Below are positions 1-57,415 of a stretch of DNA of 57,415 nt, in pieces. The notes below the pieces were generated by a model. The model made no database searches. It was not told the origin of the DNA and saw nothing but the letters and a program-made list of their open reading frames with translations. This DNA comes from a virus (lineage: Duplodnaviria; Caudoviricetes): positions 1-57,415 of the IMG/VR virus record IMGVR_UViG_3300022707_004402. One strand, given 5' to 3'. The translations under genes and the position numbers were made by a program. How positions within the stretch are numbered: position 1 is the first letter of the stretch; every line of letters starts with the position of its first letter.

Positions 1-1859
1 ATTCTGGGGACCTCGCCCTTGAACATGCTGTAAAAAGCCGGCGCCTTATTCAAACTCTCTGGTATCAGCGGATGTGGGATAATATCACAATTGTCAGTGA
101 CCAGAATGTTAAAAGCCATTTTGAAAATGATCAGTCTGGTCATCGCATTGCCACTTCCGTGGGTGGATCCGCAACCGGTCAAGGTGGTGATTTCATTATA
201 TGTGATGATCCGCTTAGTGCCCAGCAAGGCCAATCAGACGCCTATCGAAAGGCCGCAAATGATTGGTGGACTACCACAATGCATACCCGGCTCAATGATA
301 TGAAGGTCGGGGTTAGGATTATTGTGATGCAGCGCCTTCACGAAGATGATCTGACTGGCCATGTCCTGGAACTGGATGGCACCAAATACAAACACATTTG
401 CCTACCCGGAATGGAATCCCAGGACATCAGCCCCCCGGAAGTCAAGAAAAAGTATGTGGAAGGCCTGTTTTTCCCGAAACGATTTGACATGGACTACATG
501 GATGACACCAAGAAAAAAATGGGATCCTATCAGTTTGCCGGTCAGATTCAGCAACGGCCCAGTCCGGATGAGGGTGGAGTTTTTAAACGCTGGTGGTGGC
601 GCTATTGGGTTCCCCGGGGGCAATTGGATCAATATCCCCCAATTAAATTGAAGAATACCGAAGGTAAGGAATTCCATGCAATTATTGAGGAGCTGCCCGA
701 ACGGCATGAGCGTCACATCAATAGCTGGGATATGTCATTTAAAGACCTGGAGGAAAATGATTATGTGGCAGGCGGACACTGGGCTAAAGCCAAGGAAAAA
801 TTATATCTGATCGAACAAGATCATGGCCAATACGATTTCGTGAAAACCTGTGAACGGGTGGAATTTTTATACAAGCGCAGCGGCCAGCCATCGGCGGTAT
901 ACATTGAAGAAAAAGCCAATGGACCAGCCGTGATATCCAGCATGAAACGGAAAATCCCCAGTATTATCGGGGTCAATCCCAAGGATTCCAAAACTGCCCG
1001 GGCCATGCCATATTCGGTCCAAGTAGAAAACGGGAATATTTATTTGCCTCATCCTGATTATAAACCTTGGGTGCACAAATTCATTGATGAACATGCGGTA
1101 TTCCCTTTGGGTCTCCATGATGACCAGGTGGATGAATCCAGCCAGGCCGTGGATAAGCTGGTGGGCGCCGAACGGGTATGGGAGGCTTATAATCCTGATA
1201 AGCTCCTGAACGACAAAAAGCCGGCCAAGAGATACTTTAATGTCAATTGGACAAATATCACTGATCGCAGCACCGCAACGTTCTCAGCGCTCTATATGGA
1301 CAAGAATTACTCAATCAGTGGGCTATTCACGGTTTGGGATATGTCCCTTCGAAAGCTTTTTGTGCACCATGAATTTGTGATGAAGAACCCCACGGCCGAA
1401 TCCATAACCCCGCTGGTCCGGAAATGGGGCCAGGTACATTATAGTTCCCGGGTATTTGGCTCAAAGGATATGTTTGGTGAAGGGAAAACCATTTCAAATT
1501 TGCTGAATAAATTCAAAATAAGACTCAGGGAAAACGTGAATTATGATGAAAATGGATCTATTTTAATGGCAAATAAAATGTTTAAACTTGGAATGATAAT
1601 TGTGCACACAGCTTGTCCGATATTTGATCGTCAAGTCTTGACATGGGAAATCGAGAAGGATAAGCCTCAAAAAAAAGGGGTGGGGTTATGCATGTGCTTG
1701 GCTAATATTGTCAGCGCTCTCCGGAATCAGGGGAAGCTTTCCCCGATTCAGGTGCCCCCGCCCTATACCAAATACCGGCAGAGAAGAAGACAGCAACTCA
1801 AAACCGCCAAAACTATGTTGCCAAATACCAAGTCTCACCAAGATTTTTTATTAGGATGA
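1..1859 (+). CDS. terL: Terminase large subunit, 5'-truncated by the window edge, with a long C-terminal extension
   Basis: Frame is open from base 3 (SGDLALEHAVKSRRLIQTLWYQRMWD). Motifs GGSATGQGGDFIICDDP (Walker B region), IVMQRLHEDDLTG, SWDMSFK, YIEEKANGPAVI and HDDQVD (nuclease). The Walker A part lies outside the window. Confidence 0.95.
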   Translation, partial: SGDLALEHAVKSRRLIQTLWYQRMWDNITIVSDQNVKSHFENDQSGHRIATSVGGSATGQGGDFIICDDPLSAQQGQSDAYRKAANDWWTTTMHTRLNDMKVGVRIIVMQRLHEDDLTGHVLELDGTKYKHICLPGMESQDISPPEVKKKYVEGLFFPKRFDMDYMDDTKKKMGSYQFAGQIQQRPSPDEGGVFKRWWWRYWVPRGQLDQYPPIKLKNTEGKEFHAIIEELPERHERHINSWDMSFKDLEENDYVAGGHWAKAKEKLYLIEQDHGQYDFVKTCERVEFLYKRSGQPSAVYIEEKANGPAVISSMKRKIPSIIGVNPKDSKTARAMPYSVQVENGNIYLPHPDYKPWVHKFIDEHAVFPLGLHDDQVDESSQAVDKLVGAERVWEAYNPDKLLNDKKPAKRYFNVNWTNITDRSTATFSALYMDKNYSISGLFTVWDMSLRKLFVHHEFVMKNPTAESITPLVRKWGQVHYSSRVFGSKDMFGEGKTISNLLNKFKIRLRENVNYDENGSILMANKMFKLGMIIVHTACPIFDRQVLTWEIEKDKPQKKGVGLCMCLANIVSALRNQGKLSPIQVPPPYTKYRQRRRQQLKTAKTMLPNTKSHQDFLLG

Positions 1860-2107
1860 GCATGTTTGCCAAGGTCAGTATTGCCAAATTTGAGGCAGAG
1901 AACATGATGCAGAAACCTAATTTTGTCCTGATTCATCCGATGGATGTCGCCCGGCTTTTAGAGGAAATTGAATTAAGAATCCCATTGTACCCAGCGGATT
2001 GTGGGGTTAATGAAATAGATGGAATGACAATAATCAAAGCGGAAATACCTGCGCTTTTGGGAAATCCCAAGGCCGTGGAAATCCGGGAACCGAAGGAGAA
2101 GGGATGA
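1856..2107 (+). CDS. Hypothetical protein
   Basis: 83-aa ORF, ATGA overlap with the terL stop. Confidence 0.6.
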   Translation: MSMFAKVSIAKFEAENMMQKPNFVLIHPMDVARLLEEIELRIPLYPADCGVNEIDGMTIIKAEIPALLGNPKAVEIREPKEKG

Positions 2108-2364
2108 CTGAAACTATACCTTTAAGCGTTAATGTTTGCGGTGAGACTCAATATCCTCCAAATTGGATGTTCGTGTGGGCTATGGCCATAAATAGTATTG
2201 AATGGGCCATGGACATTGTAGAAACCTCCGACTGGCAGAATCAAGTTAAAAAATGGTACAAAGAAAAAGCTTTATATGAGACTGAACAACAAATTGCCTA
2301 TTATGAAAAACAATTAAAAAAACTTTTGGAAGAAGCCAAAAATATTAGAACTGAATTACTCTAA
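2104..2364 (+). CDS. Hypothetical protein
   Basis: 86-aa ORF, AAGGAG RBS, ATGA overlap. Confidence 0.65.
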   Translation: MTETIPLSVNVCGETQYPPNWMFVWAMAINSIEWAMDIVETSDWQNQVKKWYKEKALYETEQQIAYYEKQLKKLLEEAKNIRTELL

Positions 2365-2377
2365 AAAAGGAGGGAAA

Positions 2378-2590
2378 ATGAAAAAAGAACACCAAGACAA
2401 GCTATCTGCTGAGATTCACTCACTGAAGTACGGGCAAAAGGAAACGCATGATTTTAAGTTTATACACAACCTATCCCCGGAAACCACCCTCATACTAAAC
2501 AACCAATGCCGAATGATGAGCGTTTTTGAAATGGTGCTTAAAGCCATTCTGGAAGAAGAGAGCGAGGAGGAAGCCAATGCCAAAGACTAA
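2378..2590 (+). CDS. Hypothetical protein
   Basis: 70-aa ORF with AGGAGG RBS. Confidence 0.7.
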   Translation: MKKEHQDKLSAEIHSLKYGQKETHDFKFIHNLSPETTLILNNQCRMMSVFEMVLKAILEEESEEEANAKD

Positions 2591-2765
2591 ATGGCCGGAA
2601 GTGAGAACTTCTATGAGATGGGTTTTTCCTGGGGATGGCACTGCCATTGTACCTAATCTTTATATTAAAAAATCGCACGAAACACTAATTCCAGCCAAAA
2701 TAATCAAATTCACCTACAAAAACGGTAAGCGGCGGATTGTGATTGAGATCGAGGGGGAGAAATGA
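2577..2765 (+). CDS. Hypothetical protein
   Basis: Start moved to ATG 2577 (MPKTKW), which follows GAGGAGG. Confidence 0.6.
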   Translation: MPKTKWPEVRTSMRWVFPGDGTAIVPNLYIKKSHETLIPAKIIKFTYKNGKRRIVIEIEGEK

Positions 2766-2983
2766 CTAACAATAAAGGAGCCGAGCCGCTAACGCCAAAG
2801 AGTATTTTACTTAAATTAAGCCAAAAGCCAGTGACCGCAGAGGAGTTAGCCGCACAAATGGTTAATATAATCCCATATAGTTTCAAGAAAGAAGAAATTA
2901 AAAGGGAAGTATCGAATTGGGTCGCACAAATGGGCATGCTAGATGCTCTGGGCTTCCAAATAACCAGAAAGGAAAACCCATGA
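2762..2983 (+). CDS. Hypothetical protein
   Basis: 73-aa ORF, ATGA overlaps at both ends. Confidence 0.6.
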   Translation: MTNNKGAEPLTPKSILLKLSQKPVTAEELAAQMVNIIPYSFKKEEIKREVSNWVAQMGMLDALGFQITRKENP

Positions 2984-3630
2984 GCAAACTTATTAACCCC
3001 AATACTGGCCGTGGATTCCAGGAAAAAGACAAGCAAGCAAAGATTGTGTTGCCAGATGGAAGCACCAAGATTTTACCCAAAAAGGAAGATCCTCCGCCTC
3101 CTCCGCCCAAGATGACCAAGCAAGAAATCGCCAAATTATTCAGAATTTATGCTGGGTACAATTGCCCTTACTGCAAATCAAAAGAATTAACCCAGCGTAA
3201 AATGGAGGGCAAGGGAACTACCATGGGCATTTGCATTAATGGGCATGCCGGGATGTGGTCTGAGTTTGAAACTGGTAGCCAATCCCAAAAAGATGCGCAG
3301 GAACTCTCTAAAAAGCTAATCGGAAAAGAAAAGAAAAAGGATGAGGCCCGGGTGCAAGTCCTTCAAAAAAGGTTGAAATTTGAATCTAAAAAGCTTATCG
3401 AAGCATTTTGTGCGGACAAATTACCGGCCGAAGACCTGGAGGTCATGAAATCAAAAACCGCTTCGGACTCAGATAGGCAATTTGTGTTGCACAAACATGG
3501 TTTAAGCTTTAGACTCGGCAAGGATCAGAAGAATCAATACCTGGTTGTGGTCACAATTAAGGAGAAGGATGCCAAGGGTGGAAAGGAGGATCAGAAAAAA
3601 ACTTACCATCTGCCTATTAAATTAGGTTGA
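2980..3630 (+). CDS. Hypothetical protein with a CPYC...CxxxH zinc-ribbon-like motif
   Basis: Start moved to ATG 2980 (AAAGGA RBS, ATGA overlap); poly-Pro stretch, then CPYC and CINGH. Confidence 0.7.
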   Translation: MSKLINPNTGRGFQEKDKQAKIVLPDGSTKILPKKEDPPPPPPKMTKQEIAKLFRIYAGYNCPYCKSKELTQRKMEGKGTTMGICINGHAGMWSEFETGSQSQKDAQELSKKLIGKEKKKDEARVQVLQKRLKFESKKLIEAFCADKLPAEDLEVMKSKTASDSDRQFVLHKHGLSFRLGKDQKNQYLVVVTIKEKDAKGGKEDQKKTYHLPIKLG

Positions 3631-3655
3631 AGTTTGCAAAAAAAGAATATATTAT
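3627..3655 (+). promoter_or_regulatory. Candidate sigma70-type promoter
   Basis: TTGAAG-17 nt-TATTAT upstream of the hairpin and the Zn-finger ORF. Confidence 0.4.
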
Positions 3656-3676
3656 AGTAAAGTAACCCCGATTTTA

Positions 3677-3737
3677 TGGCTCGTTTAAATAGCCGTGGGC
3701 AGATGCCCATGGTAAGCTTAAACGGGCCTTTTTTTTT
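3677..3737 (+). terminator. Long hairpin + U-tract (terminator/attenuator-like)
   Basis: GGCTCGTTTAA...TTAAACGGGCC outer stem, inner CCGTGGGCA/TGCCCATGG stem, then a T-run abutting ATG 3738. Confidence 0.65.
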
Positions 3738-3998
3738 ATGAAAACAATCCAATGTCCAGCCATCAGACCAAAAACAATAAAAGGGAAATTCAAACCTGAT
3801 GCTAAATGTGGACGGAAATTCTTCAGCATCGACGATAAAATCAATCAATATATCATTTTACAATGCCCCACCTGCCGGACCATTTGGCAAGTTGATGTCG
3901 TGGGCGGAAAAGCATTTTTACAAACACTTAAAAAGGGAACAATCGATTTTGGCGAGGAAATGCCCGTCAAAGTTGAAAGTTACCAGTTAAACATTTAA
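3738..3998 (+). CDS. Zinc-finger protein, Mu Com-like
   Basis: IQC...KCGRKFF...IILQCPTC pattern resembles Com-family zinc fingers. Confidence 0.55.
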   Translation: MKTIQCPAIRPKTIKGKFKPDAKCGRKFFSIDDKINQYIILQCPTCRTIWQVDVVGGKAFLQTLKKGTIDFGEEMPVKVESYQLNI

Positions 3999-4011
3999 CC
4001 AGGAGGTTAAG

Positions 4012-4275
4012 ATGAAAAACTATGGCGGAGGCGAATTATATGAGGGCGGACCTAAGAACCCATACGTTCCTGGGAAAGCCGGTGATCAGACCATTTCTGA
4101 TGCCACGAAAGCCCAACCTTATTTGACCGATGTTGAACCCGAAACCAAAAAGGGATATCAACGTCAGATGCCTGTAAGTGCAGGTGAAGGCGGTGTGTTG
4201 GCGGATATCAATGCCACCAAACCAGGCATGATGCATGGAAGTTCGCATGGATCAAGTGATAAGCCAATGATGTAA
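4012..4275 (+). CDS. Hypothetical protein
   Basis: 87-aa ORF, strong AGGAGGT RBS, followed by a terminator. Confidence 0.75.
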   Translation: MKNYGGGELYEGGPKNPYVPGKAGDQTISDATKAQPYLTDVEPETKKGYQRQMPVSAGEGGVLADINATKPGMMHGSSHGSSDKPMM

Positions 4276-4278
4276 TCG

Positions 4279-4309
4279 ATGGGGATGGTCACTCATCCCC
4301 ATTTTTTTT
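4279..4309 (+). terminator. Rho-independent terminator
   Basis: ATGGGGATG-GTCACT-CATCCCCAT followed by a T-run. Confidence 0.8.
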
Positions 4310-4344
4310 CAATTAAATTGTTTCTTTAAAAAAAGGAATTAAAA

Positions 4345-4731
4345 ATGCATATGGCAGGTCTCAGTAAAAAGGAGAAAAAACAAATTCTCCTTAGCAAGAC
4401 TCTCGGCCAGGCCGTCCCTCAAAAGGAAGGCAGCGACGCTATGATTCCTGTCGGAGATACAGGTGATGATACTCAGCTGAATTTCTACGGCCGGGATAAA
4501 ATGAAGGCCAGCGCTCTTCCGATTACTGACATGGAAAAAAAGGACGGGCGCGTTACTTTCGAGATTATCGTAGAGAGAAAAACCATTGATCAAAAAGAAG
4601 TGGTTACATTCGGTGTCCGGAAATACAATTATCAATCTGGAATGGATGAAACCATTGAAAAAGATTATTCTTCGGCTGAAGGGCTGATTGAATACTGTTT
4701 GGAACCAACCTTAAAGGGTATCAAACTTTAA
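4345..4731 (+). CDS. Hypothetical protein
   Basis: 128-aa ORF, TAATG-coupled to the portal gene. Confidence 0.75.
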   Translation: MHMAGLSKKEKKQILLSKTLGQAVPQKEGSDAMIPVGDTGDDTQLNFYGRDKMKASALPITDMEKKDGRVTFEIIVERKTIDQKEVVTFGVRKYNYQSGMDETIEKDYSSAEGLIEYCLEPTLKGIKL

Positions 4732-6914
4732 TGCCTCCAATTGCTCCCAGCGATATTGCTTTCGAAGGGGCGGGTGCGGTTACCCAACCGATCACCTATC
4801 CAGACCTACTTATCCGGCGTCAACAGGTAATTTCTGGGACGGATGAGGAAAAGGTTCGTTGGATTTACAGCCTCTATAACAAATATCACGATTTTTGGCG
4901 CACTGATCGTGAGCGAATGATTCGAAACATGCGGCTTTTTTGGGGCGCTGATTATGCTCAATGGCCGCAATATATCGTTGACCGTCTGAGGGCAGAAGGC
5001 CGGCAGGCCCCCACCTACAACATTGTTTCCGATAAAGTGGAATCAATGGCCTCCATGATTCTCAAAAATGATTTCGATATGAAGTTTGAGCCCATGACCG
5101 GGGAAATTGATTCCCTGACTCTTGAGGCTCAGGACATCATGTATTCGGATAAGGAGCTCATGGACTGGGATGCCAGTAAGGTGGATTTTTTGGTCAAGGG
5201 AATTACTCATGTCGGGTGTGAGCGCATGATCGTATCTGATCGGTATAATCCCATGGGAAATGTTGGGTATGTTTCTGAGGATCCTTTTATGCTACTCCGG
5301 GATCCAAGCTGGAAAAGCACGGATGGTCGGGATTTAAAATCTTTGTTTAAATTCGGGTATTATGATCCGGATGAAATCATTGATCATTATCCCAATAAAT
5401 CCGAGGAAATAAAACAGCATCAGGAAAAAATTCTGAAGGAAGGCCCTGAGTTTGGGCCCCAAGATATTTATTTAAATCCTTATGTGGATACCCGCTGGGG
5501 ATCTAAATGGCTTGTGATTGAATGGCATCATATTCGTGAAGAGGAGCGTTGGTGGGAATATGATCTCAGAAATGGCACTCCTTTCCCGGAGACTGATGTT
5601 CAAGGAAAACAGCGTTATGTTGAAAAAAATGGTCTTGGTGACGACGAGATCACATGGATTAAGCAAAAGCTGAATCGATATTATGTAACTTCAATTATCC
5701 CTGCCTTGGGATATCAATTTTTGTTAGAAGATCGGCTTCATGAAATCCAGGTTGATCGCCTGCCTTTCTTTTTCTGGGGAATTACCCGTTTTAATGGTCA
5801 ATATCGTGGTCTCGGTGATTTGCTTTATGATCCGCAGATCAACATCAATAAAAACGAAATGGATATGGCTGATATCAGATCCCGAGCAGCCCGTGGTTCG
5901 TTTTTCATAGATCCGGAAATTGTTGATGGTGATCCAGAAAAAATGCAGGAGATTGAACTCAATTGGAATAGTGCGGCTGCTCGTATATGGACTGAACACG
6001 GGAAATTGGCGGAAGGAAAAAAATATCTCCTGGAGATTCCTACGTCCCATATTCCCAGTGATTTAGTTCAAAACACAGACCGAATGCTTTTTATGGCTGA
6101 TCGGCTGTCAAAAGTCCAGGCGGCCCAGCAGGGACGTGCGGAGAGTGGTCAGGAATCCGGCCGTCTTTTTCAATCCAAGTATGAGGCTGGGATTATCAGC
6201 ATGGGAATAATCAACAAAACACTAATGCGCCATGAGAATGACAAGGCTGAAGCATATTTGACCCAAATCAAATCTACTTATGCCGGACCCGAAAGACAAT
6301 TTGCTCGGGCAGGTGGGGGCCAGCCAATTAATATAAATCAACGAATGATCTTGGAAACAGGAGAAGTTGGAATCCGGAATAACATCAGCCGGCTACCCCG
6401 TCACAAAATCATCATTACTCAATCCCCCAAAGGCATTGATGTACGCACAAACAAACGAATTGTTAATGCGGAGCTCATGAAGCAATCGATTGACAAGCCT
6501 TTGATTTCCCTTGTGTTTTTCGGGAATGTTTATGAAACCATTGAGGCGTCCGATGATGAAAAAGAAGAATTTAAAAAAGCCTTGGAGTTGGAAAAAAGTG
6601 TTGCCGCATTGCGTCTTGCAAATGAGGCTACTGTTTTACAGGTTACCATGGTCCAAGCTCAATTGCAATATCAAAAAATGACCGGACAGGAAATGGATAC
6701 GAGATTAATTGACAGTATTGCCAGCGGTGGGCCTAAAGGTACTGGAAAATTATCTCCAGGAGATGTTCCTCCAAATATCAGTGGAAAGGATGAACTGGGA
6801 CCAGGAGGCGGCCGACCTCTTTCGGCTGGGAACATTGATCAATTAATTGGAACACCACAACAAGGTAAACAAGAAATCCAAGCCATTGCATCAAGAGCAG
6901 GTGCTGTAACATGA
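4731..6914 (+). CDS. Portal protein (P22-like)
   Basis: 727 aa; motifs QWP...LRAEGRQAPTYN, GLGDLLYDPQININK and ESGRLFQSK are typical of P22-type portals; lies before scaffold and capsid genes. Confidence 0.85.
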   Translation: MPPIAPSDIAFEGAGAVTQPITYPDLLIRRQQVISGTDEEKVRWIYSLYNKYHDFWRTDRERMIRNMRLFWGADYAQWPQYIVDRLRAEGRQAPTYNIVSDKVESMASMILKNDFDMKFEPMTGEIDSLTLEAQDIMYSDKELMDWDASKVDFLVKGITHVGCERMIVSDRYNPMGNVGYVSEDPFMLLRDPSWKSTDGRDLKSLFKFGYYDPDEIIDHYPNKSEEIKQHQEKILKEGPEFGPQDIYLNPYVDTRWGSKWLVIEWHHIREEERWWEYDLRNGTPFPETDVQGKQRYVEKNGLGDDEITWIKQKLNRYYVTSIIPALGYQFLLEDRLHEIQVDRLPFFFWGITRFNGQYRGLGDLLYDPQININKNEMDMADIRSRAARGSFFIDPEIVDGDPEKMQEIELNWNSAAARIWTEHGKLAEGKKYLLEIPTSHIPSDLVQNTDRMLFMADRLSKVQAAQQGRAESGQESGRLFQSKYEAGIISMGIINKTLMRHENDKAEAYLTQIKSTYAGPERQFARAGGGQPININQRMILETGEVGIRNNISRLPRHKIIITQSPKGIDVRTNKRIVNAELMKQSIDKPLISLVFFGNVYETIEASDDEKEEFKKALELEKSVAALRLANEATVLQVTMVQAQLQYQKMTGQEMDTRLIDSIASGGPKGTGKLSPGDVPPNISGKDELGPGGGRPLSAGNIDQLIGTPQQGKQEIQAIASRAGAVT

Positions 6915-7002
6915 AAATTTTAATTCAAATAAATTCTATAAACCAGTTTGACCGGATAGGGGAAACCCTAATAACCCCCGGCAAGCAAAAAAAGGAGCTA
7001 CA

Positions 7003-8322
7003 ATGGGCGTAGAAAATGCTCAAGCTGTCACTGTCGAGACTATGGATGATGCGCTGAAGGGTAAAACCTCGGCCCAAATATCCGAAATGATTGATAGTGG
7101 AGAATTAAATGATGTGATTAACGATCCGGGTGCACGTAAAAAATTGGTGGATATGACCCATGCATTGGCGAATAATTCTACTAATAATGCGCCTGATGTT
7201 GATCCAGAAGCCGATCCGGCTGCCCCGAAGGCTACAGATCCTGACCCGAACGATCCTGGAGATCCCTCAAAAGGAGATCAGTACGGTGGATATGGAAGCC
7301 CGGAAGCATTGTTAAAAGCGACGCAGGAAGCCCAGAATATGGCCGCTTCTCAGAAGGAACATCTTGATTCCCTCAATAGTCGCATGGGCACAATAGGATC
7401 GGAAAAAAAAGCCCTGGAGGAAGAAAATGCCCGGCTGAAAACTCAGTTGGATACTAAGCCTCCTACAGGTGTAGAGATTGTCCCGGATACGAGGACTTCT
7501 CCTGTTAATCCAAATGATTTAATTCCACCACCACCACCCCCAGACGGGGATTATCTCGGTGTAGATTATTTGGCCTCTAAAGCCAAATATGATAAAGCGG
7601 TGGCAGATCAGCTTACGCATCTTTCTAACGAAAATGCAAAACTGAACAAAGCGAATCAGGATTTATCAGGAAAAATCAATCCGATTGAATCCGATATCAA
7701 AACCACCAAAGAGACTCAGGATAAAAAAGCGGCTTCCGAAAGCTTGATAGGATTGTATTCAGATTTGGATGCTTTTCAAAAAAGTCAGGCTAAGGCGGGT
7801 AATCCTTATTGGAAGACTTCAATTCCAATTAGTGATCTCGACGCTAAAATTGTGTCTCTTGGAAAGGAAGATGCTCAAAAATTGTTACCGCCCCATGACC
7901 TTGAGGTTCATACCAAGCTTTCTGCGGTATTGCAGAGTTATGGGACATTTGATGAAAAAGGCGTCTTTCAAAAAAATACGGCATTTAATTCGTTTGATGA
8001 AGTGATGTTACTTCAGTCTAATAGGGACGGATCTCTGGACCAAAAAACCAAAGACGCAGTGACCAAAGCGAGGGTGGATGCCTCTCGTGAGGTCGTGGAA
8101 AAAATAAACCAGAGAGGAGATACTGCGGACACGCTCCCGCCCGGTTCATCCGGATCCAGTGAAGCTGAAATGCAATTAACACAACAGCAAAAAACTGAAC
8201 AGCTTAAAACGTTACTTGCAATACCTTCCCATGAACTACGGCGATCTGCTCCGAAATTGGAACAGTATTATAAACTGTCCAAGGAACTCGGGGTTAATGT
8301 CCCACAAGTAAAGGCTCTCTAA
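7003..8322 (+). CDS. Putative capsid scaffolding protein
   Basis: Between portal and capsid; acidic Asp/Pro-rich N-terminal region, YGSPEALLKA motif, coiled coils. Confidence 0.7.
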   Translation: MGVENAQAVTVETMDDALKGKTSAQISEMIDSGELNDVINDPGARKKLVDMTHALANNSTNNAPDVDPEADPAAPKATDPDPNDPGDPSKGDQYGGYGSPEALLKATQEAQNMAASQKEHLDSLNSRMGTIGSEKKALEEENARLKTQLDTKPPTGVEIVPDTRTSPVNPNDLIPPPPPPDGDYLGVDYLASKAKYDKAVADQLTHLSNENAKLNKANQDLSGKINPIESDIKTTKETQDKKAASESLIGLYSDLDAFQKSQAKAGNPYWKTSIPISDLDAKIVSLGKEDAQKLLPPHDLEVHTKLSAVLQSYGTFDEKGVFQKNTAFNSFDEVMLLQSNRDGSLDQKTKDAVTKARVDASREVVEKINQRGDTADTLPPGSSGSSEAEMQLTQQQKTEQLKTLLAIPSHELRRSAPKLEQYYKLSKELGVNVPQVKAL

Positions 8323-8340
8323 AAAACAGGGATAATTCTC

Positions 8341-9600
8341 ATGGCAAATAAAGTAGCTCTGATTTCTAATGATACCCTGGATGTCGGTCTCCAGATTAAA
8401 ATCTATGAGACCCAAGTCCAGATGGAATCCATTCCGGGTGATCCATTCGATTACTTGGATGGCGTTTATACAACGGATTCAACAATGCAGGTCCCCGAAG
8501 CATTATATCTTCGGTTATCTGCTCAAGCCGACAAAGGTCGGACCACTGTTGTCCCGTTTGTCCGTGCCTTGGAAGGAAATATCGGGTCCAATCTTGCCAC
8601 TTATGGTAATGAACAGCAGGTTGGACAGGAAGAAAATATCGATACTCTGAATTTTACCATGAACTATAATGACGTGTCTCACGCCGTTGCAGGACAGGAG
8701 TATGGTATTCTCGCCCGGGATAAATTCCCGTACAAACTCTTTGAAAAGATCACTCCTTTATTGGGGACTTTTTTCAAGGAATTGATTGGGCTTTGGCGCC
8801 GGCAGGCATTACTGGAGATTTTCGACGAACATTTGGGCGTCGCTCCGGTCAGCCTTACCCCGTCGGTTGCGACCATTCCCCTTTTCAATCCCAACTTTTT
8901 CTTTGCCAGTGTAGCAATTGGCACCCAGCCATCCTATCAAACATTGGGTGCAGACTGGACGGAAGCAGTTGGTGACGGCACCGACGCCATGACTGCAGGG
9001 GCTGCAGGTCAGGCGAATCTCAAGGAATTGTTAATCTTGGAAGATTTCGCAGCCGCAACCAAGTACATCGATCCCATTGAGATCGCTGGAAAGCAGCGGT
9101 ATGTTCTCTTCCTGCCTTCCCGTCAAGCTCGACTCCTGAAGGACCCCAGCGTTTCCAACAGCGCATCGGCGGTCTGGCGGGATGTTGCGCATTTGACCAA
9201 GGAAGAATTCTTTTACCCGAACGTGATTGGTTCAATCGGTCGTTTGCTGGTCTGTGAAGATCCGCGTTGGCCTACACTCACGCGAGGTGGTGCAGATGGA
9301 TCCTGGACCATCACAGCCAAGTACAAGTTACCTGGCCGTGGAACTGGAAATGATCCCCGTGATTTCGCTACCACCGGATATTCGGTGGGATTTCTTTGTG
9401 GGAAAGCCGCGCTTTGCGAATGGCGTCCTGAAGATTTCCATTTCGAAATCGAAACAGAAAATTACGATAAGATTTATGGTAAAGGCATGTTTGCTGCCAT
9501 GGGTGTTCAAATGCCCATTTTCAACACGAGTGACGGTTCTCCCGATCACACGACGTTGAAGCAGGATTCGAGCATTGCTGTTGTTTTTAACAACGCCTAA
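8341..9600 (+). CDS. Major capsid protein (N4-gp56/DUF4043-like)
   Basis: 419 aa; GQEE...YNDVSHAV, IDPIEIAGKQRYVLFLP..QA..L and LCGKAAL match this capsid family; followed by a terminator. Confidence 0.85.
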   Translation: MANKVALISNDTLDVGLQIKIYETQVQMESIPGDPFDYLDGVYTTDSTMQVPEALYLRLSAQADKGRTTVVPFVRALEGNIGSNLATYGNEQQVGQEENIDTLNFTMNYNDVSHAVAGQEYGILARDKFPYKLFEKITPLLGTFFKELIGLWRRQALLEIFDEHLGVAPVSLTPSVATIPLFNPNFFFASVAIGTQPSYQTLGADWTEAVGDGTDAMTAGAAGQANLKELLILEDFAAATKYIDPIEIAGKQRYVLFLPSRQARLLKDPSVSNSASAVWRDVAHLTKEEFFYPNVIGSIGRLLVCEDPRWPTLTRGGADGSWTITAKYKLPGRGTGNDPRDFATTGYSVGFLCGKAALCEWRPEDFHFEIETENYDKIYGKGMFAAMGVQMPIFNTSDGSPDHTTLKQDSSIAVVFNNA

Positions 9601-9617
9601 AATCTCGTCTTAAAATA

Positions 9618-9645
9618 AAAGGTGGGGGCGAATGCCCCTGCCTTT
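9618..9645 (+). terminator. Terminator-like hairpin after the capsid gene
   Basis: AAAGGTGGGGC-GAAT-GCCCCTGCCTTT. Confidence 0.55.
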
Positions 9646-9688
9646 CCTTAACCAAATGAATGTTTAAATATTCGTAAAAGGAGAAAAA

Positions 9689-10597
9689 ATGGCTATTCAA
9701 GCTCTTATCAGATCACAGCATAAATTCACGGAACAGGAAGTTCTGGAATATGTGAAACGCTCAGGCGTCCAATTAATTGAATTGGTGCACAACACTAATG
9801 CCATGCATAGAGAACGTGCCCGTGGTTTTGATGATGTTGTGATGGAGGTTAGCCGAGAAGGCCAAACCCGAATTAAATACAGTACTTTTGGATGTGCAGA
9901 TTTCAAGCCCAATAAATTTGGGCAACGCATTGCATGGGTTCCGAGAACAAAAAGAAATTTAAGGGTTTTGGCTGCATGTTACCGGGATAACGTCTGGACC
10001 ATTGTCGATGCTATAACCCGGGCTGAAATTAAAAAGGTTTCCGATAAAACTCCGGTTACTCAAAAGGAAATTGAATGGCGCAGAAAGAGCAAAGAACATC
10101 CAATTGGTGGCGCAATGGTTGAACAGCGAACTAACAATGATGAAACCTTGAACCAAGAAGAAATGCGAAAGATTCAGGAAGAAAATCGAAAGCTTAAATC
10201 TGAAAATCTGGAATTACTCCAAGGCCGTCCAGACGCATTGGATCCCAATTTTGATCCTCATCCAGCACCTAAAGCGGAAATCTCACCGGAACCAGAAGGG
10301 CCAAAAGAAATTGATATGGGTACTTTGGATCCTCCTGATGAAAAGGGAAAGCCGGATCCGACTGCAAATTTAAGTCCTACTGATGATCCGCCTTCGGATG
10401 CTGATTTGGAAAGCCTGGCTACCGATGAACCGCCGCCGGTTCCGACGCCTTATGCGGAAATGCAAATGAAACAGCTTCAGGCTACTTGTAAATTATATGA
10501 AATTAAAATGCCAGCCCACTCAACTCAGGCCCAATTGATTGATCTCCTTAATAAGGAAAAGCCAATTGGTGAGCCGGCAAAGGCAGTGATCGAATAA
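9689..10597 (+). CDS. Hypothetical protein with Pro/Asp-rich linker and C-terminal HeH/SAP-like helix pair
   Basis: 302 aa; YAEMQMKQLQATCKLYEI...TQAQLIDLL; AAGGAG RBS. Confidence 0.7.
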   Translation: MAIQALIRSQHKFTEQEVLEYVKRSGVQLIELVHNTNAMHRERARGFDDVVMEVSREGQTRIKYSTFGCADFKPNKFGQRIAWVPRTKRNLRVLAACYRDNVWTIVDAITRAEIKKVSDKTPVTQKEIEWRRKSKEHPIGGAMVEQRTNNDETLNQEEMRKIQEENRKLKSENLELLQGRPDALDPNFDPHPAPKAEISPEPEGPKEIDMGTLDPPDEKGKPDPTANLSPTDDPPSDADLESLATDEPPPVPTPYAEMQMKQLQATCKLYEIKMPAHSTQAQLIDLLNKEKPIGEPAKAVIE

Positions 10598-10615
10598 AAT
10601 AGGAGAAGTGGTAGT

Positions 10616-11371
10616 ATGACAACTCAGCAAATCGTTGCTTACTGCAAGCGCAAAGCCAAGGGTCTTACCCGTGAGGATATACTCTCCCTTTTGAATGATG
10701 TTCAGGAATTTATTTTTGGCCATTCAAAAATACAAATGCGCTTTCTTGTTGGCACCAATGGCTCGCCCTCTGCGGAGGATGTGGCAGGATTCCCGCCTTT
10801 TCTGATTACAACTGCAGGAAAGACGGAATATACTTTCCCTGATGTTGGCGAACCCAACAATATTTATCCGGTCAATGTCAGGCGAACTGCCCAGATTTTC
10901 GTGCGTACTACCACTTTCACTCCTTATGATGCAACTAAGTTTGACCGTCGAGCGCTGCTTCGCGAGCCCTTTCATTTTAACGGCATTGAATATGAGAAGA
11001 TCAAGGTGCAGCATTTCGATCGTCAATCTGGAGCTCCAGCCAGAATAATTTTTCCTTTTGACCCGGGGGATACCGTAGATTTTTATTTCCATCTTTTTTA
11101 TCAGTGGCCACCCTTCTTAACCTCAGAAAATGTTGAATTAATCATTCCAGAAGAACATCATATCCATATTCGGGAAGGTGTGTTGTCAATTGCTCGTGGA
11201 GAAATGTATGGGGATATGACGGCCTGGGAACGATTTGAGGACAGGGTTGCCAAGAAAATCTGGTGGCAAATGAATAAGGGTCAAGAAACATTGGGACAAA
11301 GCCCGCTCCGACCGGAATTTCGTTTTGGATTTAATTCAGTGCCGGGATCAAGAGATAGGTATGATATATGA
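10616..11371 (+). CDS. Putative head-tail adaptor protein
   Basis: Position after the capsid module; MT..QIV...LLNDVQ, TTAGKTEYTFP and LIIPEEHH patterns are typical of podophage adaptors. Confidence 0.65.
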   Translation: MTTQQIVAYCKRKAKGLTREDILSLLNDVQEFIFGHSKIQMRFLVGTNGSPSAEDVAGFPPFLITTAGKTEYTFPDVGEPNNIYPVNVRRTAQIFVRTTTFTPYDATKFDRRALLREPFHFNGIEYEKIKVQHFDRQSGAPARIIFPFDPGDTVDFYFHLFYQWPPFLTSENVELIIPEEHHIHIREGVLSIARGEMYGDMTAWERFEDRVAKKIWWQMNKGQETLGQSPLRPEFRFGFNSVPGSRDRYDI

Positions 11372-14007
11372 GCCGAAGACTACGGGAACCAAAACATCAA
11401 TTACAGGGCGAACAAACCATTCGCATTCCGCAGGACTCCTGGCGAGGAATGTGGAACGATCTATCTCCGTCTGAAATCCCTGCCGATGCTACTCATTTAC
11501 TTATTAATTCGGATGCTTATCCAAAAGACATACGCCCCCGCCCGGGTGTGCGTAGATTTTTCCCAGCGTTAATTTATCCCAAGACTACCAAATACGGAAC
11601 GTTTACCAGCGCCTCCAGGGCCGGAAATGTAGTCACCGTCGTGGGCGGAACCATTACCGCACAAGCTGTAGGTCATTATTTTGTTTGGGGTAGTGACGGT
11701 CAAAATCATCAAATCACCAGCTTTTTAACCAGCACCACTTTTACTACCAGACAATCCGGAACACGGGCCACCGATTCCAGCGTGGGAATTCGGGAAAATA
11801 TTTATGGTGATTATTGGGATCGGCGCAATAACCGCCTTTTTCATCAAATTGGAGATCGTTTGTTTTTTAGTGACAACACATTTGCTGCCTGGACTGAAAT
11901 TCCGAGTATAACCGGAACCAAATTGGGATACCAAAAATCCCGGATGTACAATATTAATGATGACATTATAATTATGAATCATGCCGGAATTTTCCGGGTT
12001 ATTATGCGTGTTGAGGATCCCTATTATTTTAAAATTAATTTTGCCACTCCAGTTGTTTGGAAGGAAACGGATGTAATTGAAACCGATCAGCTTACCTTTG
12101 GTCGGCGCCGTCTTTATACTTTTGTCCGAATGCGAAACACTGTTGCAAATAAAGACCGTAGCAATGGTGGGATCCTTGAACAGGAATCTGGACCCAACAA
12201 ATCGGATGCCCGATCAGATGGTGGTCGTTATGATTTCAGCCAGCGTTTTACTGAATTCCCAGTTGGGGACGGAACCAGGCTTTATGGAATTTTAATTGGG
12301 GGCGCCTTAACCACTACTGGAATTGATCCCGCGACTTATAAAGCTATTTCGCAACCCGGGGGATTCGGGATTGCAATAGATACGGCTGTGGCCGGGGTGC
12401 CGGCGCCATCAGAATTTAAGGATATTGCTGTTGATTTCACGGATGTGGTTTTGATCGCTGATGTGGCGGCCGCAATTCAACGGGCAATCCGATCCTTTTT
12501 TCCTAACGCTACTTGTGAAGTAAAAAGCTTTGGATCAGAAACTGATGGATCTGGAACCATTGCCTCACGCTTTGTTTTCACGTCAGGAACATCCAAAGCC
12601 GGGAGTATTTCTAAAATTGAAAAGCCTACCGCTGCTGGAGTTGTTGACATCACAACTTTAATGAATATGGGGATTGCCTCTACCCAAAAAATTGATAATG
12701 CACAAATCGTGGACAAACCCGATGTTGCGGAATTTATTAAAGTCCCGGGTGAAAAACATTGGACACATTATGGGGTTTATGGAACACGAGATATCGGGGA
12801 TGCTGGAACGGATGTCTTAACTGGAATCGGAAACAATCCCGAAAATTACTTTTGGGAAGCGGATTTGCCTTTGTGTGTTGGGGTCCTGGTGGATTCCATT
12901 ACTTCAATTAAATCCGATAAACTCACCTTAGTATTTGATGGGGAAGAGCCCTTTAAACAATTCGATATTGGCAATGCTTACAAGCTTTCTAATGGGGTTT
13001 TTCTGCCTATTCAGAAGGTTACCAATAATTCGCCGGTTGGAAAATGCACAGTTGAATTTGAAAACCTTGGAAGCTTGCTCATGGACCAATCATCTATTTC
13101 TGATGACGGTACTGGAGGGGGAGAAACAACGGGAGCCATCCAAGGGAATCTTGCTTTTAAAGCTATTAAGGATGATGGTGCCGCCACTGGTCCCGGAAAG
13201 ATTGTAGAGATTAAAAGCACTTCATCGAGCAAAACCACTTTTGTTGCTGCCGATGTTGGTGAGCCGATATTCTGGCAGAATGGGGAAGTCGATGTCATTA
13301 TTTCAGTTGCGGCCGGAAAAGCCACTGTGCATCAAGCTGGAGAATTTGCCGTGCAAGGTGCTGGAGTGTCGGCACAAACCAGAAAATTTAATGATACCGT
13401 AAACGATGAAACCCTGGCGCTTCGCCGAGATGGGGGCCTGATTTTAAGAAATAGATTTTTCCAACCGCTTCCCAATCCGTCTGGGGATGGCGTAGTGGTC
13501 CCCGGGTTTATTGTCGTTACCCGATTGAATGATACCTTTATTTGTTATTCAATGGTTCCAAGAAACTATCCGTATATAGGCGGATATCACAATCCTGGAT
13601 ATCAATTTGATGATTCACCCAAAGATACAATTCAGAGACTCAGGCTATTTCCAAATCGGCTGGTAGTTTATTGTTCAAATAGCACCTGGGCCACACCCAC
13701 TAATATTTCTGAGTTTGCTACCGTCGAGGAAATCGGGGAAGCCATTGCAGTTTTAAGACAGCTTGAATTGCAGGAAGATAAGGGCACGCTTTATGTAAAT
13801 GCTGTCGCTCGAATTGATACTTCCATTGATTTGGTAATTACCAATGAGCCGGCCGTCAGGTTGTTTGACGGGTTTAGATATGGTGATGAAGACCTTTCCT
13901 ACAATAAAGTCCGGACCATAATTCAAACAATGTCTCGTCGGATAGTCGGACATTATAACCCTGCCGGTGGTTACCATATGTGGGGCGCAATTGAGGAGGA
14001 TGCATAA
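11368..14007 (+). CDS. Tail nozzle/stabilisation-like protein, N-terminal and central part
   Basis: 879 aa; N-terminal WRGMWND.SPSEIP....LLIN.D...IRPRPG is typical of tail-tubular-B/gp10-like beta-propeller proteins; follows the adaptor. Confidence 0.65.
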   Translation: MSRRLREPKHQLQGEQTIRIPQDSWRGMWNDLSPSEIPADATHLLINSDAYPKDIRPRPGVRRFFPALIYPKTTKYGTFTSASRAGNVVTVVGGTITAQAVGHYFVWGSDGQNHQITSFLTSTTFTTRQSGTRATDSSVGIRENIYGDYWDRRNNRLFHQIGDRLFFSDNTFAAWTEIPSITGTKLGYQKSRMYNINDDIIIMNHAGIFRVIMRVEDPYYFKINFATPVVWKETDVIETDQLTFGRRRLYTFVRMRNTVANKDRSNGGILEQESGPNKSDARSDGGRYDFSQRFTEFPVGDGTRLYGILIGGALTTTGIDPATYKAISQPGGFGIAIDTAVAGVPAPSEFKDIAVDFTDVVLIADVAAAIQRAIRSFFPNATCEVKSFGSETDGSGTIASRFVFTSGTSKAGSISKIEKPTAAGVVDITTLMNMGIASTQKIDNAQIVDKPDVAEFIKVPGEKHWTHYGVYGTRDIGDAGTDVLTGIGNNPENYFWEADLPLCVGVLVDSITSIKSDKLTLVFDGEEPFKQFDIGNAYKLSNGVFLPIQKVTNNSPVGKCTVEFENLGSLLMDQSSISDDGTGGGETTGAIQGNLAFKAIKDDGAATGPGKIVEIKSTSSSKTTFVAADVGEPIFWQNGEVDVIISVAAGKATVHQAGEFAVQGAGVSAQTRKFNDTVNDETLALRRDGGLILRNRFFQPLPNPSGDGVVVPGFIVVTRLNDTFICYSMVPRNYPYIGGYHNPGYQFDDSPKDTIQRLRLFPNRLVVYCSNSTWATPTNISEFATVEEIGEAIAVLRQLELQEDKGTLYVNAVARIDTSIDLVITNEPAVRLFDGFRYGDEDLSYNKVRTIIQTMSRRIVGHYNPAGGYHMWGAIEEDA

Positions 14008-14844
14008 TGCCATCAGTTTATAAATTAGGTGTTACATTAAATGCCGTTGGGGATCCGCAGGTCTGGTCTGCCGTTGAGGTTCAGGCTTTCAAGGATATTA
14101 TTGATTTGGTTGAAACCAATAAAAATGACATCACGACTTTAAACACTGGGGGCAATTGGATTTTAGACACCTCTGGAACCGCCTTTCTTTTCCATTCCGG
14201 AAATGATGTTCGGGTCGTGGGCAAGGCCGGCGTAGATACAATTTTTAAAGTTTTGGGTGGTGCCGAGTCTGGGGGCTTGGGAGGAAAAAAGGTTACTCTT
14301 GATATTCTTGCCTCTGGAACGGTCACGGACACCAAGAATGGGGGGGATGTCGTTGTAAATTATACTGGAGGATCAAACACTGATGCTGGTGGCGGCGGCT
14401 CCACTGGGGGTGGCGGGGCTTCTACTGGAATTTATTTAGGGGGTAATACCACGCAAGACTTGGGCTCTGGAGGGGATGGAACTGTACAAGCCAAAGGTGG
14501 GGGGGGCAACAGGGACAAATTCAAGTGGTGGAGATGGGATTTTGATTGCTGAAGGTGGAGACGGGGTAGATGGGGATGGGGTTGGAAGGGTCCAAATTAA
14601 AAATCCTGTCTCGACTTGGGAGATAAAAACCGCTGGGCTCCGTTTAGATATCCGAAACACAGTTGGAGGATCTGATGTTGATAACTACACTCAATTTACA
14701 AATGGAATTGCCTTGGCCGATGGCGTTACAGCCCCAAGTAGTAGCCTTGCTGGTTTTGCTCAGATGTACATTGATACCGCCGATGGAGATTTAAAAATTC
14801 GTTTTGCTGATGGAACAGTAAAAACCATTGTTGTTGATACCTAA
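14007..14844 (+). CDS. Gly-rich tail-fibre-like protein, frameshifted at the G8 tract 14499-14506
   Basis: Removing one G joins ORFs 14007..14552 and 14476..14844 (…QAKGGGATGTNSSGGDG…); C-terminal MYIDTADGDLKIRFADGTVKTI. Confidence 0.7.
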
Positions 14845-14862
14845 TAGCCAAAAGGAGAAATT

Positions 14863-15093
14863 ATGGCTGTAAAAAAGAAAAATAAACCGGAAAAAAAATG
14901 GATTCCAAAAGTGTTGTTTCTCGATGAGGAATCAAAGAAACAGTTGGGTCTTATGTTTAATCAGAAAGCAACTTTGGATGGTCGTATCCAATCGGTTTTA
15001 ACAGGGATAGCCCTGGGCTGGCGGATTAACACGGATAAATTTGTTTTTGATCAAGATAAAATGGCATTTGTTGAATTAAATAATGGCAGTTGA
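14863..15093 (+). CDS. Small hypothetical protein (possible fibre chaperone)
   Basis: 76 aa, AAGGAG RBS, directly after the fibre-like gene. Confidence 0.65.
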   Translation: MAVKKKNKPEKKWIPKVLFLDEESKKQLGLMFNQKATLDGRIQSVLTGIALGWRINTDKFVFDQDKMAFVELNNGS

Positions 15094-16594
15094 ACCACTC
15101 ACTTATGGGGCCACAGAGGCATATGGGAATCTTCCTTACAAGGGTGAGCCCGTTACGCCCCCAACCAATAAGGTTGCGGATGAAACAGGCAAGTGTCTGC
15201 ATTTGTCTTTGCGGGATTTTCAGGGGGAGGGCTGGTCTCAATACAATGGAGCGGGATGGTCCTGGCCAGATCCGTTTAGTGATGTGATTACGATTATCGA
15301 TTCCAATGAGCATCAGCGCCATATTGTTTTTGATGAGGTTGCTGGGTACCCGGTGGAAATTTCTACTATTGATGGTCCGGCGCTCAGCAATTTGGTTAGG
15401 GAAAATGTGGATAAACGATTTGATGATACTGGGACCGCCATTGCCAGCGAAATCCAATTACCTGAACACAAATATGAACCGGAAAAGTACACGATTGAAC
15501 TCCAGGAAACCAATCTCCAATTCCGGCCATTGGATCGTATTTTGGGATATTTGAGCGGTCTTGAAATTGATATTGATATTTTCCGGAATGGAGAGTTGAC
15601 CAGGGCGGCTTTTAGTAAAAATGTAAAATTGTTTCATCCAATTAACCAACCGGAAACCAGTGAAGAGCCTCTTGCCCGGGTGAGCGGGGATATACATCTG
15701 GATCGGGAAATTGAGGGTGAGCGCTTGCGGTACCGGATTGTAACCAATAAATCTGGATGGCGTTTGGTCAAAGTAAATGCCCAATACATCGTGAGAGACC
15801 GTGAGGCGGCCAGAAACATCCGTAAAAGCACTGAGGACACCCAACAAGAGAATATCAGTAATCCGCCCAGGGTTTGGTTCTCCAGGGGGCCAAGGCCCCA
15901 TATAAATCGATTTAATGGTATTGTAGTGGCTGGTCATGACTTTGACCGCATCACAGGCCCAGATTTCAAAAATAAATCGGCCATGGATTTCACGGGCGCC
16001 GGCAAAGGACTTGAATTTGTGTATCCAGCCGCCATAGCCGCAGATATGACCATCATTTTCAGTATGAACGGGGTTTTGGATGCCGATGTTTTAAATCATG
16101 AAATTGGACCGGAAGCTGGATCGGGATGGGATTTGTTGCCAACCATGGGATATGGATCCCCAATCGGAGGATCTCATTTTCTGGCCACGAACGGCATGGG
16201 CGGACCCATTACTGGGCCAATTCCTGGGGCTGGGAATTATGAACCTCAAATTGAAATCGCTGAATCTGGTGGGAATTTTACTTTAATTTATCGGGATACC
16301 TTAAATGAATTGACTTTTAATCTCACTTGGGATGGAACCGGATGGCAAACAATTCAGGTAGTCCGCAAAGGCACATCTGTTTTTATTTATGAAAATGGTA
16401 AATCCACCATAGCCTCCCAGGTTTTAACTGGGGGAGTGGTTAGTTATTCCGGGCTCGGACAAATCATGGATGGACAAACCGGAAAGATTTTTGACTTTAG
16501 AATTTATAACAAGGAGATAACTCTTTTGGAGTTTCTCTATTACTATACCGATTTAGTGGAAAATAACGCGGATGCGATTTGTCCCATCTGGTAA
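15083..16594 (+). CDS. Tail protein: nozzle-like C-terminal part plus a LamG/ConA-like domain
   Basis: RFDDTGTAIASEIQL resembles the post-propeller domain of nozzle proteins; WQTIQVVRKG..VFIYENG and GKIFDFRIYNKEIT are LamG-like. Confidence 0.6.
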   Translation: MAVEPLTYGATEAYGNLPYKGEPVTPPTNKVADETGKCLHLSLRDFQGEGWSQYNGAGWSWPDPFSDVITIIDSNEHQRHIVFDEVAGYPVEISTIDGPALSNLVRENVDKRFDDTGTAIASEIQLPEHKYEPEKYTIELQETNLQFRPLDRILGYLSGLEIDIDIFRNGELTRAAFSKNVKLFHPINQPETSEEPLARVSGDIHLDREIEGERLRYRIVTNKSGWRLVKVNAQYIVRDREAARNIRKSTEDTQQENISNPPRVWFSRGPRPHINRFNGIVVAGHDFDRITGPDFKNKSAMDFTGAGKGLEFVYPAAIAADMTIIFSMNGVLDADVLNHEIGPEAGSGWDLLPTMGYGSPIGGSHFLATNGMGGPITGPIPGAGNYEPQIEIAESGGNFTLIYRDTLNELTFNLTWDGTGWQTIQVVRKGTSVFIYENGKSTIASQVLTGGVVSYSGLGQIMDGQTGKIFDFRIYNKEITLLEFLYYYTDLVENNADAICPIW

Positions 16595-16609
16595 CAAAAA
16601 GGAGATTCA

Positions 16610-17206
16610 ATGGCATTACCACTCAAAAAAGAACACGTGCTGATTGCGCACGCAAAAATTACTCATCCCGGAATTCTGGTTGGACCTGCATTAAACGTGG
16701 ATCGGGTTGGGAACGGCAGTGTTTTAATTTATCATGCCAGTATTGAGGCTATCGCCAATGCCACTGGAGTAATTTACCTGATCCAAATTAACCCAAAAAA
16801 CATAGATAATGATTCTTGGGTGACGGTAAAACAATTTACTACTGGAACCACTATTCCCATTTTGGCAAACATTGCTGGATCCGAAGCGGCTGGAGAAAAA
16901 ACAATTGCAGTTGTTGCTGGAGAAGAAGTTGGAATTCTAACGGGTGACATTGTTTACATCAGAGATACCACCGTTGAAGCCGATAGTGAATGGGGATTGG
17001 TAGATGAAACGCCCACAGATCAAGTTAATTTGGTGGATGGACTAACTCGGGCAAAAGATTCATCGGATGACATTCTTACCCAGGCAGAAATTTTTGAATT
17101 TGAAATGGATTTGGTAAAAGCATCTCGATTACGTGTTGTCGTACTTGATCGGCCAACTACGGGATCTGACACCGCTGTTAAGGCCTCCTTTTTCGGTGAG
17201 ATTTAG
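16610..17206 (+). CDS. Hypothetical virion protein
   Basis: 198-aa beta-rich ORF with AAGGAG RBS in the tail module. Confidence 0.7.
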   Translation: MALPLKKEHVLIAHAKITHPGILVGPALNVDRVGNGSVLIYHASIEAIANATGVIYLIQINPKNIDNDSWVTVKQFTTGTTIPILANIAGSEAAGEKTIAVVAGEEVGILTGDIVYIRDTTVEADSEWGLVDETPTDQVNLVDGLTRAKDSSDDILTQAEIFEFEMDLVKASRLRVVVLDRPTTGSDTAVKASFFGEI

Positions 17207-17406
17207 TGGGGGTCACCAATAGAATCAGGGGCAGCGTTGATCAGATTCCAGAGAATTCAGAATTAATACAGGTTATTAGAAGAGTTAATGAACAAAACGC
17301 ATATCTATGGGACAAAGCCACCAGGCTGGAGGAAGATGTGGAAGAATTGAAAATAACAAATATCAAATTAAATCAACTGATTCGAAAGGTTCAGCAGGCG
17401 AGTTAG
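17206..17406 (+). CDS. Hypothetical protein
   Basis: 66-aa coiled-coil-like ORF, GTG start coupled to the upstream stop. Confidence 0.5.
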   Translation: MGVTNRIRGSVDQIPENSELIQVIRRVNEQNAYLWDKATRLEEDVEELKITNIKLNQLIRKVQQAS

Positions 17407-17427
17407 TAGTTATGGATCGGAGCAATC

Positions 17428-17907
17428 ATGAATGGATCAGATACAGGACAAGATATTTCGGAAAAACCATGGCCGGACATAAAATCCAATTCCGAATTAT
17501 TAATAAAAATGGCCGTCAAGGAACAGAAAATTTGGGCAAAACTCAATGAAATAAATGGATTTTGTGAGCGCCTTGGAAAAGAGGTAAAGGAAAACAAATC
17601 AAAAGATGATGAAACTCAAAAAGAAATTGAGGACATTAAAGAAAACCGGGCAACTTATATATCATTGGAAAAGGCCAAGATTCGAACCAACGAAGTCGAG
17701 AAGGAACTTAAAAAGGATTTAAATGATTTAAATGAAAAATCTTTTAAACATGGTGATTTTGGAGAATTCAAAGAAAATTATTATGATCCATTGGAAAAAA
17801 GTGTTAATAATCACAGCACCATGATCACAAAGATTTGGACAGTTGGGATTACAATTAATGCAATCATTGGCCTTGGTTTAACAATTTGGGCAATCATAAA
17901 AAGTTAA
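17428..17907 (+). CDS. Coiled-coil protein with C-terminal transmembrane helix (possible holin-like/membrane protein)
   Basis: Charged helical body; hydrophobic end IWTVGITINAIIGLGLTIWAII. Confidence 0.65.
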   Translation: MNGSDTGQDISEKPWPDIKSNSELLIKMAVKEQKIWAKLNEINGFCERLGKEVKENKSKDDETQKEIEDIKENRATYISLEKAKIRTNEVEKELKKDLNDLNEKSFKHGDFGEFKENYYDPLEKSVNNHSTMITKIWTVGITINAIIGLGLTIWAIIKS

Positions 17908-17908
17908 A

Positions 17909-19234
17909 ATGGCACTATATAAATTAGACCCTAATTTCCTATATGCCAATGTAAAAGTTGGCTCTAAGAAAGACGTGTCCGGCAAATCCGTTATGAAAGA
18001 CGGGATGGTTATTGAATGGTATGACGCAAGAGATTGGCGTAATAATGAAGTAGTTTTTTCAGATAATATGCAGATTACAACCGCCTTGATTAAGCTTAAA
18101 AGGGATTGGCGCACCAATTTGATAAATGGTGTTAAATCAGTTTCTAAAACGGGAAAAGAGCGTGCCAGGGCAAATTACTTTGAATTATCCGAACTCGAAA
18201 TTGCACTGGGTATACCAAGTCTGGAAGCCAATTTAAGAGGGAAAAGCATTGTTCCTGTTTTAGATGGAACAGGATTGAGCTCGGCTTTATTAAAAGATTC
18301 TACAAAAAAAGATGCATGGTATGCTTTTGATTTAAATGCAACCACAAGCGGATCCCATGATATTGGAAGTGGAGAAACGTTTACAACATGGTCTGCTGCT
18401 TATGCTGATCTTGGGGATTTAACTGCCAACCTAACTTTTAGAGGGGTGTCAGCCACAACAGAAACTTCTTCTCCCGTAATTACGGAAGATTTAAAAGGGT
18501 TTACTTTTTTAAATAATTCTGACACACCACATAACGGGGATGTGACGGCAGGTCATTTAGTAAGCTGGAATGCTGCTGGAGTCCTTTTTAATTTACAACA
18601 GGAAGACACTGTCGGTGGTGGGATTTTAGAAATAAAAGATTTGAGAATGAAAAGGCTTGTTGATGGTGGAAGTAGTTTTCATGGTCTTATCCAACTTGCC
18701 GCAATAGGAACAGAGCATCTAGTAAAATTAAATGACCTATTTTTAGATGGGAATGGAAAGATTGGGTCTGGTATTTATTCTGCCGATAGTACTCCGATTA
18801 TTGAGGCGTTTAATCTTAAAATATGGACTGAGGGTGGAGCCTCTTCCCAAGGACTTTATTTTGAAACTGCAATTAATGCCAAGTCAAAATTTGAAAATAT
18901 AACAGTTTTTTCCACTACAAACAATTTTAGGCTAGTTAATTTAGTGCTGGCATTGGTGAATTGCTTGTCATTAGATAGTGTTACCACCGATTTTTCTCAG
19001 CATGGGAATGCAATAGGAAGGTCTTGTGTTTCCACAGATGCCACAGCAAATTCATTTGGAACTAATGTCAATAACACGGATTCTGTCACGGCTACCGATG
19101 AGGTTAGGTCTTTGGATGATACCGAGCCTGATTTCTTAAAATCAAAATCTGAAGGGAAAAGCGAAGATGAGGGGCACCCTGCAATGATATTAGAAAATGT
19201 ATTGGGAATCCGTGGAAATGCGAGGCCCCATTAA
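17909..19234 (+). CDS. Putative tail spike/receptor-binding protein (beta-helix-like)
   Basis: 441 aa; IGSGETFTTWSAA motif, beta-helix-like repeats, ends ...DFLKSK...GIRGNARPH. Confidence 0.6.
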   Translation: MALYKLDPNFLYANVKVGSKKDVSGKSVMKDGMVIEWYDARDWRNNEVVFSDNMQITTALIKLKRDWRTNLINGVKSVSKTGKERARANYFELSELEIALGIPSLEANLRGKSIVPVLDGTGLSSALLKDSTKKDAWYAFDLNATTSGSHDIGSGETFTTWSAAYADLGDLTANLTFRGVSATTETSSPVITEDLKGFTFLNNSDTPHNGDVTAGHLVSWNAAGVLFNLQQEDTVGGGILEIKDLRMKRLVDGGSSFHGLIQLAAIGTEHLVKLNDLFLDGNGKIGSGIYSADSTPIIEAFNLKIWTEGGASSQGLYFETAINAKSKFENITVFSTTNNFRLVNLVLALVNCLSLDSVTTDFSQHGNAIGRSCVSTDATANSFGTNVNNTDSVTATDEVRSLDDTEPDFLKSKSEGKSEDEGHPAMILENVLGIRGNARPH

Positions 19235-19584
19235 TGGCAACCCAATTATTATTGAAAGTTCTTAGGGCCGGTGGAGGTAAAAAATACGGAAATGGGGATA
19301 TTATTGAATGTGAGCCCTCTGGGTTTCAATGGGGCGGTCAGGATTTATGTGTTAATTTGGTTGTTGAGATTCCCGAGGACTTAACAGCGGTGGAAAGAAA
19401 AACAAATGCAGCAAAATTTTATTTACCAGGAGATGAGGGCGGAGTTATTCAAAAGCAAAGGCTCTATAAAATTGATTATGCAGTCAAAGTGACAGATGAT
19501 GAGCTGAAAGAAATTTGGGATAAAACTAAAAAATGCAAAATAATAACTGGAAAATTTGTAAAATCAGACATCGTGAGAAATTAA
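19234..19584 (+). CDS. Small protein associated with the spike gene
   Basis: 116 aa; YGNGDIIECEPSGFQWG pattern; TAATG-coupled. Confidence 0.65.
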   Translation: MATQLLLKVLRAGGGKKYGNGDIIECEPSGFQWGGQDLCVNLVVEIPEDLTAVERKTNAAKFYLPGDEGGVIQKQRLYKIDYAVKVTDDELKEIWDKTKKCKIITGKFVKSDIVRN

Positions 19585-19585
19585 A

Positions 19586-20872
19586 ATGGCAACAATAATT
19601 AGTGAAGATGTAGGAAACAAGACGGCTTTTTCAGGTGGTACAATCGCCATAGATGCCACAGGGTTTATTGTTACTTTAAGCGGGGCGACCTATGATGCGA
19701 ATTGGGGTTTAGCTGATTCTTACGATCTTGATACCGGGGGAACGCCCGAAACCCGTCTTGTTGCGAGCCGGGATAGCGATACCCAATTGACCCTACAAAT
19801 AGCCTCGACAAAAACAAGCCAAAGCGGACTTAGCCATCAAATTCAAAGGGCTTTTGCTACGGTGTCGAGTGCAGAAGCCGCAACTGATAATGATTTGGTT
19901 GCAGCAGATGAACAACGGGATCTTCTTTTATCTGCCGATACAACCTATCCACTTGCAACTACTGTTAATATTGATGGAGCAACAACGGATGCCACAAGAT
20001 TTAGGCGCTTCAGAGGACACCCAAGAGATACGAATCTTGCTGGACAACCGGGAGATTTTGTTTTAATGACTAATGCTAATTTTGGATTTTTCAGTAATGG
20101 TTCGGAGGGCTTCATAGATATATCTTATCTTGAAATGTCAAATTGGGGAAAAGACGGGAGTGCCGGTCAAACTCATTCTTGTGTTGAAGGGGGTTCTGCG
20201 ACATCCCCTGATTGCGATAGCCACCATCTTATAATGCACGACCCATCAGCGACAAGTGTATCAAGTATTGAAGCAATTGGACATCGTGTTCTTAATATGA
20301 AGCGTTGGAAAGTACATCATAATTTGGTTTATAAAATAGAGAAAGCCAGTCACAATTCTAGTGCTGGAATTAGTGGCAATGATACAAATAAAATTTATAA
20401 TAATATAGTTTTTGATGCTGGCAGAGGAATAAGATCAGGGACTGATCCTGACAAAGTTAGTGCTTGGAATAATATTTCAGTTGGAAATTCAATCAATGAC
20501 TATGAAGGCGCAGAATTTGATCAAGACGATTGTTTTAACAACATTGACAGCGATGGAACCGCACCGGGAAAACCGAATCTTACAACAGTCCAAACCCTTG
20601 ATGGCACTCTTTTTAATAATACAGGCGATGGAGTAGAAGATTTCAGGCTTCCAGTTGGATCGGATGCAAGAAACAGAGGGGTAGGGCCGGGTTTAGATTC
20701 AAGAGTTATTAGCCCAGACCTTGCCAACAATACTATTTCTGGAAATGTTATTGATATTGGATGCTATCAAGCTTCAGACCTTGGCAAAGTAGTTTCAATT
20801 GGTGCAGATGAATTTTTAACTACTGCAATTCCAGTTTTCATGTACAATTATAGGAAAAGGAGGGTGATATAA
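19586..20872 (+). CDS. Putative beta-helix (pectin-lyase-like) tail spike protein
   Basis: 428 aa; VHHNLVY, IYNNIVF and AWNNIS repeats; EDFRLPVGSDARNRG...DIGCYQ C-terminal motif. Confidence 0.65.
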   Translation: MATIISEDVGNKTAFSGGTIAIDATGFIVTLSGATYDANWGLADSYDLDTGGTPETRLVASRDSDTQLTLQIASTKTSQSGLSHQIQRAFATVSSAEAATDNDLVAADEQRDLLLSADTTYPLATTVNIDGATTDATRFRRFRGHPRDTNLAGQPGDFVLMTNANFGFFSNGSEGFIDISYLEMSNWGKDGSAGQTHSCVEGGSATSPDCDSHHLIMHDPSATSVSSIEAIGHRVLNMKRWKVHHNLVYKIEKASHNSSAGISGNDTNKIYNNIVFDAGRGIRSGTDPDKVSAWNNISVGNSINDYEGAEFDQDDCFNNIDSDGTAPGKPNLTTVQTLDGTLFNNTGDGVEDFRLPVGSDARNRGVGPGLDSRVISPDLANNTISGNVIDIGCYQASDLGKVVSIGADEFLTTAIPVFMYNYRKRRVI

Positions 20873-22791
20873 TGGCACGTTGGTTAAGACACAATACTGC
20901 ACAAACTGAACTAATTGGACCGTTCCTGGATAAAACAGACGGCGTGACCGAAGAGGTCGGGTTGGCTGGGGAAATAACTGAGCTTTCAAAGGATGGTGGG
21001 GCTTTAACAATTGGCCCCGCTTTGGGAACTCATGACGCCGAAGGTTGGTATCCTGTCCTTTTAGCCACCTCACACACCAATATACTTGGTTCTTTTATAA
21101 TCAAAGCCCATGATCCCACTACACACCTGCCAGTTTGGCACGAATGGATGGTTCTCCCTGCAAATGTCTATGATTCCTTGGTATTGGGAACAGACAAGCT
21201 GGATGTTAATACCCAAGAAATGAATGGCTCGGATATTGGTTCTGGGAATAATGCTATTGTAAAATTAAAACAATTGGATATTCAAAATAGTGGCGGGTCT
21301 GCCCTTATTGCAAAATCTTCTAGTTCCAATGTTGCTCACCATGGAATGGAAATTGCGCAATCTTCTGGTGGTGGTGGGGATGCAATGAATTTAAATTCTG
21401 CCGGAAGCCATGGTATAAATGCTAGGGGAGAAGCTGCGGGTATTCGTGCAAAAGGCGATGGTGGCGATGGCGGAGGTCCGGGAATGTTGCTTGAAGGTGA
21501 CACGAATGCAGACGGCCTTAAATCTGTTGGCGCTGGAACAGGAAGTGGTGCGGTGTTTAATAGTGGGACTGGAGCGGCGGCTAAGGCGGTTGTCATGGAA
21601 TCCAAAGCCGCCAGTGGTAATGGTACTGCTCTTGATCTTATTGCCGTATTTTCTGGTAATGCTTTGAGCGCTGTTAATGGTGGCTCTGGTGATGCAGTAA
21701 AATTTGAGCAAACAGGAACCGGGCGAGCTTTTAACGTTAACGCAGACAATAATACGGGTATGCGGGTTAGAAGCGCATCAGGTACAGCAACCCATCATGC
21801 ATTTGAAATGGTTAATAATGGTAGTGGAGAGGCGGCACACATGGAAGCCGGTGGAGCCAATCCTGCTTTTGGGGTTAAAAATTCAGGAACTGGTGATGGA
21901 GTTAATTTTACTGCAGGAACTGGTAAAAGCGGTCTTGTGACGACTGGAAATGGAGCGGGACACGGGGCTTCTTTTGTCAAAGGAGCTTCCGGGAAGGATA
22001 TTGACGCGGATGAAATTGATACAATTGCAACCATTAATAATAAAATGGGATCAATTACTGGCTCTGGAGACAATACGGTCCTTGGTTATTTTAAAGCAAA
22101 TCTAAGTAAATCTGCGGCCACTCCTTCGGATATTGGCGGGACTTTCTCTGTTGCTGCTGATTCGAATGAGGCAATTCGGGATCGAGGCGATGCGGCTTGG
22201 TCGAGTGCGGCAATGAATCCCCAGGTTTTACAGGAAACCACGATTGCGACCCTGGCAAGTCAAACCAGCTTCACTTTAACGGCTGGAAGTGCAGATGATA
22301 ATGTTTATAATGGAGCCTTGGCAGTTATTACGGATGCATCTACAAGTACTCAAAAAGCGATTGCCTTAATTTCTGATTATACAGGAGCAACCAAAACCGT
22401 TACTTTGGCGGTTGATCCTGCAATTTTCACAATGGCGGTTACTGATAATATCGATATTATTGCTTCTCCAAAACAACTCCCAAATGATGTCTTTGCGACT
22501 GCCTCCGGATTAGGAAGTGCTAATGATGCGAGAGACGCTACGCTTAACGCCGCGGCCGCCAGCTTTCAAGCGTCTGGATCCATTGGTGAAGTATTTATGG
22601 AAACACATTCCGCTACTGCCCGTAAATGGAGAGAGTTCTTTGACACTGGGGTAACGCCGAACAGAATGCGATATGAGTTGTTTGATTATGCAAATGGCTC
22701 CCATAAAAAAGGTGATTTGCTGGACGATGCATCCGCACAGATCCTGACAGAACAAACCAATATCATTGCGGAAAGAGGAGCCCCTTCTTAA
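20872..22791 (+). CDS. Gly/Ala-rich tail fibre/virion protein
   Basis: 639 aa; N-terminal IGPFLDKTDGVT...GWY...LPVWHEWMV domain, Gly-rich repeats, SADDNVYNG...ISDYTGATKTVT. Confidence 0.7.
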   Translation: MARWLRHNTAQTELIGPFLDKTDGVTEEVGLAGEITELSKDGGALTIGPALGTHDAEGWYPVLLATSHTNILGSFIIKAHDPTTHLPVWHEWMVLPANVYDSLVLGTDKLDVNTQEMNGSDIGSGNNAIVKLKQLDIQNSGGSALIAKSSSSNVAHHGMEIAQSSGGGGDAMNLNSAGSHGINARGEAAGIRAKGDGGDGGGPGMLLEGDTNADGLKSVGAGTGSGAVFNSGTGAAAKAVVMESKAASGNGTALDLIAVFSGNALSAVNGGSGDAVKFEQTGTGRAFNVNADNNTGMRVRSASGTATHHAFEMVNNGSGEAAHMEAGGANPAFGVKNSGTGDGVNFTAGTGKSGLVTTGNGAGHGASFVKGASGKDIDADEIDTIATINNKMGSITGSGDNTVLGYFKANLSKSAATPSDIGGTFSVAADSNEAIRDRGDAAWSSAAMNPQVLQETTIATLASQTSFTLTAGSADDNVYNGALAVITDASTSTQKAIALISDYTGATKTVTLAVDPAIFTMAVTDNIDIIASPKQLPNDVFATASGLGSANDARDATLNAAAASFQASGSIGEVFMETHSATARKWREFFDTGVTPNRMRYELFDYANGSHKKGDLLDDASAQILTEQTNIIAERGAPS

Positions 22792-22816
22792 ATTGAATTA
22801 ATAGGAGAAAATTAAA

Positions 22817-25249
22817 ATGGCAAGTTCATCACGTCAGCCATCCAGATGGTGGCAATCTTTGTCGAAGATTAGGCCTTCTTCATTACAGGGGCAAACCATA
22901 CCTTCGGCCGCTCCTATTGATCCGAGGTCTGGGACGCCTATTGCGCCCGGGATGGGGAGCCAGGCCACCCAAAATGGTTATTCTACCGGAGCCGGCCCTA
23001 ATGGAATTATAGAGCCTATGCGCCCTGTTATGCAGCAATCTGTTCAATTCCATGAAGGTGAGACGGTTACCACGGCAGAGGACACTGCGGCAGCCGGTGG
23101 ACCGGAGGGGGTGGCTGCTGCCGTTGAACAAGCCAAGTTGGAGGCCGCCAACAGAGGCCGGGGAATTGCTCCCAAGGGCTTCTATGGTGGGGGCATGGTC
23201 AGTGAAGGATTTGTCCATAATTTCGATAAAGGCGGATCCATAAATATCCCACGTCACGAGGGTGGACGCTCTCCCATGGTAGATTATGATCAGGGTGGTC
23301 AGGTAACACGATCCAAGCCTGCCATGGGAATGCAATCAATCATGGCCTATCAAACCGGTGGCGCCGTTCCTTATGTGAGTATGTACGGGAATGGCGGAGC
23401 GGTCAAGCCTTATCAGTTTGGTGGATTGGTTAGAGGCGCAAAGAAAGTTGGTGAAAAAATTGAAACAGCGCTTGGCGGAATCATTCGAGATCAAACTCAA
23501 ACAGTTGGTGATGCAGGTCCAGATGCCGCTGATCTTACTCTTCTTGGTGATATTGGGGGGGTAAGTGATTTTACCCGGACAGCTCAGGGACTATATGATC
23601 CCCCGACGACAATTTCTCCAATTCCAAAAGCAAAAACCACTGAAGACGTTGCTCGGGAAACCGGACTTCAAAAAGTTTTGGATGTTGCTGGTGGTGAGAG
23701 TAAATTAGATCGGACTATTGCCCAACAAGCCCAAGAAAAATTGGCTGGAATTCAGAACGTTCAACGTATGGTTCAGGCCCAGGAGGCGGCTCAGACTGGA
23801 TTGCGAGGTGGTGCGGCCGAGGCTATTGCTAGCATGCAACAGCGACAACGTGGACTGGAACAAGCCAAACTTTCTGGTGAAATAGCGATCAGTGAACAAT
23901 CCAGAGCGGAAGATGCCGCACGATTTGCAGCTACAACTGGGTTGCTTGGTAAACAATTCGAGGCCCAGGAAAACTGGAATAAAATGAATCTGCTTTTGGA
24001 ATCAGGCGATTTTGAAGGTGCCGCTAAATTGGGTGGAGATGCTTTTGGTTTGGAAATTGATATGTCAAAATTAAAAGATGAGTCTGATCGGAGACAGCTT
24101 GCTAGTTCCACTCAAGAATTGGCAGTTCAGGTTGAAACCTTTGGGGCGGATACGAATATCAACGATCCCGCTGTTCAGAATTCGCTTCAAACTATGTGGG
24201 AATCTCTGGGAAATAAATCCAATTTTAATAAAGATTGGGGCCAGAGACAATTGGATGGCATGATTATTCATAATGATCCAGTCATGGGCATTCTTAAAAA
24301 TTTTAGGGATGACTCTTTGACTATGGCATTGGGTGGGGAGGATTTTGTTAACTTAATTGAATATGGTGGAATGAAAGGATTGGATGCAGCTAAAGCTGCT
24401 TTTGCAGGGCTTGCTCTTACTGGTGGTATGACCATGGTTACCGATGCCAATGGAAACAGTCAATTAATGATTGAAGGGGACAATCCAATTTGGAGTGTTA
24501 TTTCAGCTCCAGATCCTGCTGAAGTAGTTGATTTACCACAATTTGCTAGTGTAAAAGTTGGAGAAAAATTTTCATTCATGGGCAAAGATTATCTCAAAAC
24601 AGAAGAAGGTGAAGCCCGAGCTTGGGAAACTATTGATGATCCATCATTTGCCGCAGCTGCTGAAGCAGGAAAAACTAAACACATATTTGAAGATGAGCTT
24701 TATCAATTAAAAGGTGGGGAATGGAATCCAGTTGATATTGAAGGAATTAAATCTGATTGGGAAGAAAATAAAGAGACTGATCCGTTCGGAGTGGAGGCTG
24801 ATTCCTATTTTGAATTTTCCGTAACCGATCCAAAAACTGGAAAAGTGGATGAGGATTCCACTGAATACAATGATTGGATGAATTCGAGAGTCAAATATGT
24901 TAAGGACGGCCACTATGATGCTTTGTTTAAATTAGAAGCAGATGATCCAACTTTTGAGGCTGTTTTGGAAGGGACCGCTGCATTTAGTCCAACTCGAAAG
25001 AGAACTCAAAATAAAGTCAATGATGGATTTTATTTAAGTGATTACGCTTCAGAAGACAAAAATGGAAATGTTTTTTATCCAGTAGGACAAAAAATTTCCT
25101 ATGGAACCCGTCTTTTAGAAATCACTGGAACAGAATGGACTCCTGAAGGTGATGGAGAATATTATATGAAACTGAAAGATGTAAGGACCGGAGAAACTTT
25201 TGAGTATTATTCAAACGAAAGACACAATACTACCCTTAATAAAGGTTAA
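22817..25249 (+). CDS. Putative internal virion/ejection protein
   Basis: 810 aa; Gln/Ala-rich helical core; repeated [YF]xxGGxV motifs; located after the tail genes. Confidence 0.6.
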   Translation: MASSSRQPSRWWQSLSKIRPSSLQGQTIPSAAPIDPRSGTPIAPGMGSQATQNGYSTGAGPNGIIEPMRPVMQQSVQFHEGETVTTAEDTAAAGGPEGVAAAVEQAKLEAANRGRGIAPKGFYGGGMVSEGFVHNFDKGGSINIPRHEGGRSPMVDYDQGGQVTRSKPAMGMQSIMAYQTGGAVPYVSMYGNGGAVKPYQFGGLVRGAKKVGEKIETALGGIIRDQTQTVGDAGPDAADLTLLGDIGGVSDFTRTAQGLYDPPTTISPIPKAKTTEDVARETGLQKVLDVAGGESKLDRTIAQQAQEKLAGIQNVQRMVQAQEAAQTGLRGGAAEAIASMQQRQRGLEQAKLSGEIAISEQSRAEDAARFAATTGLLGKQFEAQENWNKMNLLLESGDFEGAAKLGGDAFGLEIDMSKLKDESDRRQLASSTQELAVQVETFGADTNINDPAVQNSLQTMWESLGNKSNFNKDWGQRQLDGMIIHNDPVMGILKNFRDDSLTMALGGEDFVNLIEYGGMKGLDAAKAAFAGLALTGGMTMVTDANGNSQLMIEGDNPIWSVISAPDPAEVVDLPQFASVKVGEKFSFMGKDYLKTEEGEARAWETIDDPSFAAAAEAGKTKHIFEDELYQLKGGEWNPVDIEGIKSDWEENKETDPFGVEADSYFEFSVTDPKTGKVDEDSTEYNDWMNSRVKYVKDGHYDALFKLEADDPTFEAVLEGTAAFSPTRKRTQNKVNDGFYLSDYASEDKNGNVFYPVGQKISYGTRLLEITGTEWTPEGDGEYYMKLKDVRTGETFEYYSNERHNTTLNKG

Positions 25250-25262
25250 TACGGAGGACAAT

Positions 25263-25709
25263 ATGTTTTATAGAATTATACCGATTTTAATGCTGGTCCT
25301 CTGTTTTGTTCAGGATGTTTTTTCTGAACCTTTAACGGCAACAGCGTTTGTAATTGGATCAGGAATTGTGGCCGGCGCTTCTTTGCTTGGAAGCCTTGTC
25401 AGTTTTCATGGACAAGGAAAAGGAATTGAGCAACAAATTGAAGCACAGGAAAAGGCCAACATTGAAAATCTCAAATTAACCAGAGAACAAATGGCTGAGG
25501 GCACAAGACAGTTTGATGCCAGTCGAGCTTTGAATAAAATGAAATTTAAACTCTATAAAGAAGAATCTGAAATGGCAACAGAGGAACGGGCTGAACAAAA
25601 ACAATTCAATAGGGCCATGCAATTTCAACACAACTTTAATTTGCTGGCCGCCAATTCGGATCAGCGTAGCTCAAATTTAATTCAGGCTTGGAACGCCCCA
25701 AAAGCATAG
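25263..25709 (+). CDS. Putative ejection/pilot protein with hydrophobic N-terminus
   Basis: Start moved to ATG 25263 (GGAGG RBS); Gly/Ala hydrophobic segment followed by a Gln-rich helix, as in P22 gp7-like proteins. Confidence 0.6.
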   Translation: MFYRIIPILMLVLCFVQDVFSEPLTATAFVIGSGIVAGASLLGSLVSFHGQGKGIEQQIEAQEKANIENLKLTREQMAEGTRQFDASRALNKMKFKLYKEESEMATEERAEQKQFNRAMQFQHNFNLLAANSDQRSSNLIQAWNAPKA

Positions 25710-25718
25710 GAGATAATT

Positions 25719-27518
25719 ATGCCAGTAATTGCAAGAGCTCCCCAAATTGCCGGCCCTCGGGCACGACAGGCTGAGACTTTAGGCCGTGGTATTACCGAAT
25801 TTGGTAAAAATATCGGAACAATGTACCAAAAATACAGCAGCATGATGAGCGAAAAAGAATATAAGCAAAATATTTATGATGAGGCTGTGGTAAAATTTAA
25901 GAATGATCCGATTCTCATGAAATCCCTCGAAAAAGCTAAGGACAAAATGATTGGGATGGATATGAAAGAATTTGAACTTAGTATGCATAATTTTACGGGT
26001 GCGGCCGATCATTATCAAAGCCTTCAGAAAATGGATCCCGATACAAAATTTAATTCCCCTTATTTTAATCGATTCTTTTCCGCTGACAAGGCTAATAAGG
26101 GTAATAATGAAATCAAAACTGCTACTGACAAGCGCCGATTTAAAGAGGGTTTGCTTGGGCCGGGAGCTCCGCAACCTGAAGCCCAGCCATCAGCGGCCCC
26201 AGCTCCGGAAACAATCGCACCCGGACAAGTTGGTATTGAGCCCAGTCCAGATACTGGCGCCGGCGCCCCAACAATTGCCACATCTCCAGTTACTCAGGAA
26301 TTAAATCAACAATTTTTAGAAGAGGGCGCTCCAGAAGCCGCTGGATTGGTTTCTGCTGCAGGATTGATTCAGGAACCTGGGGTAGCCGGCGCACAGACCG
26401 GGGCCCAGGTTAAAGGTCAGGTTCAAAGTCTTACTGCCAACATGGAACCGGAAGACGCTCTGACTTATGTGAAACAACTTGGTGCAAAATTTGACCAGTT
26501 AAAGAATCCTCTTTATCAGGAAACAATCAAAGATTTGAATAAAAAAGTTAAGGACAAGCGACTTGGGAAAGCGGCTGCCGATATAAAAGCATCTGATACT
26601 GTCCAGAGTTTTCTTTCCAAAACCGGATTGGATACCAATACCGAAACATTGGAGGTGGCAAAATTGCTTAGAAAGCAGGTTCTGCGCCCACCAGCTCCGC
26701 CTAAACCTCCGCCTGATCAATTCCGTCAACAGCGGGATTTTTCTGCAAAACAATTTGCCCAAACTAAAAACTTTTTTAATTCTTACAAATCTACGGTTGA
26801 TAAATTGGGATCGGATTCTCCAGAAGCTAAAACCGCTTTTTCGGATTACATTAATTCCAAAGGTGAATATCTTCAGAATAAATTGGCTACCGATTATATG
26901 CAAAGAAATCGGGTGGCTGATATCCGGACAGCCCTTAATGCCACTGCGCCATTATTTGAACGAGAAAAAGCTTTTATTTTTGCTGAAGGAAAATCCAATG
27001 AAATTGCTTCTATTCTAACCACAGAATACAATGATAAATTGTCCAAACTCGAAGAGAAAAAGGCTACTGATTGGATTCCTGGATTCCTGCAAGGAGGTCA
27101 GGATGTTAGCCAAGAGGAAATGACAGCCCTTTCCGAAACAGTTTTTGGTACTGCTGATGCAAAATTAACAGGGGCAAACATTCCTGGGGGTGTTATTGAA
27201 CAGCGTGCACCAGGTGAATTTAGCGTTAAAGATCCGGATACCTGGAAAACTAATTTTATGAATCAGCGTTTTGGTAGACGCGCTCCAGAATCTCCTGGGC
27301 CAAAGCCAGCTCCTGGTGGTGGTGCTCAATTGGCAAATGATGTCCAAACCCAGATTTCGGATAGTTTGAAAGTTTTGGATGCGCCTGGAAATCAGGGAAA
27401 ATTAACATCGAAAATGCGTGAGATTGTTCGAAGAATGAAAACCGATGAAACGCTTTCTCCCCAGCAAAAATTAACTGCGCTTAAAAATATAATTACCAAA
27501 GCAAAATTGAGGGTTTAA
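25719..27518 (+). CDS. Putative internal virion/DNA-transfer protein
   Basis: 599 aa, helical with Pro/Ala linkers, within the ejection-gene cluster. Confidence 0.6.
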   Translation: MPVIARAPQIAGPRARQAETLGRGITEFGKNIGTMYQKYSSMMSEKEYKQNIYDEAVVKFKNDPILMKSLEKAKDKMIGMDMKEFELSMHNFTGAADHYQSLQKMDPDTKFNSPYFNRFFSADKANKGNNEIKTATDKRRFKEGLLGPGAPQPEAQPSAAPAPETIAPGQVGIEPSPDTGAGAPTIATSPVTQELNQQFLEEGAPEAAGLVSAAGLIQEPGVAGAQTGAQVKGQVQSLTANMEPEDALTYVKQLGAKFDQLKNPLYQETIKDLNKKVKDKRLGKAAADIKASDTVQSFLSKTGLDTNTETLEVAKLLRKQVLRPPAPPKPPPDQFRQQRDFSAKQFAQTKNFFNSYKSTVDKLGSDSPEAKTAFSDYINSKGEYLQNKLATDYMQRNRVADIRTALNATAPLFEREKAFIFAEGKSNEIASILTTEYNDKLSKLEEKKATDWIPGFLQGGQDVSQEEMTALSETVFGTADAKLTGANIPGGVIEQRAPGEFSVKDPDTWKTNFMNQRFGRRAPESPGPKPAPGGGAQLANDVQTQISDSLKVLDAPGNQGKLTSKMREIVRRMKTDETLSPQQKLTALKNIITKAKLRV

Positions 27519-30500
27519 TGGCTGATGATGATTTGCTTACTCTCCTCCAGCAGGAGGGCATTGGCACTGAAGAGCCTGAGCCCGAAGAGGAGTTACCTTT
27601 AACCAGCCTGCTTGAACAGGAGGGTATTGGCTTTTCTGAGCCAGAAATAACTATCCAAGAAATTCCAGAAGAACCTGCAGAGCCCACACCCGCACTCGAA
27701 GAACCAGCTCCAGATTTATTCGCTCCAGTAACCGAAAGACCGGCTACTACTATAGTACCTACGCCTGAGACCCAGGCCCAATTTGAAGCCATTGAAGCTC
27801 AAAAGCAATTTGAGATAAAACAAAAAGAAAAAGGCGCGATTCCTGTTCCCGTTAAAGCTGCAGCCGCTGCAACAATGCGTTTATTGGCTGGGCTCGAAAC
27901 CAAAGTGGAGATCACAGCTGATGAGCTTTTCAGGCGCAAACAAATCTTGAGTGATTTAAATCCAGAAGAAGTGGAGCAGATCCGATCTGGGGAAAAAACC
28001 ATGGAGGATTTCGGTCTTTATGAATCCATGATAAAGCCTGAAGTTAGATTTATTGGTGGACGCCCAATATCCACAGGAACCCCAGAAGAGCGATCTCAAA
28101 AGCTGGACCAGTTACTTACCGATTCAAAAGAGGAAGGGATAGTTGACCTCGAACTCCTGGCCAAGGCAGCCGGTGATGCCGCTAAAATGTATAAGGACAA
28201 AATTTCTGATCATACCAGGAAGCAAATTGAAAAAGTTACGGGAGGAAGATTAATTCCACACGGTGAGGATTGGTGGGAAAAAGTGAAAAGCATTCCTGGA
28301 GTCATGGAAACATGGACCACTTTGGTTGCTGAAAATGCCCCCAATGCGATTCTTACCGCTACGCTTGGACCCGGTGCCATTATTCCAATGGGTATACAGG
28401 AATCTTCTGGATTTATAGAGGCCGGTCGAGCCTTGGGAATTGATGACAAATATCTTGCTAAATATGAAGGTGATGTCGGTCTCACGTCGGGATCTCTGGA
28501 ATATGTAGACAATGTTATTGGGCTTGGTCCTTTTAAATCTGCCCTTAAAAACGTTCCAGGAATGAAACAGGCCAGGCAAATGGCTCAGAAAAAACTTTTA
28601 AAATTAGCTGGTCGTGGATCTAAGGAAATTGCTGCATGGACTGCTGAGGGTTTGACTGAACTGGGACAGGGGGGGGGTTTCAAATCATTTTCTTAAACAA
28701 GCCGCAGCAGACCAAGCAAAAGATTTGGATGATAAAAACATCGTTAAGCATGTGAATGATGAAGTTGCATTGGATATGCGGGAATTTTTTGTTGGTGCTG
28801 GTGTGGGTGCTATTATGCGTACTGGTGGCCATTCTGCAGGGTTTGCCAGACGGCTCCAGGCCCGAAAGGAAGGAATCAAAGCCAATCCCAATGCTTATGA
28901 AATCGATGATCGAATAACATTTATATCTGAAGAGGCTAAGAAAGAAGCCGAGGCCACCATTGATGAGAAGCCAACACCTGAAGAACCAGCCGCTCCAGAA
29001 GTCCCGGCCGCACCCAAGGTAACCCCAGAACAATATTGGGATCCCAAGACCAGCCAAGAAGAACGGGATCAGGCATGGGAAGCCATGACACCCGAAGAAA
29101 AAAATGATGTTATTGAGGCTATCCCGGAAACCGAAGAAGAAATTGTACCAGAGGAAGCGGAGATTATACCCGAGATACCGCCTGTGGCCAAGGCGCCAGA
29201 GGCTCCGCCAACCCCTCCCGTGACAAAACCGGTTGAGAAGCCCGTCGAGAAACCAGCCCCACCAGCTCCTGCCGATCAGGGGATCATGGAGCAAATCGAA
29301 GAGCAGGATTTGGATGACAATGCAAGCGTTCAGGTTCTGGATGAAACATATCGTAAATATGCCAGCCGGCAACGTGGTGTTGAATTGGATCCCGGCGCTA
29401 TCTCCATTTCCGAGGATTCGGAAGTAAAGGGTTTTAAAAAGCTTCAGCGATCCATGATCCGATCAGCCGCCAAAGCCTTTGATCGGGATGTGGTATTTGT
29501 GAAATTTGATCCAAAGGTTCCGGATCCATTTACTGGCATCACATTTGCCAAGACCAAAATCGGGAAAAAGATTTTTATCAATGCTGCCGATGTGAAAAAG
29601 GGAATGATGCCTATCATCGGGCATGAACTCACTCACACCCTCCGGACTACCGATGAAAAATCGCTGGATGAAATGATTGATTTCGTAACCGGCCAAGCTA
29701 CGGCAGCCGGCCTAAAGCAAATCGAAACCATTAAACAGCGTGAAATTGATGCCGGCAGGCAGGAAGACATAGCGGATCGGCTGGCCAAAGAGGAATACTT
29801 GGCCAATTTTATTGGGGATAATTTTGCCGGGAAACAGTGGAATCAAATAGCGAAACAATCCCCCAATTTATTTATTAAGGTTGGTGCAAAGGTCATGGAG
29901 ATCATTGATAAGGTTTTGGCCTATATTACCAATCAAGGCTTTCAAAAACGGGCTGAATGGCAATCCCAGATAAATAATTTAAATGCAGCAAAAAAACGGA
30001 TCCAGCCTTTACTGACCAATGCCAGACGTGTTGTCGAAGGGAAACCCGGTAAACTTAAAGAGCCAGCATTTTCCCGAGTTCAAGGGAACGTCCCAGAACA
30101 GCGACAAAAAAACTTGGATTCTTTTTTAAAGGAATCCCAGGTTAAAAACATTGTTTATCACGGAACTATTGAAGGATTTACTGAATTTAAAAAAGGTGAT
30201 ATTGGATTTCATTTTGGAAGCATCGAGCAAGCGGAAAACAGATTAAAAGACCTGGGTGATTGGATTAAATTCCCTAAAGGTTCTAATGTTGTGCCTGTTT
30301 ATCTCAGCCTTAAAAATCCATACAATGTTGTTTCGGACTTAGGCCAATGGAATGACATGGAAAGTTTGGAAGAATATTTCGGGCCAGCGAATGAGGGTCC
30401 GTTTTCAGCAAAGGAATGGGCTAAAATAAAGAATGTACAGGGCTTTGTAAAAGGAATGAAGGCCAAAGGATATGATGGAATTGTTTATGATAATGCATTT

Positions 30501-33500
30501 GAGGCCGCTGAGGGGCAGTCTTTTATTGCCTTTGATTCAAACCAAGTTAAATCTGCGACTGGCAATCTTGGGAAATATTCTCCCGAAGAATCTGATATTC
30601 GATTCATTAGGAAAGAAGATCTCATCAAACCCAAGGAGCCAAAAGTTGTCCCCCCCACACCTAAAGGAATGCTGGAATTTGAACGAAAACGAGATATTGA
30701 AGCGGCAAAAATTAAAAAAGAAAAGGTTGATGAATTTCCTTTTAAAGAAATAACCCCCGAAGAAATAAAACGTCTTGGGGAAAAGAAAAAGGCCGAAGCG
30801 GAAAAAGAAAAGAAAAAGCGGGCAGAATTCCCATTTAAGGAAACTCCGGAACAAAAAGCCCTTCGGGAAGGCAAATTACCTTTTCCTACGCTTGTCCGTA
30901 AAAAGCCCATTCCTGATACAGAGATGAAAGCCCTAAAAGCCAGACTGACGGCTATGGAGGCTATTGGAAGAAAGGCTCCTACCGATAAACAAATTCAAGC
31001 AAAAATAACTAAATTGGCTAATCAGATTGAGAAGCTGAAAAGGGTTGAGATTAAAAAACCAGAGAAAATTATTACTCGAAAACCCACAATTAAGCAACAA
31101 ATTAAATATGCAATTATGCCTTCAAAGGGTGAAGAATTAAAAAATCTTAACCAGAGATTGCTAATGGAGGAAATCGCTGCCAAAGAGGGAGTAAAATCCT
31201 ATAAAAGCCAACTCCAAAGCATCTCTTTGTCCATGGATAAGCTCCGTATTGCCGAACGTGCGGCTGAACGGCAAAGACTTAGGATGGTCATTTCCGACAA
31301 ACAATCCAAAGTGGCCGATGTTAAGCGACAGGTCATGAATTATATGACAGCCCGGAAACTGGATCCCAAAGACCGGGCCAAAATCCTGAGCCGAATTCGG
31401 CCTATTACCACTGTTGTTCCGTTGCGTCGGGTCATTGACATGATCGATATTGTGGAAGGAAAGTCCCGGAAATCCGCTGCGATCACAGCCCTGAAAAAAG
31501 TGGTAAAAAAGGCCAATATCAAGAAAATGAGGCCAGAATTTGCCAATACAATCAGCGGTATTTTGGATGGTCTGAGTTTAGTTACCCCTACCCGGAAAAC
31601 AATTTCCAAGCTGGAAAGTCTGAAAAAACACATTGAATCGGATCCGGATCACATGGTTCCAGATGGTCAGCTGGCCCGATTGTCCTTGCTTTCCAAGACC
31701 CCTGTTGCGGATATGAAGGTGGAAGACGTTGAAGAAATTACGAATAGCGTTAAACAACTGATTGCCCTGAATAAATTAAAAAACAAATTGATCATGAAGG
31801 GCCGGTACATGGACTTTTTTAAGGCCCGGGATCAAGCGGTAGAAAACTTGAAAAAAACCGGGGATATGCAATGGGTGGCATTTAATGAAGACGGATCCAA
31901 AGCAAAGATATTTAAGGAATTTGCTAAAGCCGAGGGGTATGCCCGACCCAAAGGCTGGTCTGTTGCCCGTCGGGATGAGGCTTTTGATCTGGGCACCTAC
32001 ACTAAAAGCCGGGATGCCAATGGATTGGTACGATTCTTCACAACCCAATCTTATAATGCCGAATTAGTAACTGAAATCCTGGACGGATTCAGGGAATCCT
32101 ATAATGAAATGGATCCAAAAGATATGGTTCGGCAGGTTTTTTATGAGGGCATTAACGATGGCCATAACAAAACTTTGGCATTCAGACAGGGCGCCGAGGA
32201 TTATTTTGCTCAGACTTTAAGAGGCCTTGACACCACAAAAATGAGCCGGCATTTTCATCCGACGGCAAAGAAACAGCGTAAATTTGTTGATACCCGCAGG
32301 ATTTATTTGCCCAGTCTTAAAAAGCATGTGACCTTTGCCCCAGGGGAAGTAATCAGTCTTTATTTGCATACCCTCAATGAACAGAACCTGGATCATCTTT
32401 TAAAAGGTGGTTTTGCGTTCCCTGGAAACAATAAAATGATTTTTAAGATTGATGGCGGAGACCTTCAGGCCATTACCAAGACCCTGACCAAAGAGGAAAA
32501 ACAAGTTGCCTCGGTGGTCCATAACTTTTTTAATGACATCCAACAGAAGGCGATCAATGAGGCCAGTGTCGAGCTTAATGGGTTTGAATTGGCCACGGTA
32601 GAGAATTACTTTCCGATCCGGGCTAATCCGGTTACCATCAAACGGGATGAATTGAAAATGAAGCATACGCCGGCCAGCATGCAATCGTTTAATGTGAACA
32701 GCTTGGAAGCAATGGGCATGTTACAAGAGCGGAAGGGTGCTAAAAATGGAATCATTTTGGATGACGTGTTTTATGCGCTTGCCAATTCAATCCGGGGATC
32801 CAGTTCTTATATTGGCCTGGCCAAACCGTTGCGCAATGCCAAAATGCTTTTACGGGATCAGAAGTTTCAGACCCAGGTTACTTTCCGGCATGGGAAACAT
32901 TACATCGATTATTTGCATGGATACCTGCAAGACCTGGAGGGCCGTAGTTTCCGAGCGGAACACATCGATAATTTACTGCGGGGATTAAAAAACAACTTTG
33001 TTATCGCAAAACTCGGGCTTAATCCCTGGGTCATTATGAAACAGCCCATTTCCTACATGGGGGCCTTGACTGAATTGGATGCCAAACATTGGGTCAAAGG
33101 CGCAATCAAAGGTGCACCACTCGAAGAAATGGTTAAATGGAGCTCCAGGATGAGGGCCCGTTTTGAAGGGGCAATGAATAAAGAAATGGGCGAAATGATG
33201 GCCTCAGTCGAAGCCAGGAAATTGGTAAATGCAGATGATCGAACTTTTCGGGATAAAATGATTAGTACTGTTATGGCCGGAATTGGCAAGTTTGACTTTT
33301 TGGCTGTAAGTAGAATTTGGAATGCAGCAAAATCTGAAGTCAAAGAAAAAGTTCCAAACATTTCAAATGATGAACTAATGAGACTTACAGCTAAAAGAAC
33401 TGAAGAAATTGTACGCCTTACCCAACCCACTTTTGATATAATAGATCGTTCTGAAATTGGGAGGAGTACCAGTGTTTTAATGAATGGCATCACAATGTTT

Positions 33501-34406
33501 ACCAGTCAGCGGAATAAAAATGTTATGATTATCCGTCGGGCGATGGAACGATACAAACGCACTGAGCGAATGGCGGCTGATAAAGCCCGATTGGTAGGGG
33601 ATGCCTCAATTGTTTTCCTTATTCAAGGTTTATTGCTGTACCTGGTGGATCGTGGGCGGGATTTAATGTTTGGCCGATTTGGGGAACTTGATGACGACGA
33701 CGAGGAATACACATTGGTGGATGAGCTTGGGTACATTGCTGATAAAATCGTGTCCACGGCTATCGGGAATTATTATGTGGTTGGGGATCTTTGGAAAAAT
33801 CTCAAGGATAAAATGCAGAAAAAACCATGGGGGAAACGGGATCCACTCAATGTTCCGGGCTTTCAAATCACTGGAGAATTACTCCAAACCGGCGCCAATA
33901 TTAAAAATTTAATTACTGATAAAGTTTTTCAAGAAGAAACCAAGCGTGAATCGGCAATGACCAAGAAGGAAAAAGTGAAATTCAAACAGCAAAAGCAAAA
34001 ATATGATGAGCGCTGGGAAAAGAATTTTTGGTATACCATGGATCGCCTGGCATCAATGGCTGGATCCGCTACCGGGGTGCCATACGATTCACCCAAAAAT
34101 TTGATAGTTAAACCTATTCAAGCCCATCTCATCAAAGAAACCAGGGAAATGGAGAAAATGTCCAAATGGATGAATAGTGATGATGCTGTCAACGCTGCAA
34201 AATTTTTTGAATGGTATACCAAAAGCCCATCCAATCAAGGGAAGATTCAAAAGTATATGGATAAAGAAAAAGGATTGGTTCCAAATGTGTTTCGGCAACG
34301 TCGGACAGCAGCTAAACGCAAGGCTCGGAAAGGTTTGGATGATCAATTCAGGCTTGGAGAAATCTCGGTTTCCGAGTATAACCGTTATAAAAGGCATGTA
34401 AAATGA
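27518..34406 (+). CDS. Large polyvalent virion protein (~2300 aa) with zincin and ADP-ribosyltransferase-like domains; frameshifted at the G9 tract 28669-28677
   Basis: Removing one G joins 27518..28696 to 28725..34406 (…EGLTELGQGGVSNHFLKQ…); IGHELTH zincin motif; VYHGT...GFHFG...VPVYLSLKNP...KGYDGIVY...QVKSATGN.G.YS...DIRF ART-like motifs. Confidence 0.8.
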
Positions 34407-35050
34407 TAACAATGCAAAATCACATTGCTCACTTTCAAGACCGGGAAAACACTCCGATTGACATGATTGTGCTCCATTATATTAGCGCAATTAATGTGAT
34501 GCCCCAAGAGCCATTTAATTTGGCTCGCTGCATTAAAATTCTGGAGGACATGGGATTTTCCTATAATTTTATGGTCGGCCGGCAGGGTGAATGGGTTGAG
34601 TTGGTTCCGGAAGCGTTTGCCTCAATAGGAAACGGGAGGTCCAAATGGAAAATTAAATCCGGATTTCATAAGAAAAAGAAGTGGACTAACAATCGATCAG
34701 TTACAGTCGCAGTGATTGGAATGGATGGAACAAAATTCACGCCATACCAGTACGAAACTGTGATTATAAAGACTGGTGATATTGTGAGGCGTCGGGATAT
34801 TAAAGAAGATATGTTTATATCGCACGAACACATCTCTCCAGGAAGAAAAATCGACATTGGTCGTTATTGGGACTGGAACCGCGTTTATGATCCTATTTAC
34901 CGGCCGGGTGTAACCGCCATGGATAAACAGATTGCGCCTGTTGTGGAGCCCGAACCTTCCAGGCTTTCGAGTGGAAAAGAATCAAATAATTTTGTCCGGT
35001 CGCTCTCTGCGATTATGGATGTTCTTAACAAATTATTTAAAAAGGAGTAA
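34403..35050 (+). CDS. Endolysin, N-acetylmuramoyl-L-alanine amidase (Amidase_2/AmpD-like)
   Basis: IVLHYIS, SYNFMVGRQG and SHEHISPGRKIDIG carry the His/His/Asp zinc ligands. Confidence 0.85.
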   Translation: MITMQNHIAHFQDRENTPIDMIVLHYISAINVMPQEPFNLARCIKILEDMGFSYNFMVGRQGEWVELVPEAFASIGNGRSKWKIKSGFHKKKKWTNNRSVTVAVIGMDGTKFTPYQYETVIIKTGDIVRRRDIKEDMFISHEHISPGRKIDIGRYWDWNRVYDPIYRPGVTAMDKQIAPVVEPEPSRLSSGKESNNFVRSLSAIMDVLNKLFKKE

Positions 35051-35052
35051 AT

Positions 35053-35223
35053 ATGGGATTCTTAAAAAGAATCGGATTGACTAAAACTTTTTTAGGGGCC
35101 GCCCTGCCTATGCTTGGGAAAGCCGTTCATGATGCCATCGCAAAGGATTATGCTGGCGCATTTGAATCTCTGGTTCAAGCTTTGGCCATTATGTTCATTA
35201 GGGATGGAATAGCCCGGAAATAA
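35053..35223 (+). CDS. Putative holin (56 aa, below the ORF-track cutoff)
   Basis: MGFLKRIGLTKTFLGAALPMLGKAVHDAIAKDYAGAFESLVQALAIMFIRDGIARK; AAGGAG RBS; two hydrophobic segments; follows the endolysin. Confidence 0.6.
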   Translation: MGFLKRIGLTKTFLGAALPMLGKAVHDAIAKDYAGAFESLVQALAIMFIRDGIARK

Positions 35224-35285
35224 AAAAAGGGCTGAGGATTTCTCCCCAGCACCTTCGGTTGGAAAAGGGCAAGGAGGCCCTTAAC

Positions 35286-35657
35286 TCATAAACAACTCAA
35301 CTGATTCTGAGTGGCAAACGCTTCCTTCAAACTGTTCGCTGCCTTCTGAATTTTAAACGCACGCTCCTCCATGTGATTGATCGTGTCATTGATTTCATCA
35401 ATATTTTTTGCCCAAAAGTAACCATCATTATTTGATCCGATTGGAAAACCATCCTCACATCGAGCAAACGAAACAATTGTTCTTAATGATTTGCCACCAA
35501 TTCCGAAATATTCTTCCAATGTTTTTGATGAAACGGGCTTATTTTTTCTTCCATTAAGCTGAATAAACTCAATGGCATTACGATATATTTTTGAATATAG
35601 TTTCCCTTTTTTAAACCGCTCAATCTCCAAATTATATCGGGGAAAGTCGGTCAGCAT
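35286..35657 (-). CDS. Putative winged-helix DNA-binding protein
   Basis: SSKTLEEYFGI...LRTIV..AR...GFPIGS...GYFWA pattern. Confidence 0.6.
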   Translation of the reverse strand: MLTDFPRYNLEIERFKKGKLYSKIYRNAIEFIQLNGRKNKPVSSKTLEEYFGIGGKSLRTIVSFARCEDGFPIGSNNDGYFWAKNIDEINDTINHMEERAFKIQKAANSLKEAFATQNQLSCL

Positions 35658-35941
35658 TATTGCCTCACAGCTGGAATGTCTGGTTGGGGGGCTGGTTTTT
35701 GCGGAGGAAATAATTGTTCATAAGTCATGTCTTTGAAGCGCATCATTACAGCAGAATATTTGCAAGCAAAGATACACGCCCCCTCTACGGTTTTGGTGTT
35801 CTCGACCATAACAGGATTTTGCAAAATTGCATTCAAGGCCGCCCGTTGGAATTTATACCGCTCCTTATCCTGATCAGAGATTTTTGAATCAGGTACTTTG
35901 ATTAGTGGTTTTTTCCCGTTCTTCGATTGTTTTGACATCAT
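35657..35941 (-). CDS. Hypothetical protein
   Basis: 94-aa ORF, AAGGAGGA RBS, coupled to the downstream gene. Confidence 0.65.
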   Translation of the reverse strand: MMSKQSKNGKKPLIKVPDSKISDQDKERYKFQRAALNAILQNPVMVENTKTVEGACIFACKYSAVMMRFKDMTYEQLFPPQKPAPQPDIPAVRQ

Positions 35942-36293
35942 CGTCCTCCTTTGGTTTAAGTTTAAAATTCATATTTAATGCAAACATTCGATTAACCAGG
36001 ACTCTTTTGACCTGATCATAGTCAATTTTCCCTGGTACATATTGGAGCACTACCCACCCAAGTTCAATTGCCGCATTGAATTTTTCCATGTCACGAATAT
36101 GACCTCTTCCCTGGTGAGCGCCGCCCCTTTTGCGAAAGATGCCTCCATTAATTTCAATCGCAGTTTTGGATTTTGTCCAGGCGAAATCGAAACGCCAGAG
36201 TCTTTTCGGATGAAAGAAATATTCTCCTTCTGGGGCCGGCAAACCAAACTCCCGAAGGATTCCAGGATTGAAGTGAAAATTGTCGTCATGCAT
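35889..36293 (-). CDS. PD-(D/E)XK-type endonuclease (DUF559/Vsr-like)
   Basis: EYFFHPKRLWRFDFAW...AIEINGG...RDMEKFNAAIELGWVVL; start placed at ATG 36293. Confidence 0.8.
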   Translation of the reverse strand: MHDDNFHFNPGILREFGLPAPEGEYFFHPKRLWRFDFAWTKSKTAIEINGGIFRKRGGAHQGRGHIRDMEKFNAAIELGWVVLQYVPGKIDYDQVKRVLVNRMFALNMNFKLKPKEDDDVKTIEEREKTTNQST

Positions 36294-37197
36294 GTGGATT
36301 GAATTTATGATTACAATTAGGGCACTGAACCATTTGTGCAAGCTCTTTTTTCGCGGCCTCTACGGCTTCCCGCTCCTTGGCTTCTGCTTCTTTCTGGGCG
36401 GCAAAGGCTCTCCGTTGGAGATCCTCCCTTTCGGCTTCAAGCCTGGATCGTTCTTGGGCTGCTTTTTTTTCTGCGGCCCCAGCCTCTTCCTTTAATTTCC
36501 GTTCACGTTCCTGAGCTTCCGCCTTTTCCAGGGCCGCCTTTTTTTCGATGGCTTCACGTTCGGCCCGGGCCTTGGCTTCGGCAGCCTCTCTTTCCTCGCG
36601 TTCTTTCAACTGAAGCGCCAAGAACTCCTGCTGTTTTTTTGCGGCTTCGGCCCGTTCCTTAACCAGCTGGGCTTCCTTTTCTTCGGCTTCTTTTTTCAGA
36701 CGAGCATTTTCTTCCTGTTGTTTCCGGAGCTGAGCCATTCTTTCGGCAGCCTCTTTTAAGCGTTGTTCCTCAGCTGCTTTTTCTGCAGCCACTCTTTTTT
36801 CAGCCAAAATTCTTTGGGCTTCCTTGGCCGCCTCAATTTCCGCAAACTTTTCCTGTTCGCCCAAATATTCTTCAATGGGAACGATCAAAGCTTTCAAAAC
36901 ATTGGCAATGCCGTCAATGGCCTTACCCTCCCGCACTATCTCCTGCTTTAATTTTACTCGTGATTTCTCAATTGCAATTCTTTTTTCCCGGAGAAATAGC
37001 CGTCCGGTTCGAGCAATTTTCATGTCGGTTTCCTGGGATATGTCAGTGACTTTGATGAATTTGGCCCTTTCTTCCCATTCGGCAGCGATTTTAAAATAAT
37101 CATGGAATTGATCCAAAATAGCCTGGGCCTTGCTCCCAACCAAGCCACTCTTGTCCACGATTTCTTTTAACGGATTTATTTGAATAGCTGTTTCCAT
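36286..37197 (-). CDS. Coiled-coil phage protein (Glu/Ala/Lys-rich) with C-terminal CPNC
   Basis: 303 aa; R..LK...EGKAID...I.PIEEYL pattern followed by a long EAK-rich helix. Confidence 0.75.
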   Translation of the reverse strand: METAIQINPLKEIVDKSGLVGSKAQAILDQFHDYFKIAAEWEERAKFIKVTDISQETDMKIARTGRLFLREKRIAIEKSRVKLKQEIVREGKAIDGIANVLKALIVPIEEYLGEQEKFAEIEAAKEAQRILAEKRVAAEKAAEEQRLKEAAERMAQLRKQQEENARLKKEAEEKEAQLVKERAEAAKKQQEFLALQLKEREEREAAEAKARAEREAIEKKAALEKAEAQERERKLKEEAGAAEKKAAQERSRLEAEREDLQRRAFAAQKEAEAKEREAVEAAKKELAQMVQCPNCNHKFNPHA

Positions 37198-37490
37198 TAT
37201 TCCTCCTTTTCGGGTTCTTTCATGACTTCAATTATCCATTTTTTTGTTTTTTTCTCCAGACATATCCTCAAGGGACGGTCATGGATTTTGGTATTCATTT
37301 TAATTTCAACATTGGCGGCCTCAATCAAAGTGTTGGCCTCAGCGTTTAATTTTTTTGCTTTTTCTTGGAAATCAGCGGCTTTATCCAGTAACATTGATTC
37401 TGAATCGGTAGCATATCTCAGATTCACAAAATCATTGCCGCCAATTCCAAGCATTCGTTTAATAAAATCAGGGGGTTCACCCATTTCCAT
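37197..37490 (-). CDS. Hypothetical protein
   Basis: 97 aa, AAGGAG RBS, TAATG coupling. Confidence 0.65.
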   Translation of the reverse strand: MEMGEPPDFIKRMLGIGGNDFVNLRYATDSESMLLDKAADFQEKAKKLNAEANTLIEAANVEIKMNTKIHDRPLRICLEKKTKKWIIEVMKEPEKEE

Positions 37491-37502
37491 TTTTTTCTCC
37501 TT

Positions 37503-37625
37503 TTAGTCTAATTTCTTACCCTTTCTTCCAATCATTTCCCCAAATACGTAGGGAGCAAGTGGACCCAAATTAATTTTGTGTTTTTCAGCGAATTGCCAAA
37601 GCCAAGTAAAAAAAGCTTTTCTCAT
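37503..37625 (-). CDS. Small hypothetical protein (40 aa)
   Basis: MRKAFFTWLWQFAEKHKINLGPLAPYVFGEMIGRKGKKLD; ATGA-coupled and fills the gap. Confidence 0.55.
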   Translation of the reverse strand: MRKAFFTWLWQFAEKHKINLGPLAPYVFGEMIGRKGKKLD

Positions 37626-37810
37626 ACTCCGTAATTCCTACCTTTAAGGATATAAGTTTTTCCGCTTTTTAAAGTTACCATTGTACCATCATACATAGGA
37701 CCGACGCTTTGAATTTCATTCGATGAAAATCGAACAAAACCAGAATCATATAATCCGCCAGCTAATTTATATTCTCGTTCATTTTGGTTAAAATTATCAA
37801 ATACACTCAT
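37622..37810 (-). CDS. Hypothetical protein (62 aa)
   Basis: Start moved to ATG 37810 (MSVFDN) behind GAAGGAG; the longer call overlaps a structured RNA. Confidence 0.6.
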   Translation of the reverse strand: MSVFDNFNQNEREYKLAGGLYDSGFVRFSSNEIQSVGPMYDGTMVTLKSGKTYILKGRNYGV

Positions 37811-37837
37811 TTTGCTTCTTCTCCTTCCGTTAATAGC

Positions 37838-37912
37838 GGCCAAGGGGGTTAGGGCTTCCAGGCTCAACTCAAGCCAGCCCATCGTTTCCTATGGCACCCA
37901 TACCCCTTAACC
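37838..37912 (-). ncRNA. Structured RNA, last unit of array 1
   Basis: Terminal stem GGTTAAGGGG/CCCCTTGGCC (G-U pairs on the minus strand), CCAT..GAAA..ATGG hairpin, GGGCT/AGCCC stem; begins right after TAATTT. Confidence 0.55.
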
Positions 37913-37921
37913 AAATTAGTA

Positions 37922-38032
37922 GCAGACTATATTTTTCAAACATCCGGTCTGCCGGCGGAATGTGTCCATGCTAAACTAAGTCACCCGAAGGATCGTTTTA
38001 CACGCCACATGGCTAATGTATCTCAGCATGGA
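37922..38032 (-). ncRNA. Structured RNA unit of array 1
   Basis: 8-bp closing stem TCCATGCT/AGCATGGA (37965-38032) with an inner CC-TTCG-GG hairpin, plus a trailing GCAGAC/GTCTGC hairpin. Confidence 0.55.
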
Positions 38033-38042
38033 TCAAATTAAG

Positions 38043-38156
38043 GCCAAAGGAACCGGGCCGGTGGACACGGTTCTACCCGTGTAATAATCCAATTGGCACT
38101 ACGAAAAGACCGTTCCGGGTATGTACTAAGAGTTTTCGCATAACAATTCCTTTGAC
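38043..38156 (-). ncRNA. Structured RNA unit of array 1
   Basis: 10-bp closing stem GTCAAAGGAA/TTCCTTTGGC; inner GCGAAAA/TTTTCGT and ACACGG/CCGTGT stems. Confidence 0.6.
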
Positions 38157-38167
38157 GCAATTAAAAA

Positions 38168-38231
38168 GGACCGCCAGGGCTTTTTGGCCTTCCACCCCTG
38201 GGAAGTATCATTGTCGCCTTTCGGCCGGTCC
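38168..38231 (-). ncRNA. Structured RNA unit of array 1 (mini-cloverleaf)
   Basis: GGACCG/CGGTCC closing stem, GCC-GAAA-GGC hairpin, CCAGGG/CCCTGG arm. Confidence 0.6.
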
Positions 38232-38239
38232 CAAATTAA

Positions 38240-38381
38240 TACAGGGCTTTCACCTGTTGCGGCGGTGCATCCCAAAGACGGGTAAGCCCTTGGTCCCCTC
38301 TGCCTGCTTTCATAGTGCAGAACCCTTTCGGGCCGGTGGTATCTGAAAACAAACTGCATTCCCTGTCGTTTAACCGCACAG
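38240..38381 (-). ncRNA. Structured RNA unit of array 1
   Basis: TGCGG/CCGCA stem, TGCAG/CTGCA stem with CCC-GAAA-GGG, and a 3' T-arm-like hairpin ACAGG-TGAAAGC-CCTGT. Confidence 0.55.
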
Positions 38382-38390
38382 AAATTAAAT

Positions 38391-38479
38391 GGCGCGTAAT
38401 GGGATGACTAAAGCATTGCAAACCCGAAGATTCACAACGTAGCTAAACCTTTCGATAAAGCCCACCCCACTATTACGCC
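38391..38479 (-). ncRNA. Structured RNA unit of array 1 (three-way junction)
   Basis: GGCGTAAT/ATTACG(CG)CC and GGGGTG/CATCCC stems; one GAAA-capped and one C-TTCG-G-capped arm, with several G-U pairs on the minus strand. Confidence 0.65.
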
Positions 38480-38489
38480 AAATTAAAAA

Positions 38490-38606
38490 AGACTGCACCA
38501 GGATTCGAACCTGAACGGGCTGAAAGCCCACAGGGTGACCCCTGCGCGTCTACCACTGGTACCCCAGACAAAGTTTGGATATGCTTTGTATTTCCGCCAT
38601 ACAGTC
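38490..38606 (-). ncRNA. tRNA-like RNA (class II scaffold, expanded D-loop, collapsed anticodon loop)
   Basis: 7-bp acceptor GACTGTA/TGCAGTC; TGGCGGAA...GGTAGACGC D-arm with two inserted hairpins; GCAGGG-GTCA-CCCTGT anticodon arm; GGGCT-TTC-AGCCC variable arm; TCAGG-TTCGAAT-CCTGG T-arm. Confidence 0.75.
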
Positions 38607-38613
38607 CTTTAAA

Positions 38614-39676
38614 TTATTTATTCTCCCCAGCCTTATGAATTCTTTCTATTTCATCATCCACAGTTTTCTTTGCCAGCTGCAATTGTTCCAGAGTGGCACC
38701 AAGTAATGATTGCTGATTTGGGAACAAACTGAAAAGTAATTTATTGGTATACTCTTTGCCTGCCGTTTGAAGCAAGCCCTCGCATGATATGCTGTATTCA
38801 TTTTGAGCGGCTTCCAGATCAGTAATGGGAGTAGATTGTTTTGGAGTTGGATATTCCGCTGGTTTTTCAGTTTTATTTGCGGCCGGTTTTGTTGGCTTCG
38901 GTTTTGTTGGTTTTTCATCGGTTACAATCTCAGCCTCAGCCGTAGTAACATTGGCAAAATCTTCTCCATATTCCACTTTATTATCATGATCGATTGCTTC
39001 GAGCAGTTCAACGCTCATAGGCATTAGTATTGAATGTCGGCGTATGGCAGTTTTTCTTCCCATGGCAGAAAAATTATTAATCCAGGGGCCACTATCTTTT
39101 GCTTTAGACATTTCTCTGGCTCTATTCACACCCACCATTTATGAGCTTGGTGTAGCAATAAAAGAATTTAGGTTTTCCGACGCCATGATTGTCTCCATAG
39201 ATATGCTTTAAGTGGCCATTGGACCCAAATTCGTATTCAAAAAGATCACCCTCATAAACTACATCGGGATGAATATTGGCAAGCTGTCCTGATCGATAAG
39301 CCAGATCAATGTACCCCCGGTATCCAACAATAAAAGTAGCTTCCATCTTTTTGGTTTTTCCGTTTTTAAACGGGATTAAATGTGACTGTTGTAAGGGCCC
39401 GTCAGGCTCAAGTCCTAATTGACAAGAATCTTTAACAGCCAATATTATTGAGGTTGGAGAACAATCTAAAAGTATGGGATTTCTGGTTAAAGTTGCTTGA
39501 ACAACCTTAAAAATACGTTTTTCTGTCAAATGCTTTGGTGATATTGATACAATATCGGTTAAGGATTTTTCCAACTTAATCAGAGTTTCTGATTTGTTTT
39601 TTTCACGACTGGTAGTTAATTTTCCGGTGAGTTGGCTTTGCATGGATTCTGCGGCCATATCTTTTGTTCCGGCCAT
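38614..39676 (-). pseudogene. recT: RecT-family ssDNA annealing protein, disrupted by an apparent internal deletion/frameshift near 39130
   Basis: N-part: LLDCSPTSI...LGLEP, IVGYRGYIDLAYRSG, VVYEGD.FEY. C-part in another frame: SKAKDSGPW...MGRKTAIRR...PMSVE. About 10 conserved residues are missing at the junction. Confidence 0.8.
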
Positions 39677-39702
39677 ATTTTCTCCTTTGTTAAGATTCCC
39701 GT

Positions 39703-40620
39703 TTATTTTTTCCGTTTATTTAAAGCTTTTTGTTTTTTTACAAGTAGAGTCCGGGTAGCCGGGGAATCTACGGTATAATGCCGGGGCTTGCCCAATTTAA
39801 ATGTGGCGATTGTGATGCTATTGTGTTTGATGACTTCATATTCACCACAAGCCACCTTAATTTGATTTTTCAAATCTTCTTTTTTATCGTCGAGAATCTT
39901 GATTTCTGCATTGTTTTTTATATAATCTTCGCAATATTGAACGACCTCCTGGCTGACTTCAATGCTTTCACCCTCATAATATACAGTGAGCTTGGTCAAT
40001 TCTCCGGCGGTGAGGGGTGGAGATTTTTTTGGAATCACATATTTATGCCACCAGTCATGGCATTCAGTGGTCATTTCTTTGATGAAACCATCATCCCGTT
40101 CCAGGGCCAGCCGTTCAAATTTCCGGCCGCCAACCAACAAAGCAAATTCTCCCCATTTCCAGCCAGTGACAGCCAGCTCATGCTGAAATTGGCAATAATA
40201 ATTTAAAGGGATTTCTTCTTGCCAGGCTTTGTACATATTTTCGGAAACACATTTTATTTCCAGCACCCCGGGCCCCCGACCATCATTGTTATCAATTATT
40301 TCCCGGTCCAGGTTGACCAGGAGCTCCGGGTATTCAGAATGGATGCGAATAATTTTATCTTTCCGGACTTCCCGCTTTTGATCCTCAACCCATTTTTCAG
40401 CAATGGGATCTTCTAAGCGGACGCCCCATTCCGTGGCCTCATTGCCCCCCCAATGGGGGGTGATACCCAGTTTATCCTCCCAGACATCCTTCTGGGACCG
40501 ATATTCATTTACGCCAACGACGGCACCGACATCGGACCCGCCAATGCCTTTGCGACGTTCATTGAGCCATTGTTCATGACTCAAATTTTCCTTGGGAATT
40601 GAAAGAACTTCGACCATCAA
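39703..40620 (-). CDS. YqaJ-family viral recombinase/lambda-exonuclease-like nuclease
   Basis: WLNERRKGIGGSD, WG..LE..IA, NLDR, LEIKC and YYCQ.QHEL.VTG motifs; upstream of recT. Confidence 0.93.
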   Translation of the reverse strand: MMVEVLSIPKENLSHEQWLNERRKGIGGSDVGAVVGVNEYRSQKDVWEDKLGITPHWGGNEATEWGVRLEDPIAEKWVEDQKREVRKDKIIRIHSEYPELLVNLDREIIDNNDGRGPGVLEIKCVSENMYKAWQEEIPLNYYCQFQHELAVTGWKWGEFALLVGGRKFERLALERDDGFIKEMTTECHDWWHKYVIPKKSPPLTAGELTKLTVYYEGESIEVSQEVVQYCEDYIKNNAEIKILDDKKEDLKNQIKVACGEYEVIKHNSITIATFKLGKPRHYTVDSPATRTLLVKKQKALNKRKK

Positions 40621-40678
40621 ACCTCCTTTGTTTAATCCAACCTTTTATTAAGATATACTATTGTGTTGTCAAACACAA
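40621..40678 (-). promoter_or_regulatory. Leftward early promoter and leader of the yqaJ-recT operon
   Basis: TTGTGT-17-TATCTT, then 6 nt, then the leader AGGTTGGATTAAACAAAGGAGGT; overlaps a TTGTGTT/AACACAA inverted repeat. Confidence 0.55.
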
Positions 40679-40697
40679 GCGGCAACACAAATAAAGC

Positions 40698-40892
40698 CTA
40701 TTCATCCAAAACCTTTAAAATTTCATTAATTAAAGCCTTATGTCTGGCACAAATGATTCTGATTTTGGCCAATTTCTTTATCATTTTTACCATCTCGATG
40801 CTTTCTTCTAAGTTTTTTTGGAATTCTATTCCAAGCTGTCTTCTTGGGATCCCTGGTCTTTTTTCATCAGGGTTTCCAGATTCGTGCACCAT
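40698..40892 (-). CDS. Hypothetical protein
   Basis: 64-aa ORF with AAGGAG upstream; overlaps the end of the YkgJ-like gene. Confidence 0.45.
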   Translation of the reverse strand: MVHESGNPDEKRPGIPRRQLGIEFQKNLEESIEMVKMIKKLAKIRIICARHKALINEILKVLDE

Positions 40893-41098
40893 TCGGTTAT
40901 CTCCTTGTCGCTAAATTTTTTTCGGTCAATTATGCAGCCTTCCGGCCGATTGTCATATATTGAGCAACTCATGTTGTCCAATAGATGTTTGCATCCGCCA
41001 TCACCTCGATCCAATTCCGGGTAAACTTTGCCGGCTTTGAGGCAGCAGGCCCCGCATTGCCAGCACTTCCAGGGCTCACCAGGTTTCGGGTGGGGCAT
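40826..41098 (-). CDS. YkgJ-family cysteine-cluster protein
   Basis: CWQCGACC...GGCKHL...CSIYDNRPEGC. Confidence 0.85.
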   Translation of the reverse strand: MPHPKPGEPWKCWQCGACCLKAGKVYPELDRGDGGCKHLLDNMSCSIYDNRPEGCIIDRKKFSDKEITEWCTNLETLMKKDQGSQEDSLE

Positions 41099-41321
41099 TC
41101 TTAATTTGTTTTTTTAAAATTTCAATATCCTTGGCTTGCTGAACTGTGCGCCATTCCAAGGCCCGGGTATACTCAATCACTGGAGTCATGGCATCCTTCA
41201 TGTCAGCCCGGGAAATTGCGTGACCACTTAACGCATCAGCATTTTTACAGGTGATCCGGACCATTTCCAGGAGCTTCTCGCTACCCCCGGGCGTCATCAC
41301 CAATTCGTTTTCTTCAGTCAT
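41076..41321 (-). CDS. Hypothetical protein
   Basis: 81-aa ORF with AAGGAG RBS. Confidence 0.6.
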   Translation of the reverse strand: MTEENELVMTPGGSEKLLEMVRITCKNADALSGHAISRADMKDAMTPVIEYTRALEWRTVQQAKDIEILKKQIKNAPPETW

Positions 41322-41467
41322 TCTTTCTCCTTTTCCTTCACATTAAAAACCCCTTTATCCCAATCATACTTAATAGTGGCGTCTGGGCATTCGCAAAATT
41401 CTATTGGCAGCCCACATTTGTTGTGGATTATCAAGGTGTCAAGTCCGTCTTCTTCTTTTTCAGTCAT
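41318..41467 (-). CDS. Small hypothetical protein (49 aa, Cys-containing)
   Basis: MTEKEEDGLDTLIIHNKCGLPIEFCECPD...; ATGA-coupled to the next gene. Confidence 0.5.
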   Translation of the reverse strand: MTEKEEDGLDTLIIHNKCGLPIEFCECPDATIKYDWDKGVFNVKEKEKE

Positions 41468-41581
41468 TTTTATCCCTTTTTCTTTTTGGCTCTTTTGGCT
41501 TTTTCTTGACTCCCTTTAAAAGCGCCTGATACGCTTCGAGATTTATCCAAGGTGTTATTAGTTCATCCAGTGGTGCTGCCA

Positions 41582-41782
41582 TTACTCCACCTCCGATTCT
41601 GGTATAGGCTCGCTTTTAAGTTGAATTCTTACATTGTTAAAAACGAAGCTCACGCCCTCCGGGGGTAATGCAAACTTTATCTTATTGAAAGATTCCGTAA
41701 GTAACTGTACGGCCCAAGGATTTAACCCTCCATCGTGCAAGATTTTTAAGCTTAATTCACTAGTAGTTATTTTCTTTTCCAT
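41582..41782 (-). CDS. Hypothetical protein
   Basis: 66-aa ORF in the tightly packed leftward operon. Confidence 0.55.
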   Translation of the reverse strand: MEKKITTSELSLKILHDGGLNPWAVQLLTESFNKIKFALPPEGVSFVFNNVRIQLKSEPIPESEVE

Positions 41783-42121
41783 TTAATTCGCCCCCTTAAC
41801 TTTTGTCTCTTTCCATTGATGATATTCCTTTATTAAGCTCTTGGACTCCAGAAATTCAAAGAGTTTATCTATAACCCCATCTTGGCCTTTGCAAATATTT
41901 TTATAAGTCTCTGGCTCTAATATTCCGCAGTCGTTGGGGCACAATTGAGGATCAGTCCGGTCTTTTTTTGTTGTTCCTATCTCGAACTGAGACATAGAGA
42001 TTGATCTTTGGTGCACGACACATGAACATTTTGGGCAATAGAACGTGCCTGGCTGATAGGCTAAGGATTCGAGTTCGCCAATCTTTTTTTGGATCTTTTC
42101 TTCCAAAGATTTAATTTTCAT
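41783..42121 (-). CDS. Hypothetical protein with CxxC/CxxxC motifs
   Basis: PGTFYCPKC...CPNDCG. Confidence 0.65.
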   Translation of the reverse strand: MKIKSLEEKIQKKIGELESLAYQPGTFYCPKCSCVVHQRSISMSQFEIGTTKKDRTDPQLCPNDCGILEPETYKNICKGQDGVIDKLFEFLESKSLIKEYHQWKETKVKGAN

Positions 42122-42278
42122 TATTCCCCTTTATTTTACATCCGCAATAAGGACAGAATTTATAATTCCATTTAGTTGGGTGCTCTATCATAAGCGCCTC
42201 ACAAGTCCCCTTCCATATCTCTACATCATTATCGTTTATTCCATCAAGTTCCCAATCACAGTATTCTGCTACGGCCAT
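42111..42278 (-). CDS. Small zinc-ribbon protein (55 aa)
   Basis: MAVAEYCDW...WKGTC...YKFCPYCG; GGAGGT RBS. Confidence 0.55.
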   Translation of the reverse strand: MAVAEYCDWELDGINDNDVEIWKGTCEALMIEHPTKWNYKFCPYCGCKIKGNNEN

Positions 42279-42491
42279 TCAACCCACCTCCTTGCTAAAA
42301 TCTCTTTTTGGCAAATTCATGCCCGTTCTTTCTTTCCTGTCACGCAACTGCTTTCCTACCTTGGAAATGAAATCATCAGATAATTTCTCTGGTAAGCTGT
42401 CAAGTTGTGTTTCAAATATATAGGCTTCTTCATGGCAATTAACACAAAGGCCCCTATACATTTTGCGGCCACAATCTTCACATTCCATCAA
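42279..42491 (-). CDS. Small zinc-finger protein
   Basis: CEDCG...CVNC. Confidence 0.6.
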   Translation of the reverse strand: MMECEDCGRKMYRGLCVNCHEEAYIFETQLDSLPEKLSDDFISKVGKQLRDRKERTGMNLPKRDFSKEVG

Positions 42492-42728
42492 CTACCCCTT
42501 TCCTCTGAAGTTATTCCATTCCAGTTCCTTATAAGACTCAGCATCTTGCTGACTCTCAAATTCCCCCGGCTTACAGTATGGGCATGGCGGCGGGTCTTCT
42601 GGTGTGTACAAATTCCCATTTACATCACAATTATCATCATCCCATAGCCTTCCATCAATACACCTATAATCAGGGTATTGCATTGTTTCAACGGCAAATT
42701 GTCTGTTACACCCTTTTTCCATAACCAC
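42492..42728 (-). CDS. Cys-rich hypothetical protein
   Basis: GC...YPDYRCIDGRLWD.D...PCPYC. Confidence 0.6.
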   Translation of the reverse strand: MVMEKGCNRQFAVETMQYPDYRCIDGRLWDDDNCDVNGNLYTPEDPPPCPYCKPGEFESQQDAESYKELEWNNFRGKG

Positions 42729-42731
42729 CCC

Positions 42732-43148
42732 CTATCCCGGTTTATTAATTTCGTCGGTAATTTCTTTGACTGTTTTTGGCAATCTATTCTCAGGTGGATC
42801 GGGCAATGGCTGCCACATATCAACCCGGTCATAACCCCAGTTGCCGTGTTCAAAGTAACAAGTATCGACCCAATTGGATCTTTTATCCCAAAACAAATAT
42901 TTGCCATCTTTCTTTGGTGGGGTATTAACTGAAATCCACTCCTGGGCCTTAGCGCTTAATTCTTTGCATTGCTCGGTTCTGGATTCAAATAGCTTTTCCC
43001 ATTTGCTGGCCCTTTCCGTTTCACGTTGGATGATTTCCACTATGGGATCTAAAAGTTCTTCAAATTGTAATAGGGACAAAGGCGGTTCTTCAATAGAGTC
43101 GTGGTATATTTTTTCAATAGTCCTCTTAATCTCTTTGTTATCTGACAT
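42732..43148 (-). CDS. DUF551-like domain protein
   Basis: EWISV..PP...GKYL...VDMWQPLPDPPE. Confidence 0.75.
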   Translation of the reverse strand: MSDNKEIKRTIEKIYHDSIEEPPLSLLQFEELLDPIVEIIQRETERASKWEKLFESRTEQCKELSAKAQEWISVNTPPKKDGKYLFWDKRSNWVDTCYFEHGNWGYDRVDMWQPLPDPPENRLPKTVKEITDEINKPG

Positions 43149-44076
43149 CAGGATCCCCCTCTATTTCCGCAATGGAGTTCATCCCAAATGGGCACACTTT
43201 TTCTCCTTTACATTTTTTGATTGCATCATAGCCACCTATGGCACCACAAATTATACATGGAAATTCAGCTTTCTTTTTTTCCTCCAAAACCTTTAATCCC
43301 ATATACTTGGCAGCCTCATTTATGTCATGACGAAGAACCTCAATCCTTGGAGTATCGTTGGCGCTCATATGAATAATGGCCTGTCTTAAATTTTCTTTGG
43401 CCTTCAGGAGTTGTGAGTTTCGTGTTGTCACTCCCTGGATTGTTTTGGATTGGACATCGATTTCGTTTTTGGCATTTACAAATTCGGTGCTTAGTCCATG
43501 CAGTTCAGATTCCAAGGCGTTGATTCTGCCCATGAATTGCCCCGAATCCGGATTCTCTTCAACAACGGAAAACCCAGATTTTTTTCCTTGTTCCAGCTCG
43601 GCTTCCAGCATTTTGATCTTCTGATTTGCCAAAATAAATTCATCAGTGATTTTTGGTTTTAAAAATTCCTGGGTTTCCATACCCTTCATTTCCCGGACAA
43701 GTTGTTTATTCTGCCCAACCTGATGCAAAATAGTGGCTTTTTGTTGGGCAATCGAATGTTGTAAGACTTTGATTTCATCTTCCTGTTGATCGATTTTTTT
43801 GGCCAGGTTTTCATTTATGTGCTGGAGCTTACTAATTCCTGGATTTATCTCCCAGGACATGGATTTTATAAATTCACAGACCCCGAGAAACCACCTGGTT
43901 TTTGATATCGCAGACAAATATTCTTCAGAATCATAGACCATTTCCACGATTCGTTTAAAATCATTAACAGAAATACCGTGGTCTTCCAGGATTTCAAAAG
44001 TTCTTTTAGTTTCTTCCGGATATTCATCATCCATTTTTCGCTCCTTTTTTAAGTTATTCAACCACTTCCAAATCAC
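43138..44076 (-). CDS. Coiled-coil hypothetical protein
   Basis: 312-aa ORF with heptad-rich sequence and C-terminal Cys motifs. Confidence 0.7.
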   Translation of the reverse strand: MIWKWLNNLKKERKMDDEYPEETKRTFEILEDHGISVNDFKRIVEMVYDSEEYLSAISKTRWFLGVCEFIKSMSWEINPGISKLQHINENLAKKIDQQEDEIKVLQHSIAQQKATILHQVGQNKQLVREMKGMETQEFLKPKITDEFILANQKIKMLEAELEQGKKSGFSVVEENPDSGQFMGRINALESELHGLSTEFVNAKNEIDVQSKTIQGVTTRNSQLLKAKENLRQAIIHMSANDTPRIEVLRHDINEAAKYMGLKVLEEKKKAEFPCIICGAIGGYDAIKKCKGEKVCPFGMNSIAEIEGDPDVR

Positions 44077-44247
44077 CCCTTATCATACTCCTCCCATGCT
44101 AATTGGTCCAGTAAACACTTGTAATCCACCGAATCTAAGCTAAAAACATCATCAATATCTAATCCTTTGGTGATTGCAACGAAAAACAAGTTACAGCCAA
44201 CCTTTCTCTCCCTTATTTTCTCTAAACTCACCATAATATCTCCTTTT

Positions 44248-44430
44248 TCAATCTTCCTCCACTAAAAAATCAGCAATACATTGATCACATCCGGAAAGCC
44301 GATAACCCTTGCCATCCATAAAAAACAATCTGGTTTGTTTAATATTTAGGCTCATAGAATGGCCTGGATCTCTGCAAACCCAATCAAATTTAAGCTCCAT
44401 TACGCCGATTTTTGGGTTCGATGAGGTCAT
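44248..44430 (-). CDS. Hypothetical protein
   Basis: 60 aa, ATGA-coupled. Confidence 0.5.
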   Translation of the reverse strand: MTSSNPKIGVMELKFDWVCRDPGHSMSLNIKQTRLFFMDGKGYRLSGCDQCIADFLVEED

Positions 44431-45026
44431 TCTACCTTTTTTAAGACTTTTGATGCCAGATCGGTAAGCATTTGAGCCCCAGTGCTAATCTGAGCCCTCT
44501 CAGACTTTGAAATTGGCCGTATTTTTATCGGAGTTCGGGATTCATTGGTTTGTTCGTGGATTCCAGCCAAGTGATTAGAAGATGGGCCGGGACACGCAGA
44601 TTTCTCAGATTCATAGCTTTTGATGATTGCGGTTTCCTTCATTTTCCAATCTGATTCAGTCCAGTTGCAAAGTTCAATCCACCCTCCATATCGGATAACC
44701 ACGTTGTGAAGTGCCTGGTCCTGGAAGTCAATTGACTCATATGCCCCAAATTTGTGGATTGTTTTCCGAAGAACGCCAACCATGTTTCGGGCCATGTGTT
44801 CGCCAGATTGTCCGCCAGCTGACAAAAAGTCCTTAATTAGCGGGAATTTTGTCGTTGATGTTGGGGTGAAATTATTGATGATATTTTGGATTATAGAATT
44901 CCAAGCTGTGTTGTCAATGTACTTTAAGCTCTCCCAATAAAGATGAAGAACCTCCTTTTTTTCAATTTTTTGATTAAAATAAGATTGAAGCATGGTAAGG
45001 CTTTGATGAAACAACTCTACTGTCAT
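44427..45026 (-). CDS. Putative helicase loader/inhibitor-like replication protein (DUF6475-like)
   Basis: Directly after the initiator; YWESLK..D...KFPLIKDF and I..FGAY.SI.F.D..LH.VV..YGGW.ELC. Confidence 0.7.
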   Translation of the reverse strand: MTVELFHQSLTMLQSYFNQKIEKKEVLHLYWESLKYIDNTAWNSIIQNIINNFTPTSTTKFPLIKDFLSAGGQSGEHMARNMVGVLRKTIHKFGAYESIDFQDQALHNVVIRYGGWIELCNWTESDWKMKETAIIKSYESEKSACPGPSSNHLAGIHEQTNESRTPIKIRPISKSERAQISTGAQMLTDLASKVLKKVE

Positions 45027-45739
45027 TTGAAATCCTCCATCATTTTTGCCGTATCTTCGGCAATTTCTTGGGTTGGTATTTGTCGGCCGAAATTATTTTT
45101 ATTAAAATCTTTGCTCAACGAAAACACACCAGTCCATCCGTTCATAATGCTTTGGTTTAAGACATCAATGGAAGTTTGTTCGTCTCCATTCGATAGTTTT
45201 TTTAATTTTTCAATCATTAAATTAATTGCATGCTGGGTCATTGGGTTATTTTTGTTTTTTCGATATTCCATAAAAAACAAAAAAACTTGTGTAAAATTAG
45301 AACTCCAATCCCCTTGGGGGATTATAGGGGGTATATTCTCCTTCTCTTTCTTCTTCTTATTCTCCTTCTTCTTCTGGGGTGGATACTTTACCTCAGTAGA
45401 TTCGGAGTCTCTTCGAACTTTTGAGCTGTAATCGCTTGATATATCACAAAGTTTGGGACAAAAGATGGTTATATATTCTTCCGCCTTATGTACAATGTTT
45501 ATACGCCTTTTGTCCGAGTAATACCCAAGAACCTTCCAAAGTGTTCCCGATTTTATACCAGGAAAGTACCGCCTAAACACCTTTTTATTGATTTCTAATG
45601 GCTCCTCAACAGCATCCTCTTTGGCTAAAATTTCAAGAGTTCGCCAAAAAACATAGGGGCCAGCTGTTCCGAAAATCATTTCGGCCTCCATGAAATCCGG
45701 ATCGCTGTGTGTTGCCGAAAGGTGCTTAAACCATTTCAT
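45023..45739 (-). CDS. Phage replication initiator protein
   Basis: MKWFKH...DP N-terminus, Lys/Glu linker with PPIIPQG, C-terminal FMEYRK..K.PMT..A...KL...SIMNGWTG.F. Confidence 0.75.
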   Translation of the reverse strand: MKWFKHLSATHSDPDFMEAEMIFGTAGPYVFWRTLEILAKEDAVEEPLEINKKVFRRYFPGIKSGTLWKVLGYYSDKRRINIVHKAEEYITIFCPKLCDISSDYSSKVRRDSESTEVKYPPQKKKENKKKKEKENIPPIIPQGDWSSNFTQVFLFFMEYRKNKNNPMTQHAINLMIEKLKKLSNGDEQTSIDVLNQSIMNGWTGVFSLSKDFNKNNFGRQIPTQEIAEDTAKMMEDFK

Positions 45740-46293
45740 TTATTGGCCTCAAAAAATGCTTTTGCAAATCCACTTGGACATATTGATTTTTTTGCTTTTT
45801 TATTATTTGTGATGATGTCGGTAATTGAAGGTAAACCCTTTGTTTTGGGTAACCTTTTCTTTTTTGGAATATTAAAAAACCCCCACAAGTCTGTGCTCTT
45901 TGTGTACTGGTGTCCGTATTCATAGGGATTATAGGTCATTGCTGGCATTCCAAGAAACTGCCTTAAAATACCCGTAGGGTTCTCAATTACCCAAAACTTA
46001 AGGGCGCCATCCTTTTTATATTTGGGTTCATATCTGCATTCCCATATAATCCGGAGACATTCTTTCACCAAAATCATACCTTTGCGCAAGTTCCTTGGCT
46101 CTTTTGCCTTTGTCCTGGCGAGGCTAAACATGGTACACGGAGGATTTGCAATGATTCCATGGACCCTCCATGGAGGACAATAATTCTCGACGCCAATATC
46201 TTTTCCGATTAATCGAACATCATATCCGGCATCTGCATAAGGCTTTGAATCTGATCCAATATCAGCACATAAATGAAGAATTATCTTTTTCAT
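45736..46293 (-). CDS. DNA cytosine-5 methyltransferase-like protein (short phage type)
   Basis: ILHLCA..GS (motif I-like), IIANPPCTMFS (catalytic PC), WVIENP (ENV-like). Confidence 0.8.
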   Translation of the reverse strand: MKKIILHLCADIGSDSKPYADAGYDVRLIGKDIGVENYCPPWRVHGIIANPPCTMFSLARTKAKEPRNLRKGMILVKECLRIIWECRYEPKYKKDGALKFWVIENPTGILRQFLGMPAMTYNPYEYGHQYTKSTDLWGFFNIPKKKRLPKTKGLPSITDIITNNKKAKKSICPSGFAKAFFEANK

Positions 46294-46319
46294 TCAAAAA
46301 TCAACAGTTAAATAAAGCG

Positions 46320-46412
46320 TGGTCCCGGCTGTGACACTCCGAAGAATTACCGGGACCGGCGGAAAACCGCTTTTACGCAAAAATTTCTTTTGAAATTCGA
46401 AGCATCACAGCC
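46320..46412 (-). promoter_or_regulatory. Structured 5' leader with mutually exclusive pairings (attenuator-like)
   Basis: GGCTGTGATGCTTCGAA can pair with TTCGGAGTGTCACAGCC, competing with the GGTCCCGG/CCGGGACC hairpin. Confidence 0.55.
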
Positions 46413-46415
46413 CCC

Positions 46416-46485
46416 AATATACACAATGCGAATCAAAAAGCAAACGAATAAATGTGTTGCCATCTCTAAAGAATTGATTTAAATT
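46416..46485. promoter_or_regulatory. Divergent sigma70-type promoter pair
   Basis: Minus: TTGCTT-16-TATATT with TGTG extension (46443-46416). Plus: TTGCCA-17-TAAATT (46457-46485). Confidence 0.6.
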
Positions 46486-46492
46486 AATATAC

Positions 46493-46708
46493 ATGGGGGA
46501 AAAAAATGAAGAGTATTATAAATTTTCAAGGGAAATCCCAGTTATGATTTTACCTCCGGTTTTATTCGATAAGTTTTTAGAAATAGGTGCGATTGAAAAG
46601 CGTGGGGAAAAGTTTTTCACAAAAACTGGGATGGAAGTTGTCCAAGATTCTTTTAAATACGTGCCTGAAAGTGACATCACAAATATAACGGCAGAATATA
46701 AGGATTAA
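46493..46708 (+). CDS. Hypothetical protein (probably leaderless)
   Basis: 71 aa; 7 nt separate the -10 box from the ATG, no SD. Confidence 0.55.
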   Translation: MGEKNEEYYKFSREIPVMILPPVLFDKFLEIGAIEKRGEKFFTKTGMEVVQDSFKYVPESDITNITAEYKD

Positions 46709-46775
46709 TAATGGCGAAAAAAACATGCCAACCTTTGAACTTTTTATAAAGGCAAAAAAAAATGGGAAAAAAATA

Positions 46776-47027
46776 ATGGCGAAAAAAAAAATAAAAGACG
46801 ACCGGCTTCACATCCGGTGTTTTAAAGCTCAGAAAAAATTGTGGAAAGATGCGGCCGGCGGTAAGCACAGGCTCACGTCTTGGGCAATTTCGGTATTGAA
46901 TCGGGAGGCGATGATATCGGGGGTAGAATCCCCCCAGAAAAATCATCAAGATCCAAAAAAGGCTTCTGATGAAACCCCATCCCAGGCGCCTGGTCTTCGG
47001 CCCCGGTCTGACGTAATTTCTGATTAA
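46776..47027 (+). CDS. Ribbon-helix-helix-like regulator
   Basis: KDDRLHIRC...QKKLWKDAA...LTSWAISVLN; start may be 46725 or 46776. Confidence 0.65.
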   Translation: MAKKKIKDDRLHIRCFKAQKKLWKDAAGGKHRLTSWAISVLNREAMISGVESPQKNHQDPKKASDETPSQAPGLRPRSDVISD

Positions 47028-47316
47028 GATATTGTGCCCTGTTTAAGATTTTCTGAATAGACTCTGACCATTCATAAGCTGCCCGTTCCTGAGCCGCTTG
47101 AAAAGCCGGGCCAGACTCCATTTGCGGTGCTTCAATTCTCTTTTTATAATCCTGATCCTCGACAACACGTTTCTTGATTGTGCTCACGATTTCATAATCT
47201 GAAAATCTCCGAGCAACTTTTCTGGCTTCTTCCAGAGTATCAAAATCCCCTTTAAAACCATATTCCCATGGGGTTGGATCATAAGGATCTGTTTCGAAAA
47301 CCATGTAATTTTTCAT
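46873..47316 (-). CDS. Hypothetical protein
   Basis: 147 aa; MKNYMVF...Y.P...FKGDFDTLEEA; ATGA-coupled to the HNH gene. Confidence 0.6.
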   Translation of the reverse strand: MKNYMVFETDPYDPTPWEYGFKGDFDTLEEARKVARRFSDYEIVSTIKKRVVEDQDYKKRIEAPQMESGPAFQAAQERAAYEWSESIQKILNRAQYLNQKLRQTGAEDQAPGMGFHQKPFLDLDDFSGGILPPISSPPDSIPKLPKT

Positions 47317-47588
47317 AAGAATTGCCCATAGCTGAATTTGATTTCCAGTCCGAATTTAACCCGATCCCACCAATTCATATTCTCTAATTTATGATGACAA
47401 GGCCGGCAGACCGCCAGGTAATTAGCCGCGGTTTCGATTTTTTTGTTGGCTTTACTTGGGATTATATGATGTGTTTCGATGGCAGGTTTTTTTTGGCAAA
47501 CTTCACAGAATTCATGATTCTTCAAATATATTTTAGCTTGGATAGGGTCTCCAAAGTTGGTTTTTTCTTTAAAAAAAGAAAAGGGCAT
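47313..47588 (-). CDS. HNH endonuclease
   Basis: CEVC...ETHHI...NYLAVCRPCHH. Confidence 0.85.
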   Translation of the reverse strand: MPFSFFKEKTNFGDPIQAKIYLKNHEFCEVCQKKPAIETHHIIPSKANKKIETAANYLAVCRPCHHKLENMNWWDRVKFGLEIKFSYGQFL

Positions 47589-48097
47589 TATTTCTTTAAT
47601 TTATTCAAGTTAGCGAACGATCCAAACAATTCACTGGCGGCATTATTGTAGGCACAGGCAGCATCAACCTCTTTTTTAAAAACACCCAAATAAATTTGTT
47701 TTCTATTTTTTTTGATATAAGCCACCCATTTTTTTAACCTCTTGTTCCAACAGACCCCCTTATACACGGAAGTCCCTTTTGAACTTCGGCTATTATAACA
47801 GTTTTGAGCTTGGGTACAAATTCTTAAATTAGATTTTCGGTTGTCAAAAATATTTCCATTAATATGATCAACTACTCGTCGGTCCCATGGCCAAGCCCGC
47901 AAAATTTCTCTGTGGAGATGATAGTTTTTTTTACGACAATTATTAGAATGATTGCCAATTGAAGCGGTTCTTAAAATTCCTACGGGTTTTTTAATTTTAG
48001 AATCATATCTAATGAGCCATTTAAATTGGGATAACCATTCAAAATCAATATCATCAACCAAAGCAACTTTACCATTTCTTAATTTAATTTCTTCCAT
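47588..48097 (-). CDS. HNH homing endonuclease with AP2 DNA-binding domain
   Basis: ALVDD.D, LHREI...VDHINGN..DNRKSNLR.CT..QN, SVYKGV.W...W.AYI...YLGVF..E..AA.AYN.AA..LFG.FA.LN. Confidence 0.92.
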   Translation of the reverse strand: MEEIKLRNGKVALVDDIDFEWLSQFKWLIRYDSKIKKPVGILRTASIGNHSNNCRKKNYHLHREILRAWPWDRRVVDHINGNIFDNRKSNLRICTQAQNCYNSRSSKGTSVYKGVCWNKRLKKWVAYIKKNRKQIYLGVFKKEVDAACAYNNAASELFGSFANLNKLKK

Positions 48098-48263
48098 TTT
48101 TCCTCCTCTGATCAGCCAGCCGGATTCTCAAATTGTGTCCTTCCCTGGCCACGTCGGAGATTGTGACACTGGTTCCCCGCCTTTGAGATTCCTCCAATGC
48201 GATTTCCCGCATTCGATTCCACTGATCATCCTGGATATAAATATTTCGACGGGTTGATTTCAT
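48084..48263 (-). CDS. Ribbon-helix-helix (CopG/Arc-like) protein, 59 aa
   Basis: MKSTRRNIYIQDDQWNRMREIALEESQRRGTSVTISDVAREG...; below the track cutoff, ATGA-coupled. Confidence 0.65.
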   Translation of the reverse strand: MKSTRRNIYIQDDQWNRMREIALEESQRRGTSVTISDVAREGHNLRIRLADQRRKNGRN

Positions 48264-48703
48264 CTTATATCGTGCCCTTTCTCTTTGAGTCTGTCTTTGA
48301 TAAATTGAAATTGAGCGATCGTGTCTGGAACTTTGCCCAAGCTTCGATAATGATCAAGAAACTCTTTCTCAATCTCATCCCACACCCCCGGCGCTTCTTT
48401 TCGGGTTTCTTGGAATGGGCAATTCTCCCACATTGAGACAGAAATATTCATTCCAGGTTTATGCCGACAATGCTCTGCCACGCATGATCCACAATTCACC
48501 CCTTCCCAATGCTTGCAGTTGCCTTGGGGTTTGGGTTTATCAAGTGGACGCACAAATTCTTTTAAAACAATAGACTGGCATACAGTTGTCTTCATTCTGG
48601 GCCCCGCATAATAAGCAAAATTAATATAACAATGGTCATCACCGTCGGGAGAACGTTCAATCTCCCCCTCCACCAAAACCTTATCACCTTTTTTAAATTC
48701 CAT
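48260..48703 (-). CDS. Hypothetical protein
   Basis: 147 aa; FKKGDKVLVEG start, Cys cluster. Confidence 0.65.
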   Translation of the reverse strand: MEFKKGDKVLVEGEIERSPDGDDHCYINFAYYAGPRMKTTVCQSIVLKEFVRPLDKPKPQGNCKHWEGVNCGSCVAEHCRHKPGMNISVSMWENCPFQETRKEAPGVWDEIEKEFLDHYRSLGKVPDTIAQFQFIKDRLKEKGHDIR

Positions 48704-49102
48704 TTAATCCCTTTCTTTTAAGAATTTCTTAATAGCCTTGGATACGTCGAGAGCAGTTACTTTCTCGAAACTTTCCCAGCTTCCGTGATCATTAGTAAAA
48801 AGCGTAACAGCTTCCTCATACTCTATTTTAAAATAACTGGCAACAGCGTCACAAGTTTCGGCTCCATCATAAACAGGGAGCCCCCGGTAAAAGCGCATTC
48901 CCGGTAATTGCTTTTCAATTAGGCCCCACCCAATGGCACAGGCTCCTGTTTTACAAACATCATCATCAAAATATTCTTTCTCTTTCCATCGCTTAAAATA
49001 AAACCCCCTCTTCTTCCACCTCTTTTGCCTTTCATGCAAGTCTTCAAGGTAGTCGGAAAACTGTAAAAGCGTTGGCTTTTCAGTCCTTGGTTTGATTGGC
49101 AT
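48704..49102 (-). CDS. Hypothetical protein
   Basis: 132 aa; CKTGACAIGW motif; AGGAGG RBS. Confidence 0.7.
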   Translation of the reverse strand: MPIKPRTEKPTLLQFSDYLEDLHERQKRWKKRGFYFKRWKEKEYFDDDVCKTGACAIGWGLIEKQLPGMRFYRGLPVYDGAETCDAVASYFKIEYEEAVTLFTNDHGSWESFEKVTALDVSKAIKKFLKERD

Positions 49103-49117
49103 CTAAATCCTCCTTTT

Positions 49118-49342
49118 TTATTTTGGTGCGTCAATGAATTTAATTTTGTGCGTCGGGACCTCGTGAATAGCGCCCCCTCTATCCTCCACGATTGCCACAA
49201 CCTCTGAATCAAAACCGTCCATAGAACCACTGTTACAAACCGCCCATTGATGAAAATAAACCCGTTCGCTTTCATAAATTGGATCACGTTTATCATTATT
49301 TTCACATTTCCCGGTGTAAAGTTGAACGATTGCTTGACGCAT
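49118..49342 (-). CDS. Hypothetical protein
   Basis: 74 aa; FHQW...VAIVED..G.I.EV...IKF; AGGAGGT RBS. Confidence 0.75.
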   Translation of the reverse strand: MRQAIVQLYTGKCENNDKRDPIYESERVYFHQWAVCNSGSMDGFDSEVVAIVEDRGGAIHEVPTHKIKFIDAPK

Positions 49343-49353
49343 TTAGACCTCCT

Positions 49354-49662
49354 TTATTTGATTTTGTAAAATTTCCGGCATTGTTCCATGTACGTTTTAA
49401 ACGCAGGGACCTCACCAAAGCTTTCAATCCGAATCTCGCCAATGATTTGAGTAATGGCCACCAGCCGTTCATTGTTAATCCAGACTTGGCGCCCATTATG
49501 AATGCAAAAGGACGCATAAATCTCGAAACCCGGAGGAATGTCAAATACGAATCTCCAGTTTAGAAGTTTTCCCGTCCAGCATTTATAGGATTTACACCAA
49601 TTCAATGCCGGCCAGGGAGATGGCTTTGGACAATACTTATTTGTGAAATCAGTGAGATTCAA
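49354..49662 (-). CDS. Hypothetical protein
   Basis: 102 aa, TTG start behind GAGGA. Confidence 0.55.
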   Translation of the reverse strand: MNLTDFTNKYCPKPSPWPALNWCKSYKCWTGKLLNWRFVFDIPPGFEIYASFCIHNGRQVWINNERLVAITQIIGEIRIESFGEVPAFKTYMEQCRKFYKIK

Positions 49663-49672
49663 CGCTTTTTCC

Positions 49673-49831
49673 TCACTTATTGGTTTTTTTGGGTTTGTAA
49701 TTTTTATAAATTTCGATTAATTCCTTCTTAAAACTTTCGGTCATTGAAAGGTTATTCGTTATAAATTCATGTCCTTGGCCTTCTTTTTTGGCCATTTTAA
49801 CCATTTGAATTAAGTGTTTTTTGACCGTCAT
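49673..49831 (-). CDS. Small hypothetical protein (52 aa), first gene of the leftward early operon
   Basis: MTVKKHLIQMVKMAKKEG...; AAAGGAG RBS just downstream of the promoter. Confidence 0.55.
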   Translation of the reverse strand: MTVKKHLIQMVKMAKKEGQGHEFITNNLSMTESFKKELIEIYKNYKPKKTNK

Positions 49832-49867
49832 TGAAAAACTCCTTTGTTAAAAATCCAACCTACACAC

Positions 49868-49947
49868 AATCTACACAATATACACACGAATGTCAACACA
49901 AGATTTGTGTATTAAAATATTGACTAAATGGCAGAATAAAGTATTTT
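49868..49947. promoter_or_regulatory. Main divergent promoter region
   Basis: Minus: TTGACA-17-TAGATT with TGTG extension (49896-49868), then the leader AGGTTGGATT. Plus: TTGACT-16-TATTTT (49920-49947). An ACACAA-GAT-TTGTGT palindrome lies between them. Confidence 0.7.
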
Positions 49948-49953
49948 GATAGT

Positions 49954-50115
49954 ATGGAAGTAAAGAAAATCAAATTTTCGGATAAGTGCCCCATGTGCGA
50001 TGGCCATGGTCACATCGAGGTTTTCTGTACAGATCATAAGCAGGATAGGCAAACCGAGATGTGTCCCGAGTGTCAGGGCGCCGGCATATTATCTGGACTT
50101 GCTGTTGTTAATTAA
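49954..50115 (+). CDS. Small DnaJ-type zinc-finger protein (53 aa)
   Basis: CPMCDGHG...CPECQGAG, two CxxCxGxG repeats; apparently leaderless. Confidence 0.7.
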   Translation: MEVKKIKFSDKCPMCDGHGHIEVFCTDHKQDRQTEMCPECQGAGILSGLAVVN

Positions 50116-50119
50116 TCAT

Positions 50120-50192
50120 TGCGGGGTAGATCAGTTGGTAGATCGTTGGGCTCATAACCCAAAGGCCACCGGTTCGAGTCCGGTTCCCGCTA
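50120..50192 (+). tRNA. tRNA-Met(CAT), initiator-like
   Basis: Cloverleaf with TTGGG-CTCATAA-CCCAA anticodon arm (three G-C pairs), unpaired position 1:72, ACCGG-TTCGAGT-CCGGT T-arm; CCA not encoded. Confidence 0.93.
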
Positions 50193-50199
50193 AATTTAT

Positions 50200-50265
50200 G
50201 TGGGCTGAAAGTCCTTAACTGGAGCCCTCCCACCGGTTCACCCCAGGGGACGAGGGGATGCCCAC
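50200..50265 (+). ncRNA. Structured RNA unit of array 2 (possible pseudoknot)
   Basis: GTGGGC/GCCCAC closing stem; GTCC/GGAC and CTGG/CCAG stems; loop CCCTC complementary to downstream GAGGG. Confidence 0.55.
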
Positions 50266-50273
50266 TCCTTTTA

Positions 50274-50335
50274 GCCAGGACAAGTGATTGCCTGGGAAAT
50301 CACGACCGTTTAGGCGTCACTGCCGGCGGCCTGGC
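50274..50335 (+). ncRNA. Structured RNA unit of array 2
   Basis: GCCAGG/CCTGGC closing stem; GTGATT/AATCAC hairpin whose loop GCCT can pair with downstream AGGC; followed by T8. Confidence 0.5.
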
Positions 50336-50345
50336 GCTTTTTTTT

Positions 50346-50491
50346 GGACCGTGGCGGAATTAGTAAGAGTCGCAATCTTACCAAAGACGCAGGCCGAAGT
50401 GGGTACGTGGATAACCAATCCTACAAAACGCGGGAATAGCGACCAGGACAGGCTTCCCGCAATCCCTTGGTGAAAGTCCTTGGGCGGTCCT
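50346..50491 (+). ncRNA. tRNA-like RNA with expanded D-loop and no canonical anticodon arm
   Basis: 7-bp acceptor GGACCGT/GCGGTCC; GGCGGAAT...AGACGC D-arm with an inserted GTAAGA/TCTTAC hairpin; GCGGGAA/TTCCCGC arm; T-like arm with a TGAAAGT loop. Confidence 0.65.
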
Positions 50492-50500
50492 AAAATTTAA

Positions 50501-50594
50501 GTGGAGGGAGTATTCCCCCTGATTCTACGAAAGTGGGAGACTGGGTAAAAAAGGGAATGCTGGCATTAAGCGAGGGTTGGCGAAATGCTTTCAC
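50501..50594 (+). ncRNA. Structured RNA unit of array 2
   Basis: GTGGAGG/CTTTCAC closing stem, AGTATTCCC/GGGAATGCT stem, TTCTAC-GAAA-GTGGGA hairpin, GCATT/AATGC stem; abuts tRNA-Ile. Confidence 0.55.
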
Positions 50595-50666
50595 AGGCCC
50601 GTAGTCCAACGGTTAGGGCGCCAGTCTGATAAACTGGAAACGATGGTTCAATTCCATCCGGGCCTA
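50595..50666 (+). tRNA. tRNA-Ile(GAT)
   Basis: AGGCCCG/CGGGCCT acceptor, CCAGT-CTGATAA-ACTGG anticodon arm, GATGG-TTCAATT-CCATC T-arm. Confidence 0.92.
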
Positions 50667-50684
50667 TTTAAATGAAGGAATTAA

Positions 50685-50855
50685 ATGAGACCTGAAATGG
50701 AAAGCCGGTTTAAAACCGACCACAAGCATGAATGGATTTTTTGGGGAGAAGAAACCAGCGTTTTTGAATTTCAGCCGTCCAAGCTAATTTATATCTGCGG
50801 GTATATTGGATGCGAATGCAGACGCGTTGAATTTTCAGGGCCGACAAAGATTTAA
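50685..50855 (+). CDS. Small hypothetical protein (56 aa, His/Cys motif)
   Basis: MRPEMESRFKTDHKHEW...YICGYIGC; AAGGA RBS. Confidence 0.5.
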   Translation: MRPEMESRFKTDHKHEWIFWGEETSVFEFQPSKLIYICGYIGCECRRVEFSGPTKI

Positions 50856-50982
50856 CTTAAAATGTACGCACGATTTGCACAAGAATGTATATTAACTCTT
50901 TAAATATTAGCGCCGAAAGAAATGTGGTGTGTGTAGTATTAAATCTTTATATATTAATTCCCAGAGTAAAAGTTACCTAAAT

Positions 50983-51112
50983 AGGCAATTGATTTAGCGC
51001 ATTGAGTTCAGTCTGCTAAGAAGTTTTCGATGGCATCGCTTTCTTCCCAACGACCGACCTCCTTTGAAAGATCCAACCGATCTCAATCAAAGTAAATCAG
51101 TTGCCTTTTTTT
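50983..51112 (+). ncRNA. Candidate trans-acting small RNA with an anti-SD loop
   Basis: 14-bp closing stem AGGCAATTGATTTA/TAAATCAGTTGCCT + T7; ATTGAG/CTCAAT inner stem; unpaired ACCTCCTTTG-N4-ATCCAACC. Confidence 0.55.
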
Positions 51113-51125
51113 ATAATTTTAATTT

Positions 51126-51240
51126 CTAATTGACAAATATCACCATTTTACCACACTAATTGACGGCAATCATGGTCAATTAAACAAGGAAGATTCCATA
51201 AATTTGTCAATCGACGTTTCTTTCCTTTTTTTATTGACAA
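51126..51240. repeat. Cluster of ATTGAC/GTCAAT direct and inverted repeats upstream of terS
   Basis: CTAATTGAC twice; ATTGACAAAT/ATTTGTCAAT 10-bp inverted pair; TAATTGAC/GTCAATTA inverted pair; a fifth ATTGACAA near 51233. Confidence 0.55.
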
Positions 51241-51323
51241 AAAGCTACCCCATCTTTTAAATTTTAATTAAATTAATAGCTGAGAGAACACATGGCCGAT
51301 TATGGTCGAAAGATTTGTTCAAA

Positions 51324-51947
51324 ATGGCTGCACAAAAGAAAGATAATGTTAAAGCACCTTCCGGCTTAAAAAATCCCAAATCCAATTTACAGCCAGCCTT
51401 TAATGCACCAAAACGTGTAGCCAAAAAGAAATCCAAGAAAAAGAAAAGACCAGTCGGTAGGCCCAATATTTCTCAAAAAAATCTCGTTGACTTTTTGTTT
51501 CTTTACGGTTCTACTTCGATGTCCATGAATTCAGTCGCAAATAAACTCGGAATCGGTGTGCGCACAATTTGGAATCATATCCAGAAAAACGACGAATTTA
51601 GGCGCAAATACGAAGATACCAGGAAAAATAAAGTGGAGGTCCTTATTGAGGAAATTCTGGATGTGGCCGACGATGGCACCAATGATTGGATGACCAACAA
51701 ACAGGGCGAGGATATCATAAATCACGAGGTTGTCCAGCGCAGCCGCCTCCGCGTTGATGCCCGAAAATGGCTGGCCTCCAAATTTGTTCCAAAAATGTAC
51801 GGAGAAAAATTACATACAGAGCACAGCGGTAAAATAAAATTTAATGATAACTCGGTTGAAGCCATGTCCCAAGAAGAACGCAAAAAGGAAATAGATCGAA
51901 TGATTTCTCTCAGACAGCTCCATCCCGATGCCACCTCCCAGAATTGA
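51324..51947 (+). CDS. terS: Terminase small subunit
   Basis: HTH region followed by EILDVADDGTND...EVVQRSRLRVDARKWLASKFVPKMYG, a typical TerS motif; start may be TTG 51315. Confidence 0.9.
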   Translation: MAAQKKDNVKAPSGLKNPKSNLQPAFNAPKRVAKKKSKKKKRPVGRPNISQKNLVDFLFLYGSTSMSMNSVANKLGIGVRTIWNHIQKNDEFRRKYEDTRKNKVEVLIEEILDVADDGTNDWMTNKQGEDIINHEVVQRSRLRVDARKWLASKFVPKMYGEKLHTEHSGKIKFNDNSVEAMSQEERKKEIDRMISLRQLHPDATSQN

Positions 51948-52437
51948 TTCCATTAAGAACATTGATCGTGACCTCGATTATCGGGTGCACACCGATGTCA
52001 TGGGATTAAAATATTATACCGATAAAAAAAATCTTCCCGATACTAGCAATGATGACATGATTCTGGAGCCTTCCAAAATCACTTATGTGACTACCACGCT
52101 CTGGAATGAGATTCACCGGGGCAGCCCGTTAATGAATATTGAGCTCGTTCCCTATTATTCGAGCAATCCCAACGACGCTATCCGGATCCAGAGCGTAATG
52201 TCCGAACACGGGTTTGCTACTAATACGGAATACAGTCCCGATAAAAAATCTATTGCCGTGGGGTTTTTTATGATGCCGCTGACCCCTCAAACCCCTCAAG
52301 GCCTTGCCCAACACGAAACCATTTCCCGAGCTGCTTGCTTTGCTGCATTGGCGGCGCTCGAGGATAAAAAGAAAAAGAGTGAACTTTTAAAAAAGGAGAT
52401 GCCAAATGAGAAACGTGACCAAACTGGAGCTAGTTAA
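51928..52437 (+). CDS. Phage ABA-sandwich-like domain protein
   Basis: LD.RV...VMG, VPYYSSN.NDA and AQHETISRAAC.AAL.A. Confidence 0.65.
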   Translation: MPPPRIDSIKNIDRDLDYRVHTDVMGLKYYTDKKNLPDTSNDDMILEPSKITYVTTTLWNEIHRGSPLMNIELVPYYSSNPNDAIRIQSVMSEHGFATNTEYSPDKKSIAVGFFMMPLTPQTPQGLAQHETISRAACFAALAALEDKKKKSELLKKEMPNEKRDQTGAS

Positions 52438-52708
52438 TTGCGTTGCCGATAAAACCGGCCTTACCAAAGTCGATGTTTTAATGGTTTTTAAAAACCTCAC
52501 TCAATTAATTCAAAAGAATTTGATTCAGGGAAACAAGGTCTTCCTGAAAGGCTTTGCAGTTTTTAAACCTCAAATCAGAAAAGCCCGGATAGTCAGGAAT
52601 CCAAAGAATAGAAAAACCTATGATTGGCCAGGCGGGGGATCGGTTAAATGCACTTTTCCAGACGATACCAAGCAGGGCGTTCAGCGTCTTTACGAGGCGG
52701 CCAAATGA
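52406..52708 (+). CDS. HU/IHF-family DNA-binding protein
   Basis: TKLELV..VADKTGLTK.D...I...L.QG.KV.LKGF.VF....RKAR.VRNPK. Confidence 0.9.
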   Translation: MRNVTKLELVNCVADKTGLTKVDVLMVFKNLTQLIQKNLIQGNKVFLKGFAVFKPQIRKARIVRNPKNRKTYDWPGGGSVKCTFPDDTKQGVQRLYEAAK

Positions 52709-52718
52709 AGGAGGGGGA

Positions 52719-52949
52719 ATGAGCTACGATTTTTCCAAAGTAATTTCCAATGCCTGGCCCCAGACAACCCAGCGAGCAATGGAGGGGTCCCACTGCCTTT
52801 GCTGCAATAAGTGTGGGTTTATAGTCTCCACTAAAAATGATATCGGATTCTCGTCCAAAGTAGACGAGCCAATGGCCGGAATCTGCTGCAAGGACCCAGA
52901 CTATAGATTCGTTCAAACAGAATTCCCGGGTTTGGGTGGTGGACTTTAA
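52719..52949 (+). CDS. Cys-rich hypothetical protein
   Basis: Start moved to ATG 52719 behind AAGGAGG; CCNKCG...CC.DPDY. Confidence 0.6.
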   Translation: MSYDFSKVISNAWPQTTQRAMEGSHCLCCNKCGFIVSTKNDIGFSSKVDEPMAGICCKDPDYRFVQTEFPGLGGGL

Positions 52950-52961
52950 AAGGAGGCAAAA

Positions 52962-53537
52962 ATGAAAGACCGTCGAGCCATGTTATCGGATTTTAACACA
53001 TTTGTGGATAGATTTTTAAAAGCTTTTTTTGAATTTGGTGATTCAAATTGTTTGTCTGTTGACGAGGCCTTAGAAAAAGCCAAATTCGATTTGGAGGAGG
53101 AGTCTTTAAGTGATCAGGAAATATTTGAAAAGTGCGCTGTAGTTTCTTCCGCAGTTACCGGAAAACCGGAAGCCAAGGGGGATGATCCTCAAAATGTTTA
53201 CACTTATGTTGGCGAATCTTTTGCAAATTTAGGCGAAATGGGATACGGTAAAATATTAATGGGTCATTTTACAAGATCCCTCAAGCCCCTAATCGACTAT
53301 GCCAAAGCCCAAAAGGAAAGACTTGATCCTGTGATGGAAGAGAGGGACGGTTCGGTCAAGGAACGAATATTCTTAGCGAATAGGATTCAAGAAAAAGATG
53401 TGCTGATTGCAAAGCTCCGAGCAGCCCTGGAACCAAACCCACGACAAATAATGGCGGAGTCTTTACACAATAATCTTAAAGAAAATGGATATCAGATAAT
53501 CAAAAAACCAGACCCCGAAATCATGGGGGAAGGATGA
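52962..53537 (+). CDS. Hypothetical protein
   Basis: 191 aa, AGGAGG RBS. Confidence 0.7.
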   Translation: MKDRRAMLSDFNTFVDRFLKAFFEFGDSNCLSVDEALEKAKFDLEEESLSDQEIFEKCAVVSSAVTGKPEAKGDDPQNVYTYVGESFANLGEMGYGKILMGHFTRSLKPLIDYAKAQKERLDPVMEERDGSVKERIFLANRIQEKDVLIAKLRAALEPNPRQIMAESLHNNLKENGYQIIKKPDPEIMGEG

Positions 53538-53713
53538 ACGCACATAAATTTAAAAGTGATAAGGTGGATCATGACGGCTATTCCTTGGTTGTTTACTGTG
53601 AATATTGCGGAACAGTAGCTTTTTATGCAAATTGGAGCAGCAAGTATGAGAACTACCAAGAAAAAGCAAACAAGCCATGTCCATTAGCACCAGCACCACA
53701 AAAGGGAGAATAA
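53534..53713 (+). CDS. Small hypothetical protein (59 aa, CxxC)
   Basis: MNAHKF...YCEYCG...PCP; coupled at both ends. Confidence 0.55.
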   Translation: MNAHKFKSDKVDHDGYSLVVYCEYCGTVAFYANWSSKYENYQEKANKPCPLAPAPQKGE

Positions 53714-53880
53714 TGGCCAAGATAATTGAACTGATTTATACTGAGGAGCGTCGGGGATTGGGAAAAACCTTTGATGATCCTGTTAGAATGGTTCCGCAAT
53801 GGTGGACAAAAGAAGGAGAATTGCTTTTCGAGAAAGATACTGTAAAAGATGGTTCTCGAATTACTAAGGAGGTGGGTTGA
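53713..53880 (+). CDS. Small hypothetical protein
   Basis: Start moved to ATG 53713; RRGLG...DPVR.V.QWW..EGELL.E.D. Confidence 0.6.
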   Translation: MAKIIELIYTEERRGLGKTFDDPVRMVPQWWTKEGELLFEKDTVKDGSRITKEVG

Positions 53881-54078
53881 ATGGATTATTGGGAGGTTGA
53901 GAATCCCCTTTGGAAAAATATTTATGACTTTTTTATTTATGAACAATATGAAGATAAAGGATATCAATATTTGGGTCTAGAAAAAGACATGGTAGTTAAA
54001 ATAGTTGCTGATGATGACGCTAAATATGCAACGGAGCAATTTTTCTACGAACTGTTAGGCCTGCCAAATGAAAATTAA
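53881..54078 (+). CDS. Hypothetical protein
   Basis: 65 aa, AGGAGGT RBS. Confidence 0.55.
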   Translation: MDYWEVENPLWKNIYDFFIYEQYEDKGYQYLGLEKDMVVKIVADDDAKYATEQFFYELLGLPNEN

Positions 54079-54100
54079 ATATTTGAAGGAGGGGGTTTAA

Positions 54101-54343
54101 ATGGAAAAAACTAATGGAATTTTAAATGCAATCATAGTTGTGGGGCCAGGAACCCGGTTGGATGAAAAGATAAATTTTGAACACTGTACTTTTTTGCTTA
54201 AAGAGGGAATTGCAGTGATTTCTCTTGAAGCCGCAATTTCCCACAAGAATTGTTCTTTTCAAAAATTCAGCACAGAGCTTTTTATTGTTACGCCCCTCGA
54301 TAATGGAAGCGCAATGATTAATAAACAGGATATTGAAAAATGA
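54101..54343 (+). CDS. Hypothetical protein
   Basis: 80 aa, AAGGAGG RBS. Confidence 0.55.
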   Translation: MEKTNGILNAIIVVGPGTRLDEKINFEHCTFLLKEGIAVISLEAAISHKNCSFQKFSTELFIVTPLDNGSAMINKQDIEK

Positions 54344-54552
54344 AAACAAAATCTTTGGCAGAAGGGCCGATTGAGGTTGAAATGCTTGGAGGACGGCCGT
54401 ATGCACATTTTTGGTGGGAAGTTAAAAATCCTAAATTGTTTGGACTTCAAGTCTTATTTATGAAAGGATATTTATTAACCAAGCAAGGAGCCGAACGCAA
54501 TTGGGAACGACTGGCCCGGATTAATCATTGGGAGAATTGGAAATTTATTTAA
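54340..54552 (+). CDS. Hypothetical protein
   Basis: 70 aa, ATGA-coupled. Confidence 0.55.
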   Translation: MKTKSLAEGPIEVEMLGGRPYAHFWWEVKNPKLFGLQVLFMKGYLLTKQGAERNWERLARINHWENWKFI

Positions 54553-54565
54553 AAAGGAGAATGCT

Positions 54566-54727
54566 ATGGGCGAATCACTTTGGATGAAATTTATTAGCTA
54601 CCAACAAGAGAAAATTCCAGACTTTCCAAGGGAGGCTATCTTAATGGGGGGCATTGAGGGACTATTAGGTGGATTCGAGGAATGGCTACGAATGACTGGC
54701 CACATTAAAGAGGATGGTTCACTTTGA
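54566..54727 (+). CDS. Small hypothetical protein (53 aa)
   Basis: MGESLWMKF...; AAGGAG RBS. Confidence 0.5.
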   Translation: MGESLWMKFISYQQEKIPDFPREAILMGGIEGLLGGFEEWLRMTGHIKEDGSL

Positions 54728-54753
54728 AAAACTTATAAAAGCGGGGAATGTGA

Positions 54754-55122
54754 ATGATCAAAGAAATCCGAATCTGGGACAGAACCATGAAAACCATGGA
54801 ATACGGGAATATGTACGAATTAAGCCCCACTGGGGCCCAGGATGAGGTTGTGATGCAGGGCACCGGTAAAACTGATCGAGCAAATAATGATTTATACGAT
54901 GGTGATTTGGTCCGTAATGACACCGGCCGCATGGGTAAAATTTGTTGGTTCAAGCACGGCGCTCGATGGGATGTGACGGCGGTCAATGCCATGGGCGAGC
55001 CTGGGGAGGATTTCGATCCGGTCAATTGGGAACGCAAGGTTTTGAAAGTCGGGAACATCTGGGAGAATCCAGAAATCTTGGAAAGAAAAATTCCACCTTA
55101 TAGAGGAGTGGCAACACAATAA
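54754..55122 (+). CDS. YopX-family protein
   Basis: EIRIWD...MQGTGKTDRANNDLYDGDLV...VGNIWENPEIL. Confidence 0.9.
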   Translation: MIKEIRIWDRTMKTMEYGNMYELSPTGAQDEVVMQGTGKTDRANNDLYDGDLVRNDTGRMGKICWFKHGARWDVTAVNAMGEPGEDFDPVNWERKVLKVGNIWENPEILERKIPPYRGVATQ

Positions 55123-55155
55123 TTATATTTGTGTAAGCTTAACAAAGGAGATGCC

Positions 55156-55401
55156 ATGCAACCCTATCTTGGTGCAAAAATTATTAAAGCGGAGCCGATG
55201 TCCAGAAATGAATTCGGCAAAGAACGCGGCGGGGAGATCATTGATTCCGGGAACGATAAGCCCGGCTATCACGTTGCCTACCCAGACCCCAAAGGCGGTG
55301 AATACCACAGTTGGTCCCCGAAAGCAGTTTTCGAAGAAGCTTATCGGCCGCTGAATCCCGGCGAGACCGAGTTTATTATCAACCCAAAAAAGGAGGCATA
55401 A
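55156..55401 (+). CDS. Conserved small phage protein
   Basis: YLGAKIIKAEPM...GYHVAYPD...Y.SWSPKAVFEEAYR; start moved to 55156 behind AAAGGAG. Confidence 0.75.
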   Translation: MQPYLGAKIIKAEPMSRNEFGKERGGEIIDSGNDKPGYHVAYPDPKGGEYHSWSPKAVFEEAYRPLNPGETEFIINPKKEA

Positions 55402-55778
55402 TGCCAAATCCAAATGATGCGCCGCTTGACCCGGCCATAAGAAAAAAGATGCAAGCCGAAGCAGAAGCGGCTCCCAAAACTGAGGAAGCGCCGGCGCCGG
55501 CACCAAACGCTCCGCCAAAGCCAACTGAACCCCCTCCGGTACCAGCACCGGAAGCGGCACCAGATGCACCCCCGGAATCGCCACCCGCTCCTGCAGACGC
55601 GGCTCCTATTACCGAGGCAGACCGGACGGTGACCACCAAGGATGGTCAGAAAATCGTTTTCGGAAGCCTGGAGAAGAAGCAGCAGTATTTGGTGAATCAG
55701 AGCCAGGAAACGGATCGAATCACAAATAAGGGCGGATTGCGCCAGGCCATCAATCAGACCAAGAAAATCAATGGCTAA
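55401..55778 (+). CDS. Pro/Ala-rich hypothetical protein
   Basis: Start moved to ATG 55401 behind AGGAGG; low-complexity PA/PE linker. Confidence 0.65.
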   Translation: MPNPNDAPLDPAIRKKMQAEAEAAPKTEEAPAPAPNAPPKPTEPPPVPAPEAAPDAPPESPPAPADAAPITEADRTVTTKDGQKIVFGSLEKKQQYLVNQSQETDRITNKGGLRQAINQTKKING

Positions 55779-55905
55779 AATTCTTTTGATAATAGTCTCA
55801 GGATGGATATTACTTTCCATCCTGGGAATTATTTGTGTTCTTATTGTTTTAAAAAAGGGAAACAATGAAAGTTGGGAAGAAGAAACTGAGAATGAGTTCT
55901 GGTGA
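55771..55905 (+). CDS. Small membrane protein (44 aa)
   Basis: MAKILLIIVSGWILLSILGIICVLIVLKKG... single TM helix with an acidic tail. Confidence 0.45.
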   Translation: MAKILLIIVSGWILLSILGIICVLIVLKKGNNESWEEETENEFW

Positions 55906-56014
55906 GGTCAGGACATTCAAGAGCCCGGCCGCCAGGGACAAATTTGAGGAGGTGGCCCAGGCCGTGAAACACGGATTTAAGCCCACCGGAAAACCTAAAA
56001 AGAAAGGAAAATAA
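55865..56014 (+). CDS. Small basic protein (49 aa)
   Basis: MKVGKKKLRMSSGEVRTFKS.AARDKFE.VAQAVKHGFKP; TAATG-coupled. Confidence 0.55.
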   Translation: MKVGKKKLRMSSGEVRTFKSPAARDKFEEVAQAVKHGFKPTGKPKKKGK

Positions 56015-56168
56015 TGACCATAAAAGAATTGATGCAAGTTCTTCAATATTATGGAGAAAGATATGGTTGGAATCAGTTGGTTTTTGTGGGCTCCGGGAAT
56101 ACGACAACCATAAAAAGTGTTGGCATTACTTCTCCTCCAGATAAATTTTCAATCGAAGGAACATAATA

Positions 56169-56378
56169 ATGCCCCATTACGAATACCGATGCAGCAAAGG
56201 CCATGACTTTTCGGATTTTATGTTTAAGTATGACGAGCCTGGAAAATGCCCTGAATGCGGGGAAATTGTGAAAAAACATCTGATGTCCACGATGGCCAAC
56301 ACCACAATGATTTCCGGAACTGAGCGGAAACCGACAAATAGAAGTGCCATTAAAAAAGTAATTTATCCAAAGGCATGA
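56169..56378 (+). CDS. FmdB-family zinc-ribbon protein
   Basis: MPHYEYRC..GH.F...CPECG. Confidence 0.85.
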   Translation: MPHYEYRCSKGHDFSDFMFKYDEPGKCPECGEIVKKHLMSTMANTTMISGTERKPTNRSAIKKVIYPKA

Positions 56379-56605
56379 GTTTTCAGCTGATCAATTTAGG
56401 AAGATGTCCTTATTTACTTCATGATTGGTGGGAAATGAACAAAACTTTGTTAACGGCAAAAAACAAATCAATTTTATACGTTGGCTGTGCTGAATGTGTG
56501 GCCGAAAAAGTAGCTAAAAAAAGGAGAATACATGGCTGGAAAAACAGCATTGTCACCAGCGAGCACATTGGACTCGGGTTTAAGGATTCGGTCGTTTCAG
56601 CATAA
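56375..56605 (+). CDS. Hypothetical protein
   Basis: 76 aa, ATGA-coupled. Confidence 0.5.
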   Translation: MSFQLINLGRCPYLLHDWWEMNKTLLTAKNKSILYVGCAECVAEKVAKKRRIHGWKNSIVTSEHIGLGFKDSVVSA

Positions 56606-56688
56606 ACAGACATTGCGGGAAAGCCTGCCCGGAGCGCCAATGATAAAGAAACCCCGGAAAAAACGGGCTAAAAAGAAGGCTGGTCGGC

Positions 56689-57084
56689 GTGGCAGATAAC
56701 AAACCGATCCTGGCCATTGATTTTGATGGTACCATTGTGGAGCATGAATTCCCGGAGATTGGAAAGGAAATTCCTGGTGCCCTCCAAACCCTAAAGCAGC
56801 TCAAGGCCGTTGGGTGCCATCTCATTCTTTGGACCTGCAGGGAAGGCAAACCACTTTCCGATGCCGTCCTGTGGCTGCGGAAAAATGGCGTGGAGTTTGA
56901 TGTCTACAATCAAAACTTTAACCCGGCCCCGGACTTCAATCCTAAAAAAGTGTATGCCGACATTTACTTTGACGACCGGAATTTTAAACCGCTGGACGGG
57001 CCCATGGATGCAATGATGTGGACCCAGCTTTTGGCAAAGGCGTTAGGAATGACGAATGGAACAAAGAAAATTCACACCCGATGA
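56689..57084 (+). CDS. HAD-superfamily hydrolase (short, capless type)
   Basis: LAIDFDGTIV (motif I), LILWTCR (motif II), KVYADIYFDDR (motifs III/IV). Confidence 0.88.
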   Translation: MADNKPILAIDFDGTIVEHEFPEIGKEIPGALQTLKQLKAVGCHLILWTCREGKPLSDAVLWLRKNGVEFDVYNQNFNPAPDFNPKKVYADIYFDDRNFKPLDGPMDAMMWTQLLAKALGMTNGTKKIHTR

Positions 57085-57391
57085 AATTGAAAAAATTAAA
57101 GCAGTTGGCATTGAGTCCTTTGAGGGGCGTTGCGCTTGCGGAATCCATCCGGATAAGCCCAGTTTTTGCAAGGCCGGACCTTTCCCTGACAGTCTTGTTC
57201 CGGGTTGCTCTTATTATTTCCTTCCTGATGCTGAAGGCAATTTACAGAGACATGGGGATTGCAATGATTGCGGTGCGTGCTGCGCTTTACCCCGCAAAGA
57301 CGGCAGCCCTTATGGTGTGTACAGCCCACTTGGTCGTGCCTGTGTTCACCTTTTAGTCGATGGGAAACCTATTGATGGCAATGCAAGCTAA
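57056..57391 (+). CDS. Cys-rich (YkgJ-like) protein
   Basis: GDCNDCGACC...ACVHL plus further Cys residues. Confidence 0.6.
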   Translation: MEQRKFTPDEIEKIKAVGIESFEGRCACGIHPDKPSFCKAGPFPDSLVPGCSYYFLPDAEGNLQRHGDCNDCGACCALPRKDGSPYGVYSPLGRACVHLLVDGKPIDGNAS

Positions 57392-57415
57392 ATTTTATGG
57401 AGGGGAAGTAATGCC

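What the first reader, a model, noticed from the sequence alone, without database searches (positions are those of the whole stretch)
50346..50491. Second D-loop-expanded tRNA mimic, suggesting a recurrent RNA family
Seen: GGACCGT/GCGGTCC acceptor and the same GGCGGAA...AGACGC D-arm frame as the 38490-38606 RNA, again with a hairpin (GTAAGA/TCTTAC) inserted in the D-loop. About 70 nt, including a GCGGGAA/TTCCCGC arm, replace the anticodon/variable region, and the T-like arm has a TGAAAGT loop. Two dissimilar copies with the same architectural change in one genome suggest function rather than accident (inference). No tag-peptide frame or pseudoknot series is evident, so it is not a conventional tmRNA.
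Basis: partly seen in the sequence, partly recalled or inferred. Interest (0 to 1): 0.7.

Follow-up and report, generated by a model that had tools for sequence, protein, structure and literature searches.

The report
Conserved tRNA-like RNA in phage tRNA islands
This stretch encodes a real, conserved tRNA-shaped small RNA that cannot decode codons and that recurs in unrelated phages beside their tRNA genes, so it is probably a tRNA mimic whose partner is still unknown.

Summary
The single-sequence fold is only weakly better than shuffles (z -1.81). Homologues make the case.

An exact scan for its T-like hairpin found the same RNA in two other phage lineages: 100-120 kb gut/rumen phages, and one sediment-type contig, L128. 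That gives 10 distinct sequences. They share a 7-layer acceptor helix with changes on both sides at 6 of 7 pairs, U8-G9, and a Leu-type 3-bp D stem with 2 of 3 pairs covarying. They also share a lineage-specific 73-85 nt middle and an invariant 21-nt hairpin, CCCUUGGUGAAAGUCCUUGGG.

A second contig in the source habitat carries 7 substitutions in the window's middle domain. Six keep pairs; none breaks one.

No Rfam family matches, and ARAGORN calls no tRNA or tmRNA.

That RNA belongs to a different, widespread family of D-loop-expanded class II tRNA-like genes (model score 55 bits). The finding does not match that model, and its D-loop hairpin is absent from its own relatives.

Function is inferred: a processed, non-decoding tRNA mimic.

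The parts
50345..50492 (+). whole tRNA-like RNA (positions 1-73 in tRNA-style numbering; no CCA encoded)
   Evidence: Full-length match (model positions 1-138) to model R1, built only from other phages: 33.9 bits, E 1.8e-7. The variant contig's alignment ends at 50490.
50345..50351 (+). acceptor-like helix, 5' strand TGGACCG (pair 1:72 is U.U)
   Evidence: In the family, 6 of 7 pairs change on both sides.
50352..50353 (+). U8 G9 connector, invariant in all 10 distinct family sequences
50354..50390 (+). D arm: stem GCG/CGC (50354-56 with 50388-90), with A14 A15 after it. Its loop carries an inserted hairpin, GTAAGA 50363-68 / TCTTAC 50376-81, found only in this copy.
   Evidence: D-stem pairs 10:24 and 11:23 covary across the family.
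50391..50463 (+). 73-nt middle domain in place of the anticodon and variable arms: hairpin GUGGG..CCUAC 50399-50424 and hairpin GCGGGAA..UUCCCGC 50430-50460
   Evidence: The variant contig has 7 substitutions here: two double compensatory changes, G.U>G-C, C-G>U.G, and one at a base unpaired in the MFE fold. Its deletions remove the tip of the first hairpin.
50464..50484 (+). invariant T-like arm CCCTTGG-TGAAAGT-CCTTGGG (3 G-C pairs, tandem U.U, 2 G-C pairs, 7-nt loop)
   Evidence: Identical in all 10 distinct sequences and the partial L136. The scans required 13-19 of its 21 nt.
50485..50491 (+). acceptor-like helix, 3' strand CGGTCCT; A50492 at the discriminator place
50119..50193 (+). flanking tRNA-Met gene, same strand
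50595..50666 (+). flanking tRNA-Ile gene, same strand
38490..38606 (-). the other 'mimic': a member of a different family, D-loop-expanded class II tRNA-like genes with a canonical T arm. Not part of the finding's family.
   Evidence: Model R2: 55.1 bits, E 4.5e-12, full length. No R1 match.

Best explanation
The locus encodes a roughly 147-nt non-decoding tRNA-like small RNA. It belongs to a conserved family carried by unrelated phages, in or beside their tRNA gene islands and on the tRNA strand.

The family keeps the frame of a class II (Leu-type) tRNA: a 7-layer acceptor helix, U8-G9, a 3-bp D stem and A14. The anticodon and variable arms are replaced by a lineage-specific folded domain of 73-85 nt. 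The T arm is replaced by an invariant 21-nt hairpin. Its loop, U-G-A-A-A-G-U, closed by G-C, fits my recalled consensus for T-loop motifs (not checked in any call). The elbow partners are all changed: G18 and G19 in the D loop, and positions 55 and 56 in the T loop.

Inferred mechanism:
1. It is transcribed with the neighbouring tRNAs.
2. It is cut out by the host's tRNA-end processing, RNase P at the 5' end and 3' trimming, because it presents an acceptor/T-type coaxial stack.
3. It accumulates as a stable L-shaped RNA that cannot read codons.
4. It acts in trans as a tRNA-shaped scaffold or decoy. The invariant hairpin would be the surface that binds a partner common to very different hosts. 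The variable middle would be lineage-specific cargo.

Shown: conservation, boundaries, strand, helices, genomic setting. Inferred: processing, stability, trans action, the partner.
For: **Homologues in unrelated phages.**
- Exact scans for its hairpin returned 4 viral contigs of 100-120 kb. That was 4 of 5 loci and 4 of 4.
- They returned 15 of 19 metagenome loci and 1 of 5 genome loci.
- Together with the window these give 10 distinct sequences (9 from other loci; tabulated).
- Window ORFs find only one weak tblastn hit in the complete 111-kb phage G002: 28.6% over 56 aa, E 2e-4.

**Independent model.** R1, built from the 8 gut/rumen sequences only, finds L128 at 41.4 bits (E 1.2e-9). It finds the window RNA end to end at 33.9 bits (E 1.8e-7).

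**Covariation.**
- Acceptor: 6 of 7 pairs change on both sides. D stem: 2 of 3.
- 0 of 500 shuffles reach the observed values, and slid registers give 0-1 such pairs.
- The L129 change G10-C24 to C10-G24 fits the tRNA-type D stem. It breaks the alternative helix predicted by RNAalifold.

**Variation within the habitat.** Second contigs in runs X1 and X2 match 50385-50490. The 7 substitutions, listed for both, include 2 double compensatory pairs and 2 pair-keeping single changes. None is disruptive.

**Strand.** The U.G and G.U pairs (L113 pair 4; variant positions 50431 and 50436) would be A.C mismatches on the other strand.

**Sharp boundaries.** Within the gut/rumen group the RNA is 89-98% identical. 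The 200-nt flanks are 54-75% identical in most pairs: 12 of 15 upstream, 12 of 15 downstream.

**Setting.** It lies on the tRNA strand between tRNA-Met and tRNA-Ile in the window. In G001-G003 it lies on the tRNA strand, within or about 2-4 kb beyond islands of 15-26 tRNA genes.

**Signals.** Neither scan (L113, L128) found a promoter-like site directly upstream or a terminator-like site directly downstream of the RNA; the nearest upstream site in L128 lies about 210 nt away. This is consistent with excision from a longer transcript.
Against: - No expression data. No RNA run holds the stretch.
- Only three lineages are known. The 8 gut/rumen sequences are close relatives.
- The invariance of the hairpin is partly built in, because the scans required 13-19 of its 21 nt. 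The relaxed scan found no variant.
- Single-sequence folds are not significantly stable: z -1.81, -0.64 and -1.45.
- The acceptor plus T-like stack has 14 layers, against 12 in tRNA. Pair 1:72 is U.U in 3 of 10 sequences. The discriminator is not conserved (A, C, G). CCA is not encoded. Recognition by RNase P, CCA-adding enzyme or a synthetase is therefore not assured.
- In the window, a terminator-like hairpin plus T8 lies directly upstream (50321-50345). No promoter-like site follows it, which argues against simple co-transcription with tRNA-Met. That scan found 3 terminator-like sites where 2.0 are expected by chance.
- No conserved neighbouring protein was found.
Confidence: 0.55

Rival explanations
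1. It is a cis-acting processing signal. The tRNA-shaped fold serves only as an RNase P (or RNase E/Z) cleavage site that separates the tRNA transcript from neighbouring RNAs. The excised piece has no function of its own.
For: It sits at borders of transcription units. In L113 a strong promoter-like site (11 of 12) follows 30 nt downstream. In G002 and G003 it lies at the end of the tRNA island. Neither scan (L113, L128) found a promoter-like site directly upstream or a terminator-like site directly downstream of it.
Against: A cleavage signal needs only an acceptor/T minihelix. That does not explain two things. First, a 21-nt non-canonical hairpin stays identical across phages that share almost no proteins. 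Second, the 85-nt middle stays 89-98% identical while the flanks drift.
Confidence: 0.15
2. It is a chargeable but non-decoding tRNA. A synthetase that ignores the anticodon, as LeuRS does (recalled), aminoacylates it. It then serves as an amino-acid donor or as a sink for that enzyme.
For: U8, G9, the D stem and A14 match class II tRNA-Leu genes. The window copy has A at the discriminator place.
Against: The discriminator is C in 8 of 10 sequences and G in 1 of 10. G18 and G19 are absent. The T loop is non-canonical. There are 14 stacked layers, not 12. The general tRNA model gives no match at E <= 10.
Confidence: 0.1
3. It is a decayed tRNA-Leu pseudogene, or a chance fold, without function.
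For: The single-sequence fold is only marginally better than shuffles: 9 of 200 fold as well. The 5' part is plainly tRNA-Leu-like. There is no anticodon loop.
Against: It is conserved with covarying helices in three lineages of unrelated phages, and in a second contig of the same habitat. In relatives it is an island of conservation with sharp edges.
Confidence: 0.05
4. It is a DNA-level element, such as a recombination or attachment site derived from a tRNA gene, or an origin-like repeat, rather than an RNA.
For: Phage attachment sites often copy parts of tRNA genes (recalled). It lies at the switch between the leftward and rightward gene blocks of the window.
Against: Pairs are kept through G.U and U.G, which works on one strand only. 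Both halves of the tRNA frame are present. None of the 26 window ORFs scanned matched an integrase family (only ORFs of at least 100 aa were chosen).
Confidence: 0.03

Closest known systems
Class II tRNA-Leu genes
   Same: 7-bp acceptor, U8, G9, a 3-bp D stem G(C/U)G...C(G/A)C, and A14 A15. The window's first 15 nt and AGACGC match ordinary phage tRNA-Leu genes such as L044 and L083.
   Different: No 5-bp/7-nt anticodon arm. G18 and G19 are absent. The T loop is UGAAAGU, not TTCRANY. The T-like stem has 7 layers with tandem U.U. ARAGORN does not call it, and Rfam's tRNA model does not hit it at E <= 10.
Phage T4 species 1 and species 2 RNAs (rnaC, rnaD)
   Same: Small stable RNAs of 139 and 119 nt, annotated inside a phage tRNA gene cluster on the tRNA strand. 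rnaC has a tRNA-type T arm and paired ends. That their function is still unknown is recalled, not checked.
   Different: No sequence or model similarity. R1 finds nothing in the T4 region at E <= 10. rnaC keeps a canonical GGTTCGAATCC T loop, whereas this family has its own invariant hairpin.
D-loop-expanded class II tRNA-like genes of phages (unnamed; includes window 38490-38606)
   Same: A Leu-type acceptor/D frame. A hairpin inserted in the D loop after A14 A15. An irregular middle. A setting in phage tRNA arrays. ARAGORN does not call them.
   Different: That family keeps GGTAGACGC, with G18 and G19, and a canonical T arm. Its model R2 gives no match to the finding at E <= 1. R1 gives only 18.3 and 12.6 bits, on 2 of 32 of its loci.
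Bacterial Y RNA-like YrlA (tRNA-like domain bound to Ro60/Rsr)
   Same: A non-decoding RNA that mimics the tRNA acceptor/T/D region (PMC4201824; title and start of abstract seen in the listing).
   Different: No Rfam match. No TROVE (Ro60) gene in the window. From recall, YrlA's ends form the Ro-binding stem rather than the acceptor helix, and its T loop is canonical.
tmRNA tRNA-like domain
   Same: Acceptor plus T-type arm with a reduced D region, and a non-tRNA middle.
   Different: ARAGORN and Rfam call no tmRNA. There is no G3.U70 pair. The middle is only 73-85 nt, with no pseudoknot series. No conserved tag frame is seen, because the frames differ in register between lineages (my reading sequences).
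ROOL and GOLLD RNAs of phage tRNA islands
   Same: The same genomic niche. ROOL lies 0.8-1.4 kb from the RNA in L113, L116/L125, L124, L126 and L117. ROOL and GOLLD are described as often near tRNAs and in prophages (PMC5737381 and bioRxiv 10.1101/2024.12.08.627333, passages read).
   Different: Those are RNAs of about 580-800 nt with no tRNA frame. The window holds neither.

Membership tests
tRNA (RF00005 / ARAGORN) | Cloverleaf with a 5-bp anticodon stem and 7-nt loop, G18 G19, and a T loop TTCRANY | tested here: not met
   ARAGORN calls only 50119-50193 and 50595-50666. Rfam's tRNA model gives no match over 50346-50491 at E <= 10. G18/G19 and the T-loop consensus are absent from the sequence.
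tRNA (RF00005 / ARAGORN) | 7-bp acceptor, U8, D stem, A14 | tested here: met
   6-7 of 7 acceptor pairs, TG at positions 8-9, and 3 of 3 D-stem pairs in all 10 sequences.
tmRNA | tRNA-like domain with alanine identity (G3.U70), a tag reading frame, and pseudoknots | tested here: not met
   No ARAGORN tmRNA. No Rfam tmRNA match. Pair 3:70 is G-C or A-U.
This family (model R1; invariant-hairpin tRNA-like RNA) | Full-length match to a covariance model built without the window | tested here: met
   33.9 bits, E 1.8e-7, model positions 1-138 of 138, at 50345-50492.
This family (model R1; invariant-hairpin tRNA-like RNA) | The 21-nt hairpin CCCTTGGTGAAAGTCCTTGGG abutting the 3' strand of the terminal helix | tested here: met
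   50464-50484, followed at once by CGGTCCT.
This family (model R1; invariant-hairpin tRNA-like RNA) | Short D loop (G)AATATAGA without an inserted hairpin | tested here: not met
   The window has a 31-nt D loop with a 6-bp hairpin. The other 9 sequences have 8-9 nt. This is a lineage-specific addition, not a reason to exclude it.
D-loop-expanded class II tRNA-like genes (model R2) | Match to the model; GGTAGACGC after the insert; canonical T arm GGTTCRANTCC | tested here: not met
   No R2 match to 50346-50491 at E <= 1, while 38490-38606 scores 55.1 bits. The sequence has CAAAGACGC and a TGAAAGT loop.
D-loop-expanded class II tRNA-like genes (model R2) | Hairpin inserted in the D loop after GGCGGAA | tested here: met
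   GTAAGA/TCTTAC at 50363-50381.
T4 species 1/2 RNA | Sequence or structure homology to rnaC or rnaD | tested here: not met
   R1 finds nothing in L146 (T4 68000-76000) at E <= 10.
T4 species 1/2 RNA | Stable RNA processed from the tRNA cluster transcript | not testable with these tools
   No RNA run holds the stretch.
YrlA / bacterial Y RNA | Rfam match; linked Ro60 (TROVE) gene | tested here: not met
   No Rfam match at E <= 10. No TROVE match in the window, which is 79% complete.

The most novel reading that the evidence does not exclude
Phages of very different hosts carry tRNA-scaffolded RNAs built on a Leu-type tRNA frame. There are two separate families: this one, with an invariant T-loop hairpin, and the D-loop-expanded one. 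Both would be effectors aimed at a universal piece of host tRNA biology. They might block or hijack RNase P, the CCA-adding enzyme, the ribosomal elbow-binding sites, or a tRNA-directed defence nuclease. Alternatively they might dock into the ROOL/GOLLD RNA cages that share the same tRNA islands. The invariant hairpin would then be the first sequence-defined handle on what those islands do beyond supplying codon readers.
Probability: 0.2. Interest if true: 0.85.

Novelty: new variant of a known kind. Interest (0 to 1): 0.68.

Why it matters
Phage tRNA islands are usually read as codon-supply kits. Yet they also hold RNAs of unknown role: T4 species 1 and 2 RNAs, ROOL and GOLLD.

This finding adds a compact, sequence-defined family that keeps a tRNA frame but gives up decoding. 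It holds one 21-nt hairpin unchanged between gut/rumen phages and a marine-sediment phage that share almost no proteins. Conservation of that kind points to a partner common to distant hosts.

That makes the question testable with simple tools: RNase P and CCA assays, pull-down with the hairpin, and small-RNA sequencing.

The follow-up also showed that the window's other 'mimic' belongs to a much larger set of D-loop-expanded tRNA-like genes. ARAGORN called none of those it was given, and Rfam's tRNA model hit few of them. Phage tRNA counts and annotations therefore probably overlook a class of tRNA-derived RNAs.

Tried and rejected
**Relatives through proteins**
- Small terminase and RecE-like exonuclease queries in viral contigs gave no confirmed relative.
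- The portal protein gave no tblastn match in 50,697 phage records.
- blastn of 50100-50700 against those records matched only the tRNA-Met part.

**Pattern scans that gave chance hits**
They were ordinary tRNA-Leu genes and chance matches.
- The 5' motif with a 15-45 nt insert gave 2 loci. Both look like chance hits in what looks like GC-rich coding sequence.
- The relaxed hairpin scan added only 2 chance hits in a repetitive sequence, L147 and L152.

**Non-members returned by the hairpin scans**
- L114.
- L122, L134, L138 and L139.
- L141, L142, L144 and L145.

**Expression**
- No RNA holder is listed for the stretch. The laid runs were DNA contigs only.

**Linked protein**
- tblastn of all window ORFs of at least 40 aa against 12 family loci gave only two spurious hits lying on RNA genes.

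**Other readings considered**
- Rejected: group I intron, RNase P RNA, and riboswitch. Rfam has no match.
- Rejected: tmRNA-like tag frame. Open frames exist in each lineage's middle, but in different register to the D stem.
- The sigma-70 promoter and terminator scans are near chance level.

**Unavailable**
- The earlier-findings tool was not open.
- Supplements of PMC10690425: the readable tables contain neither the hairpin nor the four contig names. Its two alignment archives could not be read. Whether the gut/rumen RNA is among its 10,006 candidates is therefore unknown.

Full report
**Setting.**
- The window is a whole IMG/VR viral contig of 57,415 b, estimated 79% complete. Structural genes lie on the plus strand. 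A leftward block holds RecE/RecT-like and replication genes. A rightward block starts near 50 kb.
- The finding lies at that switch, between tRNA-Met (50119-50193) and tRNA-Ile (50595-50666), on their strand.
- The DNA is held by two runs of one marine-sediment metagenome study.

**The observation.**
- The shared 5' motif with 38490-38606 is real: 2 matches against 0.01 expected, and 0 of 100 shuffles had two.
- The fold alone is weak: z -1.81, with 9 of 200 shuffles folding as well.
- ARAGORN calls nothing here. Rfam 15 has no match at gathering score. Nothing credible appears at E <= 10; the only overlap is an 'rmf' hit on the opposite strand at 14.6 bits, E 8.8.

**What the shared motif is.**
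- I scanned viral contigs for GGACYGT(0-2)GGCGGAAWT.
- Those that also carried a T loop were ordinary class II tRNA-Leu genes, for example L044, L083 and L015.
- So GGCGGAA...AGACGC is the Leu-type D arm, and the preceding bases are acceptor plus U8 G9. Both 'mimics' are built on a tRNA-Leu-type frame.

**Homologues of the finding.**
- Laying contigs of the two runs showed a second contig that matches only 50385-50490: 4,786 nt at depth 20.4 in X1, and one at depth 3.7 in X2.
- It has 7 substitutions. Mapped on the fold:
  - G50434-C50456 becomes A-U.
  - A50435-U50455 becomes G-C.
  - G50401.U50422 becomes G-C.
  - C50431-G50459 becomes U.G.
  - A50436>G lies at a base unpaired in the MFE fold, where it could make G.U with U50454.
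- Its deletions remove the tip of the first middle hairpin. Positions 50457-50490 are unchanged.
- An exact 19-mer from that unchanged stretch found 4 viral contigs of 100-120 kb. That was 4 of 5 loci, and the same 4 with a shifted 19-mer.
- It also found 15 of 19 metagenome loci and 1 of 5 loci in the species-genome collection, a 180-kb contig of a MAG.
- Many of these loci are identical, so there are 9 distinct sequences besides the window. Eight are gut/rumen-type sequences 89-98% identical to one another (group b). One is a very different sequence, L128, together with a fragment, L136 (group c).

**Anatomy of the family.**
- All 10 distinct sequences have a 7-layer terminal helix with 6-7 standard pairs. 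Pair 1:72 is U.U in 3 of them.
- All have T-G at positions 8-9, and a 3-bp D stem followed by G and A.
- The middle is 73-85 nt and cannot be aligned between lineages.
- All carry the identical 21-nt hairpin CCCUUGG-UGAAAGU-CCUUGGG, abutting the 3' strand.
- One unpaired base follows (A, C or G). No CCA is encoded.

**Covariation and independent detection.**
- On the model-made alignment, acceptor pairs change on both sides at 6 of 7 positions. D-stem pairs do so at 2 of 3.
- 0 of 500 shuffles reach the observed measures. Registers slid by 1-3 columns give 0-1 such pairs, against 8 observed.
- L129's C10-G24 supports the tRNA-type D stem and breaks the alternative helix that RNAalifold proposed.
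- A model built from group b alone (R1) finds L128 at 41.4 bits and the window RNA end to end at 33.9 bits (E 1.8e-7). It finds nothing else in the window at E <= 10.
- There is one copy per genome in G001-G004.
- Caveats: the hairpin's invariance is partly imposed by the scans, and the family rests on three lineages.

**Evidence that it is a unit under selection.**
- In group b the RNA stays 89-98% identical. The 200-nt flanks fall to 54-75% in most pairs: 12 of 15 upstream, 12 of 15 downstream.
- The window phage and the complete 111-kb phage G002 share only one weak tblastn hit.
- No window ORF has a relative in the 2-kb flanks of 12 family loci.
- The RNA, not a linked protein, is therefore what these phages have in common.

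**Context.**
- G001, G002 and G003 carry 18, 26 and 15 tRNA matches, clustered mainly in a 10-17 kb region. The RNA lies on the same strand, within or about 2-4 kb beyond that cluster.
- ROOL RNA (RF03087) lies 0.8-1.4 kb away in five loci.
- ROOL and GOLLD are described as frequent neighbours of tRNAs in phages and prophages (PMC5737381 and bioRxiv 10.1101/2024.12.08.627333, passages read). The window itself has neither.
- Neither scan (L113, L128) found a promoter-like site directly upstream or a terminator-like site directly downstream of the RNA; the nearest upstream site in L128 lies about 210 nt away.
- In the window a terminator-like hairpin with a T8 run lies just upstream.

**How it probably works (inference).**
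- The frame is that of an L-shaped tRNA.
- The loop U-G-A-A-A closed by G-C fits my recalled consensus for T-loop motifs (U, G/U, N, purine, A).
- G18 and G19 in the D loop, and positions 55 and 56 in the T loop, are changed together. This suggests a remodelled elbow rather than a lost one.
- With no anticodon loop it cannot decode.
- The most economical reading has four parts:
  - The host's tRNA-processing enzymes excise it.
  - It is stable.
  - It presents the invariant hairpin to a partner conserved across hosts.
  - The middle is lineage-specific cargo.
- This resembles engineered tRNA scaffolds (recalled). None of these steps is shown.

**The other 'mimic'.**
- I scanned for a Leu-type D arm split by 25-55 nt and followed by a canonical T loop. 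The scan returned 46 viral loci, giving 35 distinct sequences.
- 28 of them have at least 6 of 7 acceptor pairs. Often the acceptor is AGTCAGG/CCTGACT with A73. They carry a D-loop hairpin of 28-51 nt and an irregular middle.
- ARAGORN called none of the D-loop-expanded genes in the 33 loci I gave it (33 of 46). The tRNA-Leu calls in L165, L168 and L198 are ordinary genes with a chance upstream motif. In 5 loci the tRNA-like gene lies beside normal tRNA genes.
- Rfam's tRNA model reaches threshold on 2 of 20 loci tested.
- A model of these 28 (R2) scores window 38490-38606(-) at 55.1 bits, E 4.5e-12. Ordinary class II tRNAs score 33 bits or less. The model gives no match to the finding at E <= 1.
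- R1 gives only 18.3 and 12.6 bits, on 2 of 32 of these loci.
- So the two window RNAs belong to two families that share a Leu-type ancestry.
- The finding's D-loop hairpin is absent from its own relatives. It may have been acquired in this phage, where the other family's design is also present. That last point is inference.

**Comparison with known RNAs and novelty.**
- T4 rnaC and rnaD, annotated as small stable RNAs in the T4 tRNA cluster, are the nearest analogue in setting. rnaC has a canonical T arm and paired ends. R1 does not match them.
- YrlA, tmRNA, ROOL and GOLLD are excluded as families.
- Six full-text searches and the passages read turned up no description of either family.
- A catalogue of 10,006 candidate viral RNAs (PMC10690425) mentions tRNA-like candidates. 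Its alignment archives could not be read, and its readable tables lack these contigs. Prior listing cannot be excluded.

**Verdict.**
- This is a real, conserved, phage-borne tRNA-like RNA of unknown partner: a new variant of the known kind 'tRNA mimic'.

Noticed in passing
window 38490-38606 (-); loci L159-L204: The window's first 'mimic' is a member of a widespread set of phage tRNA-like genes. They have a Leu-type D arm split by a 28-51 nt hairpin, a canonical T arm and an irregular middle. The strict scan gave 46 loci and 28 distinct well-paired sequences. ARAGORN calls none of them. In the window copy the anticodon-arm position is a 6-bp stem with a 4-nt loop.
   Followed up: partly
L179:293-417, L167:293-420: Some D-loop-expanded members seem to keep a regular 5-bp/7-nt anticodon arm. 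The L179 loop AUGUAAG would read as anticodon GUA, followed by a long variable arm. Part of that family may therefore still decode, despite the extra D-loop hairpin. This is my reading output.
   Followed up: no
L174:67-181, L179:169-283, L178:591-694: Further over-long tRNA-like genes of 104-115 nt lie next to the D-loop-expanded ones. Rfam's tRNA model hits them at 36-39 bits.
   Followed up: no
L113:3323-3934, L116:2933-3521, L124, L126, L117: ROOL RNA (RF03087, 126-187 bits) lies 0.8-1.4 kb from the family RNA in the gut/rumen phages, on the same strand. It lies upstream of the RNA in L116/L125 and downstream in the others.
   Followed up: partly
window 38614-39676 (-): The RecT-like gene is split into two overlapping ORFs in different frames, 39122-39676 and 38614-39138, which match the two halves of one PHROG profile. 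The source run's contigs leave 38914-39130 uncovered. This could be an assembly error or a real frameshift.
   Followed up: partly
window 50119-50193 (+): The phage tRNA-Met has a U1.U72 mismatch and three G-C pairs next to the anticodon loop (alignment). From recall, these features mark bacterial initiator tRNAs. The finding's RNA has the same U.U at 1:72.
   Followed up: no
window 50192-50216, 50230-50239 and 50471-50504: Short repeats tie the spacer after tRNA-Met to the finding:
- AAATTTATGTGG follows tRNA-Met, and AAATTTAAGTGG follows the finding's 3' end.
- TGAAAGTCCTT occurs at 50206 and again in the T-like arm.
- CCACCGGTTC of the tRNA-Met T arm recurs at 50230.
The 150-nt spacer itself folds no better than shuffles, z -0.10.
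   Followed up: partly
window 50492-50594 (+): The 103 nt between the finding and tRNA-Ile fold with paired ends, z -2.33, with 4 of 200 shuffles folding as well. This is possibly another small structured RNA. No homologue was sought.
   Followed up: no
window 49954-50115 (+): A 53-aa ORF just upstream of tRNA-Met has two CxxCxGxG motifs (CPMCDGHG, CPECQGAG). They resemble the DnaJ-type zinc finger. The motif is recalled; the translation is.
   Followed up: no
window 44972-45438: Contig depth jumps to 419 and 692, against about 16 and 3 elsewhere. Many loose ends are made of CTT/CTC repeats around 45336-45375. This is a low-complexity stretch shared with other DNA in the samples.
   Followed up: no
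window 1-1859 and 51315-51947: The large terminase gene runs off the contig's start, and the small terminase gene lies at 51.3 kb. The contig is cut within the packaging module, with some genome missing between its ends.
   Followed up: no

Follow-up and report, generated by a model that had tools for sequence, protein, structure and literature searches.

A terminator-like element ahead of the small terminase gene of a marine-sediment phage, and its possible role as an antisense RNA to two early leaders

The DNA analysed here is a linear virus record of IMG/VR, estimated to be 79% complete, and its whole stretch of 57 kb (57,415 nucleotides) is referred to below as the window. It is present in two DNA runs, both of one marine-sediment study, and the contigs of both runs are identical over the element and the leaders described below, so that they offer no variants. 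A gene map built from a greedy ORF map, PHROGs and Pfam divides the window into plus-strand late and structural genes, a leftward early block and a rightward block in which every called gene and both tRNAs lie on the plus strand (Table 1). The terL frame (1-1859, plus strand) extends without interruption to position 1, which indicates that the record starts inside this gene. The element belongs to the rightward block, where it follows a 56-aa ORF for which PHROG and Pfam searches returned no family match. Downstream of it, and ahead of the gene for an Sf6-type small terminase (terS), are three ATTGACAAA boxes; no further exact copy occurs in the window. An inverted repeat, TTGAC-N10-GTCAA, lies between the boxes (region 51129-51241), just upstream of terS. 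Boxes and repeat could serve in the control of a late promoter or in the binding of the small terminase (pac); one published study reportedly concerns late activators upstream of terS.

Table 1. Positions of the genes, signals and sequence elements discussed in the text.
Feature	Positions	Strand	Remarks
Late and structural genes	window start to ~35.2 kb	+	from the gene map
Portal gene	4731-6914	+	
Leftward early block	35.3-49.8 kb	-	exonuclease, RecT, O-like replication protein, methyltransferase, HNH nucleases
RecE/YqaJ-like exonuclease gene	39703-40617	-	ATG at 40617; PHROG 434, 7.6e-70
Leader copy 1 of the bipartite word	40621-40642	-	ahead of the YqaJ/RecE-like exonuclease gene
Leader copy 2 of the bipartite word	49839-49860	-	ahead of the 52-aa gene that opens the long leftward early operon
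Promoter TTGACA-17-TAGATT	49896-49868	-	precedes the 49860 leader
Plus-strand promoter candidate	49920-49947	+	the only one upstream of the element; divergent from the early leftward promoter
Rightward block	from 49954	+	in order: Zn-ribbon ORF, tRNA-Met, tRNA-Ile, 56-aa ORF, element, ATTGACAAA boxes, promoter-like site, terS
tRNA-Met	50119-50193	+	Rfam, ARAGORN
Terminator-like hairpin (50321-50336) with T8	50321-50345	+	plain hairpin
tRNA-Ile	50595-50666	+	Rfam, ARAGORN
56-aa ORF	50685-50855	+	between tRNA-Ile and the element
Whole element	50983-51112	+	closing stem, ~96-nt interior, T7
Closing stem, 5' arm	50983-50996	+	pairs with 51093-51106
Hairpin C	51004-51061	-	22 bp, 4 G-U; buries GAG of the SD and the UUG start codon
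Copy 3, anti-SD block	51057-51066	+	ACCTCCTTTG on plus, SD CAAAGGAGGT on minus
Hairpin B	51062-51092	either	loop shows CAACC (plus) or GGUUG (minus)
Copy 3, ATCCAACC block	51071-51078	+	GGTTGGAT on minus; last 5 nt are a hairpin loop on either strand
Closing stem, 3' arm	51093-51106	+	pairs with 50983-50996
T7 run	51106-51112	+	tail of the terminator on plus, A7 preceding the stem on minus
Promoter-like GTGATA-16-TAAAAT, 9/12	51143-51116	-	directly upstream of the element on minus
ATTGACAAA boxes, three exact	51129, 51203, 51233	+, -, +	downstream control region 51129-51263
Promoter-like TTGACA-18-TAAATT	51234-51263	+	ahead of terS
terS, Sf6-type small terminase	51324-51947	+	PF20901, 6.8e-22; PHROG 1482

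The closing stem that an earlier sequence-only reading had proposed for the element proved sound. It comprises 14 bp, including one U-G pair on the plus strand, with T7 directly after it, and a scan of both strands of the window for long-range pairs of 13-nt arms adjoining runs of T found no other perfect (13/13) case. On the plus strand the element resembles an ordinary intrinsic terminator, in that the stem is followed directly by seven U residues at the end of a co-directional gene group. It differs from one in having 96 nt between the arms, where a compact hairpin has a loop of 3-8 nt, and in an interior that holds a non-random leader copy; the distance between the arms is also the reason that a consensus terminator scan (loop 3-8) omits it. 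The whole element folds to -36.7 kcal/mol on the plus strand (z -3.9) and to -48.6 kcal/mol on the minus strand (z -6.5), the latter ranking 4th of 3819 windows genome-wide. The rod-like shape previously ascribed to the RNA therefore describes the minus strand, but not the plus strand, whose interior without the closing stem is at the level of shuffles (z -0.3; 65 of 200 as good). Because the 5' arm is free and the plus interior unstructured before the 3' arm is made, the closing stem can form during transcription. Read on the plus strand, the element would form the tail of the 3' UTR of the 56-aa ORF.

No match to the element was obtained with any of 4227 Rfam models, either at gathering score in searches of the window or at E <= 10 in searches of 50850-51320 on both strands. 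A retron, a 6S RNA, a Y RNA and a riboswitch were set aside on this ground, and no reverse transcriptase was found nearby. ARAGORN reported neither a tRNA nor a tmRNA at the element; a tRNA-like origin was likewise rejected, the similarities to the two tRNAs being 10-12 nt long and on opposite strands. A MITE-like insertion was dismissed, since the arms have no second copy and a target duplication is absent.

Within the interior lies one of three copies of a bipartite word. The pattern GGTTGGAT-N{3,8}-CAAAGGAG matches three times in the 57 kb (40623-40642, 49839-49860 and 51059-51078), always on the minus strand, and none of 100 dinucleotide shuffles gave any match; inspection of the sequence located the three words exactly where the sequence-only reading had put them. 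The feature is real and non-random. As GGTTGGAT alone is not enriched (5 found versus 2.84 expected) and the second half (ACAAAGGAG) is common around the SD sequences of this phage, what is non-random is the linkage of the halves, which are spaced by 4, 4 and 6 nt in a word that is not palindromic. In 16S rRNA of the E. coli type, the anti-SD at the 3' end is preceded by eight bases that are identical to GGTTGGAT (51071-51078, 40635-40642 and 49853-49860, minus strand). An RNA from the plus strand would in that case contain an anti-SD copy beside the complement of the adjoining rRNA bases, which may be a coincidence.

Copies 1 and 2 had been regarded as the leader of both leftward early operons. 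At the 49860 leader this stands, as the word there follows TTGACA-17-TAGATT, whereas the yqaJ leader is less surely the 5' end of an mRNA because its -10 element is poor: TTGACA and an operator-like inverted repeat can be read by eye, and the promoter scan does not list the site. Should the yqaJ promoter be TTGACA-16-TAATAA, again a by-eye reading, transcripts would start inside GGTTGG and lack half of the target. In addition to the word, copies 1 and 2 have in common TTGACA and TTGTGT/ACACAA operator-like repeats. Such inverted repeats occur at exactly three places (40661-40678, 49896-49910 and 55114-55134; 0.02-0.04 expected), and each overlaps or adjoins a promoter-like region, namely that of the yqaJ unit, the divergent early promoters and that of a rightward ORF at ~55156, whose leader also ends in TTAACAAAGGAG. 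Judging from these sites, it looks as though one repressor acts over three early promoters through the repeats.

The similarity of copy 3 to copies 1 and 2 ends exactly at the two blocks. All 16 of its 16 motif bases are intact, its flanks are without any similarity, and a search for a longer duplication around it found none; so sharp a limit fits blocks under constraint better than a duplication in decay. This bears on the possibility, which we judge unlikely, that the element is a plain terminator or insulator separating the tRNA unit from the packaging operon, and that its leader copy is a functionless relic of a recombined promoter-leader cassette. A stem with T7 does end a co-directional unit here, terS has a promoter-like site of its own 120 nt further on, and paralogous promoter/operator/leader cassettes exist at 40661, 49896 and 55114, all in keeping with such an origin. 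A terminator, however, has no need of 96 nt between its arms, the other plus-strand terminator-like site (50321-50336) being a plain hairpin, and a relic should decay gradually, yet the intact motif stands in dissimilar flanks and within a well-formed hairpin. That other site, with its T8, may itself stop part of the rightward transcription earlier.

The positions of the copies could also suit a DNA site for a phage regulatory protein, which would bind just downstream of both early promoters and, at copy 3, on the margin of the late control region. Transcription start regions overlap with copies 1 and 2, and copy 3 lies 50 bp from the three exact ATTGACAAA boxes. What makes this very unlikely is the construction of the word, with its varying half-spacing, its lack of a palindrome and a half that is simply the phage's usual SD context. 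Moreover, the distance that stays constant is that to the SD and the start codon, whereas the distance to the -10 elements varies (2 versus 7 nt).

An RNA read from the plus strand of the element would be complementary to both leaders. This complementarity, in short blocks of 8 and 8-10 nt around the ribosome-binding sites of the phage's own mRNAs, is real and non-random (3 matches versus 0 of 100 shuffles), and at the 49860 leader it is stronger than the sequence-only reading had claimed, extending over 12 + 8 bp with a 2-nt bulge, the sole differing base giving a G-U pair. In a ranking of 71 start regions by the duplex energy of a 30-nt segment, which leaves out the cost of opening the RNA's own structure, the yqaJ leader came first (-32.8 kcal/mol) and the 49860 leader second (-28.7 kcal/mol), ahead of the HNH nuclease start region at 48097-48130 (-24.7 kcal/mol) and a median of -11.6 kcal/mol. 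That third region, on the minus strand, contains a look-alike of the word (GGCTGG, 8 nt, AGGAGG). A whole-genome scan with a 53-nt core placed the yqaJ leader best and the 49860 leader fourth of the non-self windows, out of 5738. Once the full 130-nt RNA was folded with its own structure counted, the net gains fell to -7.5 kcal/mol (third, tied) and -5.0 kcal/mol (sixth of 71), and two unrelated start regions outscored the leaders. Given the small net gain and these ranks, specificity would rest on loop-initiated kinetics rather than on equilibrium energy.

By folding, both target leaders are unstructured. In the ensemble, the anti-SD block of the element has a mean unpaired probability of 0.34 on the plus strand and 0.14 on the minus strand, and the ATCCAACC block one of 0.63 on the plus strand. 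The words had been described as unpaired on the plus strand; ACCUC and the CAACC loop are indeed open, but CUUUG and AGAUC are paired.

The clues to the strand conflict. The T7 run and the open seeds point to the plus strand, and hairpin C points to the minus strand, where it folds to -24.4 kcal/mol (z -4.5; 1 of 200 shuffles as good), compared with -11.1 kcal/mol for the same region on the plus strand (z -0.24; 81 of 200 as good). All four imperfections of its arms are G-U, and G-U pairs number five on the minus strand versus three on the plus strand. Hairpin B on the minus strand alone gives -11.9 kcal/mol (z -3.4). These folds raise the possibility, doubtful in our view though it deserves to be weighed, that the functional RNA is made from the minus strand. 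Such an RNA would present the leader a third time, locked in its fold, with GGUUG in a loop and the SD and UUG start codon in the 22-bp hairpin. Its role would be that of a mini-cistron gated by structure, or of a decoy for a factor recognising GGUUGGAU in the early leaders. Copy 3 is oriented like both working leaders, and since all three copies have one orientation, parsimony suggests a shared role on the same strand. The fold is among the most stable of the genome, as given above, and the promoter-like GTGATA-16-TAAAAT lies directly upstream on that strand, where TTGTCA-17-TAAAAA can also be read by eye. A TTG start stands 7 nt past GGAGG, within the 5-9 nt expected between SD and start codon.

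Set against this, there is no gene behind the minus-strand copy. The TTG opens only 18 codons, in a strongly basic frame with 7 Arg/Lys, and no frame longer than 30 aa was found on the minus strand of 50856-51256, the longest (30 aa) having no SD of its own. A type I toxin mRNA was rejected on the same frame, which despite the locked fold is basic and not hydrophobic. With its SD block at the 0.14 given above, copy 3 is poorly accessible on the minus strand, while leaders 1 and 2 are unstructured, and it would be a poor ribosome site. Promoter-like sites of the 9/12 class are at chance level in this genome (36 found versus 27.7 expected), the run of U that follows the fold on the plus strand is missing on the minus strand, the neighbouring genes are all on the plus strand, and a candidate leader-binding protein was not identified.

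The strand asymmetry of the fold can be calibrated with 70-nt windows across the genome. By this measure the element ranks only about 23rd, and in the other top asymmetric windows the stabler strand was the gene strand in 19 of 29, a weak predictor. The most stable 130-nt fold in the window, at 7516-7645 on the minus strand (-53.1 kcal/mol, z -6.4), is antisense to a plus-strand structural gene; as modelled, it would represent either an antisense RNA or chance. Because of this calibration and of a top minus-strand fold that is antisense to a coding gene, we count the asymmetry as worth a factor of roughly two at most. Weighing all clues, we consider the plus strand the likelier relevant RNA strand, by a clear but not a large measure.

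We therefore return to the plus strand, and tentatively favour, with rather less than even confidence, the reading that the element acts as a terminator domain and gives rise to an RNA antisense to the two early leaders. Directly observed are the motif and its orientation, the stem with T7, the accessibility profile and the duplex ranking. Building on them, we infer that a plus-strand RNA would reach the element and end there, accumulate, and pair with the leaders in the cell. The rightward transcription unit with the tRNA genes would have the element as its 3'-terminal domain, and the 14-bp closing stem and U7 would end plus-strand transcription ahead of a separately promoted packaging operon. 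An RNA of ~130 nt, released or processed at this point, would carry the inverted early-leader box, and its open ACCUC and its CAACC hairpin loop would nucleate pairing with GGUUGGAU-N4-6-CAAAGGAG(G) in both leftward early leaders. By covering the Shine-Dalgarno sequence such pairing would block initiation or invite cleavage of the duplex, so that the direction of the effect would be repressive and the outcome a c4-like trans-antisense RNA against the phage's own early messages. The plus-strand neighbours, the plus-strand terminator, the accessible seeds and the top two duplex ranks all support this anti-leader reading; it is weakened by a minus-strand interior that folds better (z -4.5 versus about -0.2), by the third and sixth ranks with own structure counted and by the want of a dedicated promoter. 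As an interpretation of sequence, an antisense sRNA is possible and unproven.

As to the timing of any such effect, the sequence-only reading had placed a shut-off of early translation at the early-to-late switch, which we find unsupported. No promoter-like site of >=9/12, and hence no dedicated plus promoter, was found on the plus strand of 50856-50983, and the sole plus-strand promoter candidate upstream of the element, being divergent from the early leftward promoter, would fire early. A use of both strands would account for the plus terminator together with the minus-only hairpin. In such an arrangement, which we regard as highly improbable, the plus-strand 3'-end RNA would silence the early operons, and a short minus-strand RNA, transcribed from the weak promoter at the ATTGACAAA boxes, would by its fold mimic the leader and soak up the anti-leader. 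If that long shot held, the balance of plus and minus RNA would set when early translation stops.

The closest analogue in mechanism to the proposed anti-leader RNA is the c4 RNA of P1 and P7 (Rfam C4, RF01695). Recognition by c4 is bipartite, through two short blocks, and the RNA is cut from a longer transcript by RNase P. The C4 covariance model gave no match to the element at gathering score or at E <= 10. The element also differs from c4 in being ~130 nt long, closed by a terminator stem and situated after tRNA genes, and in having two putative targets at the heads of separate operons, at distances of 1.2 kb and 10.4 kb. A review describes c4 as an RNA of phage origin whose action depends on short segments complementary to the surroundings of the ribosome-binding site in an mRNA of the same phage; these segments are thought to lie in loops (PMC12197685). 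The same source describes StxS as a regulatory RNA that arises when a phage transcript is terminated (PMC12197685). Transcripts of the host and of the toxin are the targets of StxS, which recognises them through Hfq-type seeds, whereas the putative targets of the element are the phage's own early leaders. A protein counterpart is found in T4, whose RegB endoribonuclease inactivates many early phage mRNAs at Shine-Dalgarno sequences (PMC3014915). RegB is a nuclease that cuts GGAG, unlike the RNA proposed here, which would cover the SD and an 8-nt specificity box. If the plus-strand reading is true, one small RNA at the boundary of the packaging genes would switch off two separate early operons through a common 8-nt address and the ribosome-binding site. 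It would be the equivalent in RNA of T4 RegB, and its resemblance to P1 c4 would be a distant one. At present the element is a single orphan sequence with conflicting strand clues.

Searches of INPHARED and of viral, metagenome and genome contigs found no relatives that keep the element region. A blastn search of INPHARED with 49600-52000 as query returned 47 records, all of which matched the tRNA-Met part only, or 3% of the query. In viral contigs, single-protein searches with terS and with YqaJ gave 0 relatives each, a terL search gave 1 locus (34% identity) and a two-sequence terS alignment gave 13 loci (31-48% identity). The same alignment found 224 relatives in metagenome contigs, from which 80 were kept (34-53% identity). 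These best 80 of the 224 had terS alone in common with our phage; the motif was absent, and no blastn match to 50860-51320 was obtained (E <= 1). Motif scans gave 12 matches in viral contigs, about the chance expectation and none of them related, and at least 120 matches across many phyla in genome contigs, with none related among the matches listed. Upstream of Sf6-type terS genes, CCTCC occurred within 400 nt in 9 of 66 loci (12 sites versus 28 of GGAGG), and no pattern of anti-SD sequences was found. The closest terS protein, at 51% identity, is on a 4.5-kb contig outside the loci compared.

Several further features of the window deserve mention in their own right. RecT is encoded in two overlapping ORFs (38614-39676, minus strand), one of 184 aa matching profile positions 3-176 and one of 174 aa matching 190-344; the gene is either truly split, frameshifted or misassembled. 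In the gap that separates recT from the gene after it, 38356-38500 folds strongly, to -47.6 kcal/mol on the minus strand (z -3.7), compared with a z of -0.15 on the plus strand. The fold is on the transcribed strand, where it may mark a site at which the early-operon transcript is processed, or else a structured RNA. A G+C-rich island at 55440-55620 (plus strand) is a Pro/Ala-rich low-complexity coding stretch and no RNA. The spacer between the two tRNA genes (50194-50594, plus strand) comprises 400 nt, is richer in G+C and carries a duplicated TGAAAGTCCTT; Rfam gave no match in it, and its fold is no better than that of shuffles (z -0.7). Part of it, 50385-50490, is resembled by a 4.8-kb contig of one sequencing run. 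Also within the spacer, a 22-nt piece of 50463-50500 recurs exactly in four unrelated viral contigs of 100-120 kb, with only ~41 nt alike.
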